From assembly GCA_034530615.2 (NCBI GenBank), contig JAVRCV020000051.1, forward strand, positions 32,001 to 96,000: DNA of 64,000 nt. Direction: 5' to 3'. Shown here one piece after another: positions 1 to 64,000 of the stretch (positions are counted from its first letter, which is position 1; each line of letters begins with the position of its first letter). Position numbers and translations under genes: made by a program. Below the pieces are notes generated by a model. It saw only the letters and a program-made list of their open reading frames with translations. It did no database searches and was not told where the DNA came from. The stretch comes from Aulosira sp. ZfuVER01 (GTDB lineage: Bacteria > Cyanobacteriota > Cyanobacteriia > Cyanobacteriales > Nostocaceae).

Positions 1-972
1 CATGGCTACCAGAAGACTTGTTTCCTCTGTATCAAATTCAGATAATTCAGGATCTGCTTTCCTTGCAGCACTCTTGGGTGCCCAAGCTGCATCAACAAAA
101 TAACCACGAAATGGCACACCTCCACGTAAGAGACGACCAACAGCTTGAATAACTAACCCAGCCGTAGTAGCAGCCAGGTCAAATCGCGGAAAAGACAGTA
201 ATTCCTGATGATCGCGCAGGATTTTATAGTAAGAACGTTGCTCAACCGATCGCCAATAACGCGCTGCCAATTGACGCACCTTTTCTGCACGTTGTACAAT
301 TCCATCTCCCTGTTGCCATGCCACAAAATCTGCTTTATCTGCCCAGTCTAAAGCGCGACGGTTCATTTCTTGGGCGATCGCTTGTGTATCATGGGGGTGT
401 GGATATGGACGAGTGAGAAAATATACAGCACCAAATGCAGCTTTACCATGAATATTCAAAATATTGAACCCACGTCCGATCGCATTCATCGGTGCAACTA
501 GAATCTTGGCTTTTATTTGCCCAAAAGTCTCAATATCTGCGCGGTTCAGCGCACCTTTATCATTTGATTTGGCAAATTTTTCGCCTTCATCAAGGTCATC
601 TTCTGTGTATGTATCAGTATTATCAGGAACTAAGTGATAAACTAATTCCTGCATACTTGACCAACAATTACGGATCTCGTTTGCTACCCAACGGGCTTGA
701 TCGTAAGAGTTGACTAGTAGTAAAAGGCGATCGAGATCGCGCCAGTGGTTATCAGCATCACGATCGCCAATATATTTCAATTCTCGAAGTTCTTGCCCTA
801 GATGACCTGTGCCGTTAGTCCCAACAAGCGATCGCGCTATTTCCTGCAATAAGCTCATTTTGCGTCGTTCAGACATACCAGAAATGCGGAGAGGTTGGTT
901 CTTTTGGTTGAATTGGGGAAGAAACTTGAAGAAGCTTTGGGCGATCGCCTCACTCGCCTCCTGTTCTGGCAT
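1..972 (-). pseudogene. C-terminal part of a DinG-like helicase of the pPIWI-RE three-gene island type; 5'-truncated and runs off the window's left edge
   Basis: Manual translation gives an open frame from ATG 972 to base 1: MPEQEASEAIAQSFFKFLPQ...LLLLVNSYDQARWV...ILVAPMNAIGRGFNILN..AAFGAVYFLTRPYPHPHD...VIQAVGRLLRGGVPFRGYFVDAAWAP. An in-frame stop lies at about 1030, so no Walker A/DExH domain is present. Confidence 0.75.
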
Positions 973-1057
973 CAAAACAGCGTGGGCATTATCAAGGTGA
1001 AAACTAGCAAATCTGAAAAGTAGAACGTTTCAGAGATAGTCAGCAAAATAGAACCAC

Positions 1058-1079
1058 ATTGACTACTAAAGTTGTCAAT
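1058..1079. promoter_or_regulatory. Palindromic operator-like site with outward-facing TTGAC elements
   Basis: ATTGACTACT-AA-AGTTGTCAAT, 10-bp arms with one mismatch, in a divergent intergenic region. Confidence 0.45.
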
Positions 1080-1100
1080 AAGTGGCGAAAAGTTACATTT

Positions 1101-1128
1101 TTGACAAAATTTAGTTCAGATGTATTAT
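1101..1128 (+). promoter_or_regulatory. Candidate sigma70 promoter of the PLD-helicase gene
   Basis: TTGACA (1101)-16 nt-TATTAT (1123), about 30 nt before ATG 1161. Confidence 0.5.
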
Positions 1129-1160
1129 TATCTATAGTTCAAACGTATTAGCACTGAGTT

Positions 1161-3851
1161 ATGACTGATTCTCCGCCAAGATCCTGGTTTGATTCCAAGA
1201 CAATCTATGAACAAATCCAATACCACTTCCCAAAGTGCCAATCAAAAATACGTATTGCATCTGGCTATTTTACTGTAAACGGCTGGGATCAGATTCGGGA
1301 TGTTGTAAAAGGAAAGTATGTTGATCTGTTAGTTGGAATTAACGAACGAACTCAAAGACAAGACGAAAGACACGCACAGCACCTTCTAATCCAAGAAATC
1401 AAGAAAGATTTAGCAACAGGATCATCACCAGGTAATCGCCGTCAAGCTGTAGCAGATTTAGTTAATAGAATTCGGACGGGTCAATTTCGGATTGTTGATG
1501 CACGTGCTAGGAAACATCATGCAAAACTTTACTTTGTTGACTGTAAGGTTGTCATCATTACCTCAGCCAATTTAACGAAACATGGCTTAATGCAACAGGT
1601 TGAAGCTGGTAATCCACTGAGTCGGAAGAAGGAAATTGTAAAACTTGTCAAGAAATTTGATGGATATTTTGCTGAAGCAGTAGATTTAACTCAGAGGCTA
1701 CTTAAAGCTCTTGAAGATTGGTTGAAACTTGCTACTCCGTGGGATATTTACCTCAAAACCTTACTTGCTTTTGAGGATGTAGAAATTGATAATAAGTATA
1801 CTCCGCCAACGAATTATCAAAGAGCAATGATTGCTGAAACTTTACAGAAAATAAGCGATCACAGCGGAGTCATGTTGGTTGCTTCAACAGGACTTGGAAA
1901 GACCGTTGTTGCTACTCACCTCGCCTTGAAACTTTTTAGATCAAATGAAATTATACATGTATTGATTATTGGCCCGAAATTAGTTAAAAGGCAATGGCAG
2001 TCTGAATTTATGGATGCGGGTATCCCTCAGACCTATATCGGCTATCAAGCTTTAGATAAAGAAGATCCAAGCCATGATCGTAATCTTGAACACTTTATCG
2101 AAATAGAAGAAAAAATAAATAAGCAATGGCTCATTATTATTGATGAATGCCATCTATTCAGAAATTGCCATGATAGTGCAGAAGGCCCTAGAAGGCGCTC
2201 ATTCCAAAGATTGATTTCACGAATTAAAGAAAGTGGCTGTAAAGTCTTACTTCTAACTGGCTCACCTTACTCTAAAGATATTAGGAATCTCAATCACCAA
2301 ATTCTGCTTCTACCTCACACTGCGGAAATTGAAACTTTTTCAGATAAACAAAACAAGAACAATTTCAATTGGCATACAGATAGTATAAAAGGATTTATTA
2401 ACTTGCCTGTTGTGTCTCAATTAACTACACCTTATGTTGCACAACAGTATGGAAAGAAGCTAGAGACTGGCATATTAATTGAGTTTGGACAGCAAAAGCG
2501 ATATATTCCGCTTGTCAAGTTATATCGAGTTAATTTCCATTTATTCATGGAAAGTGAAATTTCTCAAGTTTTTAGGGATGGTTGCTTTACCGTTAATGAT
2601 CCTCCAGCGTCACGCAAGTTTATAGAGACGCAAGCAGAAGTTGCCTGGGTTAGTTCACCGTGGGCACTTCGCGAAATTATCAAAAAGGTTATTAATACCC
2701 CAGGCAAGCGAAACTTGTCATACGAATTTGGGTTTGAAATGTCTCAATCTCAGCGCCGTGAAATATTAGAGCCGCTCCTAAGTCGATTAAACCAAATGCA
2801 GTTTACTGAGGATCACAAACTTGCATCTCTATGTAACTTTCTCCAAAAAGCTCACTTTAATAGTAAAAAAATTATCATTTTTTGTGAGCGTCGTGCAACA
2901 GTGGTTTATCTTGTTGAAGCCATTAATGCTTTACTTCCCAATCTGCGAGTATTTGGCACAATTAAGCAAGCAAAAGGTCAATATGTGCATAGAAGCGACC
3001 GAGAGATTTTCCAGGCAATTAAAAAGTTTGCGCCAGTTGCAAACAGAGCCGAAGGAAAATACAAAGAGACTTACGAAATTTTTATTTCAACCGATGCTCA
3101 TGGTGTTGGCATTAATCTACAAGACGCACCTGTAGTTATTAATTATGATTTAGCTTGGACAGCTATTGAACCTACACAAAGAGCAGGCCGTGTTCTAAGA
3201 CCCTGGATTGAACCGCGTAATGTGGAGCTTTACACTTTTGTTCCACCACTAGAAGGTGATGCTTTACGTGATTTAGGCATTGCAAAACGTTACAGTAACC
3301 TAGCAAATCGCCACAGTCAATCTCAAGAAATTATGGAGCTTCCTGTTCTATCTATAAATGAGAAAGAAGAAGTTAATTTTTTCAACAATGTATCCAAAGT
3401 AACAATTCAATCGGGTGTACTTGATTTAGAGGCTTTAGTCGATGACAATATATCACCATATTATCACCATGCATCTAAGCTGTATAATAACCGCGACTAT
3501 GCTCGAAAGATTCGTGATGATATTATTAGTGCAAAAATTTATTCAGGGCGAACAATTTTGATTTACGTCTTGTTTAAACACGAAGATGAATACAAATGGG
3601 CTGTTTATGAACCTAAGTCAAAAAGCTTGCGGAACATATCACGTAATCAATTACTTGATTGGCTGGAATGTAAAGAACATACTGAACTTGCCCTCGTTAA
3701 TACTGATGAAATTGAAGAACTTAGCTATGCTTGCATAAAAGAGTGGTCTAAACAAAATAATGCTAATTTAGATGATATTGTCAGAGAATGTGCAATGTAT
3801 CTCAAACCATCACATCAAACTGATGATGTTGAAAGTTTAGCTAGATATTAG
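1161..3851 (+). CDS. PLD(HKD)-family nuclease fused to an SF2 (SNF2/restriction-subunit-like) helicase, 896 aa; candidate defence protein
   Basis: IASGYF, HAKLYFVD and SANLT (PLD nuclease); ASTGLGKT (Walker A), IIIDECH, LLTGSP, IFCERRATV, GVGINLQ, YDLAW and QRAGRVLR (helicase motifs). Confidence 0.85.
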   Translation: MTDSPPRSWFDSKTIYEQIQYHFPKCQSKIRIASGYFTVNGWDQIRDVVKGKYVDLLVGINERTQRQDERHAQHLLIQEIKKDLATGSSPGNRRQAVADLVNRIRTGQFRIVDARARKHHAKLYFVDCKVVIITSANLTKHGLMQQVEAGNPLSRKKEIVKLVKKFDGYFAEAVDLTQRLLKALEDWLKLATPWDIYLKTLLAFEDVEIDNKYTPPTNYQRAMIAETLQKISDHSGVMLVASTGLGKTVVATHLALKLFRSNEIIHVLIIGPKLVKRQWQSEFMDAGIPQTYIGYQALDKEDPSHDRNLEHFIEIEEKINKQWLIIIDECHLFRNCHDSAEGPRRRSFQRLISRIKESGCKVLLLTGSPYSKDIRNLNHQILLLPHTAEIETFSDKQNKNNFNWHTDSIKGFINLPVVSQLTTPYVAQQYGKKLETGILIEFGQQKRYIPLVKLYRVNFHLFMESEISQVFRDGCFTVNDPPASRKFIETQAEVAWVSSPWALREIIKKVINTPGKRNLSYEFGFEMSQSQRREILEPLLSRLNQMQFTEDHKLASLCNFLQKAHFNSKKIIIFCERRATVVYLVEAINALLPNLRVFGTIKQAKGQYVHRSDREIFQAIKKFAPVANRAEGKYKETYEIFISTDAHGVGINLQDAPVVINYDLAWTAIEPTQRAGRVLRPWIEPRNVELYTFVPPLEGDALRDLGIAKRYSNLANRHSQSQEIMELPVLSINEKEEVNFFNNVSKVTIQSGVLDLEALVDDNISPYYHHASKLYNNRDYARKIRDDIISAKIYSGRTILIYVLFKHEDEYKWAVYEPKSKSLRNISRNQLLDWLECKEHTELALVNTDEIEELSYACIKEWSKQNNANLDDIVRECAMYLKPSHQTDDVESLARY

Positions 3852-3862
3852 TACTTTATATC

Positions 3863-4060
3863 CACTGGTTACAAGTGCCACCTGCTGAGTTATTCAGAAC
3901 TACAGATGCGGATCAATTGAATACACCTGAAGCGATCGCCATTCAACTACGAGCTGACAAAAACCTTGATCCAGCGATTGCTAATGCTTTAGCGTCTCTA
4001 GTCAAAGCAGCCTATCAAGACCTTTCTCAAAAAGATAGCGAATACAAGCAAGACTCTTGA
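3863..4060 (+). pseudogene. C-terminal half of an XRE-family HTH regulator (HTH part lost)
   Basis: HWLQVPPAELF...PEAIAIQLRADKNLDPAIANALASLVKAAY resembles the tail of the XRE regulators paired with ImmA/IrrE. The frame begins 11 nt after the helicase stop. Confidence 0.55.
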
Positions 4061-4062
4061 CT

Positions 4063-4119
4063 ATGTCATTGATTGAAAAACTATCACCTGAATTTAGGCA
4101 ACGCTGTGAGGCGATCGCA
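4063..4119 (+). pseudogene. N-terminal stub of an ImmA/IrrE-like metallopeptidase, cut at a HIP1 site
   Basis: MSLIEKLSPEFRQRCEAIA directly follows the XRE remnant. The sequence turns abruptly AT-rich after GCGATCGC at 4111-4118. Confidence 0.4.
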
Positions 4120-4425
4120 TACTATAAATATTTATTACAAAATTTTTGTAAAAATACTTACTTTGAGATGAAATTCTTAGAAAGCACAAAACTATATATA
4201 TTATTAAAATTTTCTCCAGTAGCTTATTTTGTCGTAAATTTTATAAGTAATCAGGGATATTTGGGATAGTTTAGCTTTAAGCAATAGCCCAAGTAGTTTA
4301 AATCAAAAATTTCCCATTTGCTGCCTAGCTTTGCTGACAATATATCAAGGGCTATACATCAGCGCTTGAGACGAGCGCGATATCGTAAACAGCAGATTGA
4401 TAGTCTAAATAGTGAGACTCAAAAC

Positions 4426-4752
4426 GTGAAATATTTTTTTCTATCTGAAGGATGGACAGTGTCTAGAGTCTGGGCCTCTGATGGACTCTGGCAGATCACC
4501 GCTTGGCGACGCCAACCAGATATTCAGAAACTGAATATTTGTCTGGTAGAAAATAATGAATTGTTATGGCTTTATCGAGTTGAAGAGGCCGTTTTAACTG
4601 TAGAAGTGAAGCCAACAACAGCAGTACTGGCAACTACTACCATCGGTCAAGTAGTGCTGAAGCGTTTGATGACAGCTGAACAAGTAATCGAACGCCTGGG
4701 TACGGCCGAGGCCAAGTGTCAACTGCAAAACATTCAATCGGTGGCGCAGTAA
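4426..4752 (+). CDS. Conserved cyanobacterial hypothetical protein (GTG start preferred over the 4318 track start)
   Basis: VKYFFLSEGWTVSRVW..GLW...AWRRQP...IGQVVLKRL, protein-like composition. Confidence 0.65.
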   Translation: MKYFFLSEGWTVSRVWASDGLWQITAWRRQPDIQKLNICLVENNELLWLYRVEEAVLTVEVKPTTAVLATTTIGQVVLKRLMTAEQVIERLGTAEAKCQLQNIQSVAQ

Positions 4753-4757
4753 GAAGC

Positions 4758-4838
4758 GGGGCATGGGGCATTGGGCATTGGGCATTGATTATTTCTCCTT
4801 GTCCCCTTGTCCCCCTCATCCCCTTCACTTCCATCCTT
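4758..4838. repeat. STRR heptamer/nonamer tandem repeats
   Basis: (GGGCATT)n followed by CCTTGTCCC-type units. Confidence 0.85.
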
Positions 4839-5278
4839 CACTTCCATAAGAACACGCAAACTAGATGTAAGACAGGGATTGGTAGCAAAAAATATCATAG
4901 ATGCTACGCGATCGCATCTATTTACACGCTTGCAAACAGTTCCATCAATAGTTACACTTTTTAAAATATTCTCATTTTTGCACTTGCTATTGCCTAGCAC
5001 GCTTAACTACCCAAATTCCTTTAAGGTGTTTCATCACTCCTGAAGAAGTCTGAGGTAGTTCAAAAAAAGAGCGATCGCTATCCTATCGGGTACAGATCGC
5101 CAAGCGTGTAAGCATAGCCAGAATCCGCACGCTGTCTGACTTATAAGACTAAGCTGTGGTAAACAAGACCCTGGCAATAACAAAAAACTGAGAGAAGTAA
5201 GAGCGGTAACTTCTGCCGCGCATAACTTCCGTAAGAAAATTGCTTTGTAAACTAACTCATCGAGGAGGAGCGTAGTCG

Positions 5279-6808
5279 ATGGGACTACCCTGGTACCGAG
5301 TACACACAGTCGTTCTGAATGATCCAGGACGGCTGATTTCTGTACACTTGATGCACACAGCTCTAGTGGCAGGCTGGGCTGGTTCGATGGCATTGTACGA
5401 ACTAGCTGTTTATGACCCCAGCGATCCAGTTCTCAACCCAATGTGGCGTCAAGGGATGTTCGTATTACCCTTCATGTCACGTTTGGGTGTCACTCAATCT
5501 TGGGGTGGTTGGAGTGTTACTGGTGGCCCAGCAACCGATCCTGGTTTCTGGTCATTTGAAGGTGTTGCTGCGGCTCACATTGTTCTTTCTGGTCTTTTGT
5601 TCTTAGCTGCTGTTTGGCACTGGGTTTACTGGGATTTGGAACTCTTTAGAGATCCTCGTACTGGTGAACCTGCTCTAGACTTGCCAAAGATGTTTGGCAT
5701 TCACCTGTTCTTATCTGGTCTACTTTGTTTTGGCTTCGGTGCTTTTCACCTCACTGGACTATTTGGCCCGGGAATGTGGATTTCTGATGCCTTTGGAGTC
5801 ACAGGTAGCGTCCAGCCAGTAGCACCAGAATGGGGGCCAGCTGGCTTTAACCCCTTTAATCCTGGTGGCGTTGTTGCTCACCACATAGCTGCTGGGATCG
5901 TCGGCATTATTGCAGGCTTATTCCACCTCACAGTCAGACCACCCGAACGGCTCTACAAAGCCTTGCGGATGGGTAACATTGAAACAGTACTTTCTAGCAG
6001 TATTGCGGCAGTATTCTTCGCTGCCTTCGTGGTTGCTGGAACTATGTGGTACGGTAACGCTACCACTCCAATTGAACTGTTTGGCCCTACCCGTTACCAA
6101 TGGGATCAAGGCTACTTCCATCAAGAAATTGAGCGCCGCGTCCAAAACAGCGTTGCCAATGGCGCAAGCCTTTCGGAAGCTTGGTCACAGATTCCTGAAA
6201 AACTGGCTTTCTACGATTACGTGGGTAACAGCCCTGCCAAAGGCGGTTTATTCCGTACAGGGCCAATGGTAAAAGGTGATGGTATTGCCCAATCTTGGCA
6301 AGGCCACGCAGTATTCAAAGATTCTGAAGGCAGAGAATTGACAGTACGTCGTCTGCCCAACTTCTTTGAAACCTTCCCAGTCATCTTGACCGATGCAGAT
6401 GGTATTGTCCGCGCTGACATTCCTTTCCGTCGGGCAGAATCCAAATATAGCTTTGAACAATCTGGTGTAACTGTTAGCTTCTACGGTGGCGATCTGAACG
6501 GTCAAACCTTTACAGATCCAGCCGAAGTTAAGAAATACGCCCGTAAAGCTCAAGGCGGTGAAATATTTGAATTTGACCGGGAAACCTTGAACTCTGATGG
6601 TGTATTCCGCACCAGTCCCAGAGGTTGGTTTACCTTTGGACACGCTGTATTTGCTCTGCTATTCTTCTTTGGTCATCTCTGGCATGGTGCGCGTACAATT
6701 TACCGCGACGTATTTGCTGGTGTGGAAGCGGATCTAGAAGAGCAAGTTGAGTGGGGTCTATTCCAGAAAGTGGGTGACAAGACAACCCGCCGTAAGGAAG
6801 CTCTCTAA
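5279..6808 (+). CDS. psbB: Photosystem II CP47 protein
   Basis: [27 protein letters not shown]..., 509 aa, GAGGAGG RBS. Confidence 0.99.
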
Positions 6809-6811
6809 ATT

Positions 6812-6928
6812 CAGTGCTGAGTTATGAGTAACGAGTTCTGAGTTAAAGCTCTGACTCAGGACTCAGAAACGCCAGATGCTACAACGGAGGGAACCTCCGC
6901 AACGCACTGGCTCCTCAGTACTCAAAAC
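6812..6928. repeat. STRR (TGAGT/ACTCAG) inverted array carrying a 45-bp hairpin small dispersed repeat at 6869-6913
   Basis: GCCAG-A-TGC-TACAA-CGGAGG-GAA-CCTCCG-CAAC-GCA-CTGGC interrupts ACTCAG repeats. Confidence 0.75.
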
Positions 6929-6963
6929 TTTAATTACTGGCTGGATAGGCAGGAACTTGTGAT

Positions 6964-7068
6964 ATGGAAAGCGTTGCGTACATCTTAATTTTCACTCTGT
7001 GTATAGGAGTTCTCTTCTTTGCGATCGCATTTCGGGAACCCCCCCGGATTGCAAAGAAAGATGATTAG
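6964..7068 (+). CDS. psbT: Photosystem II reaction centre protein T (absent from ORF track)
   Basis: MESVAYILIFTLCIGVLFFAIAFREPPRIAKKDD, immediately downstream of psbB. Confidence 0.97.
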   Translation: MESVAYILIFTLCIGVLFFAIAFREPPRIAKKDD

Positions 7069-7106
7069 AACACTCTTACTAGACGTGTAAGGTCATACAA
7101 AGATAG

Positions 7107-7145
7107 ATATCCGCTGTTACCTCTTGGGGATCGGCGGATATTTAT
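7107..7145 (+). terminator. Hairpin after psbT
   Basis: ATATCCGCTG...CGGCGGATAT followed by a T-rich tract. Confidence 0.55.
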
Positions 7146-7527
7146 GTTTATTCGCTCTAGAGTTAATTTGCTGGGCAAAAATTACACTATCTATAATCAC
7201 TTTGATTTACGATCGATCCCGATCTTGGTAAAGAATCGGGGAAGACTTTGGTGTAAGCTAGAGGCTGGGTCAAATACCTTAATTATGAGTAATTTGATAA
7301 CAAATTATGAATCATGAGGTTGAAGCCCTTGGCGCTAGACATCAACTCCTGATAAATGACTTGTCACTAGACAGTATGATATAATCTTCTATCTGTGAAG
7401 TTGATATGTGTTGTTACTAGCTTTTCTGCGCTAGGATGAAATAGGTTTGGGCTGGCATGATATAGCTTGCCTAATAATTGCAATCGCGACAAAAAATTAC
7501 GGAGACTAGAACCAGGAACAAATTAGC

Positions 7528-8568
7528 ATGGTCAATCAGAATTTAACCGCTACAGAAATTGGATTTACACACGAAGATTTCGCTGCTCTACTTGATAAGT
7601 ACGATTATCACTTTAGCCCTGGTGATATTGTCCCAGGAACCGTTTTCAGTATAGAGCCGCGCGGCGCTCTGATTGACATAGGTGCGAAAACCGCAGCATA
7701 CATCCCTATACAGGAAATGTCTATTAACCGGGTAGATGCCCCGGAAGAAGTATTACAGTCTAACGAAACGCGCGAATTTTTTATTCTCACTGACGAAAAC
7801 GAAGATGGTCAGCTGACTCTTTCGATTCGTCGTATTGAATATATGCGGGCTTGGGAGCGTGTGCGCCAGCTGCAAGCTGAAGATGCTACAGTTCGTTCTG
7901 GTGTGTTTGCTACGAACCGTGGTGGTGCATTGGTGCGGATTGAGGGATTGCGTGGCTTTATCCCAGGTTCCCACATCAGCACTCGCAAGCCTAAAGAAGA
8001 ATTGGTAGGCGAAGAACTACCATTGAAATTCCTCGAAGTAGACGAAGAACGGAACCGCTTAGTTCTATCTCACCGTCGGGCGTTGGTTGAACGGAAGATG
8101 AACCGCCTCGAAGTTGGTGAAGTTGTGATTGGTACAGTGCGCGGTATTAAGCCCTACGGTGCCTTTATTGATATCGGCGGCGTTAGCGGTCTATTGCACA
8201 TCTCTGAAATTTCTCACGAACATATTGATACACCTCACAGCGTATTCAATGTCAATGATGAAGTGAAAGTAATGATCATTGATTTGGATGCAGAAAGAGG
8301 TCGGATCTCCTTGTCAACCAAACAGCTGGAACCCGAACCCGGTGACATGATTAAAAACCGCGATTTGGTTTACGATAAGGCAGAAGAAATGGCAGCCAAG
8401 TATCGCGAACAAATGCTAGCCAAACAACAAGGTGCTACTGCTGTTGCTGCTGAAGCTGTAGCTGAAGAAGACATCCCCTCAGCAATCGAAGAAGATATCC
8501 CCTCAGCAATTGAAGAAGATATCCCAGCAGCTATTGAAGAAGAAATTCCAGCAGCTATTGAAGAGTAA
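7528..8568 (+). CDS. rpsA: 30S ribosomal protein S1
   Basis: FTHEDFAALLDKYDYHFSPGD, three S1 domains (GFIPGSHIS, GLLHISEISH). Confidence 0.97.
   Translation: MVNQNLTATEIGFTHEDFAALLDKYDYHFSPGDIVPGTVFSIEPRGALIDIGAKTAAYIPIQEMSINRVDAPEEVLQSNETREFFILTDENEDGQLTLSIRRIEYMRAWERVRQLQAEDATVRSGVFATNRGGALVRIEGLRGFIPGSHISTRKPKEELVGEELPLKFLEVDEERNRLVLSHRRALVERKMNRLEVGEVVIGTVRGIKPYGAFIDIGGVSGLLHISEISHEHIDTPHSVFNVNDEVKVMIIDLDAERGRISLSTKQLEPEPGDMIKNRDLVYDKAEEMAAKYREQMLAKQQGATAVAAEAVAEEDIPSAIEEDIPSAIEEDIPAAIEEEIPAAIEE
8464..8565 (+). repeat. 24-bp tandem repeat (about 4 copies) encoding the EEDIP(S/A)AI tail of S1
   Basis: GAAGAAGAYATCCCCTCAGCAATY units. Confidence 0.9.
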
Positions 8569-8610
8569 TACACTGGTATTTGTCTGTAATTAAAAACATG
8601 AAAGTTTTTC

Positions 8611-8638
8611 AAAAAGGGGGATTTTCCCTCTTTTTTTA
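8611..8638 (+). terminator. Intrinsic terminator after rps1
   Basis: AAAAAGGGGG-ATTTT-CCCTCTTTTTTT. Confidence 0.6.
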
Positions 8639-8703
8639 TGGTATTCATGGGCACAATTTTGAATTTTTAATTGATATGTAAGGGTGAAAAAGGGTGAAAG
8701 ATT

Positions 8704-9438
8704 TTGGTAACTATTAAATGCGGAAATATCACATTTCCGAATATTCAAGCTATTTTGTTTGATAAAAACGGGACTTTAGAAGATTCAGAAGCGTATTTGC
8801 GATCGCTCGCACAAAGAGCCGCAAGATTAATAGACGCGCAAATTCCTGGTATTGGGGAACCCTTACTTATGGCATTTGGGGTTAATGGCAATAGCCTCGA
8901 TCCCGCAGGTTTAATCTCCGTCGCCAGTCGCCGCGAAACAGAAGTTGCCGCCGCCGCATATATTGCTGAAACTGGTAGAGGGTGGTTCGAGTCTTTAACA
9001 ATTGCCCGTCAAGCTTTGGATGAAGCCGAAAAATACATTGCTCAAACTCCTTCCCCACTGTTTGTTGGTAGCTTAGAGGTGTTGATGTCTCTTTCCGAAG
9101 CAGGATTAAAACTTGGTATCCTCTCAGCAGCGACAACTCAAGAAGTACAAAGCTTTGTAGCTCATCACAAGTTAAGTGATTACATCCAGCTAGAAATGGG
9201 AGTAGATGAAGGGCCAAGTAAGCCAGATCCCATCTTATTTTTAAAAGCTTGCCAAGGTTTAGGAGTAGAACCAAGCGCCACATTAATGGTTGGTGATTCT
9301 GTAGGTGATATGCAAATGGCACGCAATGCTAACGCCGCAGGTTGCATAGGGATCACTTGGATTGGGAAATCAGATCATGTTAAAGGTGCAGATGTGGCGA
9401 TTAACCAGCTTGAAGAAATTCAAATTTTTGCACTCTAA
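8704..9438 (+). CDS. HAD-family hydrolase
   Basis: ILFDKNGTL, SKPDP, MVGDSVGD. Confidence 0.9.
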   Translation: MVTIKCGNITFPNIQAILFDKNGTLEDSEAYLRSLAQRAARLIDAQIPGIGEPLLMAFGVNGNSLDPAGLISVASRRETEVAAAAYIAETGRGWFESLTIARQALDEAEKYIAQTPSPLFVGSLEVLMSLSEAGLKLGILSAATTQEVQSFVAHHKLSDYIQLEMGVDEGPSKPDPILFLKACQGLGVEPSATLMVGDSVGDMQMARNANAAGCIGITWIGKSDHVKGADVAINQLEEIQIFAL

Positions 9439-9616
9439 AGGCGACGTAATAAGTAGCTTCCAAACAGCCTGGAGGGAAACTAAGTTTTTCCAATTAAACC
9501 AATATTTCCAAGCTTTTTGAAAAGTGGTGTCGGCAAAGCCTACTTGAAGCAACTGTAGTTACAGAAGGCAGAATTATTTTCTAAAACCTTCTGCCCTCTG
9601 CCTTCCTTGAGTCAAG

Positions 9617-10633
9617 CTACTTGCCAAACACACTGCCAAGGGCACGAGCCATATTTTGTGGTTGCATCGCATCCATCGCTGCTGTTGGTTCATAGCCACA
9701 GTGAACCATGCAATCGGCACACTTGGGATTACCACTGGCGCGACCGTATTGGCTCCAGTCGGTATCTTCTAGCAATTCCTTGAAGGTGGAATAATATCCT
9801 TCATTTAATAGATAGCAGGGTTTTTGCCAACCAAGAACGCTGTAACTTGGGCTACCCCAAGGTGTACATTCGTAGTCTTTCTCACCAGTGAGGAAGTCTA
9901 AGAATAGAGGGTTGTGATTGAAGTTCCAGTTTTTCTCTCCAGCTTTATGGGGGGCAAGGATTTCGCGGAAAAGGGCACGTGTTTGTTCGCGCTTGAGAAA
10001 GTGATTTTGGTCTGGTGCCCATTCGTAGCTGTAGCCAGGCGAAATCATCATGCCATCAGTATCCAGGGTTTCCAGGAAGTCGAAGAACTCCTGCATTTCT
10101 TTGGGGTCAGTACCCTCAAAAATGGTCGTGTTAGTTGTGACACGAAAACCCTTAGCTTTAGCAGCGCGAATGGCTTTGACAGCAATATCAAATACGCCTT
10201 GGCGATCGACACATTGATCGTGTAACTCGCGCATCCCATCTAAATGAACGCTAAAAGTTAAGTAATGGGAAGGTTGAAATTTATCCAGGCTTTTTTCTAA
10301 CAACAAACCATTGGTACACAAGTAAATATATTTCTTGCGCTCAACTAATCCCTTAACAATCTCATCAATTTGGGGATGTAGTAGCGGTTCTCCCCCAGGA
10401 ATTGAGACAACAGGTGCGCCGCACTCTTCCACAGCGGCGAAGCACTGTTCTGGGGTTAAATTTTGCTTGAGTATCTCTGGTGGATGCTGGATTTTTCCAC
10501 AACCATTACAAGCTAGGTTACACCGGAAAAGCGGTTCCAACATCAATACTAAGGGAAAGCGTTTGCGCCCTTTCAAGCGCTGAGTCACGAGATATTTCCC
10601 GATATCTATAGCTTGTTGTAAATTAATCGCCAT
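9617..10633 (-). CDS. hpnH: Adenosyl-hopene transferase (radical SAM)
   Basis: [27 protein letters not shown]-terminal [14 protein letters not shown] 10633 preceded by GAGGAG. Confidence 0.93.
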
Positions 10634-10675
10634 CGAACTGTTCACTCCTCTGTTACGTTGAAACACACCACATTC

Positions 10676-11728
10676 TCAGCTCCCAGATAAATCTGTAGGG
10701 CCTTTAATTTTGAATTTTGAATTTTGAATTTTGAATTCCCCTAAGGGGTTGACATATCCCCTACTAACAAACCAATCAACAGCATCCTGAAGTGCTATCT
10801 TCAGGGAAGACTGAGGTAAGCCCAACTCTTGTACTGCTTTTGAGGCATCGTAGTACATTGGTTGTTGAGCCATGCGCACACCATCTAATGGTACTGAGGG
10901 TGATTTTCCCAAAGGTGCGAGAATTTTTTCATCAACCCAAGCAACGCTAAGGGGTAGCCAAGCAGGTACAGCCTTTTGCGGTGCTTTTAACCCTGTAATT
11001 TGGGCGAGTTGTTCTAAAAGTTGCTTCAGGGTGAGATTTTGATGTCCTAAAATATAGCGATCGCCTGATTTTCCTCGCTGTAAAGCTAGTAAATGCCCCC
11101 AGGCTACATCGCGCACATCAATAAAATTCAGCCCTGTATCCACATAAAATGGCATTTGCCGTCGTAAAAACCGCAAGATAATATCACCTGTTGGCGTAGG
11201 TTTAATATCCAATGGCCCGATTGGGCTACTAGGATTGACCACAACTATTTCCTGACCTGCACTAGCTGCTTGCATGGCTACTTGTTCCGCCAGAAATTTC
11301 GACTTTTTGTAGTGACCAACCAATTTTTCCAAGGGACTCTGATGAGTTTCATCTACGACTTTACCAGATTCCCCTACCCCAATTGCAGCCACCGAGCTAG
11401 TATATACAGTGCGTTCAATCCCAGCTTTTTGCGCTGCTGCTAACACATTGCGCGTACCTTGGACGTTGTGGCGGTAGAGTAACTCTTGGTCTGTTTGCCA
11501 TAGGGAATAATGAGCTGCAACATGAAATAGGTACTGACAACCCAGCATTTGCTGCCAGAGATCTGAGTCATTTAGATCTCCCTGGACAATTTCTACCTCT
11601 AGCCCTTGTAAATTCTCTAGGTTGCTGCTGGGGCGTACCAGCGCCTTCACAGCATATCCTTCTTGCCGCAACCGCCGTACTAAGTGGGCACCGATAAAAC
11701 CCGTACCCCCAGTGACAAAGGCTTGCAT
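10676..11728 (-). CDS. hpnA: Hopanoid-associated NAD-dependent epimerase/dehydratase
   Basis: MQAFVTGGTGFIG, YKKSK, IKPTPTGDII. ATG 11728 overlaps the upstream TAA (TAATG). Confidence 0.9.
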   Translation of the reverse strand: MQAFVTGGTGFIGAHLVRRLRQEGYAVKALVRPSSNLENLQGLEVEIVQGDLNDSDLWQQMLGCQYLFHVAAHYSLWQTDQELLYRHNVQGTRNVLAAAQKAGIERTVYTSSVAAIGVGESGKVVDETHQSPLEKLVGHYKKSKFLAEQVAMQAASAGQEIVVVNPSSPIGPLDIKPTPTGDIILRFLRRQMPFYVDTGLNFIDVRDVAWGHLLALQRGKSGDRYILGHQNLTLKQLLEQLAQITGLKAPQKAVPAWLPLSVAWVDEKILAPLGKSPSVPLDGVRMAQQPMYYDASKAVQELGLPQSSLKIALQDAVDWFVSRGYVNPLGEFKIQNSKFKIKGPTDLSGS

Positions 11729-14451
11729 TAGGGAATCCACCTTTTTTGAAAACGCGGAAACCAATCATCTAATATGGCGTAGACCACAGGCACAACAATT
11801 AAACTGAGGACAGTTGAAGTTACCAATCCGCCAGCGATCGCAACAGCCATAGGCGATCGCAATTCTGAACCTGCACCTAAACCTAAGGCGATGGGAACCA
11901 TACCTAAGATTGTGGCCGCAGTGGTCATCATGATTGGTCTAAGGCGCACTGGCCCGGCTTTGAGGATAGCGTCTTTACGTTCCAGCCCAGAGTTACGCAA
12001 TTGGTTGATGTAATCCACAATCAGAATGGCATTCTTATTGGTGATACCCAACAAAAACACAAAGCCAATCAGTGAAATCATGCCGAAATCACTCTTAGTT
12101 ATTAGTAGCGCCAGCATCGCCCCCACCAAAGCTAAGGGCAAAGAAATGCCAATCACTACAGGGTCTACCCAGCTTTTAAATAGCCAAATCAGTACCACCA
12201 CAATGCAAAGAGCTGATAGAGCTAAGGTAGTGCCGAAACTGCCAAAAACTTCACCCAAACGGGCAGAATCTCCTCCCAGGTCTAAAGACACACCTGAAGG
12301 CAATACAGCTTTAGCTTCTGCTACTACCTTATCAGTAGCATCACCTAAAGACATATCTTTGCCCAGGTTAGCGCCAATATAAGCTACTCGTTGATTATTC
12401 AGTCTCTCAATCTGAAAAATTTGATCGTTTTGATTGCTTTCACCTGTAACAGTAACATCAGCAAATCCCGATAGTTTTACTAATCTGTCTTTAATTGCTT
12501 TAGCTGCCTTGCTGAGTTCTTTGAGGTCATTACCTCTTAATGCCAACTGTAAGGGTTTTTGACCACCAGTATCAACAAATTGAATATCTTCCACACTGGT
12601 TGTTACATTCGGCAGATTTGGTAAAGAAGTACGGAATTGCTCTTGTAATTCCGCAGTTGTGATTTTGCGGTCTTCCTTGAGCTTGACATAAATTGTGCCT
12701 TTATTTGGCTCACCTTCACGGGAACCAACGGTGGTAAATACTGTTTCTACAGCTGGTGATTTTCTTACGACCTCTTCCAGTTTCTTAGCAACTTGCAGAG
12801 AATCGTCTAAAGGATTAGAAATTGGCCGTTGGGATTGGGCATTAGCAATTTGTGAATTAGCTATTTCCCCTTGTCCCCCTTGTCCTGCTTGTGCTTGTGC
12901 TGCCTGTGCCTGTGCTGCCTTTAAATGCTCAGGTAAACTCAGGAGAGGAGCAGTGTAGGTAATATTAAATTCACCGCGATCGAGTTTGGGAATAAATCCC
13001 TTGGGAATCATGGGAACGATCGCTATACCCGCAATGAAGCTGAGTAAAGCTAAACTCATGACTATGCGCTTGTGATCCAAAGACCAAGACAGCAAATCTC
13101 GGTAACTTTGGGCAAAGCCAATCCATAGCTTAGATTCGCGACGGCGAGAATGGGACGATGCGGGTTTGAGCCAGTAGATAGAAAGTACCGGCGACAAAGT
13201 CCTGGCTACTAGCAACGAAGCCAGCATAGCAGCAGAAACAGTAATACCAAAGGGTTTGAAGAATTGACCAATTACTCCACCCATCAACCCAATTGGCAGA
13301 AAAACTGCGACTGCGGTAAAAGTTGCGGCTGTGACTGTCAGTCCAATTTCATTGGTAGCAATCAGCGCCGCTTGGCGGGGAGTTTCACCATCTTCGACGT
13401 GGCGCATGATGTTTTCTACATCCACAATCGCGTCATCGACAATACTACCAATCACCAAAGCCAAGGCTAACAGGGTAATGGTTTCTAGGTTGAAGCCAAA
13501 AAACGCCATGACTATAAATGTTGCCAACAAAGATGTCGGAATCGCCAAGGCAGAAATTAAGGTAGCTTGCCAATTCCACAAAAAGGGAAAGATGACAATT
13601 ACCGATAACACAATTGCTTCAATCAAAGCGTCGATTGTGGAATGGGTGGCGTTGCGGATATACTCAGCCTGAGTGGCGGCTAAAGTGAGTTGGACATCCT
13701 TGAGAGAAGACTGCAGCTTTTGGACTTCTTGCTCAACTCGGCTCACCACTTCCAAAGTATTGGCTGTGCCTTTTTTTATTACCTGAAATGCCAAAGCATC
13801 TTTACCGTTGAAGCGCACTAAGGTAGACCCGCCTTCCGGTAAAGCAGCTGTATTGGCTGCTAGCTGGGGAGGAGAAGTACTAGGCGCACCCAACAGCACT
13901 ACTTTTAGTACTCCTGGTAGTTTAGCGATCGCTGGCTGAATTTTGTCTTTTGCCAACTTCGTCAAATCAGTAAGATTCCCAGAAGGATTCTCAATGGCAT
14001 AACTAATGGCAGCTGACTCATTCAGATTCAGGGGAATAATTTTATAATTTGCTCCCTTAGTTAGAGTCAACTTTTTGAGCGCATTCTCGACTTTGCGTGT
14101 GGAATTTTCGAGATTTGTCCCGACAACAAAAGACAAACTAACCGCAGTTTGCCCTGGATAAGTGGATGAGCGAATATCCTCAATTCCTTCCAGTGATTGC
14201 AAACGCTGTTCTATTGGTTGAGTAAGTTTTGTCTCTGTATCCAGGGCTGATTCTATGGGGGCAGTAGCATTTACGACCACCACAGGAAAAGTAATGTCTG
14301 GAAACAAAGCATACTTGAGGGAACTGAAAGCCAAAAGCCCAGCTACCGTCACGGCAATCCAAAAACCTACCGTCAGCCACGAAAATTCAATCGCCAATCT
14401 AGAAATATTGAAGCGTTCTCGTGCAGATTTTGAGCTATTAGGCTTGACCAT
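11728..14451 (-). CDS. RND-family (AcrB/AcrD-like) transporter permease, 907 aa
   Basis: IGSIVDDAIVDVENI, GITNKNAILIVDY, RLRPIMMTT, PMAVAIAGGL. Confidence 0.92.
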   Translation of the reverse strand: MVKPNSSKSARERFNISRLAIEFSWLTVGFWIAVTVAGLLAFSSLKYALFPDITFPVVVVNATAPIESALDTETKLTQPIEQRLQSLEGIEDIRSSTYPGQTAVSLSFVVGTNLENSTRKVENALKKLTLTKGANYKIIPLNLNESAAISYAIENPSGNLTDLTKLAKDKIQPAIAKLPGVLKVVLLGAPSTSPPQLAANTAALPEGGSTLVRFNGKDALAFQVIKKGTANTLEVVSRVEQEVQKLQSSLKDVQLTLAATQAEYIRNATHSTIDALIEAIVLSVIVIFPFLWNWQATLISALAIPTSLLATFIVMAFFGFNLETITLLALALVIGSIVDDAIVDVENIMRHVEDGETPRQAALIATNEIGLTVTAATFTAVAVFLPIGLMGGVIGQFFKPFGITVSAAMLASLLVARTLSPVLSIYWLKPASSHSRRRESKLWIGFAQSYRDLLSWSLDHKRIVMSLALLSFIAGIAIVPMIPKGFIPKLDRGEFNITYTAPLLSLPEHLKAAQAQAAQAQAGQGGQGEIANSQIANAQSQRPISNPLDDSLQVAKKLEEVVRKSPAVETVFTTVGSREGEPNKGTIYVKLKEDRKITTAELQEQFRTSLPNLPNVTTSVEDIQFVDTGGQKPLQLALRGNDLKELSKAAKAIKDRLVKLSGFADVTVTGESNQNDQIFQIERLNNQRVAYIGANLGKDMSLGDATDKVVAEAKAVLPSGVSLDLGGDSARLGEVFGSFGTTLALSALCIVVVLIWLFKSWVDPVVIGISLPLALVGAMLALLITKSDFGMISLIGFVFLLGITNKNAILIVDYINQLRNSGLERKDAILKAGPVRLRPIMMTTAATILGMVPIALGLGAGSELRSPMAVAIAGGLVTSTVLSLIVVPVVYAILDDWFPRFQKRWIP

Positions 14452-14566
14452 CTTGGAAAATCATCGTGCGGGTGACACAATTATTGTCATGCTACAGTAA
14501 TCACTTGCAGTTTGCGAGTTCGGGTACTCCCCAATCAGCAATATTGCTGATTGTTCTAACCTTGGT

Positions 14567-15031
14567 ATGACTCAATCTTTAGCTTTTGGGCTGTTTGGAA
14601 TTGCCCATGATCCTAAAGTATTGCTTGAGCAACTCTTCACAATTTTCGATCCAATTTTGGACAAAGAAGCTCGGTATATTGTCTTTTTTGTCAAATGGTT
14701 TACCTATATCCAAATTAATCGCGGTCAAGGACTTTTACCTCTGCGGATCGTCAGAACTCTCTAGTATTACGGAAAAGCACTGAGCAATTTAATTACCGCC
14801 TTTGGCGATTCCGATTCCAGTGGTATTGGTTTCACCGCTACTAGCGCAAGCACTTTCACCGACGACCTGACATTAGAAAAGTTTCTCGGAGTGTGCATTC
14901 AAGAAAATCGTCAAAGGATGAGTAAGTATGATTCCCGACTACTCAATCCAGAATTAATGCCCAGACTTGCTAGTATTGCGTTACGCACTTTTCAATTAAT
15001 ACCCCACCGACTCAAGCCTCAAACTGTATAA
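14567..15031 (+). pseudogene. 5'-truncated ferritin-like domain protein with an internal stop
   Basis: SLAFGLFGIA...LFTIFDPILDKEARYIVFFVKWF (degenerate DEEARH-type motif). TAG at 14762-14764, then the same frame stays open (YYGKALSNL...CIQENRQRMSKYDSRLLNPELMP) to TAA 15031. Confidence 0.6.
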
Positions 15032-15091
15032 AGGGCGTGTGGGGAAAGTGGAGAGAAATGGGACAAGGGAGAAACTGCGTTGTAAACTTAT

Positions 15092-15418
15092 GAGGCTTTT
15101 AGCTCCGTGAACGAGGCTTTTAGCTCCGTTAATGAGGCTTTTTGCTCCGCTAACGAGGCTTTTAACTCCGTGAACGAGGCTTTGAACTCCGTTCGCGAGT
15201 CTTTTAGCTCCGTTAATGAGGCTTTTTGCTCCGTTGACGAGTCTTTTAGCTCCGTGAATGAGGCTTTTAGCTCCGTGAACGAGTCTTTTAGCTCCGTTGA
15301 CGAGGCTTTTAGCTCCATTAATGAGTCTTTTAGCTCCATTAATGAGGCTTTTAGCTCCGTGAACGAGGCTTTTAGCTCTGTTAATGAGGCTTTTAGCTCC
15401 GTTAATGAGGCTTTTAGC
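15092..15418. repeat. 21-bp tandem repeat, 15 full units plus a partial one
   Basis: Consensus GAGGCTTTTAGCTCCGTKAAY, contiguous, no spacers. Confidence 0.97.
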
Positions 15419-15454
15419 CTTGAAAATCTGAGCTTGACCAATGACTAATAACAA

Positions 15455-16147
15455 ATGACAGACATCCAACTAATTCTTGTACCCCAAGGAGCAGAGTATA
15501 AAGCTGTGAGTCGTGGCTTAACCCGTGTCACTAGCTCAAATACCACTGTAGTTCCTATTCCCGTGGGTGTAAAAGCTCTAAGCGCATATCTGCACAAATT
15601 GCAACAGGATGGAAGGTTGCGGAATCAACCACAAGCGAAAGTGCTATTGATGGGTTTGTGTGGTAGTTTATCCCCCAGCTACCCTGTAGGAAAAATCGTG
15701 TTGTATGAAAACTGTGTTTATCAGGGGAATGTGCGCGAGTGCAATGGCACTTTCACAGCACAGTTGTACTCAGCACTCAAAACTCATATCTCAGCACTCG
15801 ATTTAGTTAAGGGACTAACAAGCGATCGCGTGCTTTGTTCCGCTGTGGAAAAACGCCAACTTGGTGAGACTCTAGGAGCTGATGTTGTAGATATGGAAGG
15901 ATTTGCAGTTTTAGAGTTTTTCCATCAAGTGGGGGCATCAGTAGCAATGTTGCGTGTAGTCAGCGATGATTGTCAACATGATATCCCTGACCTGACATCG
16001 GCAATCAGCCCTGATGGTTCCCTGAAGCCTTTACCCCTAACATTAACATTACTTCGACAACCTATTGCGGCTACCCGTTTAATTCGAGGTTCCTTACAAG
16101 GATTGAAAGTATTAGAGGAAGTAACCGCGTTATTATTTTCTAGTTAA
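15455..16147 (+). CDS. Nucleoside phosphorylase family protein (HpnG-like)
   Basis: LLMGLCGSL, GADVVDMEG, LRVVSDD; located inside the hopanoid cluster. Confidence 0.8.
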   Translation: MTDIQLILVPQGAEYKAVSRGLTRVTSSNTTVVPIPVGVKALSAYLHKLQQDGRLRNQPQAKVLLMGLCGSLSPSYPVGKIVLYENCVYQGNVRECNGTFTAQLYSALKTHISALDLVKGLTSDRVLCSAVEKRQLGETLGADVVDMEGFAVLEFFHQVGASVAMLRVVSDDCQHDIPDLTSAISPDGSLKPLPLTLTLLRQPIAATRLIRGSLQGLKVLEEVTALLFSS

Positions 16148-16233
16148 TATCAGCCCCTTCTTGTGTTTTCTGGCAGAAAATAAATTTATGGATGTGCAGT
16201 GCAGTCGGTGAACAAAAAACGGGAACTACCCTT

Positions 16234-16812
16234 ATGACGCCACTTACATTAAACCTCAATTCTGTAATTAAACTGACTTCAGAAGAGTTTTATCAGCTGT
16301 GTCAAGATAACCCTGATTTAAAGCTAGAACGTAATGCCGCCGGAGAACTAATTATCATGCCGCCTACTGGAGGAGAAACGGGAAAAAGAAATTCTACTAT
16401 TAATGCACAACTGTGGCTATGGAATGAAGAAAACCAGCTGGGAGAAGTTTTTGATTCTTCTACGGGATTTACTTTACCAAATGGGGCTGACCGTTCTCCT
16501 GATGTGTCTTGGGTTGAGAAAAGTCGTTGGAATTCTTTAACTAAAGAACAAAGAGAGAAATTTATTCCTCTATGTCCTGATTTTGTAATTGAAATACTTT
16601 CACCATCAGACAGATTGCCAAAAGTTCAAGAAAAGATGCAAGAGTATTTAGATAATGGCTGTCGTTTAGGTTTATTGATTAATCGAAAAAAGCAAGAATT
16701 AGAAATATATCGTCCTAATCAAAAAGTTGAAATTTTACAAGCTCCTCAAACTTTTGCCGCAGAAGATGTCTTACCTGGATTTATATTAAATATGCAAAAA
16801 ATTTGGCAATAA
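16234..16812 (+). CDS. Uma2-family PD-(D/E)XK endonuclease
   Basis: GELIIMPPTGGETG, FDSSTGFTLPNGADRSPDVSWV, CPDFVIEILSPSD. Confidence 0.92.
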   Translation: MTPLTLNLNSVIKLTSEEFYQLCQDNPDLKLERNAAGELIIMPPTGGETGKRNSTINAQLWLWNEENQLGEVFDSSTGFTLPNGADRSPDVSWVEKSRWNSLTKEQREKFIPLCPDFVIEILSPSDRLPKVQEKMQEYLDNGCRLGLLINRKKQELEIYRPNQKVEILQAPQTFAAEDVLPGFILNMQKIWQ

Positions 16813-16873
16813 AGGACAGCAATATCGCTATCATAAGCGTGATAGCAATACGGCTTACCTGTGAAGATTAATG

Positions 16874-16960
16874 AGAATTACCAATAGAATTACCAATAGA
16901 ATTACTAATTGGTAATTGAAAATTCATGAATTACAAATTACGAATTACGAATTACGAATT
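16874..16960. repeat. STRR-type repeats between convergent genes
   Basis: (GAATTACCAATA)x2 and (AATTACG)n. Confidence 0.75.
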
Positions 16961-16968
16961 ATCTGGGG

Positions 16969-18138
16969 TCAACCAGGGTAAACGCGACCTTTCCAAGCAC
17001 CACCGCGTCCTTGCCAGTGACGTATAGCTGAATCTATGGTCATTAATGTATAAAGAAAGGCGATCGCGGGTAAGCAAAACGCTAGCCAGGTAGGACATTT
17101 ATAAAAGCGGATAGTAGGAAAGTAAGCTAAGGTCATTAACAACCAAGCTGATAAACTCACAAGAGCGATCGCCCAATTCCCTGTTAAACCCCCTAAGATA
17201 GCAGCTATTGGTGGAATTAAATAAATTAAAGTCATCGCTAAGACTGTGCCAACTAATAGCAAAGGTGAATAATTGAGTTGGGTGTAAGCAGTACGCGCCA
17301 CCATATCCCATACTGTATCTAGGCTGGTATAAGGACGTAAACTCCGAGTTAAAGTACTTAATCCTAGCCAAATATGTCCTCTACCATTTTTGCCTAACTT
17401 GACTGCATGAGCTAAGGCACAATCATCAATTAAAGCTTGGCGAATCGCTGCAATTCCACCAATACGCTCAAGTGCTTGTTTGCGAATTAAAATAGATCCG
17501 CCAGCAGCAGCGGCGGTGGGGTTTTTGGGATGATTAACCCAGCGGAAAGGATAGAGTTTTTGAAAGAAAAACACGAAAGCCGGAATCAAAAGTTTTTCCC
17601 AAAAATTTTCACATCTGAGCCGCACCATCACTGAAACTAAATCTAAATCTTCTTGTTCAGCTTTCGCTACTAATCGGCGGAGACTACCCAAGTCATGTTC
17701 AATATCTGCATCTGTAAGTAAAAAATAATCAGGTGTAAACTCATTAGCTATTTGAATACCTTGCTCAACAGCCCAGAGTTTGCCACTCCAGCCAGGAGGT
17801 AAGGATTTGCCGGAAATAATATGCAGTTTTTCGGGTTGATTTAAGGCGCAAGCAACTCCTTGAGCAAAATCGGCTGTCCCGTCGGTGCTGCGATCGTCTA
17901 CCAAAAAAACGTTAAAATCACCAGGATAGTCTTGAAGTAAAAGCGATCGCAGGGTGAGTGGTAGCAATTCGGCTTCGTTACGCGCTGGAATTACCACACA
18001 AATCCTCGGCAAAGATAATAAGGGGATTTCTTTTGCTTCTAATTTCTGGTCAGATCGCCAAAACTGCCCCCGAAAACTCAGTAATCCTATCCAAATTAAT
18101 AAAGATAAAACTGTGAGTGCTAATACAAATGCCGCCAT
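16969..18138 (-). CDS. hpnB: Hopene-associated GT2 glycosyltransferase
   Basis: VIPARNEA, VDDRSTDGT, LPPGWSGKLWA, LTDADI, LIDDCALA, GRGGAWKGRVY. Confidence 0.88.
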   Translation of the reverse strand: MAAFVLALTVLSLLIWIGLLSFRGQFWRSDQKLEAKEIPLLSLPRICVVIPARNEAELLPLTLRSLLLQDYPGDFNVFLVDDRSTDGTADFAQGVACALNQPEKLHIISGKSLPPGWSGKLWAVEQGIQIANEFTPDYFLLTDADIEHDLGSLRRLVAKAEQEDLDLVSVMVRLRCENFWEKLLIPAFVFFFQKLYPFRWVNHPKNPTAAAAGGSILIRKQALERIGGIAAIRQALIDDCALAHAVKLGKNGRGHIWLGLSTLTRSLRPYTSLDTVWDMVARTAYTQLNYSPLLLVGTVLAMTLIYLIPPIAAILGGLTGNWAIALVSLSAWLLMTLAYFPTIRFYKCPTWLAFCLPAIAFLYTLMTIDSAIRHWQGRGGAWKGRVYPG

Positions 18139-18239
18139 GACCTATTGCCCATTCTCAATGTCTCAGACAGAATACTATGTCTGCTGATTATGGGAAAATA
18201 TTTTTCACCGTTGTGGTGTTGAGGTGAAATAGTATTTCG

Positions 18240-20159
18240 ATGCAAACTCAAGACAGGGTAACAGTCAATCAAGTCGCAGCGGCGATCGCAGCCAGCCAAA
18301 AACATCTGCTGTCAATTCAAAATTCATCAGGTTACTGGTGGGCAGAGTTAGAATCTAATGTCACTATTACTGCTGAAGCTGTTCTACTGCATAAAATTTG
18401 GGGCACAGATAGCACCAGACCCTTACACAAAGTGGAAACCTACCTGCGTCATCAACAACGCCAGCATGGAGGTTGGGAACTGTTCTATGGGGATGGGGGA
18501 GAACTGAGTACTTCGGTGGAAGCTTACATGGCTTTGAGACTCCTGGGTGTGCCAGCTAGCGATCCCGCAATGCTCAAGGCTAAAGCTTTTATTCTCCAAC
18601 GTGGTGGCATCAGTAAAACTCGCATCTTTACTAAGTTACACCTAGCTCTCATTGGCTGCTATGACTGGCGCGGTATTCCCTCCCTACCACCCTGGATTAT
18701 GCTTTTGCCTAATGCTTTCCCCGTCAACATCTATGAAATGTCGAGTTGGGCGAGATCGAGTACTGTACCGCTGTTGATTGTCTGTGACAGTAAACCTGTT
18801 TATCTGATTGACCCAGCCATCAACCTAGACGAACTGTATGCTGAAGGTCGCGATCGCGTCCAGTGGGAATTACCCCGGAGTGGCGATTGGACAGATTTAT
18901 TCATCACCCTCGATCGAGGATTCAAGTTGGCAGAAAGCTTGAATTTAGTTCCCTTCCGTGAAGAAAGCATCAAAGCCGCAGAAAAATGGATTTTAGATCG
19001 GCAAGAAGCTACAGGTGACTGGGGTGGAATTATTCCGGCCATGCTCAATTCCCTGTTAGCCTTGCGCTGTTTGGGTTATGACCCAGCCGACCCAATTGTA
19101 GAACGGGGATTAAAAGCAGTCGATAACTTTGCCATTGAAACCGCAGATAGCTACTGCGTCCAGCCTTGTGTTTCACCAGTTTGGGATACAGCCTGGGCAA
19201 TTCGTGCCTTAGTAGATTCTGGTTTTGCCCCAGATCATCCCGCGATCGTGCAGGCGGGAGAATGGTTAATCGACAAGCAAATTCTCGACTATGGAGATTG
19301 GTATGTCAAAAATCGCCAAGGAAAACCAGGTGCTTGGGCATTTGAGTTTGACAATCGCTTTTACCCAGACGTAGACGATTCTGCTGTTGTGGTAATGGCG
19401 CTACATCAGGCGAAACTCCCCAATGAAAAATTAAAGCAAGCTGCGATCGCCCGCGCCTTAAACTGGATTGCGACTATGCAGTGTAAACCAGGTGGTTGGG
19501 CAGCTTTTGACCTTGACAACGATCAAGATTGGCTCAACGCTATACCCTACGGCGATTTGAAAGCCATGATCGACCCGAACACAGCAGATGTCACTGCCAG
19601 GGTACTAGAAATGCTGGGTGCTTGTGACCTATCAATAGATAATCAAAACTTTGAGAAAGCGATCGCTTATATTCTCCGCGAACAAGAATCAGAAGGCTGT
19701 TGGTTTGGTCGTTGGGGAGTAAATTATATTTATGGTACTAGTGGCGTTATTTCAGCCTTAGCCTTAGTTGCGCCGCAAACTCAGCAAAAGAGTATCGAAC
19801 GGGGAGCCGCTTGGCTAGTTAGCTGCCAAAATCCTGACGGTGGTTGGGGCGAAACTTGCCTCACATATAACGATCCTAGCCTTAAAGGACAAGGAACTAG
19901 TACAGCATCCCAAACAGCTTGGGCTTTAATTGGACTAATCGCCGCAGGTGAATCCACTGGCAAATTCGCTCATGATGCCATTGAAAAAGGAATCAGCTAC
20001 CTTTTAGCAAACCAAAAGCCAGATGGTACTTGGTTCGAGGCGTACTTTACAGGTACAGGCTTCCCCTGCCATTTCTATCTGAAATATCACCTCTATCAAC
20101 AGTATTTCCCTTTAATCGCTCTCGGTCGCTACCGCTCAGTTTTAGAAGCTAGGGGATAG
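18240..20159 (+). CDS. shc: Squalene-hopene cyclase
   Basis: YPDVDDSA (DXDD), QW repeats, GRWGVNYIYGT, FTGTGFP. Confidence 0.98.
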   Translation: MQTQDRVTVNQVAAAIAASQKHLLSIQNSSGYWWAELESNVTITAEAVLLHKIWGTDSTRPLHKVETYLRHQQRQHGGWELFYGDGGELSTSVEAYMALRLLGVPASDPAMLKAKAFILQRGGISKTRIFTKLHLALIGCYDWRGIPSLPPWIMLLPNAFPVNIYEMSSWARSSTVPLLIVCDSKPVYLIDPAINLDELYAEGRDRVQWELPRSGDWTDLFITLDRGFKLAESLNLVPFREESIKAAEKWILDRQEATGDWGGIIPAMLNSLLALRCLGYDPADPIVERGLKAVDNFAIETADSYCVQPCVSPVWDTAWAIRALVDSGFAPDHPAIVQAGEWLIDKQILDYGDWYVKNRQGKPGAWAFEFDNRFYPDVDDSAVVVMALHQAKLPNEKLKQAAIARALNWIATMQCKPGGWAAFDLDNDQDWLNAIPYGDLKAMIDPNTADVTARVLEMLGACDLSIDNQNFEKAIAYILREQESEGCWFGRWGVNYIYGTSGVISALALVAPQTQQKSIERGAAWLVSCQNPDGGWGETCLTYNDPSLKGQGTSTASQTAWALIGLIAAGESTGKFAHDAIEKGISYLLANQKPDGTWFEAYFTGTGFPCHFYLKYHLYQQYFPLIALGRYRSVLEARG

Positions 20160-20305
20160 GGGAAGAGGCAGAGGGGTAGGGCGCAGAGGGAGATGAGGGA
20201 GACAGGGAGGACAATGAGGACAAGGGGGAAATAACAAATGACCAATGCCCCTTGCCCCATGCCCAATGCCCAATGCCCAATTACAAATGACAAATGACAA
20301 ATGAC
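20150..20305. repeat. STRR cluster
   Basis: GGGGACAAG-type, (CCCAATG)n and (CAAATGA)n units. Confidence 0.85.
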
Positions 20306-20693
20306 AAACCTAATCGAATACGAACAAGCCAGCGATGAAGTCCAGGCGGTATATGATGATATCCGCACCACACGACAGACTGAATATATCAACAATTTTT
20401 GGAAAGCGATCGCCAACCATCCTCCGACTCTGCAACGCACTTGGCAAGCAGTCAAGGAAGTGATGACTAGCCCTGGTGAGATCGATCCGCTAATGCGCGA
20501 ACTCATTTACATCGCCGTGAGTGTGACAAATGGCTGTGATTATTGCATTGCCTCACACTCAGCATCAGGGCGTGCTAAGGGGATGAGCGATACTATGTTT
20601 GGTGAACTTTTGGCGATCGTTGCTACCGCGAACATGACTAATCGCCTTGCTGATGGTTATAAAATTCCTGTGGATGAGCAATTTAAGACGTAG
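20301..20693 (+). CDS. Carboxymuconolactone decarboxylase/AhpD family protein
   Basis: RELIYIAVSVTNGCDYCIASH (CxxC-H). Confidence 0.9.
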   Translation: MTNLIEYEQASDEVQAVYDDIRTTRQTEYINNFWKAIANHPPTLQRTWQAVKEVMTSPGEIDPLMRELIYIAVSVTNGCDYCIASHSASGRAKGMSDTMFGELLAIVATANMTNRLADGYKIPVDEQFKT

Positions 20694-20919
20694 GAATTTC
20701 AACCTCTCGCATAAATTGATTTTTTGGATATCAAACCACAGATAAACACAGATAAATATCGGTGTACATCTGTGGTTCCTTTTCTTGCTATTCCTATTTT
20801 TGCAAGAGACTCCATGACCTGCGCTTACAAGGGACAATAAAAATCAATCTTTCCATGCCCAATGCCCAATGCCCAATGCCCATTGCCCATTGCTCATTTT
20901 TAAGGCAGTCTATTCTCTA

Positions 20920-21795
20920 TCACCCTAAACCTAGATGATTTTGCAGTGCTTGACGCATTACATCTACAGGTACAGTTTCTTGCTGTAACCAGATTTTTAA
21001 GGCGGCCGCACCTTGTTGAACTAGCATTTCTAAACCATCGATCGCTATTGCACCTTTTTCCTGGGCGATTTGGAGAAACTGCGTCGGTTGAGGAATATAT
21101 ATCAAATCGTAAGCGATCGCTCCTGTTGGTAACTTGGCTATTTCCGCCGCACTCAAAGGCGATTCATCAACTTTGGGATACATTCCTATTGGAGTTGTAT
21201 TGACTAACAAATTTCCTTGGGGAATCAGTTTCCCTAATTTATCCCATGTATGAACTTGCAAATTTGTGGCTAGTGAAGAATCATCCCAACTAGCATAAAA
21301 TTCTTCTAATCTCTGCTGACTGCGCCCTACAACGTGAATCTCGGCAAATCCTAGTTGGTGACAACCTGCAACAACTGCTCTCGCCGCGCCGCCGTTACCT
21401 AAAATTACCGCTGCTTTCTGGCTCCAATCTTGGTGATATGTGGTTTGCAAAGGGGCGATAAATCCTTCTATATCTGTGTTTGTACCTACCCATTTGTTAT
21501 CTTGACGACTAACAGTATTCACTGCGCCGATAGCTTGGGCAATGGGGGTAATTTCTGCTAACAATGGCATAATTGCCTGTTTGTGAGGGATAGTGACACT
21601 AAAACCAACAACCCCAACAGCCGCAAAACCTGCGATTGCTATTTCTAAATTCTCTGGTGCTATAGGAAAAGGAAGATAAACATAATCTAATCCCAATTGA
21701 GCGATCGCTGCATTGTGCATCACTGGTGATAAGGAATGTTCCACCGGATGCCCAATCACTCCTAAAAGTTTAGTTTTGCCTGTAATCTGCAACAT
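20920..21795 (-). CDS. aroE: Shikimate dehydrogenase
   Basis: GHPVEHSLSPVMHN, SVTIPHK, GAVNT, NTDIEGF, GNGGAARA. Confidence 0.96.
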   Translation of the reverse strand: MLQITGKTKLLGVIGHPVEHSLSPVMHNAAIAQLGLDYVYLPFPIAPENLEIAIAGFAAVGVVGFSVTIPHKQAIMPLLAEITPIAQAIGAVNTVSRQDNKWVGTNTDIEGFIAPLQTTYHQDWSQKAAVILGNGGAARAVVAGCHQLGFAEIHVVGRSQQRLEEFYASWDDSSLATNLQVHTWDKLGKLIPQGNLLVNTTPIGMYPKVDESPLSAAEIAKLPTGAIAYDLIYIPQPTQFLQIAQEKGAIAIDGLEMLVQQGAAALKIWLQQETVPVDVMRQALQNHLGLG

Positions 21796-21855
21796 ACTTT
21801 GTCAGCCAGTGACTTCTCGCCTCTGGGCAATTTATCACAACTTTGGTGGCATTAT

Positions 21856-24018
21856 TTAGACATCTCTTTTAAATGATTGCAGAATTTCCATCAGCGTATT
21901 TTGGCTACTGCGTTCTGGCTCATGCTTACGGGGGCGACGTTGGATATAGGAACCATCGGATTGCAGATCCCAAGCTTGGCGATTGTCTGCCAGCATAATC
22001 TCCAAAATGTCTTGTAAAGTTTGCGAAATTTTGGGATCTTCCACTGGTGTTACAGCTTCTACCCGTCGATCTAAGTTGCGCGGCATCCAATCCGCACTAC
22101 CGATGTACACTTCATTTTGCCCGTTATTGTGGAAGTGAAAGATCCGAGAGTGCTCTAAAAAGCGGCCAATAATGCTGATGACGCGGATGTTTTCGCTGAT
22201 TTCTGGTACTCCCGGACGCAAACAGCACGTACCGCGAACAATTAGATCAATTTGGACTCCCGATTGCGATGCGGCGTAGAGGCTGGTAATAATTTGCGGA
22301 TCTACCAGAGAATTCATTTTGGCAACGATTCGGCCTGTTTTCCCATTTTTGCAGTGTTCAATTTCGCGGCGAATCAAGGCGATCGTGCGATCGCGCATAC
22401 TTACAGGTGATACTAGCAGCTTGCGGTAACAAGGCTGATAGGCATAGCCAGTTAAATAATTAAATAAATCAGTTAAATCTGCACCTATGTCTTCTCGACA
22501 AGTAAAAAGTCCTAAATCGGTGTATAACTTTGCTGTTTTCGGATTGTAGTTGCCAGTGCCAATATGAACATAGCGACGAAGTTTTTCTCCTTCTCGACGC
22601 ACCACCAAGACAATTTTGGTGTGAGTTTTCAGCCCTATCAAGCCATATACAACATGAATTCCTGACTTTTCTAATATTTGCGCCCAGGTAATGTTATTTT
22701 CTTCATCAAAACGGGCTTTTAATTCTACAAGAACTGTAACTTGCTTGCCACTTTCTGCTGCTGCAATCAAAGATTGAAAAATCTCCGAATCTCCAGAACA
22801 ACGATAAAGTGTCATTTTAATTGCCAGTACATGAGCATCACACGCCGCTTGCGCGATAAATTCCTCTACAGAGGCGGTAAAAGATTCGTAGGGATGATGT
22901 ACTAACAAATCATTTTGTTGAATTATCGAGAAAATATTTTCTCTTGCTGCTGCTTTTTTTAATTTAGTTATTTGTTTGGATTGATGAATATCATGTAGCC
23001 GAGGTGGAATTATTGGCGTCCAAGGTGGATCTTTCAATTCTGGTAATTGCAAAGCCATGAACGACATTAAATCCTTTAAATTTAACAGTCCATCTATTTC
23101 ATAAACATCATTCTCAGTCAGTTCCATTTCTGGGCATAACATTTGTCGCACATACTCAGGCATTGAAGGTTGAATTTCTAATCGGACTACACAACCGCGA
23201 AAATGTCGCCCACGTAACTCCTGCTGAATTGCTAATAGTAAGTCATCTGCTTCTTCTTTGGCTACTGCTAAATCTGCCTTACGAGTGAGTCGAAATAGAT
23301 GATATTCTTGCACAACCATGCCAGGAAATAAGGTTTCTAGATTGTGCGCAACTACCTGTTCTATTGGTACACCCATCCAATGATTTACTGTGCCATTTTG
23401 TGGTTCTAAATCTTGAGGTAACTCAATAAATCGCGGCAGAATATCTGGCACTTTGACTTTAGCAAACTTTTGTTTTTCTGTGGTTGGATCTTTGACAACT
23501 ACTGCCAAATTGATGCTGAGATTAGCCATTCGCGGGAAGGGATGGCTAGGATCTACTGCTAAGGGTGTCAGAACTGGAAAAATTCGCTGTTTAAATAAGT
23601 TTTGTAGGTAAGAACGCTGTTCTAAACTGATATCTGTGTAATTGAGCAGATAAATCCCATTAGATGCCATTTCTGAACGCAGCACCTGCTCAAAGTGGTG
23701 ATGCTGCTGCATTACCATTGGACGCAATACTTGTGCGATCGCTTCTAATTGTTCTTGTGGAGTCAAACCATCTGGCGTTCGTTTACTTACCTGCGCTTGG
23801 ACTTGCTCTTTGAGAATTGCTACGCGAATCATGAAATATTCATCTAAATTAGAACTGAAGATGGCAGTAAATTTTAGTCTTTCTAATAAGGGTGTACGCA
23901 GATCCAACGCTTCATGTAAAACCCGCCGATTAAATTCTAACCAACTTAACTCTCGATTAAAGTAATATTGGGGGTCACTCAAGTTAATAGCTGTAGTTAT
24001 CTGTTTAGCTTTGACCAT
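21856..24018 (-). CDS. ppk1: Polyphosphate kinase 1
   Basis: NRELSWLEFN, ELKARFDEENN, LKTHTK, HIGTGNYN, GRFLEHSR, SADWMPRNLDRRVE. Confidence 0.96.
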   Translation of the reverse strand: MVKAKQITTAINLSDPQYYFNRELSWLEFNRRVLHEALDLRTPLLERLKFTAIFSSNLDEYFMIRVAILKEQVQAQVSKRTPDGLTPQEQLEAIAQVLRPMVMQQHHHFEQVLRSEMASNGIYLLNYTDISLEQRSYLQNLFKQRIFPVLTPLAVDPSHPFPRMANLSINLAVVVKDPTTEKQKFAKVKVPDILPRFIELPQDLEPQNGTVNHWMGVPIEQVVAHNLETLFPGMVVQEYHLFRLTRKADLAVAKEEADDLLLAIQQELRGRHFRGCVVRLEIQPSMPEYVRQMLCPEMELTENDVYEIDGLLNLKDLMSFMALQLPELKDPPWTPIIPPRLHDIHQSKQITKLKKAAARENIFSIIQQNDLLVHHPYESFTASVEEFIAQAACDAHVLAIKMTLYRCSGDSEIFQSLIAAAESGKQVTVLVELKARFDEENNITWAQILEKSGIHVVYGLIGLKTHTKIVLVVRREGEKLRRYVHIGTGNYNPKTAKLYTDLGLFTCREDIGADLTDLFNYLTGYAYQPCYRKLLVSPVSMRDRTIALIRREIEHCKNGKTGRIVAKMNSLVDPQIITSLYAASQSGVQIDLIVRGTCCLRPGVPEISENIRVISIIGRFLEHSRIFHFHNNGQNEVYIGSADWMPRNLDRRVEAVTPVEDPKISQTLQDILEIMLADNRQAWDLQSDGSYIQRRPRKHEPERSSQNTLMEILQSFKRDV

Positions 24019-24332
24019 ATTAATTTATTCAGAGAAAAATTTTGGAAAATATAGATAAAGCTTCTACTTTATATCGCTCAGATTGATAGATTATTTTATG
24101 TTTTACACAGAAGATTTATAAGAGTTAAATTGTGGTTGATTCAGGTATAGTAAATATATTTTCAATCTTTTAAGACTAATTGAAAATTAATAACTATTTA
24201 TTAGCCTGCAAATATTTAAAAATTTTTTATTTATAAAATTAATTAGTATTTTGATTATTTTCTGCTTATTTATCAAAGGAATTTTTCCAAATTAATTTTG
24301 ACATTGCTGTCACTAACTAGATTCTTTGTAAT

Positions 24333-24362
24333 TAATTAACATGAGGTTAAGCAAAGGTTAAG
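24333..24362 (-). promoter_or_regulatory. Cyanobacterial Pho box (SphR/PhoB site) upstream of ppk1
   Basis: Minus strand reads CTTAACCT-TTG-CTTAACCT-CAT-GTTAATTA, i.e. YTTAAYYW repeats at an 11-bp period. Confidence 0.7.
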
Positions 24363-24582
24363 TAAGCCTTGATTTTATATCAACTTTGCTAATGTAAGCT
24401 TTTTTACATAGACAACTAGCGTCGAATAAAAAATGTTTTTTTATGCGAACTAATAGAAGATAAAATGCCAGCCAATTTTTATAGCATATATAAGCTCAAA
24501 TGTTCGATTGAAGATGAACAAAACTAATACTAAATATTAATTTTTAACTTTATTTATCCAATATTTGATAGCAATGAATCTA

Positions 24583-24598
24583 TGTAATAAATATTACA
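24583..24598. promoter_or_regulatory. Candidate NtcA box
   Basis: TGTA-ATAAATAT-TACA (GTA-N8-TAC); the AT-rich context raises the chance of a random match. Confidence 0.35.
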
Positions 24599-24729
24599 CA
24601 ATAAACCTATTTGACTGTAGGCTAACTAAACCTAAAAAGTTGATGGTTAATGTTGGTTTTCCCGACCTTAAACCGAACCTAGTTACTGGATTACAATGAT
24701 TAAAAGCTACTTCACATTTCTTTAGAATC

Positions 24730-25665
24730 ATGCAGGCAATTACAGCCCCCTCTACAACCCCAATTCCTGGACAATACTGGCAGTGGCGAGGGCATAAAGT
24801 TTACTATGTACGAGCCGGAGAACAACATCCGCAACGTCCGCCTTTGTTATTAGTACATGGATTTGGTGCTTCTACAGACCACTGGCGCAAAAACATTACA
24901 GAACTAAGCCAAGATTTTCAAGTATTTGCAATTGATTTATTAGGATTTGGACGTTCAGCCAAACCTAAATTGCAGTACGGTGGTGACTTGTGGCGTGACC
25001 AACTTTACGACTTTATCAGTGAAATTATTGGTCAAAAAGCAGTTTTAGTAGGTAACTCCCTTGGTGGCTATGCTTCCTTGTGTGTTGCAGCACAACGGCC
25101 TGATAGTGCTGCTGGGGTAGTCTTGTTAAATAGTGCGGGGCCCTTTAACGAACAGCCAACATCTGAACCTGAAGCTTTGCAAACACAAATTCAGCCTCCC
25201 AAACAAGAATCGGGATTGCAAAAGTTGCTGGGTGAAAGCGTGAAGTGGATGTTTCAGCAACCTTTAGCGCAGTTTTTATTATTTCAATACGTGCGACAGC
25301 GTTGGGTAATTCGCCAAACCCTAGAAAAAGTTTATTTGGATAAGAGTGCAATTACAGACCAATTGATAGAAGAAATTTATCGGCCTGCTTATGATGCAGG
25401 CGCATTCGATGTATTTGTCTCCGTGTTTAGTAGTCCCCAAGGAGAAAAAGTGGATGTACTGCTAAAGCAATTAACTTGTGGTTTATTGTTATTATGGGGA
25501 GAAGCTGACCCTTGGATGAATGCTAGAGAGCGTTCCCAGAAGTTTCGCCAATATTATCCACAACTGCAAGAACATTTTCTCATGGCAGGTCATTGTCCCC
25601 ATGATGAAATACCAGAGCAAGTAAACTCTCTTTTGAAAGATTGGGTGTTGTCACTTCCTCAGTAA
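24730..25665 (+). CDS. Alpha/beta-fold hydrolase
   Basis: LLVHGFGAS, GNSLGG, AGHCPHDE. Confidence 0.92.
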   Translation: MQAITAPSTTPIPGQYWQWRGHKVYYVRAGEQHPQRPPLLLVHGFGASTDHWRKNITELSQDFQVFAIDLLGFGRSAKPKLQYGGDLWRDQLYDFISEIIGQKAVLVGNSLGGYASLCVAAQRPDSAAGVVLLNSAGPFNEQPTSEPEALQTQIQPPKQESGLQKLLGESVKWMFQQPLAQFLLFQYVRQRWVIRQTLEKVYLDKSAITDQLIEEIYRPAYDAGAFDVFVSVFSSPQGEKVDVLLKQLTCGLLLLWGEADPWMNARERSQKFRQYYPQLQEHFLMAGHCPHDEIPEQVNSLLKDWVLSLPQ

Positions 25666-25699
25666 ATCACAAAACAATTTTAAGTATTCCATACACAAT

Positions 25700-25723
25700 A
25701 AAAGCCTGCACAAGCAGGCTTTT
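25700..25723. terminator. Bidirectional intrinsic terminator
   Basis: AAAAGCCTGC-ACAA-GCAGGCTTTT between convergent genes. Confidence 0.75.
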
Positions 25724-25770
25724 AAATAGCAAAATATCCTGATTTTTCAGTAGCAAATTCCTGTTAGCTA

Positions 25771-26205
25771 TTACTTATTGAGGGCGTATTGTCGAAACCT
25801 TTCTAAATCGGCTTGAATTGTTGACTCAACAACTCTCCCCAAAAACAAGTTATCCATAATTTTGCCAAGAAAGCCAGGGATAGCGTAGGAAATAGTCATT
25901 TTGACAATACTACTACCGTGGCGATCGTAAAAGCGAATCGCGCCTTGATTTGGCAAGCCATCAATCGATTCCCATTGGATAATCTGATTGGGTATAACTT
26001 TGAGAATCCGGGATTTCCAGGTAAAATCCAGACCGCCAGTACTCAGCTTCCAAATAGATATCTCTGGATCGTCAGGCGATATTTTCACAGAATCAATCCA
26101 CTTCATCCATTTGGGCATTTGCTCCAAATCAGACCAGAGACTCCATACTAAATCAATAGGAGCCTCAACCTCGACCTGTACACTATGCTCTAGCCAGTCT
26201 GACAT
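25771..26205 (-). CDS. SRPBCC/polyketide cyclase family protein
   Basis: WLEHSVQVEV..P...VWSLWSDLEQMPKWM; downstream of zds. Confidence 0.88.
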   Translation of the reverse strand: MSDWLEHSVQVEVEAPIDLVWSLWSDLEQMPKWMKWIDSVKISPDDPEISIWKLSTGGLDFTWKSRILKVIPNQIIQWESIDGLPNQGAIRFYDRHGSSIVKMTISYAIPGFLGKIMDNLFLGRVVESTIQADLERFRQYALNK

Positions 26206-26247
26206 TTTGTTTCCTTCCTCTACGTCCTCTATCGCCTCGCGCGGTTC

Positions 26248-27687
26248 TTATTGCTTCAAATTTTCCAAAATCACTTTTGCCGCACGTCGCCCGGAAATTG
26301 TTGCTCCCTCCATGCTATCGATATAGTCTTGCTGAGTATAACTCCCTGCCAAAAAGAAATTAGGAACTGGTGTCTTTTGGTTGGGACGGTACACATCCAT
26401 CCCTGGTGCTTCTCGGTAAAGAGACTGGGCAAGTTTTACTACGTTGTACCAAGTCATATTTAACTCTCGTGACGAGGGGAAGAGTTCATGCACTTGCCCA
26501 AGAACGTGCTGGGCGATCGCTTCATTGCTTTGTTTGATAAACGGATCTCCCGGTGTTAGCACTAACTGCAACAAAGAACCCTGTCCTGGGCGATAATAAT
26601 CAGCAGGGCTAGCTAACGCCAAATCTGCAAAGCATGAGAAATCAGCATCGGCGGTGTAGAGCAAGTTATCTATACCCGCTGCATGATTTAGCTGCTTGCG
26701 TTGCTCTCCATCTTGTAGTTCTGTTACCCAACCATCAAACCTTAGCTGTACTGTGGCAACGGGCACGGCATCTAGTTTGTAGATGTTGTCAAATTCTGAC
26801 CACTTACGCCACTGTTGAGGTATGATGCGTTGAATCCCAGGTACATCACAGGCAAAGACGTAGGCATCAGCAGTAATTACTTCTTCTGTATCACCTTGGG
26901 CAACCACTATACCCGTAACCTGGGTTTGTTCCCCTTGTTCTGCAAACTGAATTTCCCGCACTTGCCGACGGGTGTAAACTTGAGTGCCTCTAGCTGCCAA
27001 ATATTCCAAGATGGGTTTGTGCAGGTATTCATGTGGGGAACCTTCCAGCATCCGCATTATTGAGGCTTCAGTCTTAACTGCAAAAAACTGAAAGATTGTC
27101 AACATACAACGGGCGGAAATGTTTTCGCAATCAATAAATCCCAAGGCGTAAGCGATAGGGTTCCACATCCGCTTAATGCTACCTTCATTACCACCGTGAC
27201 TGCGAAACCAGTCAGCAAAGCTGATTTTATCTAAGTCACGAATGGTTTTCATCGCCCTATCAAAGTCCACCAAACCCCGAACGATGGGGCTAGTGCCTAG
27301 GGCGATCGCATTTTGCAATTTATCCTGTAATGATAGTTGAGAAGTAGTAAAAAATGCCTTTAACCCATTAAAAGGCGCACCAGTGAAGAAACGAAAATCT
27401 AAAGCACCGGTGCGCCCTCCTTTGTTGATAAAAGTGTGGGTATGTTCTTTAAGGCGTAGATTATCTAACGCCCCTACCTTCTTCATCAAGTCAAATAGCT
27501 GATAGTAGCAGCCAAAAAACACGTGCAACCCCATTTCAATATGGTTGCCATCGCCATCTACCCAACTACTAACTTTTCCACCAACAAATGGACGGGACTC
27601 AAAAATCTGTACTTCACAGCCAGCATCAGCTAAATCTACGGCAGTTGCTAGCCCTGCCAGTCCCGCACCTACGATTGCAACGCGCAT
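26248..27687 (-). CDS. crtQ: Zeta-carotene desaturase
   Basis: [42 protein letters not shown]. Confidence 0.95.
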
Positions 27688-27937
27688 TCCGTCGTTCCTT
27701 TTCAGTTTCTTTACAGATTGTAACTGTCTTGGTGTCGGAATTTGCTACTCAATATTCAGTCGATTAGCACTATGGAGGTATAAGGGTGTTCTATTACATA
27801 CTCTGGTCTGCCAAGAGTTTTCAGTAACGAGTAATACCTCATAAAATAGCTCAAGTCTAGGCATTGAGTTACTCAGTACTTACTTTGTAACAACTGAATT
27901 AAAACAAGTATTTAAAGTATTGTTGGCAAACACCTTC

Positions 27938-28108
27938 CTACTTGCTGAGTTCTCTAGTATCTTCAGAGACAGGTAAACCTCTAATCAGTTCCCGAATGAC
28001 ATCGGTTGCTGGTCTACCAGTCTGCTGACAATATTGTTCCAGTTTTTCAGCTTCTTGTGCTGCGAGATTAACTGTTATACGTTTTACGGCCCACTTTTTA
28101 TTTGTCAT
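27938..28108 (-). CDS. CopG-like ribbon-helix-helix protein, 56 aa (absent from ORF track)
   Basis: Manual translation: MTNKKWAVKRITVNLAAQEAEKLEQYCQQTGRPATDVIRELIRGLPVSEDTRELSK. Confidence 0.82.
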   Translation of the reverse strand: MTNKKWAVKRITVNLAAQEAEKLEQYCQQTGRPATDVIRELIRGLPVSEDTRELSK

Positions 28109-29542
28109 TATCATGCTAGTTGCTATATATTAACATCATCAAACACATCTAACTTCCAGAACAAAAAGCTAATATTCTTGGAATTAGTTTCAGGAAACAA
28201 GCAATGCCATTAATATTAAAAATGCGAGTTTTCTCAAAGGTTGTTCATTTTCCAATAAAATATAAAAGGTATGATTCATTTGTTACTGTTGTGACAGGGA
28301 AAATAGCGCACACTTGCCGTGAAACTAATTTTCATCGGCAAAAGTATCGCGGCTAAAAGCTGACTGTTAAGTTTTCAAAATCAATGGGTATCCATGCTGT
28401 TAACTAAATAAAGATTACCCAGATTTTTCTTTATCAAAAGCATTTCTCTTTCTCTCTATACTCAGTTCGCTACAAAACTCTGGAGAGAACATAATACCAC
28501 AACATCTAACAATCAAGAGTGTGAATATCATTATTGTTAAATGCTGGCTTGTAAAGATGTTTTAGTAGCATGTGTAGTTTGCGATCGCTCGTGGTAAAGT
28601 TCACACTAACTAGCTACGTCTCCGGAGGAGGAAGAGTTTTCGCACTTCTTCATGTTAAAGTCATCAAACTTCATACTCTTAAATTCAGATTTTTTGGAGA
28701 GTAAGGCTTTGGTAATTTTGGTTTTCGCATCCTCTAAGAGCTTTGACACTGTTATTTATTAGACTGTTACTATCTTCTGATGCAAGCAGTCTCTTTCATC
28801 AATCATTATTCTGACAGAAAAGCAACATCTGTTAATGCTATTCAAATCTGCACAATTCATCTATAATTGCTAGAAATTTTTTAAATTTCCACCAATTTAT
28901 ATATTTCAGTAGGTCTCTTGAATAAATGAATATTTTCAATCATTAATTTTGGGTCTCTGATTGCTCATTTTCTCAATTACTAGCGTACTAGAGATGTGGT
29001 AGATTCAACTTATAGATCAACCTAGAGCTACTGATGGAATCAAATTTTAATTCCAGATAGGTACTCTAACTATCAAAGCATTTTCAGCTTGCTATTCAAA
29101 CATGATGCAAATAACCATCACTGTATAAAAAATATTGTACACCTCAATATTTTTTAAGTGCATTTATTATTGCCATTTTGGCTAAAATTTAAATAATCTT
29201 TATTCAAGTGTTAATTAACAGTATTCATCTAGCTTTATAAAAGAATTATAAAGTAGCCTTTGATCTGCTAAACTTTTAATGAATAAAATTCATAAATAAT
29301 AGAATTCTGAATTAAAAAAAAGGCAGATATTGAAACAAGTTGGCTTAATTTAAGCTAACCCTACCATCTATAAAAATTTTATTTATTGTGCTAATTTATA
29401 CATTTTAATTAGCCCTAATAGTCACTATAAAAATATAAGAATATAGTTACTTCATAAAGTTTTAAGCAAGTAACTAGTACCGCTGCGCGGTAGTCAATAG
29501 ACTTTTCCTCTAGGGCAGCACCAAGGTTAGAGTTTTTAGGAG

Positions 29543-29692
29543 GAGCCAGTCACGTGTGGTGAAACCAGCGCAGCGGTAGGGTTTCCTCCATGAGCGACTG
29601 CTGTTAGCATAGCGGTGAGCCAGTCCGGTGGACAGGTTCTCTGGCATAAAGGAGCCGGCGCGTTCGGTCGCCAGACTTGAAGCGACTGGCGT
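29543..29692. repeat. Nested small dispersed hairpin repeats
   Basis: GC-rich island with several GAGCCAGT/AAACCAGC/GAGCCGGC starts, GGGTTTCC or GGTTCTC loops and a GCGACTGGCGT end; matches the reverse complement of 6869-6913. Confidence 0.7.
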
Positions 29693-29854
29693 GAACTGTC
29701 TCACCCGTCTGTTCAACCTAACCTACGCATCTACGCATCTGTCGCATAATTTTATTGAATTGGTATAACTGGCAAAGAAGCAATAGTTTAGCCATTGCTG
29801 AATGCAGGCTATATGATATTGTTCAGCAAGCTTTGATCCCCGTTTGGGGCAGTA

Positions 29855-31495
29855 CTATTCAAATTGAAGTTGAGGTACGAGTTGCAGAGTACCAAGACCT
29901 AAATCTTTTGGAGAAAGCGATCGCGCTTCAAACAGAGCCATCATATCTCGTAATTGTGGGTTGCCACGAGCCGCTCCTGTCAATCCTTTAGCAATGATTA
30001 AACCACAGTAGCCCTCGGTATTTTGACACCGCTGATTCCATTTTTTTCGGGCTTCTACATGAATGGGATCGTTATCTAAAAATTCACCAAATAGGAACAA
30101 TTCACCATTGTGAGTTTGTAATAAACCCAAATCATAGTTATTGCCATCAAAGGGATCGGCACCAGGATTAAAGCAAATTGCGTTCAATCCCCCAGCGGCT
30201 TCTAAATGTTCAATAACTGTCTTACCCCTAGGACGAGAAGTTTGAATTAAAATTACTGGCAACCCATCACCTACTTGTTGAATTTCACCAACAGGATGAT
30301 AGGTAACGCCTTGACGTAAATACTCCAGCATCTCCCAAGAGACTACTCCCAAACTAAGAAAAGAGTCTTCTGGGATCAAATCATCTCTCAAGGAACGGAA
30401 CACCGAGGAAGATTCTTCTATCTCACCATCCTCGATATCTAAGCCTGCCATTTCCTCTAATTCCGCTGCCAATTCTGGCATGGTAGAGACAGTCACAGAT
30501 ACTGTTTTAGTTGCTTCATTGCACTGAGGAAGCGTAATCCGATAGCGATGGTTCAGGCTAGGGAATGAGTCTCCATAAAGTTGACGACGATGATCGCGGA
30601 TAAAGCGGTTCAAGCTCTCTAAAGCTACAAAAACCACAAGTGCTTCTTCGTCATACAAAACAGACCGCAGTCCTTCTAAAGGATGGATATTACCAAAGGT
30701 AGGGTCAATGTCGGATAACGGCAGATCGGCTAAATCACCATCATCATCGTCAAATTCATCTGTTTCATCACTACGCTCAAAAGTAAGAAACAGACAATCT
30801 TGTTTGAGGAATGCTTCTTCTAAACGTCCTTGTGAATCCTCATCTCTTAAGACGGCGGCGCGAAACTGCTTGAGGGAATCTTCGGAACGATACAACAAAA
30901 TTCCATATTCCATCCCCAGCATTCCCATGACTGAGGCATAGAGTTTACCCACATCCCACTTATTAATCTCTATGGACAAAATTTGTTGTTCTTCTAAAAA
31001 CTCCCACGGAGATGCTTGCCAAATGGCGAATGCCTTTTCTTGTAACGCTTGGGCATACTGGGGGGGTAAATCGGGAGTTTGGCTATCGAGAATTTCGCCA
31101 AAAGAGCGAAACAGCTCGTTAATTAAAGGCAGTTCTGGTGAGTAGTCAATGACAATATCTAAGTCTTGCAGCACCCCACGCAGATAAAATTGAATCTCGC
31201 GATCGCGGACGACAATTCTTTGCGGTCGAGCAGGTTTAGCAGGACTATGGGGATGCTCCATCGCCCGCATGAGAGTGCGAACCACTGCTTCGGGGCCAGT
31301 GTCAGGTGCGACAACATCCATACCTCTGACAATACCTTGAGAGCCATCCACCCACAGTATGCAATCACCCTTGCCCTCTGCGTCTCTTGGCTGAGTTTGT
31401 GATGATGACAACGGACGGCGATCGCCCTCCCATACAGAAGGAATCTGGGATAATTTCTTCAACCGACGACTGGTAGAGCGATTAAAACTTGTCAT
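29855..31495 (-). CDS. Conserved cyanobacterial protein (DUF6930-like), 546 aa
   Basis: STSRRLKKLSQIPSVWEGDRR, SVMGMLGMEYGILLYRS; long ORF. Confidence 0.8.
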   Translation of the reverse strand: MTSFNRSTSRRLKKLSQIPSVWEGDRRPLSSSQTQPRDAEGKGDCILWVDGSQGIVRGMDVVAPDTGPEAVVRTLMRAMEHPHSPAKPARPQRIVVRDREIQFYLRGVLQDLDIVIDYSPELPLINELFRSFGEILDSQTPDLPPQYAQALQEKAFAIWQASPWEFLEEQQILSIEINKWDVGKLYASVMGMLGMEYGILLYRSEDSLKQFRAAVLRDEDSQGRLEEAFLKQDCLFLTFERSDETDEFDDDDGDLADLPLSDIDPTFGNIHPLEGLRSVLYDEEALVVFVALESLNRFIRDHRRQLYGDSFPSLNHRYRITLPQCNEATKTVSVTVSTMPELAAELEEMAGLDIEDGEIEESSSVFRSLRDDLIPEDSFLSLGVVSWEMLEYLRQGVTYHPVGEIQQVGDGLPVILIQTSRPRGKTVIEHLEAAGGLNAICFNPGADPFDGNNYDLGLLQTHNGELFLFGEFLDNDPIHVEARKKWNQRCQNTEGYCGLIIAKGLTGAARGNPQLRDMMALFEARSLSPKDLGLGTLQLVPQLQFE

Positions 31496-31800
31496 AGAGT
31501 AAGTTAATTAAAAGAAGCAGTTTCTTCGTCAATTTTTGGGAATGGTTAGCCTTGGATAAAATTTTCCTAGCTATACCTGAAGATTGGTTGCGATTCAGGC
31601 TGCCACAAGGCTGAATCTCCAAAAATAGCGAATCTCAAAACGCACCTAATCTCTCAATTCTAGAATAAAAATATTTAGCCGCTTTTGACGGAGTCTTTAC
31701 AATTTGGCAACCAGGGACATCAACATCGCTAGAATAGATACAAAAACACCAATTACAAGCCGAGACTACTGGTTAAACCAATTAAGGAGTTGAACAGCAG

Positions 31801-32157
31801 ATGACACAAGCAATTCAACCGCAACAACGCGGAATTCAGTTGAGCGAAGCTGCATTACTTCAAGTAAAATCGCTACGTGACAAGCAAGGTAAAGATTTAT
31901 GCTTGCGGGTAGGTGTTAGGCAAGGTGGCTGCTCTGGGATGTCTTACATGATGGACTTTGAAGACTCCAGCAAGATCACCCCCCAGGATGAAGTTTTTGA
32001 CTATGATGGCTTCAAAATTGTTAGCGATCGCAAAAGCTTATTATACCTCTATGGCTTAATGCTTGATTACAGCGATGCCATGATTGGCGGCGGCTTTCAA
32101 TTCACTAATCCCAACGCTAACCAAACCTGTGGTTGCGGAAAGTCATTTGGAGTGTAA
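31801..32157 (+). CDS. Fe-S cluster assembly A-type carrier (HesB/IscA/SufA family)
   Basis: [29 protein letters not shown]. Confidence 0.95.
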
Positions 32158-32212
32158 GATTGTCCTTTGTCAGGGGTCAGTTGTTAAATTGCTAATGACC
32201 AATGACAAAGCG

Positions 32213-32310
32213 CAAAGTCGAGCCACTGTGTTGCGGGGGTTTCCTCCGTAGATGCGTTCGACGAGGTCGTTCTCGTAGAGTAGCGGCTTGCCGCAGGCAT
32301 CAGAACTTTG
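32213..32310. repeat. Nested small dispersed repeats within an STRR tract
   Basis: CAAAGT..GAGCCACTGTGTTGCGGGGGTTTCCTCCG..CGTAGATGCG..GCGGCTTGCCGCAGGCATC..ACTTTG, flanked by (AATGACM)n. Confidence 0.7.
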
Positions 32311-32344
32311 TAAGACATGACAAATGACAAATGACTAATGACCA

Positions 32345-32767
32345 ATGACTAATACGGTTGAATCCCTGTTTGATACAGGTTTAGAACGCTATAAAGCTGG
32401 GGAAAGTGCAGCTTCTTTAATTCCTGTTTTTAAAGAAGTATGCGATCGCGCTCCTAAAAGCAGTTCTGCTTGGACTTGTTTGGCTTGGTTGTATCTGCTG
32501 GATAACAAAGGCAACTTAGCTTATAAAGCCGCACAGAAAGCAGTAAAGCTCAATCCCCAAGACCCACAAGCCAGAATTAATCTTGCCGTCGCCATGCTGG
32601 AAACCGGGCAAAAAGGTTTGCGGGAACACATCGATTTCGCCCAACAGTTAATTTTTGTAAATCAAGAATGGGAAGACGAAATCAAAAACAGCATTGCAGA
32701 CGGTTTAACTAGAAAACCAGATTGGCAGAGTTTGGCAAAAGTCAAAGGCTGGCTGTTTGACGCTTAA
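32345..32767 (+). CDS. TPR-containing protein
   Basis: AWTCLAWLYLL..AYKAAQKAVKLNPQDPQARINLA. Confidence 0.88.
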   Translation: MTNTVESLFDTGLERYKAGESAASLIPVFKEVCDRAPKSSSAWTCLAWLYLLDNKGNLAYKAAQKAVKLNPQDPQARINLAVAMLETGQKGLREHIDFAQQLIFVNQEWEDEIKNSIADGLTRKPDWQSLAKVKGWLFDA

Positions 32768-32869
32768 ATGGTAATAGAGTTAGTTGTCACTAGCTAGAAA
32801 CAAAGGACAACTAACTATTACCCTAACCAGCAATTTGCAGTTTTAAAGAATTTGACAACACGACAGTTG

Positions 32870-33112
32870 ATGAAAGAGAAATTTTTAGGCTGGCTCAACT
32901 TTATTTTAGTTGCAGATGTATTTCTGGTTTTGTTTGGCTTTGGCTGGTTTGCGATCGCAGTAATTGGTGATGCCTCAGGTATAAATTTAGGACTAGATTT
33001 ATGGCATACACTGTGGCAACCTGTGTTTAACCCAGCCATTGGTATTCTCATGGGGGGCGCACTTCTCAGTGGTCTGATCAATTGGATTTCCCAAAAATTC
33101 CAGGCTGATTAG
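32870..33112 (+). CDS. Small membrane protein
   Basis: Two hydrophobic segments; LWQPVFNPAIGILMGGAL. Confidence 0.75.
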   Translation: MKEKFLGWLNFILVADVFLVLFGFGWFAIAVIGDASGINLGLDLWHTLWQPVFNPAIGILMGGALLSGLINWISQKFQAD

Positions 33113-33127
33113 TCAATAAACCATGAC

Positions 33128-34048
33128 CTATTTCAAAATTTGTGTTAAAGCCGATCGCAAATTAGGATATTGGTACTCAAAGCCTGCTGCCATAGTGCGC
33201 TTGGGTAGAACTTGTTGACCTTCTAAAACTACTGTTGCCCCGTCTCCCAAGAGTGCTTCTAGGGCAAAAGCCGGGACTGGCAACCAGGAGGGGCGATTCA
33301 TGACTTTCCCCATAGTTTGGCTCAAATCTACCATCCGCACAGGGTTGGGAGCCGTAGCATTATATACACCTTCCATCCCTGGATTGGCTAAGGCTTGCAG
33401 AATCAGGTTAACTAAGTCGTCTAGGTGAATCCAAGAAAACCACTGCCGACCACTACCAATTGGCCCACCGGCAAATAGTTTGAAGGGAGGGATCATTTTA
33501 CCTAAAGCACCACCCATTCCTAGGATAATACCAAAACGCAGAATTACTAGTCGCACACTAGCATCTTTAACTTTGTTCGCTTCTGCTTCCCAAGCTTGAC
33601 AGACTTCGGCAAGGAAATCATTTCCAGACTGGCTGGTTTCATCGAAGGTAGCAGTTTCACTAGTGCCGTAGTAGCCGATAGCTGAAGCGTTGACTAACAC
33701 CTTTGGTTTAGGGTTAGCTTGTACTATTGCTTCTACAATTTTTTGTGTACCTAGCTTGCGGCTATTGAGAATTTTCTGTTTGTGTTCTGGTGTCCAGCGT
33801 TCCTCAGCGATGGGTTCACCGGCTAAGTTAACAACACCATCACAACCTGCAATCGCATCTTGCCAAGAACCCGATGTAGTAGGTTGATAGGCAACAATTT
33901 CTACATTAGGAAAAGCCTGAGAAGGAAAAGCTTTTTGGGCCAAGGCGGTGTTACGTGTTAACACCAACACGTTATTACCTTCCTTATGGAGTCGTTCTAC
34001 CAAACGGCTACCCACAAATCCTGTTGCTCCAGCAATTGCTACTTTCAT
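33128..34048 (-). CDS. TIGR01777-family NAD-dependent epimerase-like protein
   Basis: MKVAIAGATGFVG, VVNLAGEPI, ASAIGYYG, GSGRQWFSWIH. Confidence 0.92.
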   Translation of the reverse strand: MKVAIAGATGFVGSRLVERLHKEGNNVLVLTRNTALAQKAFPSQAFPNVEIVAYQPTTSGSWQDAIAGCDGVVNLAGEPIAEERWTPEHKQKILNSRKLGTQKIVEAIVQANPKPKVLVNASAIGYYGTSETATFDETSQSGNDFLAEVCQAWEAEANKVKDASVRLVILRFGIILGMGGALGKMIPPFKLFAGGPIGSGRQWFSWIHLDDLVNLILQALANPGMEGVYNATAPNPVRMVDLSQTMGKVMNRPSWLPVPAFALEALLGDGATVVLEGQQVLPKRTMAAGFEYQYPNLRSALTQILK

Positions 34049-34241
34049 GATGCACTCCTCGCCCAAACTTTTATTTTAAAGTTTTTTATCAGATTTTCTG
34101 CTTGTACCTCCTTCTTTTTTGGGTGAAAGAGATTTGATTCTACATTTTGCACTAGATTTCTTTAATGAATTTATAAAGACTTGCAGTTTACATACTTCGG
34201 TATTATAGGATGGACGGAGTGTTGCAAGGCGTGGGGCTATT

Positions 34242-34589
34242 ATGGCTCGCTATACCTGTTCATTTATTGTTTCTGTTCCTATTGAGCATCTTCAGCCGTT
34301 GCTTGTAGATCTGCTACAAGACTGTGATTTGGATGTTCAATACTACAAGTCCGATTACATTATGGCTCGTGAAGTTCCCGGTACTGTCCCTTTTTCCAAG
34401 CTTGTTAAGGTGGAAGTACTGATTGATAAATCAACAGCGACGGAAACAGAAACTCGGTTGAGTATTTTGGTTAAAAATGAGGAACTACCTCTCCAACTTG
34501 ATAATCACTGTCGACAAGTATTTGACTTTGTGAAGCAGGCGATTGAACATAGCCGCCATTGGCATCTGATTGAAAGTTTAGCAGGGTAA
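34242..34589 (+). CDS. Conserved cyanobacterial hypothetical protein
   Basis: MARYTC, KNEELPLQLDNHC. Confidence 0.8.
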   Translation: MARYTCSFIVSVPIEHLQPLLVDLLQDCDLDVQYYKSDYIMAREVPGTVPFSKLVKVEVLIDKSTATETETRLSILVKNEELPLQLDNHCRQVFDFVKQAIEHSRHWHLIESLAG

Positions 34590-35018
34590 CTTTTGCTACT
34601 TTTATCTGGTTCGTCCATAGTCGCTAGCTAAATGGCAAAGCTAACTCAAGTCTTGACCATACAGCTTTGCCAGCAATGTTTTTTGTAAGAAATCACGACG
34701 ATATTAATTTCTTTAGCAAGATTTTGATGACGTTATATTTAACGACAAGCTACTAGCCTAGAAGTTCAATATTGATAGTAATTGTCTCTGCTCAATGTAG
34801 AAGGCTTGACTTTTCTTGAGCAAGCGCCTTTTATTTCATGATTTTAGCGATTTCCAAGCAATAAATTATTCAAAGGTTGGCCGCAAGCTACCACAAAAGG
34901 TGCATAGGCAATTTGGCGAAGCTTTGGCTTCCTACTAGGTAAGACACGAAGAGAAGAGGAATCTAAGGGTTTGTACGTCAGTGTTGGGTATTTTTTATTT
35001 GAAAGTCCCTTATTGCTT

Positions 35019-35522
35019 CTAGAGTTCCTCTATATCCTCGGTCATGCCAGGATTAATCAATGTAATATCATACTCACTAGCATCTGTATTACCCGAACGC
35101 TGGGTGTTACGTAGCAAGTAATAGATAGCACGTACCTGAGGCCCAAAAATAATTTCGTCTTCATTTCTCAGATCGTGGGACGGCATTTTGCGTCCATTAA
35201 TCATCAGACCGTTAGAACTGAGCTTGCCTTTAGCATCACCATCGACAATTCGATAATAATAGCTGTGACTATTCTGCTCTCGTGGTAATCTCACCAATGT
35301 GGCATGGCGGCGGGAGACAAACTGCGACACCAAACGGATATTGCACTCACGATCTCTACCGATGGAGTAGACGGGGTTTTCCAGAGTAAATTCCTTACGA
35401 CCTTGATCGTCTTCAATAATTAGAAGATGGCTTTCATTAGTCTCTGGTGCCATTGATGCATCGCTGCTAACATTGGTCGAACTGTGAGTTATCAAGCTTT
35501 GTTTAATATAGTTTCCTGCCAT
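35019..35522 (-). CDS. FHA domain protein
   Basis: YSIGRD, FVSRRHA, SSNGLMING. Confidence 0.92.
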   Translation of the reverse strand: MAGNYIKQSLITHSSTNVSSDASMAPETNESHLLIIEDDQGRKEFTLENPVYSIGRDRECNIRLVSQFVSRRHATLVRLPREQNSHSYYYRIVDGDAKGKLSSNGLMINGRKMPSHDLRNEDEIIFGPQVRAIYYLLRNTQRSGNTDASEYDITLINPGMTEDIEEL

Positions 35523-35737
35523 TCTTACGCACTACAGTCTTTGGTACTGCTCTAATAAGCATTAAATTGCATATTTCCCCAAAAGAGTAGAAAATGACTT
35601 TTCTACTCTTGTTAGTTTAACTTTTGGAAGATTCTCAACAGCCTTTGGTAGATGCTTAACTCCTGACTACGATTTTAGTTTGTCCAACAAGGATAGGAGC
35701 GAGATTGAGTTGAGAACTTAACCTCCAAGAGAAAAGT

Positions 35738-38188
35738 TTAGGGTCGATGAGCTAAACGCCGTAGTAAAACTGAATTACTAACAACACTAACTGAGCTAAA
35801 GGCCATTAATGCGGCGGCACCAGAGGGGCTAAGTATAAAACCCAAACTGGGTAACAAAACACCCGCTGCTAAGGGGATACCAATTGTATTATAAGCAAAA
35901 GCCCAGAATAAATTCTGACGGATTTTGTTGAAAGTGGCACGGCTAAGGTGAATTGCTTCTACAACGTCGCTAAGGCGATCGCGCATCAGCACAATAGCAG
36001 CAGTTTCCATTGCTACATCTGTGCCGGAGTATAAAGCAATTCCGACATCTGCTTGAGACAAAGCTGGAGCATCATTGATCCCATCTCCAACCATTGCGAC
36101 AACTGATGCCGATTTGGTTTGTAATTCTTGGATAGCGGCGGCTTTTTTACTGGGGGGAACACCAGCCATCACATCAGAACTATCTAACCCCAGTTGTTTA
36201 CCGATCGCGCTGGCTGCTTCTAAGCGATCGCCACTTAGCAGCATTACCCGGAAACCCATCTGAAGTAACCGATCTACTGTGGCTTGAGCATCTGGTCTGA
36301 GGGTATCACAAACGGCAATAATTCCCGTTAAATTCCCGTCTACCGCGACACAAACAACTGTTTTGCCTTCTGTCGCCAATCTTTGACTCAACTGTTGTGC
36401 AGTGTCGCTAATGGCAATTCCGTGCCAGCTTAACCATTCCCAATTACCCAGCAGTACATTAGCATTATCCACTACAGCAGATACACCAAGTCCTGGTTCT
36501 GTATGAAAGTCTACAGCTTCTGGAATGGCTAACTCTTGCCGCTGAGCTTCCTGTTGAATCGCTTTGGCGAGCGGATGGTATGTACCGCTTTCTACAGATG
36601 CGGCTAGTTGCAGGAGTGATTGGGGAGATTTTCCCTCTGTGCCCAATTCCCCAATCAGCAGGCAATCAGTCACAGTAGGATTACCTGTGGTTAATGTACC
36701 TGTTTTATCAAAGACAATCGTATCTAGCTGGTGTACCCGTTCTAAAACGTCGCCACCTTTAATTAGTAGACCCCGTTCCGCACCCAAGCCAGTACCTACG
36801 AGAATGGCTGTTGGTGTAGCTAGCCCCAAAGCACAAGGACAAGCGACTACCATAACTGCGATCGCTAATTTTAAGCTGATGAGCAGTGGCGAGTGATGAA
36901 GGCTAAGTGATGAGTGATGAACACTATGAGATGTATGGCTCATAATGTCCATGCCGCCTGATATGGTGAGATCTGGCCAGATATGTGTACCGAAAAAGTA
37001 CCAAAAGATAAATGTTAAGAAGGCTGCTGTTAAGACTCCGTAGGTAAAGTAACCAGCAACTGTATCTGCTAATTTCTGAACAGGTGCTTTACGGGTTTGG
37101 GCATCTTCTACCAGGGCAACAATATGAGCTAAAGTTGTATCGCTGCCTGTACGGGTTGCCTGAATAGCGATCGCTCCCGATTGGTTAAGAGTACCTGCTG
37201 TTACTATATCCCCCGGTTGTTTAATTACAGGTACGGATTCCCCAGTCAGCATCGACTCATCCACCGTGGTTTGCCCCAAGCGAACTTCACCATCAACAGG
37301 GACTTTATCACCAGGTAGTATCTTTAACCATTCACCAACTCGTACCTGTTCTGCGGGAATCTCGATGCTAGCTGACCCGATAACGGCATCTTGGCTAGGG
37401 TGCGAACCGTTTCCATCATTCACTTGCCCAATTTTCTCTGGGTTAGCAATCAATCGTGCCACCTGTGGCTGTAGTGCTAGCAGTTGCCTAAATGCTGCGG
37501 CGGCCTTTCCTCTAGCTTGTTGCTCTAATGTCCGTCCCAGTAGAATAAAGCCCAACATCATCACTGGTTCATCAAAGAAGCACTCCCAACCCATTTGGGG
37601 GAATAGTAGCGCCACCAAACTAGCCGTATAGGCTGTGAGAGTTCCCAATCCTATCAGGGTATTCATATTGGGGGCATTTCGCCGCCAGCCTAGCCAACCA
37701 TCAACTAAAATCGGGCGACCTGGAACTAGGATAGCCAATGTTGCCAGTCCACAGTGGAACCAGATGTTATTTAACAATGGCAATGTTAAGCCGCTAATAG
37801 TAGCAAAATGTCCAATTCCAGATAAGACTAGCAGCACCCCAGCAATTACCAACTGCTTGAGATAAGAGCGCATTTCTTGTTGCTGTCGGGTTTGGGAGTC
37901 TTCTCTAGCAGCTATCTCACCTGCGGCTGTTCGGGGCTGAGTGGGAAAGCCGTTGGCGGTCAAATGCTTTGCCAGTAACTCTGCATCGACCGCACCAGCT
38001 TCTAACTCTACAACTGCTACCTCTGTTGCCAGGTTCACACAGGCATTCTTAACCCCTGGCTGTTGGGTTAGCTGTCTTTCTACTGCTTTTACACATCCAG
38101 CACACTTCATGCCCCCAACATCCAGAATTATTTTCTCTGTAATTGGGATCGGTTCTGGCGCGATCTGAGTTTTGGGAACAAGTTGCAT
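35738..38188 (-). CDS. Heavy-metal (Cu) P1B-type ATPase, CtaA-like
   Basis: [33 protein letters not shown]. Confidence 0.93.
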   Translation of the reverse strand: MQLVPKTQIAPEPIPITEKIILDVGGMKCAGCVKAVERQLTQQPGVKNACVNLATEVAVVELEAGAVDAELLAKHLTANGFPTQPRTAAGEIAAREDSQTRQQQEMRSYLKQLVIAGVLLVLSGIGHFATISGLTLPLLNNIWFHCGLATLAILVPGRPILVDGWLGWRRNAPNMNTLIGLGTLTAYTASLVALLFPQMGWECFFDEPVMMLGFILLGRTLEQQARGKAAAAFRQLLALQPQVARLIANPEKIGQVNDGNGSHPSQDAVIGSASIEIPAEQVRVGEWLKILPGDKVPVDGEVRLGQTTVDESMLTGESVPVIKQPGDIVTAGTLNQSGAIAIQATRTGSDTTLAHIVALVEDAQTRKAPVQKLADTVAGYFTYGVLTAAFLTFIFWYFFGTHIWPDLTISGGMDIMSHTSHSVHHSSLSLHHSPLLISLKLAIAVMVVACPCALGLATPTAILVGTGLGAERGLLIKGGDVLERVHQLDTIVFDKTGTLTTGNPTVTDCLLIGELGTEGKSPQSLLQLAASVESGTYHPLAKAIQQEAQRQELAIPEAVDFHTEPGLGVSAVVDNANVLLGNWEWLSWHGIAISDTAQQLSQRLATEGKTVVCVAVDGNLTGIIAVCDTLRPDAQATVDRLLQMGFRVMLLSGDRLEAASAIGKQLGLDSSDVMAGVPPSKKAAAIQELQTKSASVVAMVGDGINDAPALSQADVGIALYSGTDVAMETAAIVLMRDRLSDVVEAIHLSRATFNKIRQNLFWAFAYNTIGIPLAAGVLLPSLGFILSPSGAAALMAFSSVSVVSNSVLLRRLAHRP

Positions 38189-38318
38189 GGCAAGAGTTTA
38201 GTTAGATTCGCTTCAAAAATATGACGCTCGACGAAAAGCGCCCTAATTTGAGGGTAGCGAAATCTGGAACTAAGACTACATGTCAAACATATTAAATTCT
38301 CAATTTCTTTAGCTCTAA

Positions 38319-38504
38319 TCAGTAGTGACGACGACAAGAGCGTTGATGAGAGATGTAAATCAATGCTCCAACCTGCATAGGGAGAATGGAAATCAGGCTT
38401 TTCCAGAAATAATTGATTTCTAAATTAGACATAGCACTGAAATACCCCACACCTATTAGCAAACACAAAACCAAGGTAAGCTTTTGATTTTTGAGGATTA
38501 GCAT
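38319..38504 (-). CDS. Small hydrophobic hypothetical protein
   Basis: 61-aa ORF with two hydrophobic stretches, co-oriented with its neighbours. Confidence 0.5.
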   Translation of the reverse strand: MLILKNQKLTLVLCLLIGVGYFSAMSNLEINYFWKSLISILPMQVGALIYISHQRSCRRHY

Positions 38505-38579
38505 ATCAGTAGATATAAATTGCCAGAATGCCGCTATGATACATAGCCTAAAATAGAACTTAAATTGAGAGAGAAACTT

Positions 38580-38855
38580 TTAAAACCAGCCCTGCTTCTT
38601 GACGAAGTAAGTATCTACGAATTCTTCGTGGGGCTTGTTTAAGTAAATCATGCCTTCAATCAAACCTACAAGTTGCATAATTAACAAACTAAACCCGTAA
38701 GTAAAAGTGCCCCCAACTACAGAAATAACTAGCATAATAAAGCCTTCTGGGGCGTATCCTAAAACAAATTTATGAACGCCAAAACCTCCGAAAATAATCC
38801 CACAGTAACCAGCCATAAGTTGTTTGGTTGTTTGACTGGAGTTTAGATTTGCCAT
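38580..38855 (-). CDS. TM2/NINE domain membrane protein
   Basis: AGYCGIIFGGFGVHKFVLGY...GLIEGMIYL...KKQGWF; GGAG RBS. Confidence 0.88.
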   Translation of the reverse strand: MANLNSSQTTKQLMAGYCGIIFGGFGVHKFVLGYAPEGFIMLVISVVGGTFTYGFSLLIMQLVGLIEGMIYLNKPHEEFVDTYFVKKQGWF

Positions 38856-39660
38856 ATTGAGTAGTACTCCTGGATAAATAGGGGGTAATTTTAAATGATT
38901 GTTTCAGAAAATAAGTAAATATATTTACCTCATAAATATATTTTTACTTTTCCCAATGAAAAAGCAATTTCCTAGGTAAATAGCCACAACCAATGTGTCA
39001 CGTTTCTATAGGAAACGCCATCACAATTGCATATAGAAGGTTATTTGCTATTGCCTGAAACTATAGAGCTATGCTTAAATATTTGGATCTTTGGACGACA
39101 TATTTCCGCACATTAGAGACTTGCAGCTTTTCAAGTGAGACATTTCTCTTGAGAAGAATTCACTTTTAATTATCAGCAAATACTCTTATGCTGGAATAAC
39201 CCTTTCTACAAGTCCATAAGTTTTATGTCCGGACTTTTTTGATATGGCTGCAAAGATCGAGACATATTTTGTGGACAGTACCAATACAGGCATTGTTCCA
39301 CAGAATAGAAACAGATTTTGCTTTGATAAAAGTGCAAATTAGTAGCATTTTGAGAAACCCCATCAATGGCTGCTAGACAATTTCCCAAACGTTCCCAGTA
39401 AAGAAAAGCTTGAGAAAGCAATCTACATCTTGCAAAGGTTTAAAATTACCCAGCCAAGATGAAAAGCTGATAGAGATTTTGCTATGTATTTCTCGGTATT
39501 GCGAGAGTGACTTTCGCACTCAGCAATATTTACCCCGAAGCTAGCATTTACTCATGCTTACTGCTATTTATAAACATTAAACTCTTGCCATATATTATTG
39601 CCATATATGGAGATAAAAGCAAATATTTTGATTTTTTGGCAACCGTAATTTTACTTATAT

Positions 39661-41235
39661 TTAGTTACCGCTACCGAGGATAAATAAACTGAGTAAAGTA
39701 CCACTATTCCAAAGACTATGCAAAAGCATAGGAGCAAGTAGATTACGCGATCGCGTGTAGACTACTCCCAAAACGATCCCCAAGGCAGTCAGTGGTAAAA
39801 TTTCCGACAAGCTCAGGTGAGCAGCAGCAAAGAGCAGGCTACTGGTAAGAATGGCAGCCCAAACGGGTAGGTAACGAGTGATGGATGGCAACAAAAAGCC
39901 GCGAAACAGAATTTCTTCAAAAAACGGTGCGGCGATCGCAGCTGTTAAGAAAAATATACCCAATGCGATGGAATCTTGACTTTCCAATGCCAGCTGCAAC
40001 AAGGGATTACTACCACCTTGTCCTTGCCATAGTTGTTGATTAATCAAAGACACCACAACGACTATCGGTAAAGCGGCACAATAGCCACCTAGTCCCCACA
40101 AAAACCACTTACCTTGAAAATTGAAGCGAAACCAGAATTCTGGCAAGGGGAAAAAGCGCTTGATTGAGAAATACAGTACTAATAGGGCACCTGATGCTAC
40201 TAAAAGGTAACGCAGCAAGACTGAAAAAGCCTGAAAACGTACATTACCACCAGCCAGCGAGATAGGGAGCAGAGACAATAACAGGGGTACAAACAGTTGT
40301 CCCATCAAGAAAAAACCGAGAATAAAAACCTGTAAAATCGTTTCACCACCCCAAGGTGTTGACCAGGGTACATCAGCATTCTGAGCCAGTAAGGCAGCTT
40401 TTCCCTTGACCAAACCTTGAGCAAACACAGCAATTAACAGTATGATACCGATCAAAGCTGCCAAGGTCGGGACAATGCCAATCACTGCTAATTTAATTAC
40501 AGCTTGGGCAGCAGCTTGTTGTTGTGTAGCTTGAACTGCTGATAATGCTTCTGGACGTTGCTGGAGTTTGTAGAGTTGCACCAGTGCAGTAGCACGAAAC
40601 CAACCTTCTAAATTTTTTTGAATCAACTGTTGGGCATTTGGTAGCAAGCGAGGAGGATTACTCCATAAACCAATTAACACAGTAGATGTTTCTGGAAATT
40701 CAGGATTGATATCTGAGCGTTGCTGTAAATCCGTCCACGTCTCCAGTGCTAAATCTGTCTTTCCTTGCTGTGCTTGTAACACTCCTAGGCGTAAGTCCAA
40801 TTCAGCTAATAACTTTTGCAGCTGGTTGATAGACTGCTGCAACTGTCGCTGCTGTTGACTAGCGGGATTTTCAGATGGACGAGTTTCTGGTAAGGGTTTA
40901 GGAGGTGCAGGAGTATTAACTGGTTGAGAGCGCAGTTTTGCCAGTTGATTTTTGGCTTTATCCAAATTGGTTTGCACCGATTTCCGCGCTTCTTGATATT
41001 GCTTGACAGCGTTATCCAGAGGTTGATCGCCAACAATGGCATCCCTAACTACCTGGAAATTCTCGTCTTTGTTATCTTCTGGTTGCCAAGCTTGCGCTTG
41101 CAGCGCAATATTTGTTTGATAAAGTTCCAGGCGACTTTGGAACTGCGGTTCCTGCCAACTACTAAATAAAGACAAGCCGGACAACACCAACGAAATCAGT
41201 GTTAGTCCAATTAAACCCAACCGTTTGATGGTCAT
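39661..41235 (-). CDS. CPBP (CAAX/Abi) family intramembrane metalloprotease
   Basis: APFFEEILFRGF, FAAAH, HSLWN. Confidence 0.92.
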   Translation of the reverse strand: MTIKRLGLIGLTLISLVLSGLSLFSSWQEPQFQSRLELYQTNIALQAQAWQPEDNKDENFQVVRDAIVGDQPLDNAVKQYQEARKSVQTNLDKAKNQLAKLRSQPVNTPAPPKPLPETRPSENPASQQQRQLQQSINQLQKLLAELDLRLGVLQAQQGKTDLALETWTDLQQRSDINPEFPETSTVLIGLWSNPPRLLPNAQQLIQKNLEGWFRATALVQLYKLQQRPEALSAVQATQQQAAAQAVIKLAVIGIVPTLAALIGIILLIAVFAQGLVKGKAALLAQNADVPWSTPWGGETILQVFILGFFLMGQLFVPLLLSLLPISLAGGNVRFQAFSVLLRYLLVASGALLVLYFSIKRFFPLPEFWFRFNFQGKWFLWGLGGYCAALPIVVVVSLINQQLWQGQGGSNPLLQLALESQDSIALGIFFLTAAIAAPFFEEILFRGFLLPSITRYLPVWAAILTSSLLFAAAHLSLSEILPLTALGIVLGVVYTRSRNLLAPMLLHSLWNSGTLLSLFILGSGN

Positions 41236-41658
41236 CTATCTTCCCTTGACTAACCAGTTTGGAGCGTATGCCCCTTGGGAATTATCGCAAGAAAAAGCAG
41301 GAGGTGGGTAGGTTTCGGGATTGAGTATTTATACGTTAGATAAAAGCGGGCGTTTTTTTCCTATGCTTCAAGACGGTGAGATTGAAGGGAATGAGCTTCT
41401 CCGCCGTCTTTTTGTGATATTGATCGCGCAAATTTAGTAGCTATTTTGTTCACAGATATTTCATATATATCACGTTTAATTTGAATTAAATGATACTTTA
41501 TCAGAATTTTTTACTTAAGTAATTATTATAAAGATTGTATAAAAAACACAAACTCAAGTATCAATACTGGTAATGTTTGGAATAAATTAGTGATTCTCAC
41601 TAAGTCTTTTTATACAAAAAAATAAATCATACGGACAGAGGAATTAACTAGAATTTTT

Positions 41659-42714
41659 ATGTTTAACTATTTACGTAGTTACTTTTATTTACGCAATACG
41701 AAAAAAATACTGTCACGAAAAGCTTGGATAATTCTGGGAAAATTTGGCTTGATCGCTGCCTGTGACATAATTTTTGTATTCACGATCGCAGTTTATGAAG
41801 CTTCAGCTACCCGGATCAGCCTCATTAATCCAAGCGAGTCTACTTGTATTAAAGGTAAAGATGCTTGCATCAAGAAAATCAGTAAAGATACTCTTAAAGA
41901 GGATGAAGAAATAGATACATTTTTGCGGATTGAATCTTTACCTGAGACTTCAACAAAAGAAGGCTACAACACAGATGCATCTTTAATTAAATCTCGCGAT
42001 CGCGAAAAACAGCGATGGTCTCATTCGTTAAAGTTAAGTGATGTGCCAATAGTCAATATCGGTGGTACAGATTATCGTGAATTTATCTTAACTATCAACG
42101 AGCCAGAGAAAACAAAGGCAAATCCCAACTTACCAGAGATTGAACTGAAGAAGTTACAGATTTTCTTGGGCAAAGCACCAAATCTAATTAATTACCCAAC
42201 TTTTGATGGTCATGCTACCAAAACTTTCGATCTCGAGCAAAATTCAGTTTTGCTTCAAGATATAAACTCTGAGCATGGTAAGCATGATTACTTGGTGTAT
42301 ATTAGCGACAGTTTTTTTACAAAGGGTAATAAAGGTGACAAGAAATATGTTTATCTATTTTCTCAATTCACTGATGCTGAAGGTGGAATTGTAGAATGGG
42401 CAGTGAGGAAGTTAGATAAAGGAGCTATATTACCCACTATCCCAGCAGGCGGATCGGCGGGAGCAGCAGAAGGTATATTAGGTAGTTTAATTCCCTTCTT
42501 CGGATTGTCACAAGTTTTGGGTGGAGGTGGATCTCCTAGCAATCACCAGAATTTGATTGATGGTAGAACTGGAGTAATTACACCAAACTTAGCAAAACCA
42601 TCAAGCGAAGTTCCCGAACCAACAACTGTGTTAGCTTCTTTGATCGGTATTAGTTTCCTCGCTACAGGAAGGTCAAAAATAAATTCAAAATTCAAAATTA
42701 AGAAACATTCTTGA
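41659..42714 (+). CDS. PEP-CTERM sorting domain protein
   Basis: N-terminal hydrophobic segment; VPEPTTVLASLIG plus TM segment and basic tail. Confidence 0.8.
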   Translation: MFNYLRSYFYLRNTKKILSRKAWIILGKFGLIAACDIIFVFTIAVYEASATRISLINPSESTCIKGKDACIKKISKDTLKEDEEIDTFLRIESLPETSTKEGYNTDASLIKSRDREKQRWSHSLKLSDVPIVNIGGTDYREFILTINEPEKTKANPNLPEIELKKLQIFLGKAPNLINYPTFDGHATKTFDLEQNSVLLQDINSEHGKHDYLVYISDSFFTKGNKGDKKYVYLFSQFTDAEGGIVEWAVRKLDKGAILPTIPAGGSAGAAEGILGSLIPFFGLSQVLGGGGSPSNHQNLIDGRTGVITPNLAKPSSEVPEPTTVLASLIGISFLATGRSKINSKFKIKKHS

Positions 42715-42739
42715 CCCTTGACTCTTGTCTGTTTTGCGC

Positions 42740-43426
42740 TCAAAAAGTAGATGAGATACTACTCAAATCTTGTTCGCTCATTGAGTTTAGTAGTGTCCAC
42801 AGTTGCAAACTAGTAAAATCGGGAATTGCGATAAAAGCGCCGACTTCTACTAAAATTTTGGGATCGTGAGTAGAAGCTATGCCAATGGTGCGGATATCAG
42901 CACCAACAGCAGCACGAATTCCAGAGGGTGAATCTTCTAAGGCGATCGCTTCATGCGCCTGAATCCCTAACTTACTCAGAGCAACTTGGTAGGGAGCAGG
43001 ATCTGGTTTACCTGCTATACAATCGTCTGCCAAAACAATTGTATGAAAAGCTTCCTTTATGCCTAAAACATCTAGCATAAATTCGGCATTTAATCTAGGA
43101 GCATTAGTTACTAAAGCGCGTTTTAACTGATGTGCTTCTGTCCATGCTATTAGTTCCGAAAATCCACTTAGCGGCTTCAGATTTGGTGCAAGTTCTCGGA
43201 ACAGCGCTTCTTTATCATCTGCAAATTTTTGTCCATCTGCTAGTGATAGTTGTGGCAATATATCTTTGACAATTTCTGGGTTTAGTCGTCCACTAATTCT
43301 GGATTTGTAAAAGGTTTCGTCAATTTCTATGCCATAATTGGACAACTTTTGCTGCCAAGCTTGGTAGTGTATAGGGTCGGTGTTGACAATAGTGCCGTCT
43401 AGGTCAAAGAGAATTGCAGCTAGCAT
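42740..43426 (-). CDS. HAD-family phosphatase
   Basis: ILFDLDGT, VTNA, KPDPAPY, LEDSPSG. Confidence 0.92.
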   Translation of the reverse strand: MLAAILFDLDGTIVNTDPIHYQAWQQKLSNYGIEIDETFYKSRISGRLNPEIVKDILPQLSLADGQKFADDKEALFRELAPNLKPLSGFSELIAWTEAHQLKRALVTNAPRLNAEFMLDVLGIKEAFHTIVLADDCIAGKPDPAPYQVALSKLGIQAHEAIALEDSPSGIRAAVGADIRTIGIASTHDPKILVEVGAFIAIPDFTSLQLWTLLNSMSEQDLSSISSTF

Positions 43427-43650
43427 GGCTTCTAGTTATTATGTAAATAAATGTTAACTTTACTGACATAGTTTACATTGTTTTTTATTCTTTGTCATTG
43501 TCTCAATATTCATCAAGGCAAAGAACAACAAATTAATCTGCTAAATCTGTTTCTTCTTTCCCCAACTCTAAAAGTTGTCTTGCACTCAACTGTTAAAGGA
43601 CATAACTGATTTAATTGAGCCATATTATTGATCGCCACCTGTGTAAACAA

Positions 43651-44424
43651 ATGCTAGCCGCCACAAAATCTTTTAGTGTCGATAAATTGACTGTGCAGAT
43701 TTACAATACTGAAGCCGAAATGGCTCAAGATGTTGCAGAAATCGCGCAACAGTATTTACATAAACTTCTTCAGCAACAGGATTCAGCCACTGTTTTGCTA
43801 GCGACAGGAAACTCCCAACTTAAATTTCTTGATGCTTTGATTGCTTTAGGTGGTGTAGATTGGTCGCGGATTATCTTATTTCATTTAGATGAATATCTAG
43901 GGATTTCTAGCGATCATTCTGCTAGTTTCCGGCGCTATCTGCGGGAGCGTGTAGAGCAGCGAGTTAATCCTCAGCAATTTCACTATCTAGAAGGTGATAC
44001 CTTGCAACCTTTGGCAGAATGCGATCGCTATACCAAACTGCTGCAAGCACAGCCAATAGACTTATGCTGTCTTGGTGTAGGCGAAAATGGGCATTTGGCT
44101 TTCAACGATCCATCTGTGGCTGATTTTCAAGATCCTTACAGAGTCAAACTAGTCAAGCTAGATTCCGTTAACCGACAACAACAAGTCAAAACAGGTCATT
44201 TTCCAAATTTGGAAAGTGTGCCGCAATATGCATTTACTGTAACTTTACCCTTGATTTGTTCGGCAAAAAAAATTATTTGCCTTGCACCAGAAAAACGTAA
44301 AGCGAATGTAGTTAAAGATATATTGCAGGGGTCAATTAATACAAAATGTCCTGCTTCTATTCTGCGTCAACAAGCTCAAGCAATGTTATTTCTCGATATA
44401 AATTCTGCTAGTTTGCTACCTTAA
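43651..44424 (+). CDS. nagB: Glucosamine-6-phosphate deaminase family protein
   Basis: LATGNS, FHLDEY, LGVGENGHLAFNDP, CPASIL. Confidence 0.85.
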   Translation: MLAATKSFSVDKLTVQIYNTEAEMAQDVAEIAQQYLHKLLQQQDSATVLLATGNSQLKFLDALIALGGVDWSRIILFHLDEYLGISSDHSASFRRYLRERVEQRVNPQQFHYLEGDTLQPLAECDRYTKLLQAQPIDLCCLGVGENGHLAFNDPSVADFQDPYRVKLVKLDSVNRQQQVKTGHFPNLESVPQYAFTVTLPLICSAKKIICLAPEKRKANVVKDILQGSINTKCPASILRQQAQAMLFLDINSASLLP

Positions 44425-44632
44425 ACTACTTAGCTTCTTCTCATTCAGTTGTAAGGATTTAAGTTATATATTTACTCTTGAGGATTGTCATTAGTCATTT
44501 GTATTCCAAAGGACAGATGACCAATGACAAGCAGAGAAGTCAGAGCGACGGATAAATAACCTGCGGTAAAGACTAACAATGAACCGCCTTTCACCGAAGG
44601 TAAAGCCACATCTTATACAGCAGGCGCTAAAT

Positions 44633-44830
44633 TTAAACTGCTGAACCCTGCCTCCACTCTGAAATTACATCTTCTACTACTAATTCTTTTTTCTGTGAAT
44701 TTGTAGCTGATGCTACTAGTACTTTTAGTGTTGTGGTATAGACATCATTTATTATTTGGTGCCCGTAACCAATTACTTTGCCTAGATGTCCAGTTTTTTG
44801 ATTTAGCACATAGTCCCCAATGTTAAACAT
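44633..44830 (-). CDS. Small hypothetical protein (beta-rich)
   Basis: MFNIGDYVLNQKTGHLGKVIGYGHQ; protein-like 65-aa ORF. Confidence 0.65.
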   Translation of the reverse strand: MFNIGDYVLNQKTGHLGKVIGYGHQIINDVYTTTLKVLVASATNSQKKELVVEDVISEWRQGSAV

Positions 44831-45653
44831 AGCTGCAACTACCAGTTTTAACTAATGTGTCTCTACATTGTCTGTGTACTAAAGCTTAATAACTTCATAC
44901 TTGGAATATGTTTTATCTCAGCCTTAAGGAAGATTTTTTCCGGGTTTGATGTTTATTTAAGTTAGCTTCACTCCCCAAGAAGAAAAACTTTTTGTTTTAG
45001 GGTAGTTCCATTGACATAAGTTGCACTGCCATGCATGAAAATTCTTCCTAATTCTGCTCTATGCCTTATTTCCAAAAAAGAATGCGGAAAGGTAAATTTT
45101 ATTTTAAATCTGCTTTTACTCGTTGATTAACAATATTGTTCTGTTCTTCGTGTACGATCTTTTCCTGCTCATAATTTAAATTTAAATTGTAAAATAATTT
45201 ACCAAAAAAAAGTGCGACAGGAATGCTAATAATCAGCCAAATACAGGCAAAAATTACCAATGTCAAAATCATAAGTCTAGTAATACCTAAGTGTTTTTGC
45301 GGTCACGACGATCGCGGTGATATTTTTTTTGATTTATTGGGCATTCTTATGATATACACATCATTGGGAATTGCAAGTTATACTATTTCATTTCAAGGTC
45401 AGTACAGATGGAGAGCAAGGGAGAATAATTTGTAACTGTAATTTAGGTAATTGCTATTAATCGGTAATATCAGGGTTTCGGCGATCGTAGCCTAGTTAAA
45501 AAGTGCCTAGTGCAGTACGAAACAATCAGACTTTGTTTCCCTAAGGAAAGGATTTTTGCGTTCCCCTAAGCCGAGGTGATAAATTTTAAACGTTTCTTCC
45601 GTGTTTTTTTAGCTACTTGCTTGGGCCGACTTTGGCATAGCAATCATTAAAAT

Positions 45654-45669
45654 TGTAAATAATGATACA
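45654..45669. promoter_or_regulatory. Candidate NtcA box upstream of the Ser/Thr kinase
   Basis: TGTA-AATAATGA-TACA, about 120 nt before ATG 45790. Confidence 0.4.
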
Positions 45670-45789
45670 AAGATTAGAGTATATATACTAGTTAAGTTTG
45701 TTTAAACTAACTGTTAAACCCAAACATTTACAACCTGTCTATTACACAGGAATCACCCACGATTGTTGGACATTGGAGCCAAATTTTCT

Positions 45790-47343
45790 ATGTCAGATCC
45801 CAACATTGGTCGCTTACTCAGCAAACGCTACCAGCTTCAAGAATTAATCGGTACTGGAGCGATGGGCCGAGTTTATCGTGCTAAGGATGTTTTGTTGGGA
45901 GGAGTACCTGTAGCAGTTAAGTTTCTTGCGTTGTCCATACAGAATGAAAAAATGCGATTGCAAGAACGTTTTGAGCGAGAAGCGAAAACCTGTGCCTTAC
46001 TAGGGCAAAAAAGCATTCATATTGTCAGAGTAATGGACTATGGAGTAGATGACAAGAATACTCCTTTCTATGTTATGGAATATTTGCAAGGACAGAGTTT
46101 AAGCAATGTTATTCGCCTGCAAAATCTGACTTTACCAAGATTTTTGAGTATGGTGCGTCAGATGTGTCTGGGGTTACAGTGTGCCCATGATGGCATTCCG
46201 GTGGATGGCACTATCTGCCCAATTATCCATCGCGACATTAAGCCTAGCAATATGTTGGTGATTCAAGATCCGAGTTTTGGAGAATTGGTCAAGGTTCTGG
46301 ATTTTGGTATTGCTAAGTTACTAGAGTCAGATGGCAATATGACTAACTATTATTTGGGCACTCTAGCTTATTCTTCGCCAGAACAGATGGAGGGAAAGGA
46401 ATTAGACAATCGCTCTGATATATATAGTTTGGGCATCATGATGTTTGAGATGCTCACAGGGAAGATGCCACTGGTGCCAACAACCGCCTCTTTTGGAGCA
46501 TGGTATAAAGCGCATCGCTATCAAGAACCAACTTCCTTTGCTGAGGCGGCCCCTGCTTTACAACTACCAAAGCAGGTGGAAGATTTAGTGATGAGTTGTC
46601 TCGCTAAAGCAGCAAGCGATCGCCCCCAAAATATCAGTGAAATCCTCAGCACTTTAGCATCTATAGAACAGCATTATCACACACGCCTTAGTATTCCAAA
46701 AACTGATGTGCTGATTGATGAGAGTGCAGTTAAAGCTGAAGTTACGCAGCAGATAAAAGCTGATGTACAAACATCTGATTCCGAGAGTGAAATCACTCCT
46801 ACCTATTCTTGGCCGCAAAATAAACCAATTGCGGATATTGTTTTTCCTCAAATCATCCGTACTAATACTGGAACTTTACCATCTCTGTGGATCATGCTAC
46901 AGCAAGAGGAAATTCATAAGCGTTTAGTCTGTAAACGTTACAATCAATTTCTCTTTATTACTATTCCCCACCCTATGCTGCTGTGGATTACGGCAATCTA
47001 TAATCGCAAGCACGGACCTAAATGGTTGCCTTACTACCTCGATCTGAAAACCAGTTTCGGGCAAGAAATAACCACTCTTCTAGGGCAAACAGGTTACTAT
47101 CGCCTGTTATTCTTTGCTAGAGAGACACCAGCTAGCTGTTCTCATATCCTAACTTCTAGTATCGCTCCTGCCCAATGCCAAAAATTGCAAGAGTGGGCCA
47201 CAAGTAGTAAAGTTCTGGTTTCTTCCGCTGAACCGCAAATGAGTAAAGGTTTGCTCAAACGCGAGTATGAAAAAATTAAGCCCTTGATTTTGGCAAAGCT
47301 CGAAGGAATAAATACTAATTCTCAATTTGACCTTTCTGGCTAG
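45790..47343 (+). CDS. Hanks-type Ser/Thr protein kinase
   Basis: IGTGAMGRVY, VAVK, HRDIKPSN, DFG, YSSPEQ. Confidence 0.95.
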   Translation: MSDPNIGRLLSKRYQLQELIGTGAMGRVYRAKDVLLGGVPVAVKFLALSIQNEKMRLQERFEREAKTCALLGQKSIHIVRVMDYGVDDKNTPFYVMEYLQGQSLSNVIRLQNLTLPRFLSMVRQMCLGLQCAHDGIPVDGTICPIIHRDIKPSNMLVIQDPSFGELVKVLDFGIAKLLESDGNMTNYYLGTLAYSSPEQMEGKELDNRSDIYSLGIMMFEMLTGKMPLVPTTASFGAWYKAHRYQEPTSFAEAAPALQLPKQVEDLVMSCLAKAASDRPQNISEILSTLASIEQHYHTRLSIPKTDVLIDESAVKAEVTQQIKADVQTSDSESEITPTYSWPQNKPIADIVFPQIIRTNTGTLPSLWIMLQQEEIHKRLVCKRYNQFLFITIPHPMLLWITAIYNRKHGPKWLPYYLDLKTSFGQEITTLLGQTGYYRLLFFARETPASCSHILTSSIAPAQCQKLQEWATSSKVLVSSAEPQMSKGLLKREYEKIKPLILAKLEGINTNSQFDLSG

Positions 47344-47795
47344 GTAAATGTTACTGTAATTTACGTAAATTATGAGTTTGTAAGAGTATTGCTACAAAAA
47401 TAGTTAAGTTTTGTTAATAAAAATCTATATCTAGTTGTAAGTTGTATTTATAAAAAATATAATTGGCTACGTTGAGACTTGTAAAAGTTAGTTTTTACTT
47501 GATTATCTAAAAATACGCATCTGTACAGAGTATAGTTGCTTGCTTGATTGTACATAGTTATGACTATCACGCTAGCTGACCGTAAATTAGTTTTGCTAAC
47601 GTGCCTAGTTAATATAGATGTGCATTAAGAATTTAGCCTTAAGGCTACGATAATTTATTTTTTTTAGTTGTTGTGTTAGTTGTTTTCAAGTTGTTGGAAT
47701 TGCCTATCGAAGTTGACGCCCCAGCATCCCCAGCTCCTTTCCTCGTTGGAACCGAGCAAGAGAAGGAGGTCGCCCACTGCGACTATAGAAAAAAT

Positions 47796-47993
47796 CTATG
47801 CCAAAGTGGAGCCTGAATCTAAGCCCCATTGGTGCTTAAGTAGTTCTTGGTAAGTTGCTTCTCTCACTACCATTTGCTCATAGAGCTTAACCAAAAAGTC
47901 TTTGGCTTGATCGTGGCTCATGTGCTGCACCTGAGTGGCAAATGAGCGAATGCTGAATTGCTGTTCTAAGGACAGTTCGATTGGTCCGTTCAT
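47796..47993 (-). CDS. nblA: Phycobilisome degradation protein NblA
   Basis: MNGPIELSLEQQFSIRSFATQVQHMSHDQAKDFLVKLYEQMVVREATYQELLKHQWG; GGAG RBS. Confidence 0.95.
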   Translation of the reverse strand: MNGPIELSLEQQFSIRSFATQVQHMSHDQAKDFLVKLYEQMVVREATYQELLKHQWGLDSGSTLA

Positions 47994-48582
47994 AGTTAAC
48001 TCCAGAAAAAACAACGCGAAAAGGTTATATCGGTTTGGGTTACAGAGGTTCCAAAAGGATAATATTGGGACTGATTTCCTATTGCATTTGTTCCTCTGTT
48101 ATTAAGAAAGATAACAATAGTTTGACGAAATTGCCCACACCCTTATGGATTAATTTTGTCCAATTTGCCCACTTACTTATGGGTTAGTTTTCTGTTTGGT
48201 TATGTGACACCTAACTCTACTGATATACAACCAAAGTCTGCCTGCAAAGGCCGATTTTGTTAAATTTACATATTGGCTGACCAGAGGCTAGCCAATGCCT
48301 GACGTTTCCTAGAATTTCTTTTAAGCTTTTCTTAAGAAGAAATAAAAGGAAATGTGGGTAAATTATTATATTCTCTATACCTCATTAACGGCAAGATGTC
48401 AATCTAACGAAATATGGAAATTTTGCCTCCTTTAGGTAATTTGGAAGGCTAGAAATATTTGTATCAAGTTAGAAATAGGAAAAATGCTCAGACTGAACAA
48501 ATTGCTGAGTATATTTACCAAAAATAGTCAAAAGTCTAGTTCCTGAGACATTTGACCGTTAACTATTTACTAGAGTTAGGAA

Positions 48583-49314
48583 TTAATTCTGCTCTACTGC
48601 GACGATCGCAACTGTGATGTTATCGTGTCCACCATGAGCTTTAGCCGCATCGACTAGAGATTGGGCTGCCTGTTCTAAAGCTGAGTTGTCTTGAAGATAG
48701 TCAGCGATTTTCTGCTCGACAAGTTCTTCTGTAAGACCATCACTGCATAACAGTAAGCGATCGCCAGCTTTTACATCAAAAGGTTGCACATCGACTTGGT
48801 GTAGGTCTTCTCGCCCCAAGCAGCGCGATAAAACATGACGAAACGGATGAATCCGCGCTTCCTCGAAAGTAATGTCACCTAGTTTAATTGCTCTGGCTAC
48901 CCAAGTATGGTCTTCTGTAATCTGTTCTAATTGCGATCCTCGCAAGCGGTAAAGCCTAGAGTCGCCAACATGGGCGCACCAAGGCGACTCTGGGTCGCGA
49001 AAAATTACCACTACAGCCGTTGTACCCATGTCAGCCCGTTCGGGATGATCTTGCTGATCCTGCAAAATAGCTTCATTAGCCCGCCACAGCGCTTGGACCA
49101 ATAATTCCTGAGAAGACTGAGAAGATAGCCAATTCGCTGTTAAATACTCCTGAATTTCTCGAGTAGCAATCCGGCTGGCTTCCTCTCCGCCTGCATGACC
49201 ACCCATACCATCAGCAACGATGCAAAATCGCTGCTCTGAGTCAATATAGTAGGCATCCTGATTATTAGAACGAATAAGTCCCGGATCGCTCAGACCCGTG
49301 AAATTAAGTTTCAT
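48583..49314 (-). CDS. PP2C-type Ser/Thr phosphatase
   Basis: RSNNQDA, VADGMGGH, HVGDSR, LCSDGL, GGHDNIT. Confidence 0.95.
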   Translation of the reverse strand: MKLNFTGLSDPGLIRSNNQDAYYIDSEQRFCIVADGMGGHAGGEEASRIATREIQEYLTANWLSSQSSQELLVQALWRANEAILQDQQDHPERADMGTTAVVVIFRDPESPWCAHVGDSRLYRLRGSQLEQITEDHTWVARAIKLGDITFEEARIHPFRHVLSRCLGREDLHQVDVQPFDVKAGDRLLLCSDGLTEELVEQKIADYLQDNSALEQAAQSLVDAAKAHGGHDNITVAIVAVEQN

Positions 49315-49332
49315 AAATTTTTACTGCGAAAA

Positions 49333-51069
49333 TTAATACATACGGTCAGAACGTTCGAGACGTAAAAGCAAGCGAATAAGTAGACCTGCGATCGCGGCTG
49401 CAATTAAACCAGCCAGTACTGCTAAGAATACATATTTATTCACTAATAAAATAGTGCCTGAAAGTGTAAATCCACTGATGAGCAGCGCGTAGCTAATTCC
49501 GATTTGAATATTGCTTTGCCGTCTCAGCAGGCGTTCCGTTTCTAGAGAACGGACGCGCATACGCATATCGCCGCGCTCTAACTTTTCTAGTGTATCTTCT
49601 AATCTACGTGGTAAACCAAAAGCAGTTGTACTGACCTGAACTGCTTGGCGACTTAATTCATTTAGGAAGCTATTGCTCTGCTCACCATTCATATTGGTCA
49701 TAAGCTGCATTGCATAGGGTTTGGCAACTTCCATAAAATTAAATTCTGGATCTAAGCCCTTGCCAACTCCCTCAAGAGTGGAAAAAGCTCGCATCACAAA
49801 AGTGAAGGTTGCAGGAAATCTAAATGGTTGATTATAAGCTATTTCGTACAGGTCGTCACTGATGGCTGCAACCGATTGGTTTTCAAAAGGCTTATCCATG
49901 AAATTATCCAGCATATACTGGACAGAACGCCGCACTGGCCCCATATCATCTACTGGTGCGATCGCGCCCAAATCGATCAAAGATTGCACAACGCGATCGC
50001 CATCTTTTTGGGCAATGCCGAACAGCGTTTCCATCAGTCCTTCACGTATATTGGATTTAATCCGCCCCATCATGCCGAAATCGTAGAATATCAAATCACC
50101 ATTGGGGCTAACAGCAATATTCCCGGGGTGGGGATCGGCATGGAAAAAGCCATTATTGAGCAGTTGCACTAGGTAAGCTTGGGCACCATAACGAGCAATG
50201 AGCTTACGATCCAAACCCGCCGCCTCTATAGCTTCGTACTGGCTAATTTTGATTCCCGGCACATATTCCAACGTCAGCACTTGGGGCGAGGTGTAACGCC
50301 AGTAAATTCTGGGTACTTTCACCCAATCGTAGCCACGAAAGTTACGCCTGAAAGTGTCAGCATTCCGACCTTCGTTCAGGTAATCAATTTCTTCCCAAAG
50401 AATACGGCAACACTCTTCGTAAATTCCGAGCCAATCTCGGCCACGTCCCCATTTGGGATGGTTTTGAAAATAACGAGCAATTCCTTTAAGAATCTGTAAA
50501 TCAATTTCAAATAACTTCTTCAGTCCCGGACGCTGCACCTTGACAACCACGGCTTCGCCACTATATAGCACAGCTTTGTGGACTTGCCCCAAACTAGCCG
50601 CTGCTAAAGGAATCGGATCAAAATTCTGGAAGAGTTCGGGAATTTTTTTACCTAGTTCTCGCTGAATAATCGCTTCTACTTGGTCATAGCTAAAAGCAGG
50701 TACTTTGTCTTGTAGCTTTGCCAGTTCTTCTACATACTCGACTGGAAATATATCAGCACGAGTAGAAAATAACTGCCCAACTTTAATAAAGGTAGGCCCT
50801 AAGTCAAGCAAGGTATTACGAATCCAGATAGCTTGCGCTTTACGCCTTGCAGCTTGCTTGGCCTCAGTGATTCCGCCTGGATAACTCCAAGCTTTGTTGT
50901 ATCGCCAAAGCTTGAACATCAAGGTCAAAACAAAAGACCAGATGTCCACAAAGCGCCGTCTACTAGAATAATTTTCCCGATTCCAACGGTATGCCTTATC
51001 CGAATAACCTTTTTCCATATTTGTTGCGTACCGTTGGTTTTTTACCGAATCACCTGGAAGAAAAGACAC
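49333..51069 (-). CDS. ABC1/AarF/UbiB family kinase
   Basis: LGPTFIKVGQ, AAASLGQVH, VKVQRP, HADPHPGN, DFGM. Confidence 0.95.
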   Translation of the reverse strand: MSFLPGDSVKNQRYATNMEKGYSDKAYRWNRENYSSRRRFVDIWSFVLTLMFKLWRYNKAWSYPGGITEAKQAARRKAQAIWIRNTLLDLGPTFIKVGQLFSTRADIFPVEYVEELAKLQDKVPAFSYDQVEAIIQRELGKKIPELFQNFDPIPLAAASLGQVHKAVLYSGEAVVVKVQRPGLKKLFEIDLQILKGIARYFQNHPKWGRGRDWLGIYEECCRILWEEIDYLNEGRNADTFRRNFRGYDWVKVPRIYWRYTSPQVLTLEYVPGIKISQYEAIEAAGLDRKLIARYGAQAYLVQLLNNGFFHADPHPGNIAVSPNGDLIFYDFGMMGRIKSNIREGLMETLFGIAQKDGDRVVQSLIDLGAIAPVDDMGPVRRSVQYMLDNFMDKPFENQSVAAISDDLYEIAYNQPFRFPATFTFVMRAFSTLEGVGKGLDPEFNFMEVAKPYAMQLMTNMNGEQSNSFLNELSRQAVQVSTTAFGLPRRLEDTLEKLERGDMRMRVRSLETERLLRRQSNIQIGISYALLISGFTLSGTILLVNKYVFLAVLAGLIAAAIAGLLIRLLLRLERSDRMY

Positions 51070-51197
51070 TCTGATTCCTAAACTGTTTGCGATCGTAATG
51101 TCATTTGTCCGCTATTGTTTGTCATTTGTCTATAAATGCTGACTCATGACCAATGACCAATGACTAAATATGCTTCCTAGTAGATTTTTCTCAAACT

Positions 51198-51524
51198 TTA
51201 TACAGAACTACTACGATACTTTTGCAATTCGGTACGCAATAGGGCGATTTCGGCTCGTAGTTCATCAATCATGGCTTGCAAGTCTACTGGCTCAGATCCG
51301 CTGGGTCCGCGTACTGTGGTAGGTTGACCAACATTAGCAGCATCAGCAGCTCGATTAGCCCGTTCTAGAACTTCATCTGTGAACTGGCGCAACTGTTCTC
51401 TAGCTTCAGCATCAAATTTGCCAAGTTCGCTTAAAGCATCAGTCAAGGCGACCTCTAAGCGTTCGTTGACTACTTCAGCTACAGCTCTACCGACAAAAAA
51501 GGCTTGCAAAAGGGGGTTACTCAT
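51198..51524 (-). CDS. Conserved cyanobacterial coiled-coil protein
   Basis: MSNPLLQAFFVGRA...DLQAMIDELRAEIA. Confidence 0.82.
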   Translation of the reverse strand: MSNPLLQAFFVGRAVAEVVNERLEVALTDALSELGKFDAEAREQLRQFTDEVLERANRAADAANVGQPTTVRGPSGSEPVDLQAMIDELRAEIALLRTELQKYRSSSV

Positions 51525-51676
51525 AAATTTTTGTTACGTCTCTCCGCAAGAGAATTATAACTTGCTCGTATGCTTTGCGGCTTCTACTGTGGAGATATAT
51601 ATTGGCTGGGCAAACTTCCAGCCCAGATCGCCTTGGAAACTTCTAGTTCAAATTTGCAAGCATTTATTCTGTATCG

Positions 51677-52003
51677 CTAAGGTGACTCAGCGAATGGGTT
51701 AGGTAATTTTGATGCACTCGCAATCTGGAATGATACTTGAGGATAAGCACTACATTTCTTTTTGGCGATCGCCAGCATCTTATCTGAAATGTCTACCCCA
51801 ACAATCTGTTGCGATGAATATTCAGCTAGCAGTAACCATTCAAACTCACCAGTGCCACAGGCAACATCAAGTATAGTATCTGTTGGTGATATCTCTGCCC
51901 AGGTTTTGAGGAAAGATAATGTGTTATCTATATAACTTTTCCAACGTAGATCGTAAACAGTAGCTAACTGGTCGTACTGTTTGCGAACTATAGTTTCACT
52001 CAT
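51677..52003 (-). pseudogene. Class I SAM methyltransferase, 3'-truncated
   Basis: ILDVACGTG and GVDIS present. The protein stops just after ASASKLP, before the FD..S motif and the C-terminal half. Confidence 0.7.
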
Positions 52004-52020
52004 ATTATTTTTTGTAATAT

Positions 52021-52443
52021 TTATTCATGTTCAATAATTGGACAAATAGTTGAATGAGAATCATCCGGCTTGATTTCCCAACCAGAAAGCAACCCTGATA
52101 ATTCTTGTCTCAAAATCAGTAATTGCTGGATTTGTTCATCAATAGCTTTTACCTTATCTTCTAGTTTAGTTTTGATATGCTCACAAGGTAATTCACCTTC
52201 ATCATGAACATTTAAAAATTCCTTAATTTCTGATAAGCTTAATCCTAAGCTTTGAGCGCGTTTAATAAAGTGCAGTCGCTCTAAAACATCAGAGTTAAAT
52301 AATCTAAATCCGCCTTCGGTTCTTCCTGATGATTTGAGTAGACCAAGTTCTTCATAATAGCGAATAGTCTTAATTGGTACGCCGCTTTCTTTAGCAACTC
52401 TACCAATCTGTTTTGCTTGTTCTTGGACTAACATACTTGTCAA
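52021..52443 (-). CDS. MerR-family heavy-metal-responsive regulator
   Basis: TIRYYEELGLL, RTEGGFRLF, FIKRAQSLGLSLSEIK, LPCEHI, ICPII. Confidence 0.93.
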   Translation of the reverse strand: MTSMLVQEQAKQIGRVAKESGVPIKTIRYYEELGLLKSSGRTEGGFRLFNSDVLERLHFIKRAQSLGLSLSEIKEFLNVHDEGELPCEHIKTKLEDKVKAIDEQIQQLLILRQELSGLLSGWEIKPDDSHSTICPIIEHE

Positions 52444-52471
52444 AGCCTCAATGAGATATGATTACCGATCT

Positions 52472-52504
52472 TATACTAAACTCTCCAGTTAGCTGGAGAG
52501 TCAA
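52472..52504 (-). promoter_or_regulatory. MerR-type promoter/operator of the regulator gene
   Basis: Minus strand TTGACT-20 nt-TAGTAT; perfect dyad ACTCTCCAG-N4-CTGGAGAGT at 52480-52501. Confidence 0.85.
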
Positions 52505-52530
52505 GCATGAAAAGCATCATTCTATCAAGC

Positions 52531-53127
52531 TTATGAGACACTGAGTTGAGTAGAAGCGGTTTCTTCACTAGTGGCTGCGGCTTGGACTGCGATCGCACCG
52601 CGAAACATATTCATACCGCAGGTGAAAGCATATTCACCTGGTTTTTCGGGTGTAAATTCCACAGCAGTGATTTGATTCAGGGGTAAATCTGCGGCAATGT
52701 GAAAGTCTGGAATCACAACTTGTTCTAAGCAACTGCTGGGATCTTTGCGTGTAAATTTCAGCCTTACTGGTATCCCGGCTTGCACGACAATTCGGCTGGG
52801 ATCGTATCCCCCATCAACGGTGATGCTAACTTCTTGGACATCTCCATCTGCTGCAACTGCTTTCTGAGACTTGGGTTTACTCAGCAAGAACCACCAAAGT
52901 TCTAAGCCAATTAATCCTAAGCCGCCTAGGGTGACAGTGATTTTGTTTCCTATTGGCTGATCGATACGTTGAAATTGATTGGTTTGGACTGTTGCAGATG
53001 AGTGTGTCTTATGGGATTTTTGTGCATTCACCGAAGATGTTGGCGAAGCCATCGCTTCACCAGATGCTATTCCGAAGACAATTCCTAAGCTGGCTATACT
53101 ACCGATGAGTGCTGTTTTGTTTACCAT
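52531..53127 (-). CDS. Cupredoxin-domain membrane protein
   Basis: VDGGYDPSRIVV, SSCLEQV, FTCGMNMFRG. Confidence 0.9.
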   Translation of the reverse strand: MVNKTALIGSIASLGIVFGIASGEAMASPTSSVNAQKSHKTHSSATVQTNQFQRIDQPIGNKITVTLGGLGLIGLELWWFLLSKPKSQKAVAADGDVQEVSITVDGGYDPSRIVVQAGIPVRLKFTRKDPSSCLEQVVIPDFHIAADLPLNQITAVEFTPEKPGEYAFTCGMNMFRGAIAVQAAATSEETASTQLSVS

Positions 53128-53149
53128 TTAAAAACCTCTTACATGGATA

Positions 53150-53208
53150 TAATTCGTAGTTCGTAATACCCTACGGGAAGCCGCACTTCGTGCGTCTACG
53201 TAATTCGT
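53150..53208. repeat. Small dispersed hairpin repeat inserted in an (AATTCGT)n STRR
   Basis: TACCCTACGGGAAGCCGCACTTCGTGCGTCTACG. Confidence 0.65.
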
Positions 53209-53364
53209 CATTAAGAAAGTCAGCTATGGTCTGAGTTTTGGGAATTGAAAGAGAATTAGTGTAAGTTTCCAGCTACACTAAAATTCCTGAAATCACTCCC
53301 AGCAGAAATCCAAATCCTGCTAAAGTCCCGAAAAATATGGTTTGATTGAACATTGTTATTTCCT

Positions 53365-55626
53365 CTATCCGAGTGTTTTAGGTTGGAACTTACGCAAACG
53401 CAGCGCATTGGTGACTACGGAAACTGAACTAAAGGCCATTGCTGCACCGGCGATGATGGGGTTAAGTAACCAACCGAAGATGGGGAAAAGAATTCCGGCG
53501 GCGATGGGAATACCAGCAACGTTGTAAATGAAGGCGAAGAATAGGTTTTGGCGAATGTTGCGAATTGTGGCGCGGCTGAGTTGAATTGCTGTAACTATGG
53601 CTTGCAAATCGCCAGAGATTAAGGTGATGTCACTAGCTGCGATCGCTACATCTGTACCAGTCCCAATTGCAATTCCCACATCGGCTTGAGCTAAGGCTGG
53701 TGCATCATTTATCCCATCACCAACCATTGCGATAATTTTGCCTTCTGCTTGTAGTGCTTGTACTGTCGCCGCTTTTTGCTCAGGGCGGACTTCTGCTAAG
53801 ACTCTTTTGATACCAACTTCACGAGCAATGCTTTCTGCGGTGCGGCGGTTATCGCCTGTGAGCATGACAACTTCTAAACCGAGTTTTTGCAATGCTCTCA
53901 CAGCCTGGGTAGAGGTGGGTTTAATGGCATCAGCAATCCCCATCAATCCTTTGATTTCGCCGTCAACTGCTAACCAAACTGCGGTTTTACCCAGGTATTC
54001 TAAGCATTCTTTATCTTGTTGCAAGGCTTGAGTGTTAATACTCAACTCTTCCATCCAGCGTTGTGTCCCAATTTGCACCAGACGGTTAGAAACAATACCT
54101 TGGACACCGCTACCTGCCACGGCTTCAAAATCTCTGACATCTGCTAATGATACTTCCTGAGATTGGGCATATCGAACAACTGCTTCTGCCAATGGGTGTT
54201 CAGAATTGCGTTCTAAGGATGCTGCTAGTTGTATCAGCTTAATTTCGTTGCCGTTGAGTGTACCGTTAACTGTCAGAAAATCTGTAACTGTCGGTTTACC
54301 TTGGGTAATTGTGCCTGTTTTGTCTAAGACAATTGTTTGAATTTGGTGTGCTATTTCTAAGCTTTCGGCTCCCTTAATTAAAATGCCGTTTTCTGCACCT
54401 TTACCTGTGCCTACCATCACGGAGGTTGGTGTAGCTAAACCCAAGGCACAAGGACAAGCGATAATTAACACCCCAACTGTGGTAATCAACGCCAGGGTGA
54501 CATTGCCCATAATGTTATACCAAATTATGAAAGTAAGAATAGCGATCGCAATTACCGCAGGCACAAACCACCCAGTAACTTGGTCTGCTAGTCTTTGAAT
54601 TGGGGCTTTTGAGCCTTGAGCCTGCTGCACTAATTGAACAATCTGCGCCAGTACAGTATCCTTACCAACTCTTGTCGCCCGAAACTTAAAACTTCCTGTT
54701 TTATTGATGGTTGCGCCGATAACTTCATCCCCTGGCTGCTTTTTCACGGGTACACTTTCACCAGTCACCATCGCTTCATCAATTGTGGATGTCCCGTCAA
54801 CTACTTCCCCATCAACCGGAATTTTCTCCCCAGGCCGAACCAGCACTACATCACCAATTTCTACTTGTTCAATCGGGACATCTATTTCTCGCCCGTTACG
54901 AATCAACCGTGCGGTTTTAGCCTGCAAACCAATTAGCTTGCGGATAGCTTCTGAAGTTTGTCCTTTAGCCCGATTTTCAAATAGCCGTCCTAACAAAATC
55001 AAGGTAATGACAATTGCCGCAGTTTCATAATACACATCTGGCCTCAAACCCTGAGCAATTAAAAAGCCAGGAAACAAAGTGACAAATAGGGAATAGAAAT
55101 ATGCTGCACTTGTACCCAAAGCTATTAAAGTATCCATTGTGGCAGCATGGCGTTTGAAAGCTTTCCAGGTATTGATATAGAACGAGTAACCACACCAGAA
55201 CTGTACAGGAGTGGTGAGGACTAATTGCAGCCAAGGGTTATGCAACCATGTGGGAATCCAAGATAGGTATAACCCTGTCATCATTGGTAGTGAGCCGATC
55301 GCCAACACAATGCAAATAATGCCCCCTACCGCCACCTTTAGCTGCAAATTGCGGGATTCTTTCAGGCGAGATCTTTTTTCTTCATCATCTTCTCCCGCCA
55401 TCAAATTTTGTTCTTGGAGGGGATAGGCAGAATAACCTGCTGCATCCACTGCATCTTGGATAGCTTGTAAATCGGTTTTTCTGGGGTCATAATCAACTGT
55501 TGCCTGTTCTGCCCCAAAATTCACACTACATTCATTTACGCCTGGGACAGAACTGATAGCGTCTTCTACACTTCTGGCACAGGAAGCGCAACTCATACCG
55601 CGCAGCTTAAGTGTCGCATTCTCCAT
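53365..55626 (-). CDS. Copper-translocating P1B ATPase, PacS-like
   Basis: [38 protein letters not shown] and MAFSS. Confidence 0.94.
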
Positions 55627-55667
55627 TTGAAAGCTCCAATTATCAAGTCATGTTCAAGACTGATTTC

Positions 55668-55699
55668 ATCTTGAATCCTCCAGTGAACTAGAGTGTCAA
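55668..55699 (-). promoter_or_regulatory. MerR-type promoter/operator of the ATPase
   Basis: Minus strand TTGACA-CTCTAGTTCACTGGAGGATT(20)-CAAGAT; same dyad core as 52480. Confidence 0.75.
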
Positions 55700-55808
55700 G
55701 AGGGTAGAGAAAAAAATTGGAACTACGCAAAAAGTCCTTTCTCAAATAACTTTGCAGCTATTTCCCAATACATTAACTGAACTAAGGAAAAATTTCTGTT
55801 CAAGTCCC

Positions 55809-55840
55809 TAGACTCTCCAGTGAACTAGATATTTGAAGAT
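55809..55840 (+). promoter_or_regulatory. Divergent MerR-type promoter/operator
   Basis: TAGACT-CTCCAGTGAACTAGATATTT(20)-GAAGAT; shares CTCCAGTGAACTAGA with the 55668 site. Confidence 0.6.
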
Positions 55841-56061
55841 AAACTCCAGCAAATAAACACCAGCTTGTTCTAAAGTTGGGAAAGCTTTGGGGATGAAAAC
55901 CAAAAAGGCGATCGCTAGAGCGCAAAATTTGCTTATGGTTATACCAATGCAAGAAACTAGACTTTTATTAGCAGCAGTTATACTCACACAATTAGATGCT
56001 AAACACAGCAGATAATTGACTGCAATAATTCAATTCATCATAGTTAGGATTCTCTTGACTC

Positions 56062-56160
56062 ATGGTTACTGAAGGATTTTATCGTCGTCCCTTACCTCCT
56101 CCTAGTATTTCTTTTGCTTCCCCACAGGGACGACAAATCTTTCAAGAGGCGATCGCATAA
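56062..56160 (+). pseudogene. N-terminal stub of a phytochelatin synthase
   Basis: MVTEGFYRRPLPPPSISFASPQGRQIFQEAIA* matches the YRRxLP..I.F.S.EGK.IF.EA start of phytochelatin synthases; ends at HIP1 56149-56156. Confidence 0.7.
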
Positions 56161-56727
56161 AGTAGCTGTGTAGGCTTGTACTGTATTACACCAGTCGCAA
56201 ACAGTTATAAGAAAGGATATCAGACGATTATCCCATTAATAAGATAAGAACTTATATATCTTGACATTTATTAGATTTTATCTAGCACTTATTCAATCCA
56301 TATCCAATACAAATTGTCAATTATAAATTGTAAAAGTTATAAGAATTTACCTTCTGCTGGAGTAAAGATTGAGTAAAAACATCCTCTTTTATCCTCCAGG
56401 CAAAGATACGAACTTTTAGATATTTCACCTTTAAATCTGAGTTGCCATACTCAGTACAAGTGATCGAGTTTACGGTTAAAAAATATCTGACAAACACTCA
56501 ACCAGAAAGCTAAGAGCGATCGCACTTACCCTATTACGGTTTGTAGGTTGGGCATGCAGTGCAGATTTGTTTGAGCTAGCCATACTCCTCTAAGAATCTT
56601 CTAGTAATTTTTGCGGGTACGGGTAGCCTCTATTAGTTTTCTGATCGAGCAAAGTTATTACGACTGCAAAATTCCCTGAGTCAGCATCTCCACTGTTAAC
56701 CATTACCTTTTTCTAGTAATTAGTTTT

Positions 56728-57489
56728 ATGGCAACTTTAAATCTTCTGACGAAATTTTCCATTGCGATGACTGCTACTACAGCATTGGGATTTTTTGCTT
56801 CTTCCGCCAGTGCTTTAACCCTAACTGATACTTCTGCTAACTGGAGTAATACTGTTGGTGGAAGTAATGTCATATATCAAACTGTGGGTACGGAAAAGCA
56901 AGTACGTTGGGGACAAGATATAGGCAATGGTCAAAGTGGATTAGGATTTCTCGGAGCTACCTCAGTCACCTTCAATCCCGATCAAGTCTTTCAAATCGGG
57001 ACTCTCAAACACTATAACAACGCAATAGCAGGTGGAAGTGCTGCCTCACAAGTTGATTTTGACCTTGCTTTAAACTTTAGCAACCCAAGTGTAAGCACAC
57101 AACCATTCAAATTTAGCTTTGGTATTGACGAAACGCCCAATTCTGGGAATGTCAATGATTGTCCTTATTACAGTACTGCTGTCTGCTCTGATAAAATTTC
57201 CTTCTCTACCCTACCTAACTTAAACACCTTTAATGTTGCTGGTGTGGATTATACGCTCCAGTTGCTAGGATTCAGTGAGACTCCTAATGGCACACCTACA
57301 AACTACTTCATTTCACAGGAAGGGGGTACTAGCTTGGCTAACCTTTACGCCAAGATTACTGTTGCTACACCATCAACACAAAGTGTCCCTGAGCCAAGTT
57401 CTGGCTTAAGCATATTTGCCTTTGGTGTTTTAGCTGCTGGTTCTATGTTAAATCGCAAACAGCGTTTGAAAGCTATAGCTAAAGTATAG
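56728..57489 (+). CDS. PEP-CTERM protein (THxN/choice-of-anchor K type)
   Basis: Signal peptide, VRWG, GTLKHYN, IDETPN, VPEPSS plus TM segment and basic tail. Confidence 0.85.
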   Translation: MATLNLLTKFSIAMTATTALGFFASSASALTLTDTSANWSNTVGGSNVIYQTVGTEKQVRWGQDIGNGQSGLGFLGATSVTFNPDQVFQIGTLKHYNNAIAGGSAASQVDFDLALNFSNPSVSTQPFKFSFGIDETPNSGNVNDCPYYSTAVCSDKISFSTLPNLNTFNVAGVDYTLQLLGFSETPNGTPTNYFISQEGGTSLANLYAKITVATPSTQSVPEPSSGLSIFAFGVLAAGSMLNRKQRLKAIAKV

Positions 57490-57650
57490 GCCGATCAATT
57501 CAGTTGCTTAAAATAAGATTTTGTAATTGCTGTTTCTTTCTGAACAAGAGACAGCTATTTTGTCTTTTTGGCTACGTGCGATCGCTCTTTACCAAAATAA
57601 CCCACGGATAGACTAGTATAAATTATGCTAGTCTATCTGTGCCTTAAATT

Positions 57651-59111
57651 ATGATGAAAAATATGCAGGGAGGATTAGAGTTTGTCGAACAATTAATTTA
57701 TGCCAAGACAGGGAAATCACTTACAGCTATCCAAAAGGTAGTATTACAGCAATCTTGGGAAGAACAAAGAAAAACTTACAACCAGATTGCCCAAGAGTTT
57801 AACTATTCTGAGAGCTACATTAAGCAAACGGTCGCCCCTCAATTATGGAAACTGCTTTCAGAAGTTCTAGGGGAAAAAGTCAATAAAAATAATGTTCGTG
57901 CTGTATTAGAAAGACGAAAAGTAAACCAAAGTTCTACGAGAAGTCAAAACCTAGTTGAGATATTGAGAAAGCGATTAGAGCCTTATTACAGTGGGCAAAT
58001 ACAGTTCGTTCCTAAAAAGGACACTGTAGATATTTCATTAACAAACCATTCAGAATTGCTTTCTTTATCTACGAAATTAACAACAGAAATTAATCCAAAA
58101 ACAATAGAGTTAGAACTACCAAAAGGATCTGTACCTTTGGCTTCTGCTTTTTACATTGAGCGAATCCCCAATGAACGCAGGTGTTACGAAGAGATTATCA
58201 AACCTGGATCTCTAATTCATATTAAAGCGCCTAGACAAATGGGCAAAACCTCGTTTATGGTTAGGGTTCTGGCTCATGCAGCCATCTTAGGCTATCGAAC
58301 TGTGAGTTTGAATCTTTTACAGGCAGATCGGGCAATCTTGACTGATCTGAATAAATTATTACGTTGGTTATGTGCCAGTATTACCCACAAGCTAAAGCTC
58401 AAAAACCGACTAGATAATTACTGGGATGAGGATTTAGGCTGTAAGGCAAACTGCACGCTCTATTTTCAAGAATATTTGTTGACGCAAATAGATAATCCTT
58501 TAGTCTTAGCATTGGATGAAGTAAACGAAATTTTTGAGTATCCCGAAATTGCCCAAGACTTTTTATCTCTATTACGTTCTTGGTATGAAGAAGCAAAAGA
58601 TAGTGAAATATGGAAAAAACTCAGATTAATAGTTATTAACTCTACAGAAGTATATATTCCTTTAAATATTCATAAATCTCCATTTCAGGTAGGCTTATCA
58701 GTACAGTTGCGCTCATTTAGCTGGGAGCAAGTGCAGGATTTAGCTTGGCGTCATCAACTTAATATCTCAATAGGCGAACTGGCCGAACTTATGTGGCTGA
58801 TAGCTGGCCATCCTTATTTACTAAGGGTAGCCTTATATCATTTGGCGCAGCAGGATTTAACTTTGGCAGAACTGATGCAAACAGCAGCTTCCGATACAGG
58901 AATTTACGGGGAATATCTGCACCAATTGTTATGGCATTTACAACAGCATCCAGAACTAGCAGTAGCCTTTGAGCAGGTGCTGAGGGCAAAAGCACCAATA
59001 GAGTTAGAGCAAGTACAGGCTTTTCGTTTACACAGTATGGGGCTAGTAAATATACGAGAAAATCACGTGATGGTCAGTTGTGATTTATACCAACGATATT
59101 TTGGTGGATAG
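57651..59111 (+). CDS. N-terminal HTH plus AAA-like (AAA_35-type) P-loop NTPase
   Basis: TYNQIAQEFNYSESYIK..VAPQLWKLLSEVLGEKV; FYIER, IKAPRQMGKTS, LALDEVN, AGHPYL. Confidence 0.85.
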   Translation: MMKNMQGGLEFVEQLIYAKTGKSLTAIQKVVLQQSWEEQRKTYNQIAQEFNYSESYIKQTVAPQLWKLLSEVLGEKVNKNNVRAVLERRKVNQSSTRSQNLVEILRKRLEPYYSGQIQFVPKKDTVDISLTNHSELLSLSTKLTTEINPKTIELELPKGSVPLASAFYIERIPNERRCYEEIIKPGSLIHIKAPRQMGKTSFMVRVLAHAAILGYRTVSLNLLQADRAILTDLNKLLRWLCASITHKLKLKNRLDNYWDEDLGCKANCTLYFQEYLLTQIDNPLVLALDEVNEIFEYPEIAQDFLSLLRSWYEEAKDSEIWKKLRLIVINSTEVYIPLNIHKSPFQVGLSVQLRSFSWEQVQDLAWRHQLNISIGELAELMWLIAGHPYLLRVALYHLAQQDLTLAELMQTAASDTGIYGEYLHQLLWHLQQHPELAVAFEQVLRAKAPIELEQVQAFRLHSMGLVNIRENHVMVSCDLYQRYFGG

Positions 59112-59119
59112 GATATATT

Positions 59120-59153
59120 GCGATCGCACTCCTAAATTCCCAAGTGCGATCGC
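59120..59153. repeat. 34-bp double-HIP1 hairpin, copy 1
   Basis: GCGATCGCACT-CCTAAATTCCCA-AGTGCGATCGC. Confidence 0.95.
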
Positions 59154-59329
59154 CTGACTTGCCCTCTCTAATACCATTCTTCGAGGAGAAGCGTGAAGTT
59201 AGTTGAAGCTAAGGGTCTTGAGCAAGCATTGATTTTCCTCATACCTTTTCCTAACTACAATTATTTATATATAAAATATAATCAGCTATCTGGTAGTAGA
59301 AATTCGTTTACTCAACCTGATTAAATACT

Positions 59330-59590
59330 ATGAAACAAATAACTTTAAACTCTCATATTGGACAAGATGGAATATTACATTTAGATATTCCTGTAGATGT
59401 CACTAATGTTGATTTAACTATTACTGTAATTTTACAACCCATTACTGATTCTCAGCCAGAAAATAAACCTAAAGGAAAAGGTTGGCCTGCTAACTTTTTT
59501 GAAGAAACTTCTGGATGTTTGAAGGATAGTCCTTTAATTATAGATTCAGAAGGTGTTTTTGATGATTTAGAAGAGCTTAAATTGTCATGA
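59330..59590 (+). CDS. Putative antitoxin partner of the PIN toxin
   Basis: SHIGQDGILHLDIP..GWPANFFEETSG; ATGA overlap with the PIN gene. Confidence 0.75.
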   Translation: MKQITLNSHIGQDGILHLDIPVDVTNVDLTITVILQPITDSQPENKPKGKGWPANFFEETSGCLKDSPLIIDSEGVFDDLEELKLS

Positions 59591-59988
59591 GATATTTACT
59601 AGATACAAATGTATGTATTAAATATCTCAATGAAGACTCGGTTATTCGGCAGAAACTTGAAAATTATGATTTAGAAGATATTGCGGTTTGTTCAGTTGTG
59701 AAACTAGAGTTGTTTTATGGAGCGATGAGGAGTGATAATCCCGATCAAGTTTGGGCAAAAGTAAAGCGATTTTTAGAAGTATTTATTTCTTTACCTTTAG
59801 ATGATATTTCAGCGTTAAATGCAGGTAGGATTCGCGCTCAATTAGCTAATGCTGGTACTCCTATTGGTTATAATGATTTATTAATCGCTTCTATTACATT
59901 GTCTCATGATTTAATTTTAGTGACTCATAATACTAAAGAGTTTGTCAGAGTTGAAGGATTAAAAATAGAAGATTGGGAAATTGAATAA
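59587..59988 (+). CDS. vapC: VapC-family PIN-domain toxin
   Basis: YLLDTNVCI, ELFYG, DLLIAS, LVTHNTKEF. Confidence 0.92.
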   Translation: MRYLLDTNVCIKYLNEDSVIRQKLENYDLEDIAVCSVVKLELFYGAMRSDNPDQVWAKVKRFLEVFISLPLDDISALNAGRIRAQLANAGTPIGYNDLLIASITLSHDLILVTHNTKEFVRVEGLKIEDWEIE

Positions 59989-59999
59989 TATAATTGAAA

Positions 60000-60033
60000 G
60001 CGATCGCACTCCTAAATTCCCAAGTGCGATCGC
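60000..60033. repeat. 34-bp double-HIP1 hairpin, copy 2 (identical, same orientation)
   Basis: GCGATCGCACT-CCTAAATTCCCA-AGTGCGATCGC. Confidence 0.95.
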
Positions 60034-60219
60034 GGTTCACTACCTTTACTTGTCCCAAATACGGACATCCGATAATTTTTAGTATAAATTAAATAAATAA
60101 CTTATGTCTGATTTTTGAACAAAATACCTGACGAAAGCTTTATGAAGGTTGATTTTGCTGGGTTATATGTTTTCAAAAATCAAATCACTAAGCTACGTAT
60201 TATTATTGAATTTATCGTC

Positions 60220-61272
60220 ATGGAAAAGAACGTAGCGTTACGCAAAACTGATGAAGGCTGGAAATTTATTGATGAGTCTGAATTAGAAACTTTTGTTTGG
60301 GATAATTTAGCAGAAATATTTGGACTAAAGCCCTTAAAGCGCCAATTATCGATAAAAGGAGAAATTTGTGACATTTTAGCAATAGGAGAAAATAATCAAT
60401 TAGCTATTATTGAACTGAAAAATACAGAAGATAGATATGTGATTAATCAACTCACACGCTATTACGACAATTTATTAGAAGAACAACCTTTAAAAGATAA
60501 CATTAATTATGATGAAGAAGTTCGTTTGATAGCTATCTGTCCCAGCTTTCATCGTCATAATTTAATTGATGAAAAACACAGTAAATTAAAATTTAATCTA
60601 TTTACTTTTTTCATTGTATATGAAAATAATGAATTTTATTTTCATTTTTCTCATATTCATAGCCAATTTAAAACAAAAATTGTCAAAATTAATTATCAAG
60701 AAGTTAATCTCCAAAATCAAGTAAATGATAATATTCCTGAACCTGCAAGGTTATTATTAGATTGGTTAGGTTATTTAACAAACACAGAAATAGATAACTT
60801 AACGAAAATTAGAAATCAAATATTGACTTTTGATTCAAGAATAGAAGAAATAATAGTGAATAAAAGCATTATATATGCAAGTAAATATGGTAAGGATAAG
60901 ATGAGGCAATGTGCAGAGTTTTGTTTTGATAGAAAGTCGAAGAAGATACTATTCTTTTTATGGCTGATTATTCCCAACCGCCAAAATAGAACTATTACTA
61001 GAATGCAAATTGATACAACGCAAGAATATCTCACATATTGGCGATACGCTTCTGTAAAAGAAGGAAGTATAGATTGGGAAAAATTTTATCGTCGTCATTA
61101 TACTATTTCAATAAATAATCAGAAGTCTTTTGGTATTGTTACAGAAAATAATCGCAGTTTTTATTGTGTTCCAGGAAATAATGGCACATGGTTAAAACAA
61201 GAAATATTTGGTGAGGACATTAAACAAATTATTAATCATGCATTAAAAATATGGCTAGAAAGAACTAGTTAA
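60220..61272 (+). CDS. NucS-like (DUF91) PD-(D/E)XK endonuclease domain protein
   Basis: ESELETFVW, ICDILA, IIELKN, QLTRYY; very AT-rich. Confidence 0.8.
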   Translation: MEKNVALRKTDEGWKFIDESELETFVWDNLAEIFGLKPLKRQLSIKGEICDILAIGENNQLAIIELKNTEDRYVINQLTRYYDNLLEEQPLKDNINYDEEVRLIAICPSFHRHNLIDEKHSKLKFNLFTFFIVYENNEFYFHFSHIHSQFKTKIVKINYQEVNLQNQVNDNIPEPARLLLDWLGYLTNTEIDNLTKIRNQILTFDSRIEEIIVNKSIIYASKYGKDKMRQCAEFCFDRKSKKILFFLWLIIPNRQNRTITRMQIDTTQEYLTYWRYASVKEGSIDWEKFYRRHYTISINNQKSFGIVTENNRSFYCVPGNNGTWLKQEIFGEDIKQIINHALKIWLERTS

Positions 61273-61395
61273 AATAAGTTTAGTTGTAGGTCGGTATGAA
61301 GTCAGTAAAATCCAAATCTCATGTATTGGATTTAAACAAATAAAAATTAAGGTTGGCAATGTAAAAAAACTTATTTCGTCATCGAACTTAGCTTT

Positions 61396-61737
61396 TTAAG
61401 CTGTGGCAAAATCTGTATATTGTCTCACATCTGGCGGCTGAAACGCCAAGACAATCTCACTAGCAGGAACACCTAACCGGATTAACTCCGTGGCTATTCC
61501 TTCCTCAGTTAAATCTTCCTCAATGTAAATCTTTTCGTTCTTAATGCGAACATGGACATGAGTATATTTATGTCGTTTATTTCCCTGCCAATCAACTGTT
61601 AACCAGAGATAATGATCGTGGGTTTCGTCAAATACCAAACAAGTCTCATGTTTTTTATTAGCTGCTTGATGTGCAAAATCATCATATTCTGTCAAAACTT
61701 GTTTAATTAATTCCCGATAACGCATTAATTTATCCAT
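61396..61737 (-). CDS. xisI: XisI protein
   Basis: [41 protein letters not shown]. Confidence 0.92.
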
Positions 61738-62144
61738 TGAACAATTTCCTCCCTTTCCATATTCACAACAAGTAAATTTATTTGATTAAATTTAACTACG
61801 GCTTGAATTGATTTTCTCTGGAAGAATGTTTCATAAATATTATCTTTGATAGCTAAACAAATTTCTTGATATTCATCTTTTCCAAATTGAATTAAATTTC
61901 GATATAATATATATTATCCCAAAGCAAGTTCAAAATCTTTCATCAGAGAAGGACTAATAAAACTTTTGATTTCTACAATAATTTTACGTTTTATTTTTGA
62001 CTCTGATAGATTTTTCTCAATTGCTAAATCTGCATATAATTCCGCATCTTCAAATTCAATTGAATAAGGATCGGCTGTAATTGTCCAGCCATCTTTAATT
62101 AAGGCATTTTTGACTGCATCATGGTAGATATCTTTTGCTGGCAT
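61725..62144 (-). pseudogene. xisH: XisH with a premature stop
   Basis: MPAKDIYHDAVKNALIKDGWTIT...VEIKSF...ALG*YILYR...EEIVQWIN; single in-frame TAA at 61914-61916 where the family has Q. Confidence 0.88.
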
Positions 62145-62167
62145 TTTTACCCTGCTAAGAACAGTCA

Positions 62168-62188
62168 GGTGGGCATTACACCCACCCT
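62168..62188 (-). terminator. Hairpin after acnB
   Basis: GGTGGG-CATTACA-CCCACC. Confidence 0.4.
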
Positions 62189-62195
62189 AATTACA

Positions 62196-64000
62196 CTATA
62201 CCAATAAAGCCTGCTGCTCCTTAGTAATCACTCGCCCTTCATCCTCAAAACCGGCGATTTGATCGAAGTTCAAATACCGATACAAATTATCGGCAAAAGG
62301 ATGAATTTTATTCGCCACAATATCAAGATATTCCTTGACTGTGGGAATGCGTCCTAACAAAGCACAAACTGCGGCTAATTCTGCGGAACCTAAATACACT
62401 CTTGCACCTTTACCCATGCGATTATTAAAGTTGCGGGTAGAGGTAGAAAATACAGTTGTGCCATCGGCAACTCGCGCCTGATTACCCATGCATAAACTGC
62501 ATCCTGGCATTTCTGTCCTAGCACCCGCAGCACCAAAAACGCTATATACACCTTCTTCTTTTAATTGGTATTCATCCATGCGGGTTGGGGGTGCTATCCA
62601 CAGGCGTGTTTTTACTTCACCTGCGCCTTCCAAAACTTTCGCTGTTGCCCGATAATGACCGATATTTGTCATACAAGAACCAACGAATACTTCTTGCACT
62701 GGATCGTTAGCAACTTCCGATAATAATTTCACATTATCGGGGTCATTGGGAGCAGCAACAATTGGTTCTTTGATTTCGTTCAAATCAATTTCAATGATTT
62801 CGGCATACTCGGCATCTGTGTCAGCTTCCAGTAATACAGGATTGGCTAACCATTCTTCCATTTTGGCGATGCGGCGGAGAATAGTACGCTCATCGTGATA
62901 GCCTCTGGCTATCATATTTTTTAACAGCGTGATATTAGAACGCAGATATTCAGCAATTGTTTCTGTACTCAGTTTAATTGTGCAACCTGCACAGGAACGT
63001 TCTGCTGATGCATCTGTTAATTCAAAGGCTTGTTCAACTTTTAAATCGGGCAAGCCTTCCATTTCTAAAATTCGCCCAGAAAAGACATTTTTCTTGTTCT
63101 CTTTCTCTACTGTCAGCAGTCCTTTTTGAATGGCGACGTAGGGTATGGCGTTAACAATATCTCTGAGGGTAATGCCTGGTTGTAATTCTCCTTTGAATCT
63201 TACCAATACTGACTCTGGCATATCCAAAGGCATCACACCCAAAGCGGCGGCAAAGGCTACTAACCCAGAACCTGCGGGGAAGGAAATACCTAAGGGGAAG
63301 CGGGTGTGAGAGTCGCCGCCAGTTCCGACGGTGTCGGGTAGTAGCATCCGGTTTAGCCAAGAGTGGATGATACCATCACCTGGACGTAGGGCAACGCCGC
63401 CACGTTGGGCGAAGAAGTCTGGTAAGTCGTGGTGGGTTTTGATATCAACTGGTTTGGGATAAGCAGCGGTGTGGCAGAAACTCTGCATCACCAAATCAGC
63501 ACTAAAACCGAGACAGGCGAGTTCTTTTAATTCGTCGCGGGTCATGGGGCCTGTGGTATCTTGGGAACCAACAGTAGTCATAATCGGTTCGCAAGATGTA
63601 CCAGGACGCACACCGGGTAATCCGCAAGCTTTCCCTACCATTTTCTGCGCGAGAGTGTAGCCTTTACCTGTATCTTCAGGTGCTTGGGGACGGATAAATA
63701 AGGTGCTGGGTTCTAAACCTAGTGCTTGGCGGGTTTTGTCGGTGAGAGTACGCCCAATTAATAGAGGTATACGTCCACCTGCACGGACTTCATCAAGGAT
63801 GGTATCGGGTTTCAAGGTGAAGGTGGTAATGACTTCGCCGGCTTCGTTGGTAATTTCGCCTTTGTAGGGATGGATGGTAATTACATCGCCTGTTTCTAGC
63901 TTGGTGACATCACACTGAATCGGCAAAGCACCGGCATCTTCAGCAGTGTTAAAGAAGATAGGCGCGATCGCACCACCTAAAATATACCCTCCAGCTCGCT
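62196..64000 (-). CDS. acnB: Aconitate hydratase B, 5' end beyond the window
   Basis: Frame open to the edge ([20 protein letters not shown]); [40 protein letters not shown]. Confidence 0.97.

Follow-up and report, generated by a model that had tools for sequence, protein, structure and literature searches.

A stand-alone PLD-Snf2 gene in a pPIWI-RE island of Aulosira sp. ZfuVER01, a probable defence gene related to methyltransferase-coupled nuclease-motors

Introduction

A single gene of the cyanobacterium Aulosira sp. ZfuVER01 raises the question of whether a PLD nuclease fused to an SF2 motor can serve in defence without a methyltransferase (MTase) partner, and of how such an enzyme would tell an invader from its host. 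In the literature covered, the described PLD-SF2 restriction motors have one of two sources of specificity: MANTIS relies on a methyltransferase complex as partner, SauUSI on a modification reader that is part of the same protein. The gene lies near the start of the window, the 64,000-nucleotide stretch of contig JAVRCV020000051.1 that was analysed, and an earlier note on this DNA had put it forward as a candidate for an undescribed single-gene defence system, recently acquired within a decayed defence locus. The surrounding island is of the pPIWI-RE type, a three-gene system of REase, DinG and pPIWI-RE (Burroughs, Iyer, Aravind, 2013; PMC3702460).

The PLD-Snf2 Gene and Its Product

The gene (1161..3851, forward strand) begins with an ATG, has no internal stop and encodes an 896-aa fusion of a PLD nuclease to a Snf2 (RapA-type) motor. 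The intact reading frame, the one HKD motif and the full set of SF2 motifs named in the earlier note were borne out by the ORF itself, by Pfam and by alignment. The PLD nuclease domain (aa 24-167; 1230..1661) matches Pfam PLDc_2 above the cut-off (E 2e-8) and holds a single HKD motif, H120-K122-D127 (HAKLYFVD; 1518-1541), followed by SANLT at aa 135-139; H120, K122, D127, S135/N137, G142 and E148 are invariant in 50/50 aligned homologues. The SF2 motor, of Snf2/RapA/DrmD type, consists of two RecA lobes (aa 216-369 and 553-680; 1806..3200) with Walker A ASTGLGKT at 241-248, DECH at 328-331, TGSP at 366-369 and QRAGR at 673-677. Pfam places ResIII (216-366), DEAD and Helicase_C (553-680) in this region, PDB matches of the family profile are headed by Snf2-family ATPases, and the best PADLOC match is C3a139 'HKD+Snf2'. 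The gene is under purifying selection, as judged from a dN/dS of 0.27 in clade A (8 intact close copies, compared in 28 pairs) and of 0.215 in clade B.

A promoter of its own had been proposed for the gene. The predicted sigma-70-like site TTGACA-16-TATTAT (1101..1128, forward strand) is present and is the best match (11/12) between 900 and 4400, but the number of such sites in that region is at shuffle level (12 against a shuffle mean of 11.3), and among close relatives the -10 part is conserved while the -35 hexamer is found in some only. A recount likewise confirmed that HIP1 is absent from the ORF and that sites flank it at 374, 828, 941, 3932 and 4111. As an argument for acquisition these counts, although correct, are weak for one ORF, since 232 of 2942 genome tiles of equal size are also HIP1-free. 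The GC content of the ORF is 37.4% against 41.3% for the genome, and its GC3 is 0.28 against 0.27 for the resident pPIWI gene; neither the missing HIP1 sites nor the low GC of this single ORF was taken to be strong evidence. Over 51 cyanobacterial loci, which are not independent of one another, HIP1 occurs at 0.09 per kb against 0.78 in the flanks.

Entry into a pPIWI-RE Island

Both neighbours of the gene are truncated on the side facing it, as had been claimed. To the left lies the C-terminal remnant of a pPIWI-RE DinG helicase (1..1090, reverse strand; residues ~813-1210 of ~1210 aa; PADLOC PprDinG E 1e-54), which has 90% DNA identity up to base 1090 to an intact island of another genome (G007) and whose 359-aa ORF runs from 975 across the window start to G000:C51:31896. 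To the right lie the C-terminal half of an HTH_3 repressor (3864..4060, forward strand; residues ~57-121), its translation matching the intact 121-aa HTH of locus L018, and the first 19 codons of an IrrE/ImmA-type metallopeptidase gene (4063..4119, forward strand), cut at the HIP1 site at 4111-4118. The island ends in this fragment, and homology to the empty-site genomes restarts at 4131; no terminal repeats or att sites were seen by eye at the island ends in the alignments. The island belongs to the pPIWI-RE type and carries in addition a divergent HTH-IrrE/ImmA pair, but the triad in the window is incomplete. Here the term decayed applies in part: DinG is cut and the REase lost, but a full 990-aa pPIWI-RE ORF (L001 14899-17871; pPIWI_RE_X/RNaseH_pPIWI_RE and PprPIWI matches) stands just upstream of the window, beyond the DinG remnant, so the island is not wholly decayed. 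This pPIWI gene no longer has the start of its operon upstream of it, and it points away from the helicase.

Recent acquisition with replacement of part of a pPIWI-RE island was upheld by base-by-base comparison with a helicase-free island at the same site. Homology to L018 ends at 1090 and restarts at 3864, which delimits an incoming cassette (1091..3863, forward strand) of promoter, ORF and 12 bp in the place of ~3.4 kb of ancestral island comprising the N-half of the HTH gene, the REase, cargo and the N-part of DinG. These junctions recur at three chromosomal sites in Nostocaceae (A, B and C), the right one at the identical base, and helicase-free islands are present at B and C too, hence at all three. 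The island at the window is a mosaic, its pPIWI-DinG part showing 88-96% identity to the helicase-free island that G007 has at this site and the 5' half of the helicase 94-98% identity to copies at other sites. The recurring junctions and the mosaic indicate that allelic exchange carries the gene from one resident island to another. De novo insertion of a whole composite island at each site was also considered, and was rejected because identity varies along the island as in a mosaic and because each of the three sites also has islands without the helicase. The history of the gene in Nostocaceae may have begun with a single entry into the pPIWI-RE island, in which the REase and half of DinG were lost, and would have continued by homologous recombination between resident islands with the DinG and HTH remnants as arms. 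Islands of the pPIWI-RE type hold 13/13 close loci of clade A, while a second clade (clade B), 28% identical to clade A, occupies remnants of a paralogous island, which it entered independently, at 10/13 loci. Because pPIWI-RE islands carry further cargo (AIPR and others), a hotspot explains the overlap.

Comparison with Described Systems

To call the gene an undescribed single-gene system is accurate insofar as no described system is reached at its cut-off (NF042964, the model used for the MANTIS, Gao_RL and type-2 BR kind, scores 71 bits against a curated cut-off of 1100), but the design is known. One gene with an N-terminal PLD domain and an SF2 motor and no methylase is known from SauUSI, as set out in the accessible text of two reports (PMC7913695, PMC3141236). 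SauUSI (type IV, ATP-dependent, PDB 7CLG) also ends in a C-terminal domain, and further features of it recur here: a PLD domain with an intact HxK motif, an SF2 ATPase with intact motifs and no cognate MTase. The C-terminus of SauUSI, however, is a helical coupler with an SRA reader of 5mC/5hmC, whereas RapA is the best match here, and SauUSI was not among the best 60 of 79 PDB matches of the family profile, nor found with the PLD domain alone.

Effectors of the MANTIS MtsD, Gao_RL and type-2 BREX-related kind also combine an N-terminal HKD nuclease with a Snf2 motor in ~900 aa. In the available portion of its description, MtsD is a dimer with one PLD site, has no nuclease activity in vitro and requires MtsABC (10.64898/2026.09.23.753747); a partner-dependent enzyme can therefore look like the PLD-Snf2 protein. 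MtsD requires a DUF499 ATPase, DUF3780 and a DUF1156 MTase, whereas the PLD-Snf2 gene is partner-free in a genome from which DUF499 and DUF1156 are absent; the family and MtsD form separate, distant clades in a 66-row tree, and the MtsD C-terminus, of ~100 aa, has no similarity to the family's C-terminal domain. Of the outgroups whose gene context is known, the one closest in the tree consists of two-gene modules in which a PLD-Snf2 protein is paired with a large N6-MTase (C3a139; Synechocystis pSYSX). These share the HKD nuclease, the Snf2 motor and a homologous C-terminus, but identity in the N-terminal half is 22-25% and the paired proteins are 200-250 aa longer. They are MTase-coupled in 4/4 records examined, the large MTase of the distant plasmid matches lying within 1-3 genes (4/4 examined), whereas the family has no conserved MTase. 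The pSYSX helicase adjoins an 1100-aa MTase which we infer, from its size and plasmid, to be slr6050/M.Ssp6803IV, whose full deletion was not achieved according to the accessible text of PMC6105098.

In RapA and the BrxHII/BR helicases a Snf2-type motor is likewise followed by a five-stranded alpha+beta C-terminal domain, an architecture described for BREX/BR defence helicases in the part of PMC12839542 that was available. The N-terminus of RapA is Tudor-like, in contrast to the PLD nuclease here, the RapA profile gives 16.5 against 576 bits, and the C-terminal region has ~207 aa against ~370 in RapA, with no sequence-level similarity to RapA/BR C-termini; from this length, the degenerate REase-like domain of RapA is apparently reduced or absent. 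As for DISARM, no DrmA/DrmB core or MTase lies in the 18 kb that precede the window or in its first 15 kb, and scores are 55 against 610 bits for DrmD and 32 against 133 for DrmC. Mokosh type II, by the accessible account (10.1101/2022.05.11.491447), has an N-terminal Upf1-like (COG1112) RNA helicase and a C-terminal PLD, whereas here the order is reversed and the motor is SF2. No description of this PLD-Snf2 family was found in the literature covered, in which subscription journals are sparse; the supplements of PMC12839542 may list stand-alone HKD-Snf2 proteins, and single-gene systems were excluded by design in PMC13069673. The family is an MTase-free version of a known design, which we liken to SauUSI and MtsD and assign to neither.

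The C-Terminal Domain

The C-terminal region had been called uncharacterised, but it contains an alpha+beta domain (aa ~785-886; 3513..3818, forward strand) of RapA C-terminal-like fold, common to the MTase-paired relatives. In an AlphaFold model (pLDDT 83-97 in the domain core) the domain comprises a four-strand meander, two helices and a fifth strand, and its top structural match is RapA (8spg 795-968; Z 6.4, rmsd 3.6, 100 residues), a moderate one beside the Z of 5.1 for the next unrelated fold. A wide structural search gave a best Z of 4.8 (eL20), with RapA absent from the results; SRA/PUA proteins were absent from its listing, which is still compatible with such a fold. HHalign gave 95.6-97.4% against the C-termini of MTase-paired PLD-Snf2 proteins (reversed-alignment control, 0.3%) and was negative against those of RapA, BR helicase and MtsD. 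No Pfam family was found for the domain among 44 members, nor any PDB sequence match below E 0.1 or Foldseek match at E 0.001, and ESM Atlas leads were all sub-0.9, one with RapA_C in 10% of its members. On the modelled structure the domain is not new, but of RapA-type fold and homologous to the C-termini of MTase-paired PLD-Snf2 proteins. Its dN/dS is 0.21 against 0.20-0.29 for the motor; with a RapA-like fold and a variability that does not exceed that of the motor, it differs from a target-recognition domain under diversification. The analysis found no domain that would read modifications, although residues ~690-765, modelled at low confidence, could conceal one.

Partners and Distribution of the Family

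The claim that the gene has no MTase partner holds well beyond its own locus, where none is present and no large N6-MTase adjoins the helicase: of 46 loci flanked on each side by 3 kb or more, 35 gave no MTase match, and the other 11 have MTase matches of different classes, two of them weak. The host genome (99.99% complete) has 0 matches to PF04465 and PF06634 (DUF499, DUF1156) and no tblastn match to three pair-type MTases at E 1e-8.

Family members are patchily distributed, in 12/401 genomes of the phylum and 3/15 of the genus, with full-length copies on 4 plasmid records and an intact member on plasmid pAQ6 of Picosynechococcus PCC 7002 (WP_012308634.1). Five of the 13 close copies are broken, which fits the expectation for costly defence genes. 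Outside the island clade, a defence-type Pfam domain occurs among the nearest genes scanned at 28 of 68 loci, an uncontrolled count that includes near-kin loci, and 10 further loci of the 68 have an integrase, ParA or transposase nearby, also an uncontrolled count; several loci lie amid housekeeping genes, e.g., FtsH, LeuRS, GroEL and TIM. No relative was found in viral contigs, and phage records yielded 5 partial matches, none covering 80%. Proteins of a sister clade begin with an additional N-terminal domain of ~170 aa, and 2/10 of them gave matches below threshold to DUF7226, which is winged-helix-like.

Proposed Mechanism and Alternatives

The PLD-Snf2 gene is very probably a defence gene, likely acting against phages or plasmids. 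Our best explanation of the whole, to which we give a probability of roughly 0.4, is a single-gene, methyltransferase-independent defence nuclease-motor triggered by an invader-specific DNA structure or protein-DNA complex. On the pattern of SauUSI and MtsD, two subunits would pair via their PLD domains, so that two HKD half-sites make one active site, and the Snf2-type motor would hydrolyse ATP and track along double-stranded DNA. Cutting of DNA, expected on the same pattern, would be licensed only by an invader-specific feature encountered by the motor or by the RapA-type C-terminal domain, at a guess a DNA structure (free end, fork or gap) or a protein-DNA complex, and not an unmethylated sequence picked by an MTase. 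The family would come from a common stock with the two-gene PLD-Snf2 and MTase modules, and would live without the MTase.

It is possible, though doubtful, that the protein instead acts in the manner of SauUSI, as a type IV enzyme whose stand-alone dimer detects a modified base present on phage DNA but absent from host DNA, translocates and shreds the DNA. The domain order of SauUSI, the missing companion methylase and the extra N-terminal domain of the sister clade would suit this, and a class of PLD nucleases whose C-terminal modification sensors vary is already known (accessible part of PMC12191111). However, the C-terminal domain is conserved instead of diversifying, best resembles RapA and is common to relatives in which the MTase is the likelier specificity unit, and with two C5 and several N6/N4 methyltransferases in the host fewer marks would be targetable. 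We consider it quite improbable that the gene encodes an orphaned effector using an MTase or recognition complex encoded elsewhere, as MtsD uses MtsABC, or a backup effector of neighbouring systems. The nearest characterised-type relatives are MTase-coupled, and DUF499 genes immediately precede the PLD-Snf2 gene in L083 and L103, while in L048 the DUF499 gene is the second one upstream, but the host genome has no DUF499, DUF1156 or pair-type MTase match, adjoining MTases are of differing classes, the neighbouring systems at L070, L083, L086, L095, L097 and L107 own a helicase or nuclease already, and purifying selection persists while the gene moves alone.

A role outside defence, as a RapA-like motor-nuclease clearing stalled transcription complexes or R-loops or as selfish cargo on islands and plasmids, seems distinctly unlikely. 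RapA, whose C-terminal fold recurs here, clears away post-termination RNA polymerase and keeps R-loops from forming (available text of 10.1101/2024.09.28.614012), and such a role would accord with the loci amid housekeeping genes; yet BREX/BR defence helicases have this same architecture, and the family is patchy, plasmid-borne, often broken, HIP1-poor and frequently near defence and mobile genes. That the PLD-Snf2 protein is a replacement effector, brought by pPIWI-RE to the target which pPIWI-RE has located, in place of the lost REase and DinG, is very improbable indeed. The two unrelated clades in pPIWI-RE islands, the full pPIWI-RE ORF kept beside the gene and a distant member (L097) that adjoins a long Argonaute would be in keeping with it, but only 4/13 clade-A relatives have a near-full pPIWI ORF against 7 with an intact helicase, the pPIWI gene of our island lacks its operon start and is oriented away, and pPIWI-RE neighbours do not cluster with the 67 other loci.

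Implications

A more far-reaching version of the methyltransferase-independent nuclease-motor, which we regard as unlikely, is an autonomous effector that has shed its MTase, has no base-reading domain, would sense a protein-DNA complex or DNA structure peculiar to invaders through its RapA-type parts and cut, and would displace pPIWI-RE across genera through allelic exchange. Phage transcription or replication complexes and R-loops are examples of such invader features. If true, enzymes of this class would have gained another rule for separating self from non-self, and the locus would clearly illustrate how a defence system can overwrite a second one time after time, here the predicted R-loop-targeting pPIWI-RE. 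Neither of the two specificity sources of the described PLD-SF2 motors was detected in the PLD-Snf2 family, yet it is intact and spreading, which points to a new trigger or a hidden reader. The family would add a defence gene missed by current PADLOC/NCBIfam models in cyanobacteria, Chloroflexota and Bacteroidota, and PCC 7002, the carrier of the pAQ6 member, offers a tractable host. The locus is also a record of defence islands swapping cargo without an integrase, and the gene may hinder the transfer of DNA into or between Nostoc strains.

Gene Structure and C-Terminal Domain

The open reading frame at 1161-3851 is real, encodes 896 aa and is present as only one copy in the genome. Pfam domains cover residues 24-167 (PLDc_2), 216-366 (ResIII) and 553-680 (Helicase_C). 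Across 50 aligned homologues picked out of 120 listed, H120, K122, D127, S135, N137, G142 and E148 are invariant, as are Walker A, D328-E329, G367-P369 and QRAGR of the motor, which bears out the earlier description of an intact frame with HKD and SF2 motifs. Taken as a whole, the gene has a dN/dS of 0.27; the ratio is 0.42 in the PLD domain, 0.20-0.29 in the motor and 0.21 in the C-terminus.

The C-terminal 200 aa or so had been called uncharacterised, a description that no longer holds. Residues 691-896, modelled from 44 sequences, contain a confident core (pLDDT 83-97) in which four strands are predicted to precede two helices, with a fifth strand last. In a second-look structural search, this model scores highest against RapA's last domain (8spg 795-968; Z 6.4 over 100 residues at rmsd 3.6). 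Three RapA entries head the list, and the next unrelated fold reaches Z 5.1. RapA was not listed in a wide structural search (best Z 4.8), so the predicted likeness is regarded as moderate. The position and topology of the model fit the five-stranded α+β C-terminal domain described for RapA, BrxHII and the BR helicases (PMC12839542). In profile comparisons, homology extends to the corresponding region of the sister clades (99%) and of MTase-paired proteins (95.6-97.4%; control 0.3%). Together with the RapA-like match, this homology suggests that the domain is inherited motor architecture rather than a new reader, as judged from model and profiles.

Family and Relation to Known Systems

The PLD-Snf2 family occurs in 12 of 401 genomes of the phylum and, among the best 80 of 157 loci, also in Chloroflexota, Bacteroidota and one Spirochaete; full-length copies lie on four plasmid records. 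An ESM Atlas cluster of 408 mostly cyanobacterial members is probably the family's own. Of 110 collected rows, 66 entered a quick ML tree after removal of 44 near-redundant ones (LG+G4, midpoint-rooted, with SH-aLRT as the sole support measure and no AU test). In it a branch (99) separates the family from the rest. Next to the family stands a clade whose members have an additional N-terminal domain, followed by the MTase-paired PLD-Snf2 proteins; MtsD, the HKD-Snf2 effector of MANTIS, lies far away. Members of the sister clade (P0234, P0238, P0243, P0250-P0252, P0255, P0262, P0263, P0268; 1035-1135 aa) add an N-terminal domain of ~170 aa to the same PLD-Snf2-C-terminal body, with weak DUF7226 matches in two of the ten. 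In two Chloroflexota members (L090 7491-10613; L094 7467-9629) a DUF4379 treble-clef zinc-finger region is added at the N-terminus.

The gene belongs neither to MANTIS, DISARM or Mokosh II nor to the two-gene module of a large MTase and a PLD-Snf2 helicase; membership of the SauUSI type would turn on the reader domain. A type III CRISPR-adjacent HKD+Snf2 family, C3a139, appears as a table entry in PMC6546367; its model fits the MTase-paired proteins better (167-180 bits, vs 75 for the window protein). The earlier proposal of an undescribed single-gene defence candidate survives in part: literature searches on the family found no paper describing it, but the overall design is already known and the C-terminus is explained.

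Replacement at Site A

Upstream of the gene lie a DinG remnant, a full 990-aa pPIWI-RE frame and then an ABC substrate-binding gene. This chromosomal position upstream of psbB (site A) was compared across 14 same-genus genomes: it is empty in eight, and four show HTH/ImmA remnants together with other cargo or the end of a contig. G008 has the same helicase there. G007 has a helicase-free island, with ImmA-HTH divergent from REase-cargo-DinG-pPIWI and an IS splitting pPIWI. Against this island, 1091-3863 of the window stands for the N-terminal half of HTH, REase, cargo and DinG to about residue 812, confirming that part of an older pPIWI-RE island was replaced.

Site A is also a cargo hotspot: G009 (L021 3533-10837) has a tyrosine-recombinase-like gene and a five-gene cluster between ImmA and a pPIWI remnant, and G013 (L022 3912-17234) has ImmA followed by unrelated genes. 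A short tandem-repeat patch at 4758-4830, after the gene at 4318-4752, recurs at many places in relatives, and a 157-aa frame at 14996-15469 (minus strand) is built of 7-residue repeats; we take both to resemble cyanobacterial short tandem repeats. The segment 5279-14451 is presumably ordinary flank, with psbB, ribosomal protein S1, a HAD hydrolase, an RND exporter, and hopanoid-pathway radical-SAM and epimerase genes.

Of the promoter-like matches in the region, that at 1101-1128 scores best, but such sites are there no more numerous than chance predicts. Lack of HIP1 as a sign of acquisition is weak for this one frame. All five flanking positions reported earlier were verified, and across 51 cyanobacterial loci (29 of the best 80 excluded as non-cyanobacterial or lacking the frame; kin not independent) the genes hold 12 HIP1 in 135 kb vs 471 in 602 kb of flank, so the family as a whole is HIP1-poor; yet 232 of 2942 genome tiles of the same size are also HIP1-free.

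Island-internal deletions end at HIP1 sites in two places. The ImmA gene of the window is cut at the HIP1 site at 4111 (4111-4119), separately from the helicase replacement, and a DinG-to-pPIWI deletion ends at one in L112 (11912; joins at L113 11815).

Proposed Movement Between Islands

DinG remnants accompany all 13 closest loci (L032-L043, L045; 85-93% identical; among the best 80 of 157), nine at site B, three at C and one at A. The helicase is intact in seven, broken in five and unclear in one. The right junction has an identical HTH-gene base in the four loci mapped, and junction alignments from 10-11 relatives are concordant with it. Helicase-free islands were found among 17 regions compared: at B six full ones and a seventh truncated where the contig stops, at C three. 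In 300-bp bins, pPIWI-DinG of the window shares 88-96% identity with the helicase-free G007 island and 76-90% with the helicase-bearing ones at B and C. For the helicase itself, the 5' half reaches 94-98% against four B and C copies, and the 3' part 92-95% against the copy in G008. The helicase also adjoins a DinG remnant in eleven genomes of another genus code (g35). On these sequence comparisons, the simplest reading would be that the replacement happened once in an ancestor and that resident islands, also of different genera, have since exchanged alleles, the remnants serving as homology arms.

A second island-dwelling clade (clade B; 971 aa, 28.5% identical to the window protein) has members in 13 of 389 family genomes, full in ten and partial in three; remnants of a glmS-linked paralogous pPIWI-RE island lie nearby, at varied positions, in 10 of the 13. 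Many differing contexts upstream of its gene meet at one point ~75 bp 5' of the ATG (L112 10901-11005; L162-L171). Of 11 loci, three have an exact HIP1 at this point and six others a HIP1-like site with one mismatch, which suggests HIP1-linked recombination. In Nostocaceae, pPIWI-RE islands with a divergent pair of HTH and IrrE/ImmA-type peptidase genes are found at four or more chromosomal positions (L018, L113-L117, L241-L256); one integrase query detected no integrase inside them.

Partners and Possible Mode of Action

Clustering of 957 ORFs from 81 loci revealed no conserved partner beyond site-specific synteny. A search with phmmer (13 MTase/BR queries) and motif patterns gave matches of different classes, two of them weak, at 11 of the 46 loci flanked by 3 kb or more on each side; a same-strand MTase lies directly upstream only in L097, where it has a Snf2 gene of its own. 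The statement that no MTase partner is adjacent stands, and none is conserved. In L097 (971-13446, a Chloroflexales bin) the distant family member has this pair, Snf2 and an Eco57I-like MTase, on one side and an Argonaute of 774 aa with a Piwi domain on the other. Counting against a stand-alone gene, DUF499 is the immediate upstream neighbour in L083 and L103, and in L048 it lies two genes away on that side; the system in L083 carries its own helicase-nuclease.

SauUSI and MtsD are described as dimerising through a single-HKD PLD while the motor translocates on duplex DNA (PMC7913695; 10.64898/2026.09.23.753747). By analogy, the PLD-Snf2 protein may work like them, dimerising and translocating in the same way. 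With no MTase, the enzyme would have to ignore host DNA by default. Its trigger may then be a DNA structure or a protein complex, our first-ranked though tentative reading (probability roughly 0.42), for which Druantia, Shedu and DISARM offer precedent (summary in 10.64898/2026.05.13.724313). Dependence on DNA modification ranks second and is rather unlikely. A non-defence role, ranked third, is improbable: defence-type domains occur among the nearest genes in 28 of 68 loci outside the island clade and mobile-element genes in 10 further ones, by our own count of ~175 of the 957 ORFs with no control set. Slightly less probable again, in fourth place, is action with a partner in trans; the genome has methyltransferase matches (one HsdM-type, two weak N6, three clear N6/N4, two C5), and searches found DUF499, DUF1156 and the pair-type MTase all absent from it.

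Partnership with pPIWI-RE itself ranks last and is very improbable. Near-full pPIWI is retained in four of the 13 closest loci; DinG matches occur in 99 of 389 family genomes and intact islands hold other cargo, so the islands are read as probable hotspots rather than functional partners. Overall, a defence role of the gene appears highly likely. At this locus, the overwriting of pPIWI-RE islands by the PLD-Snf2 gene is documented.
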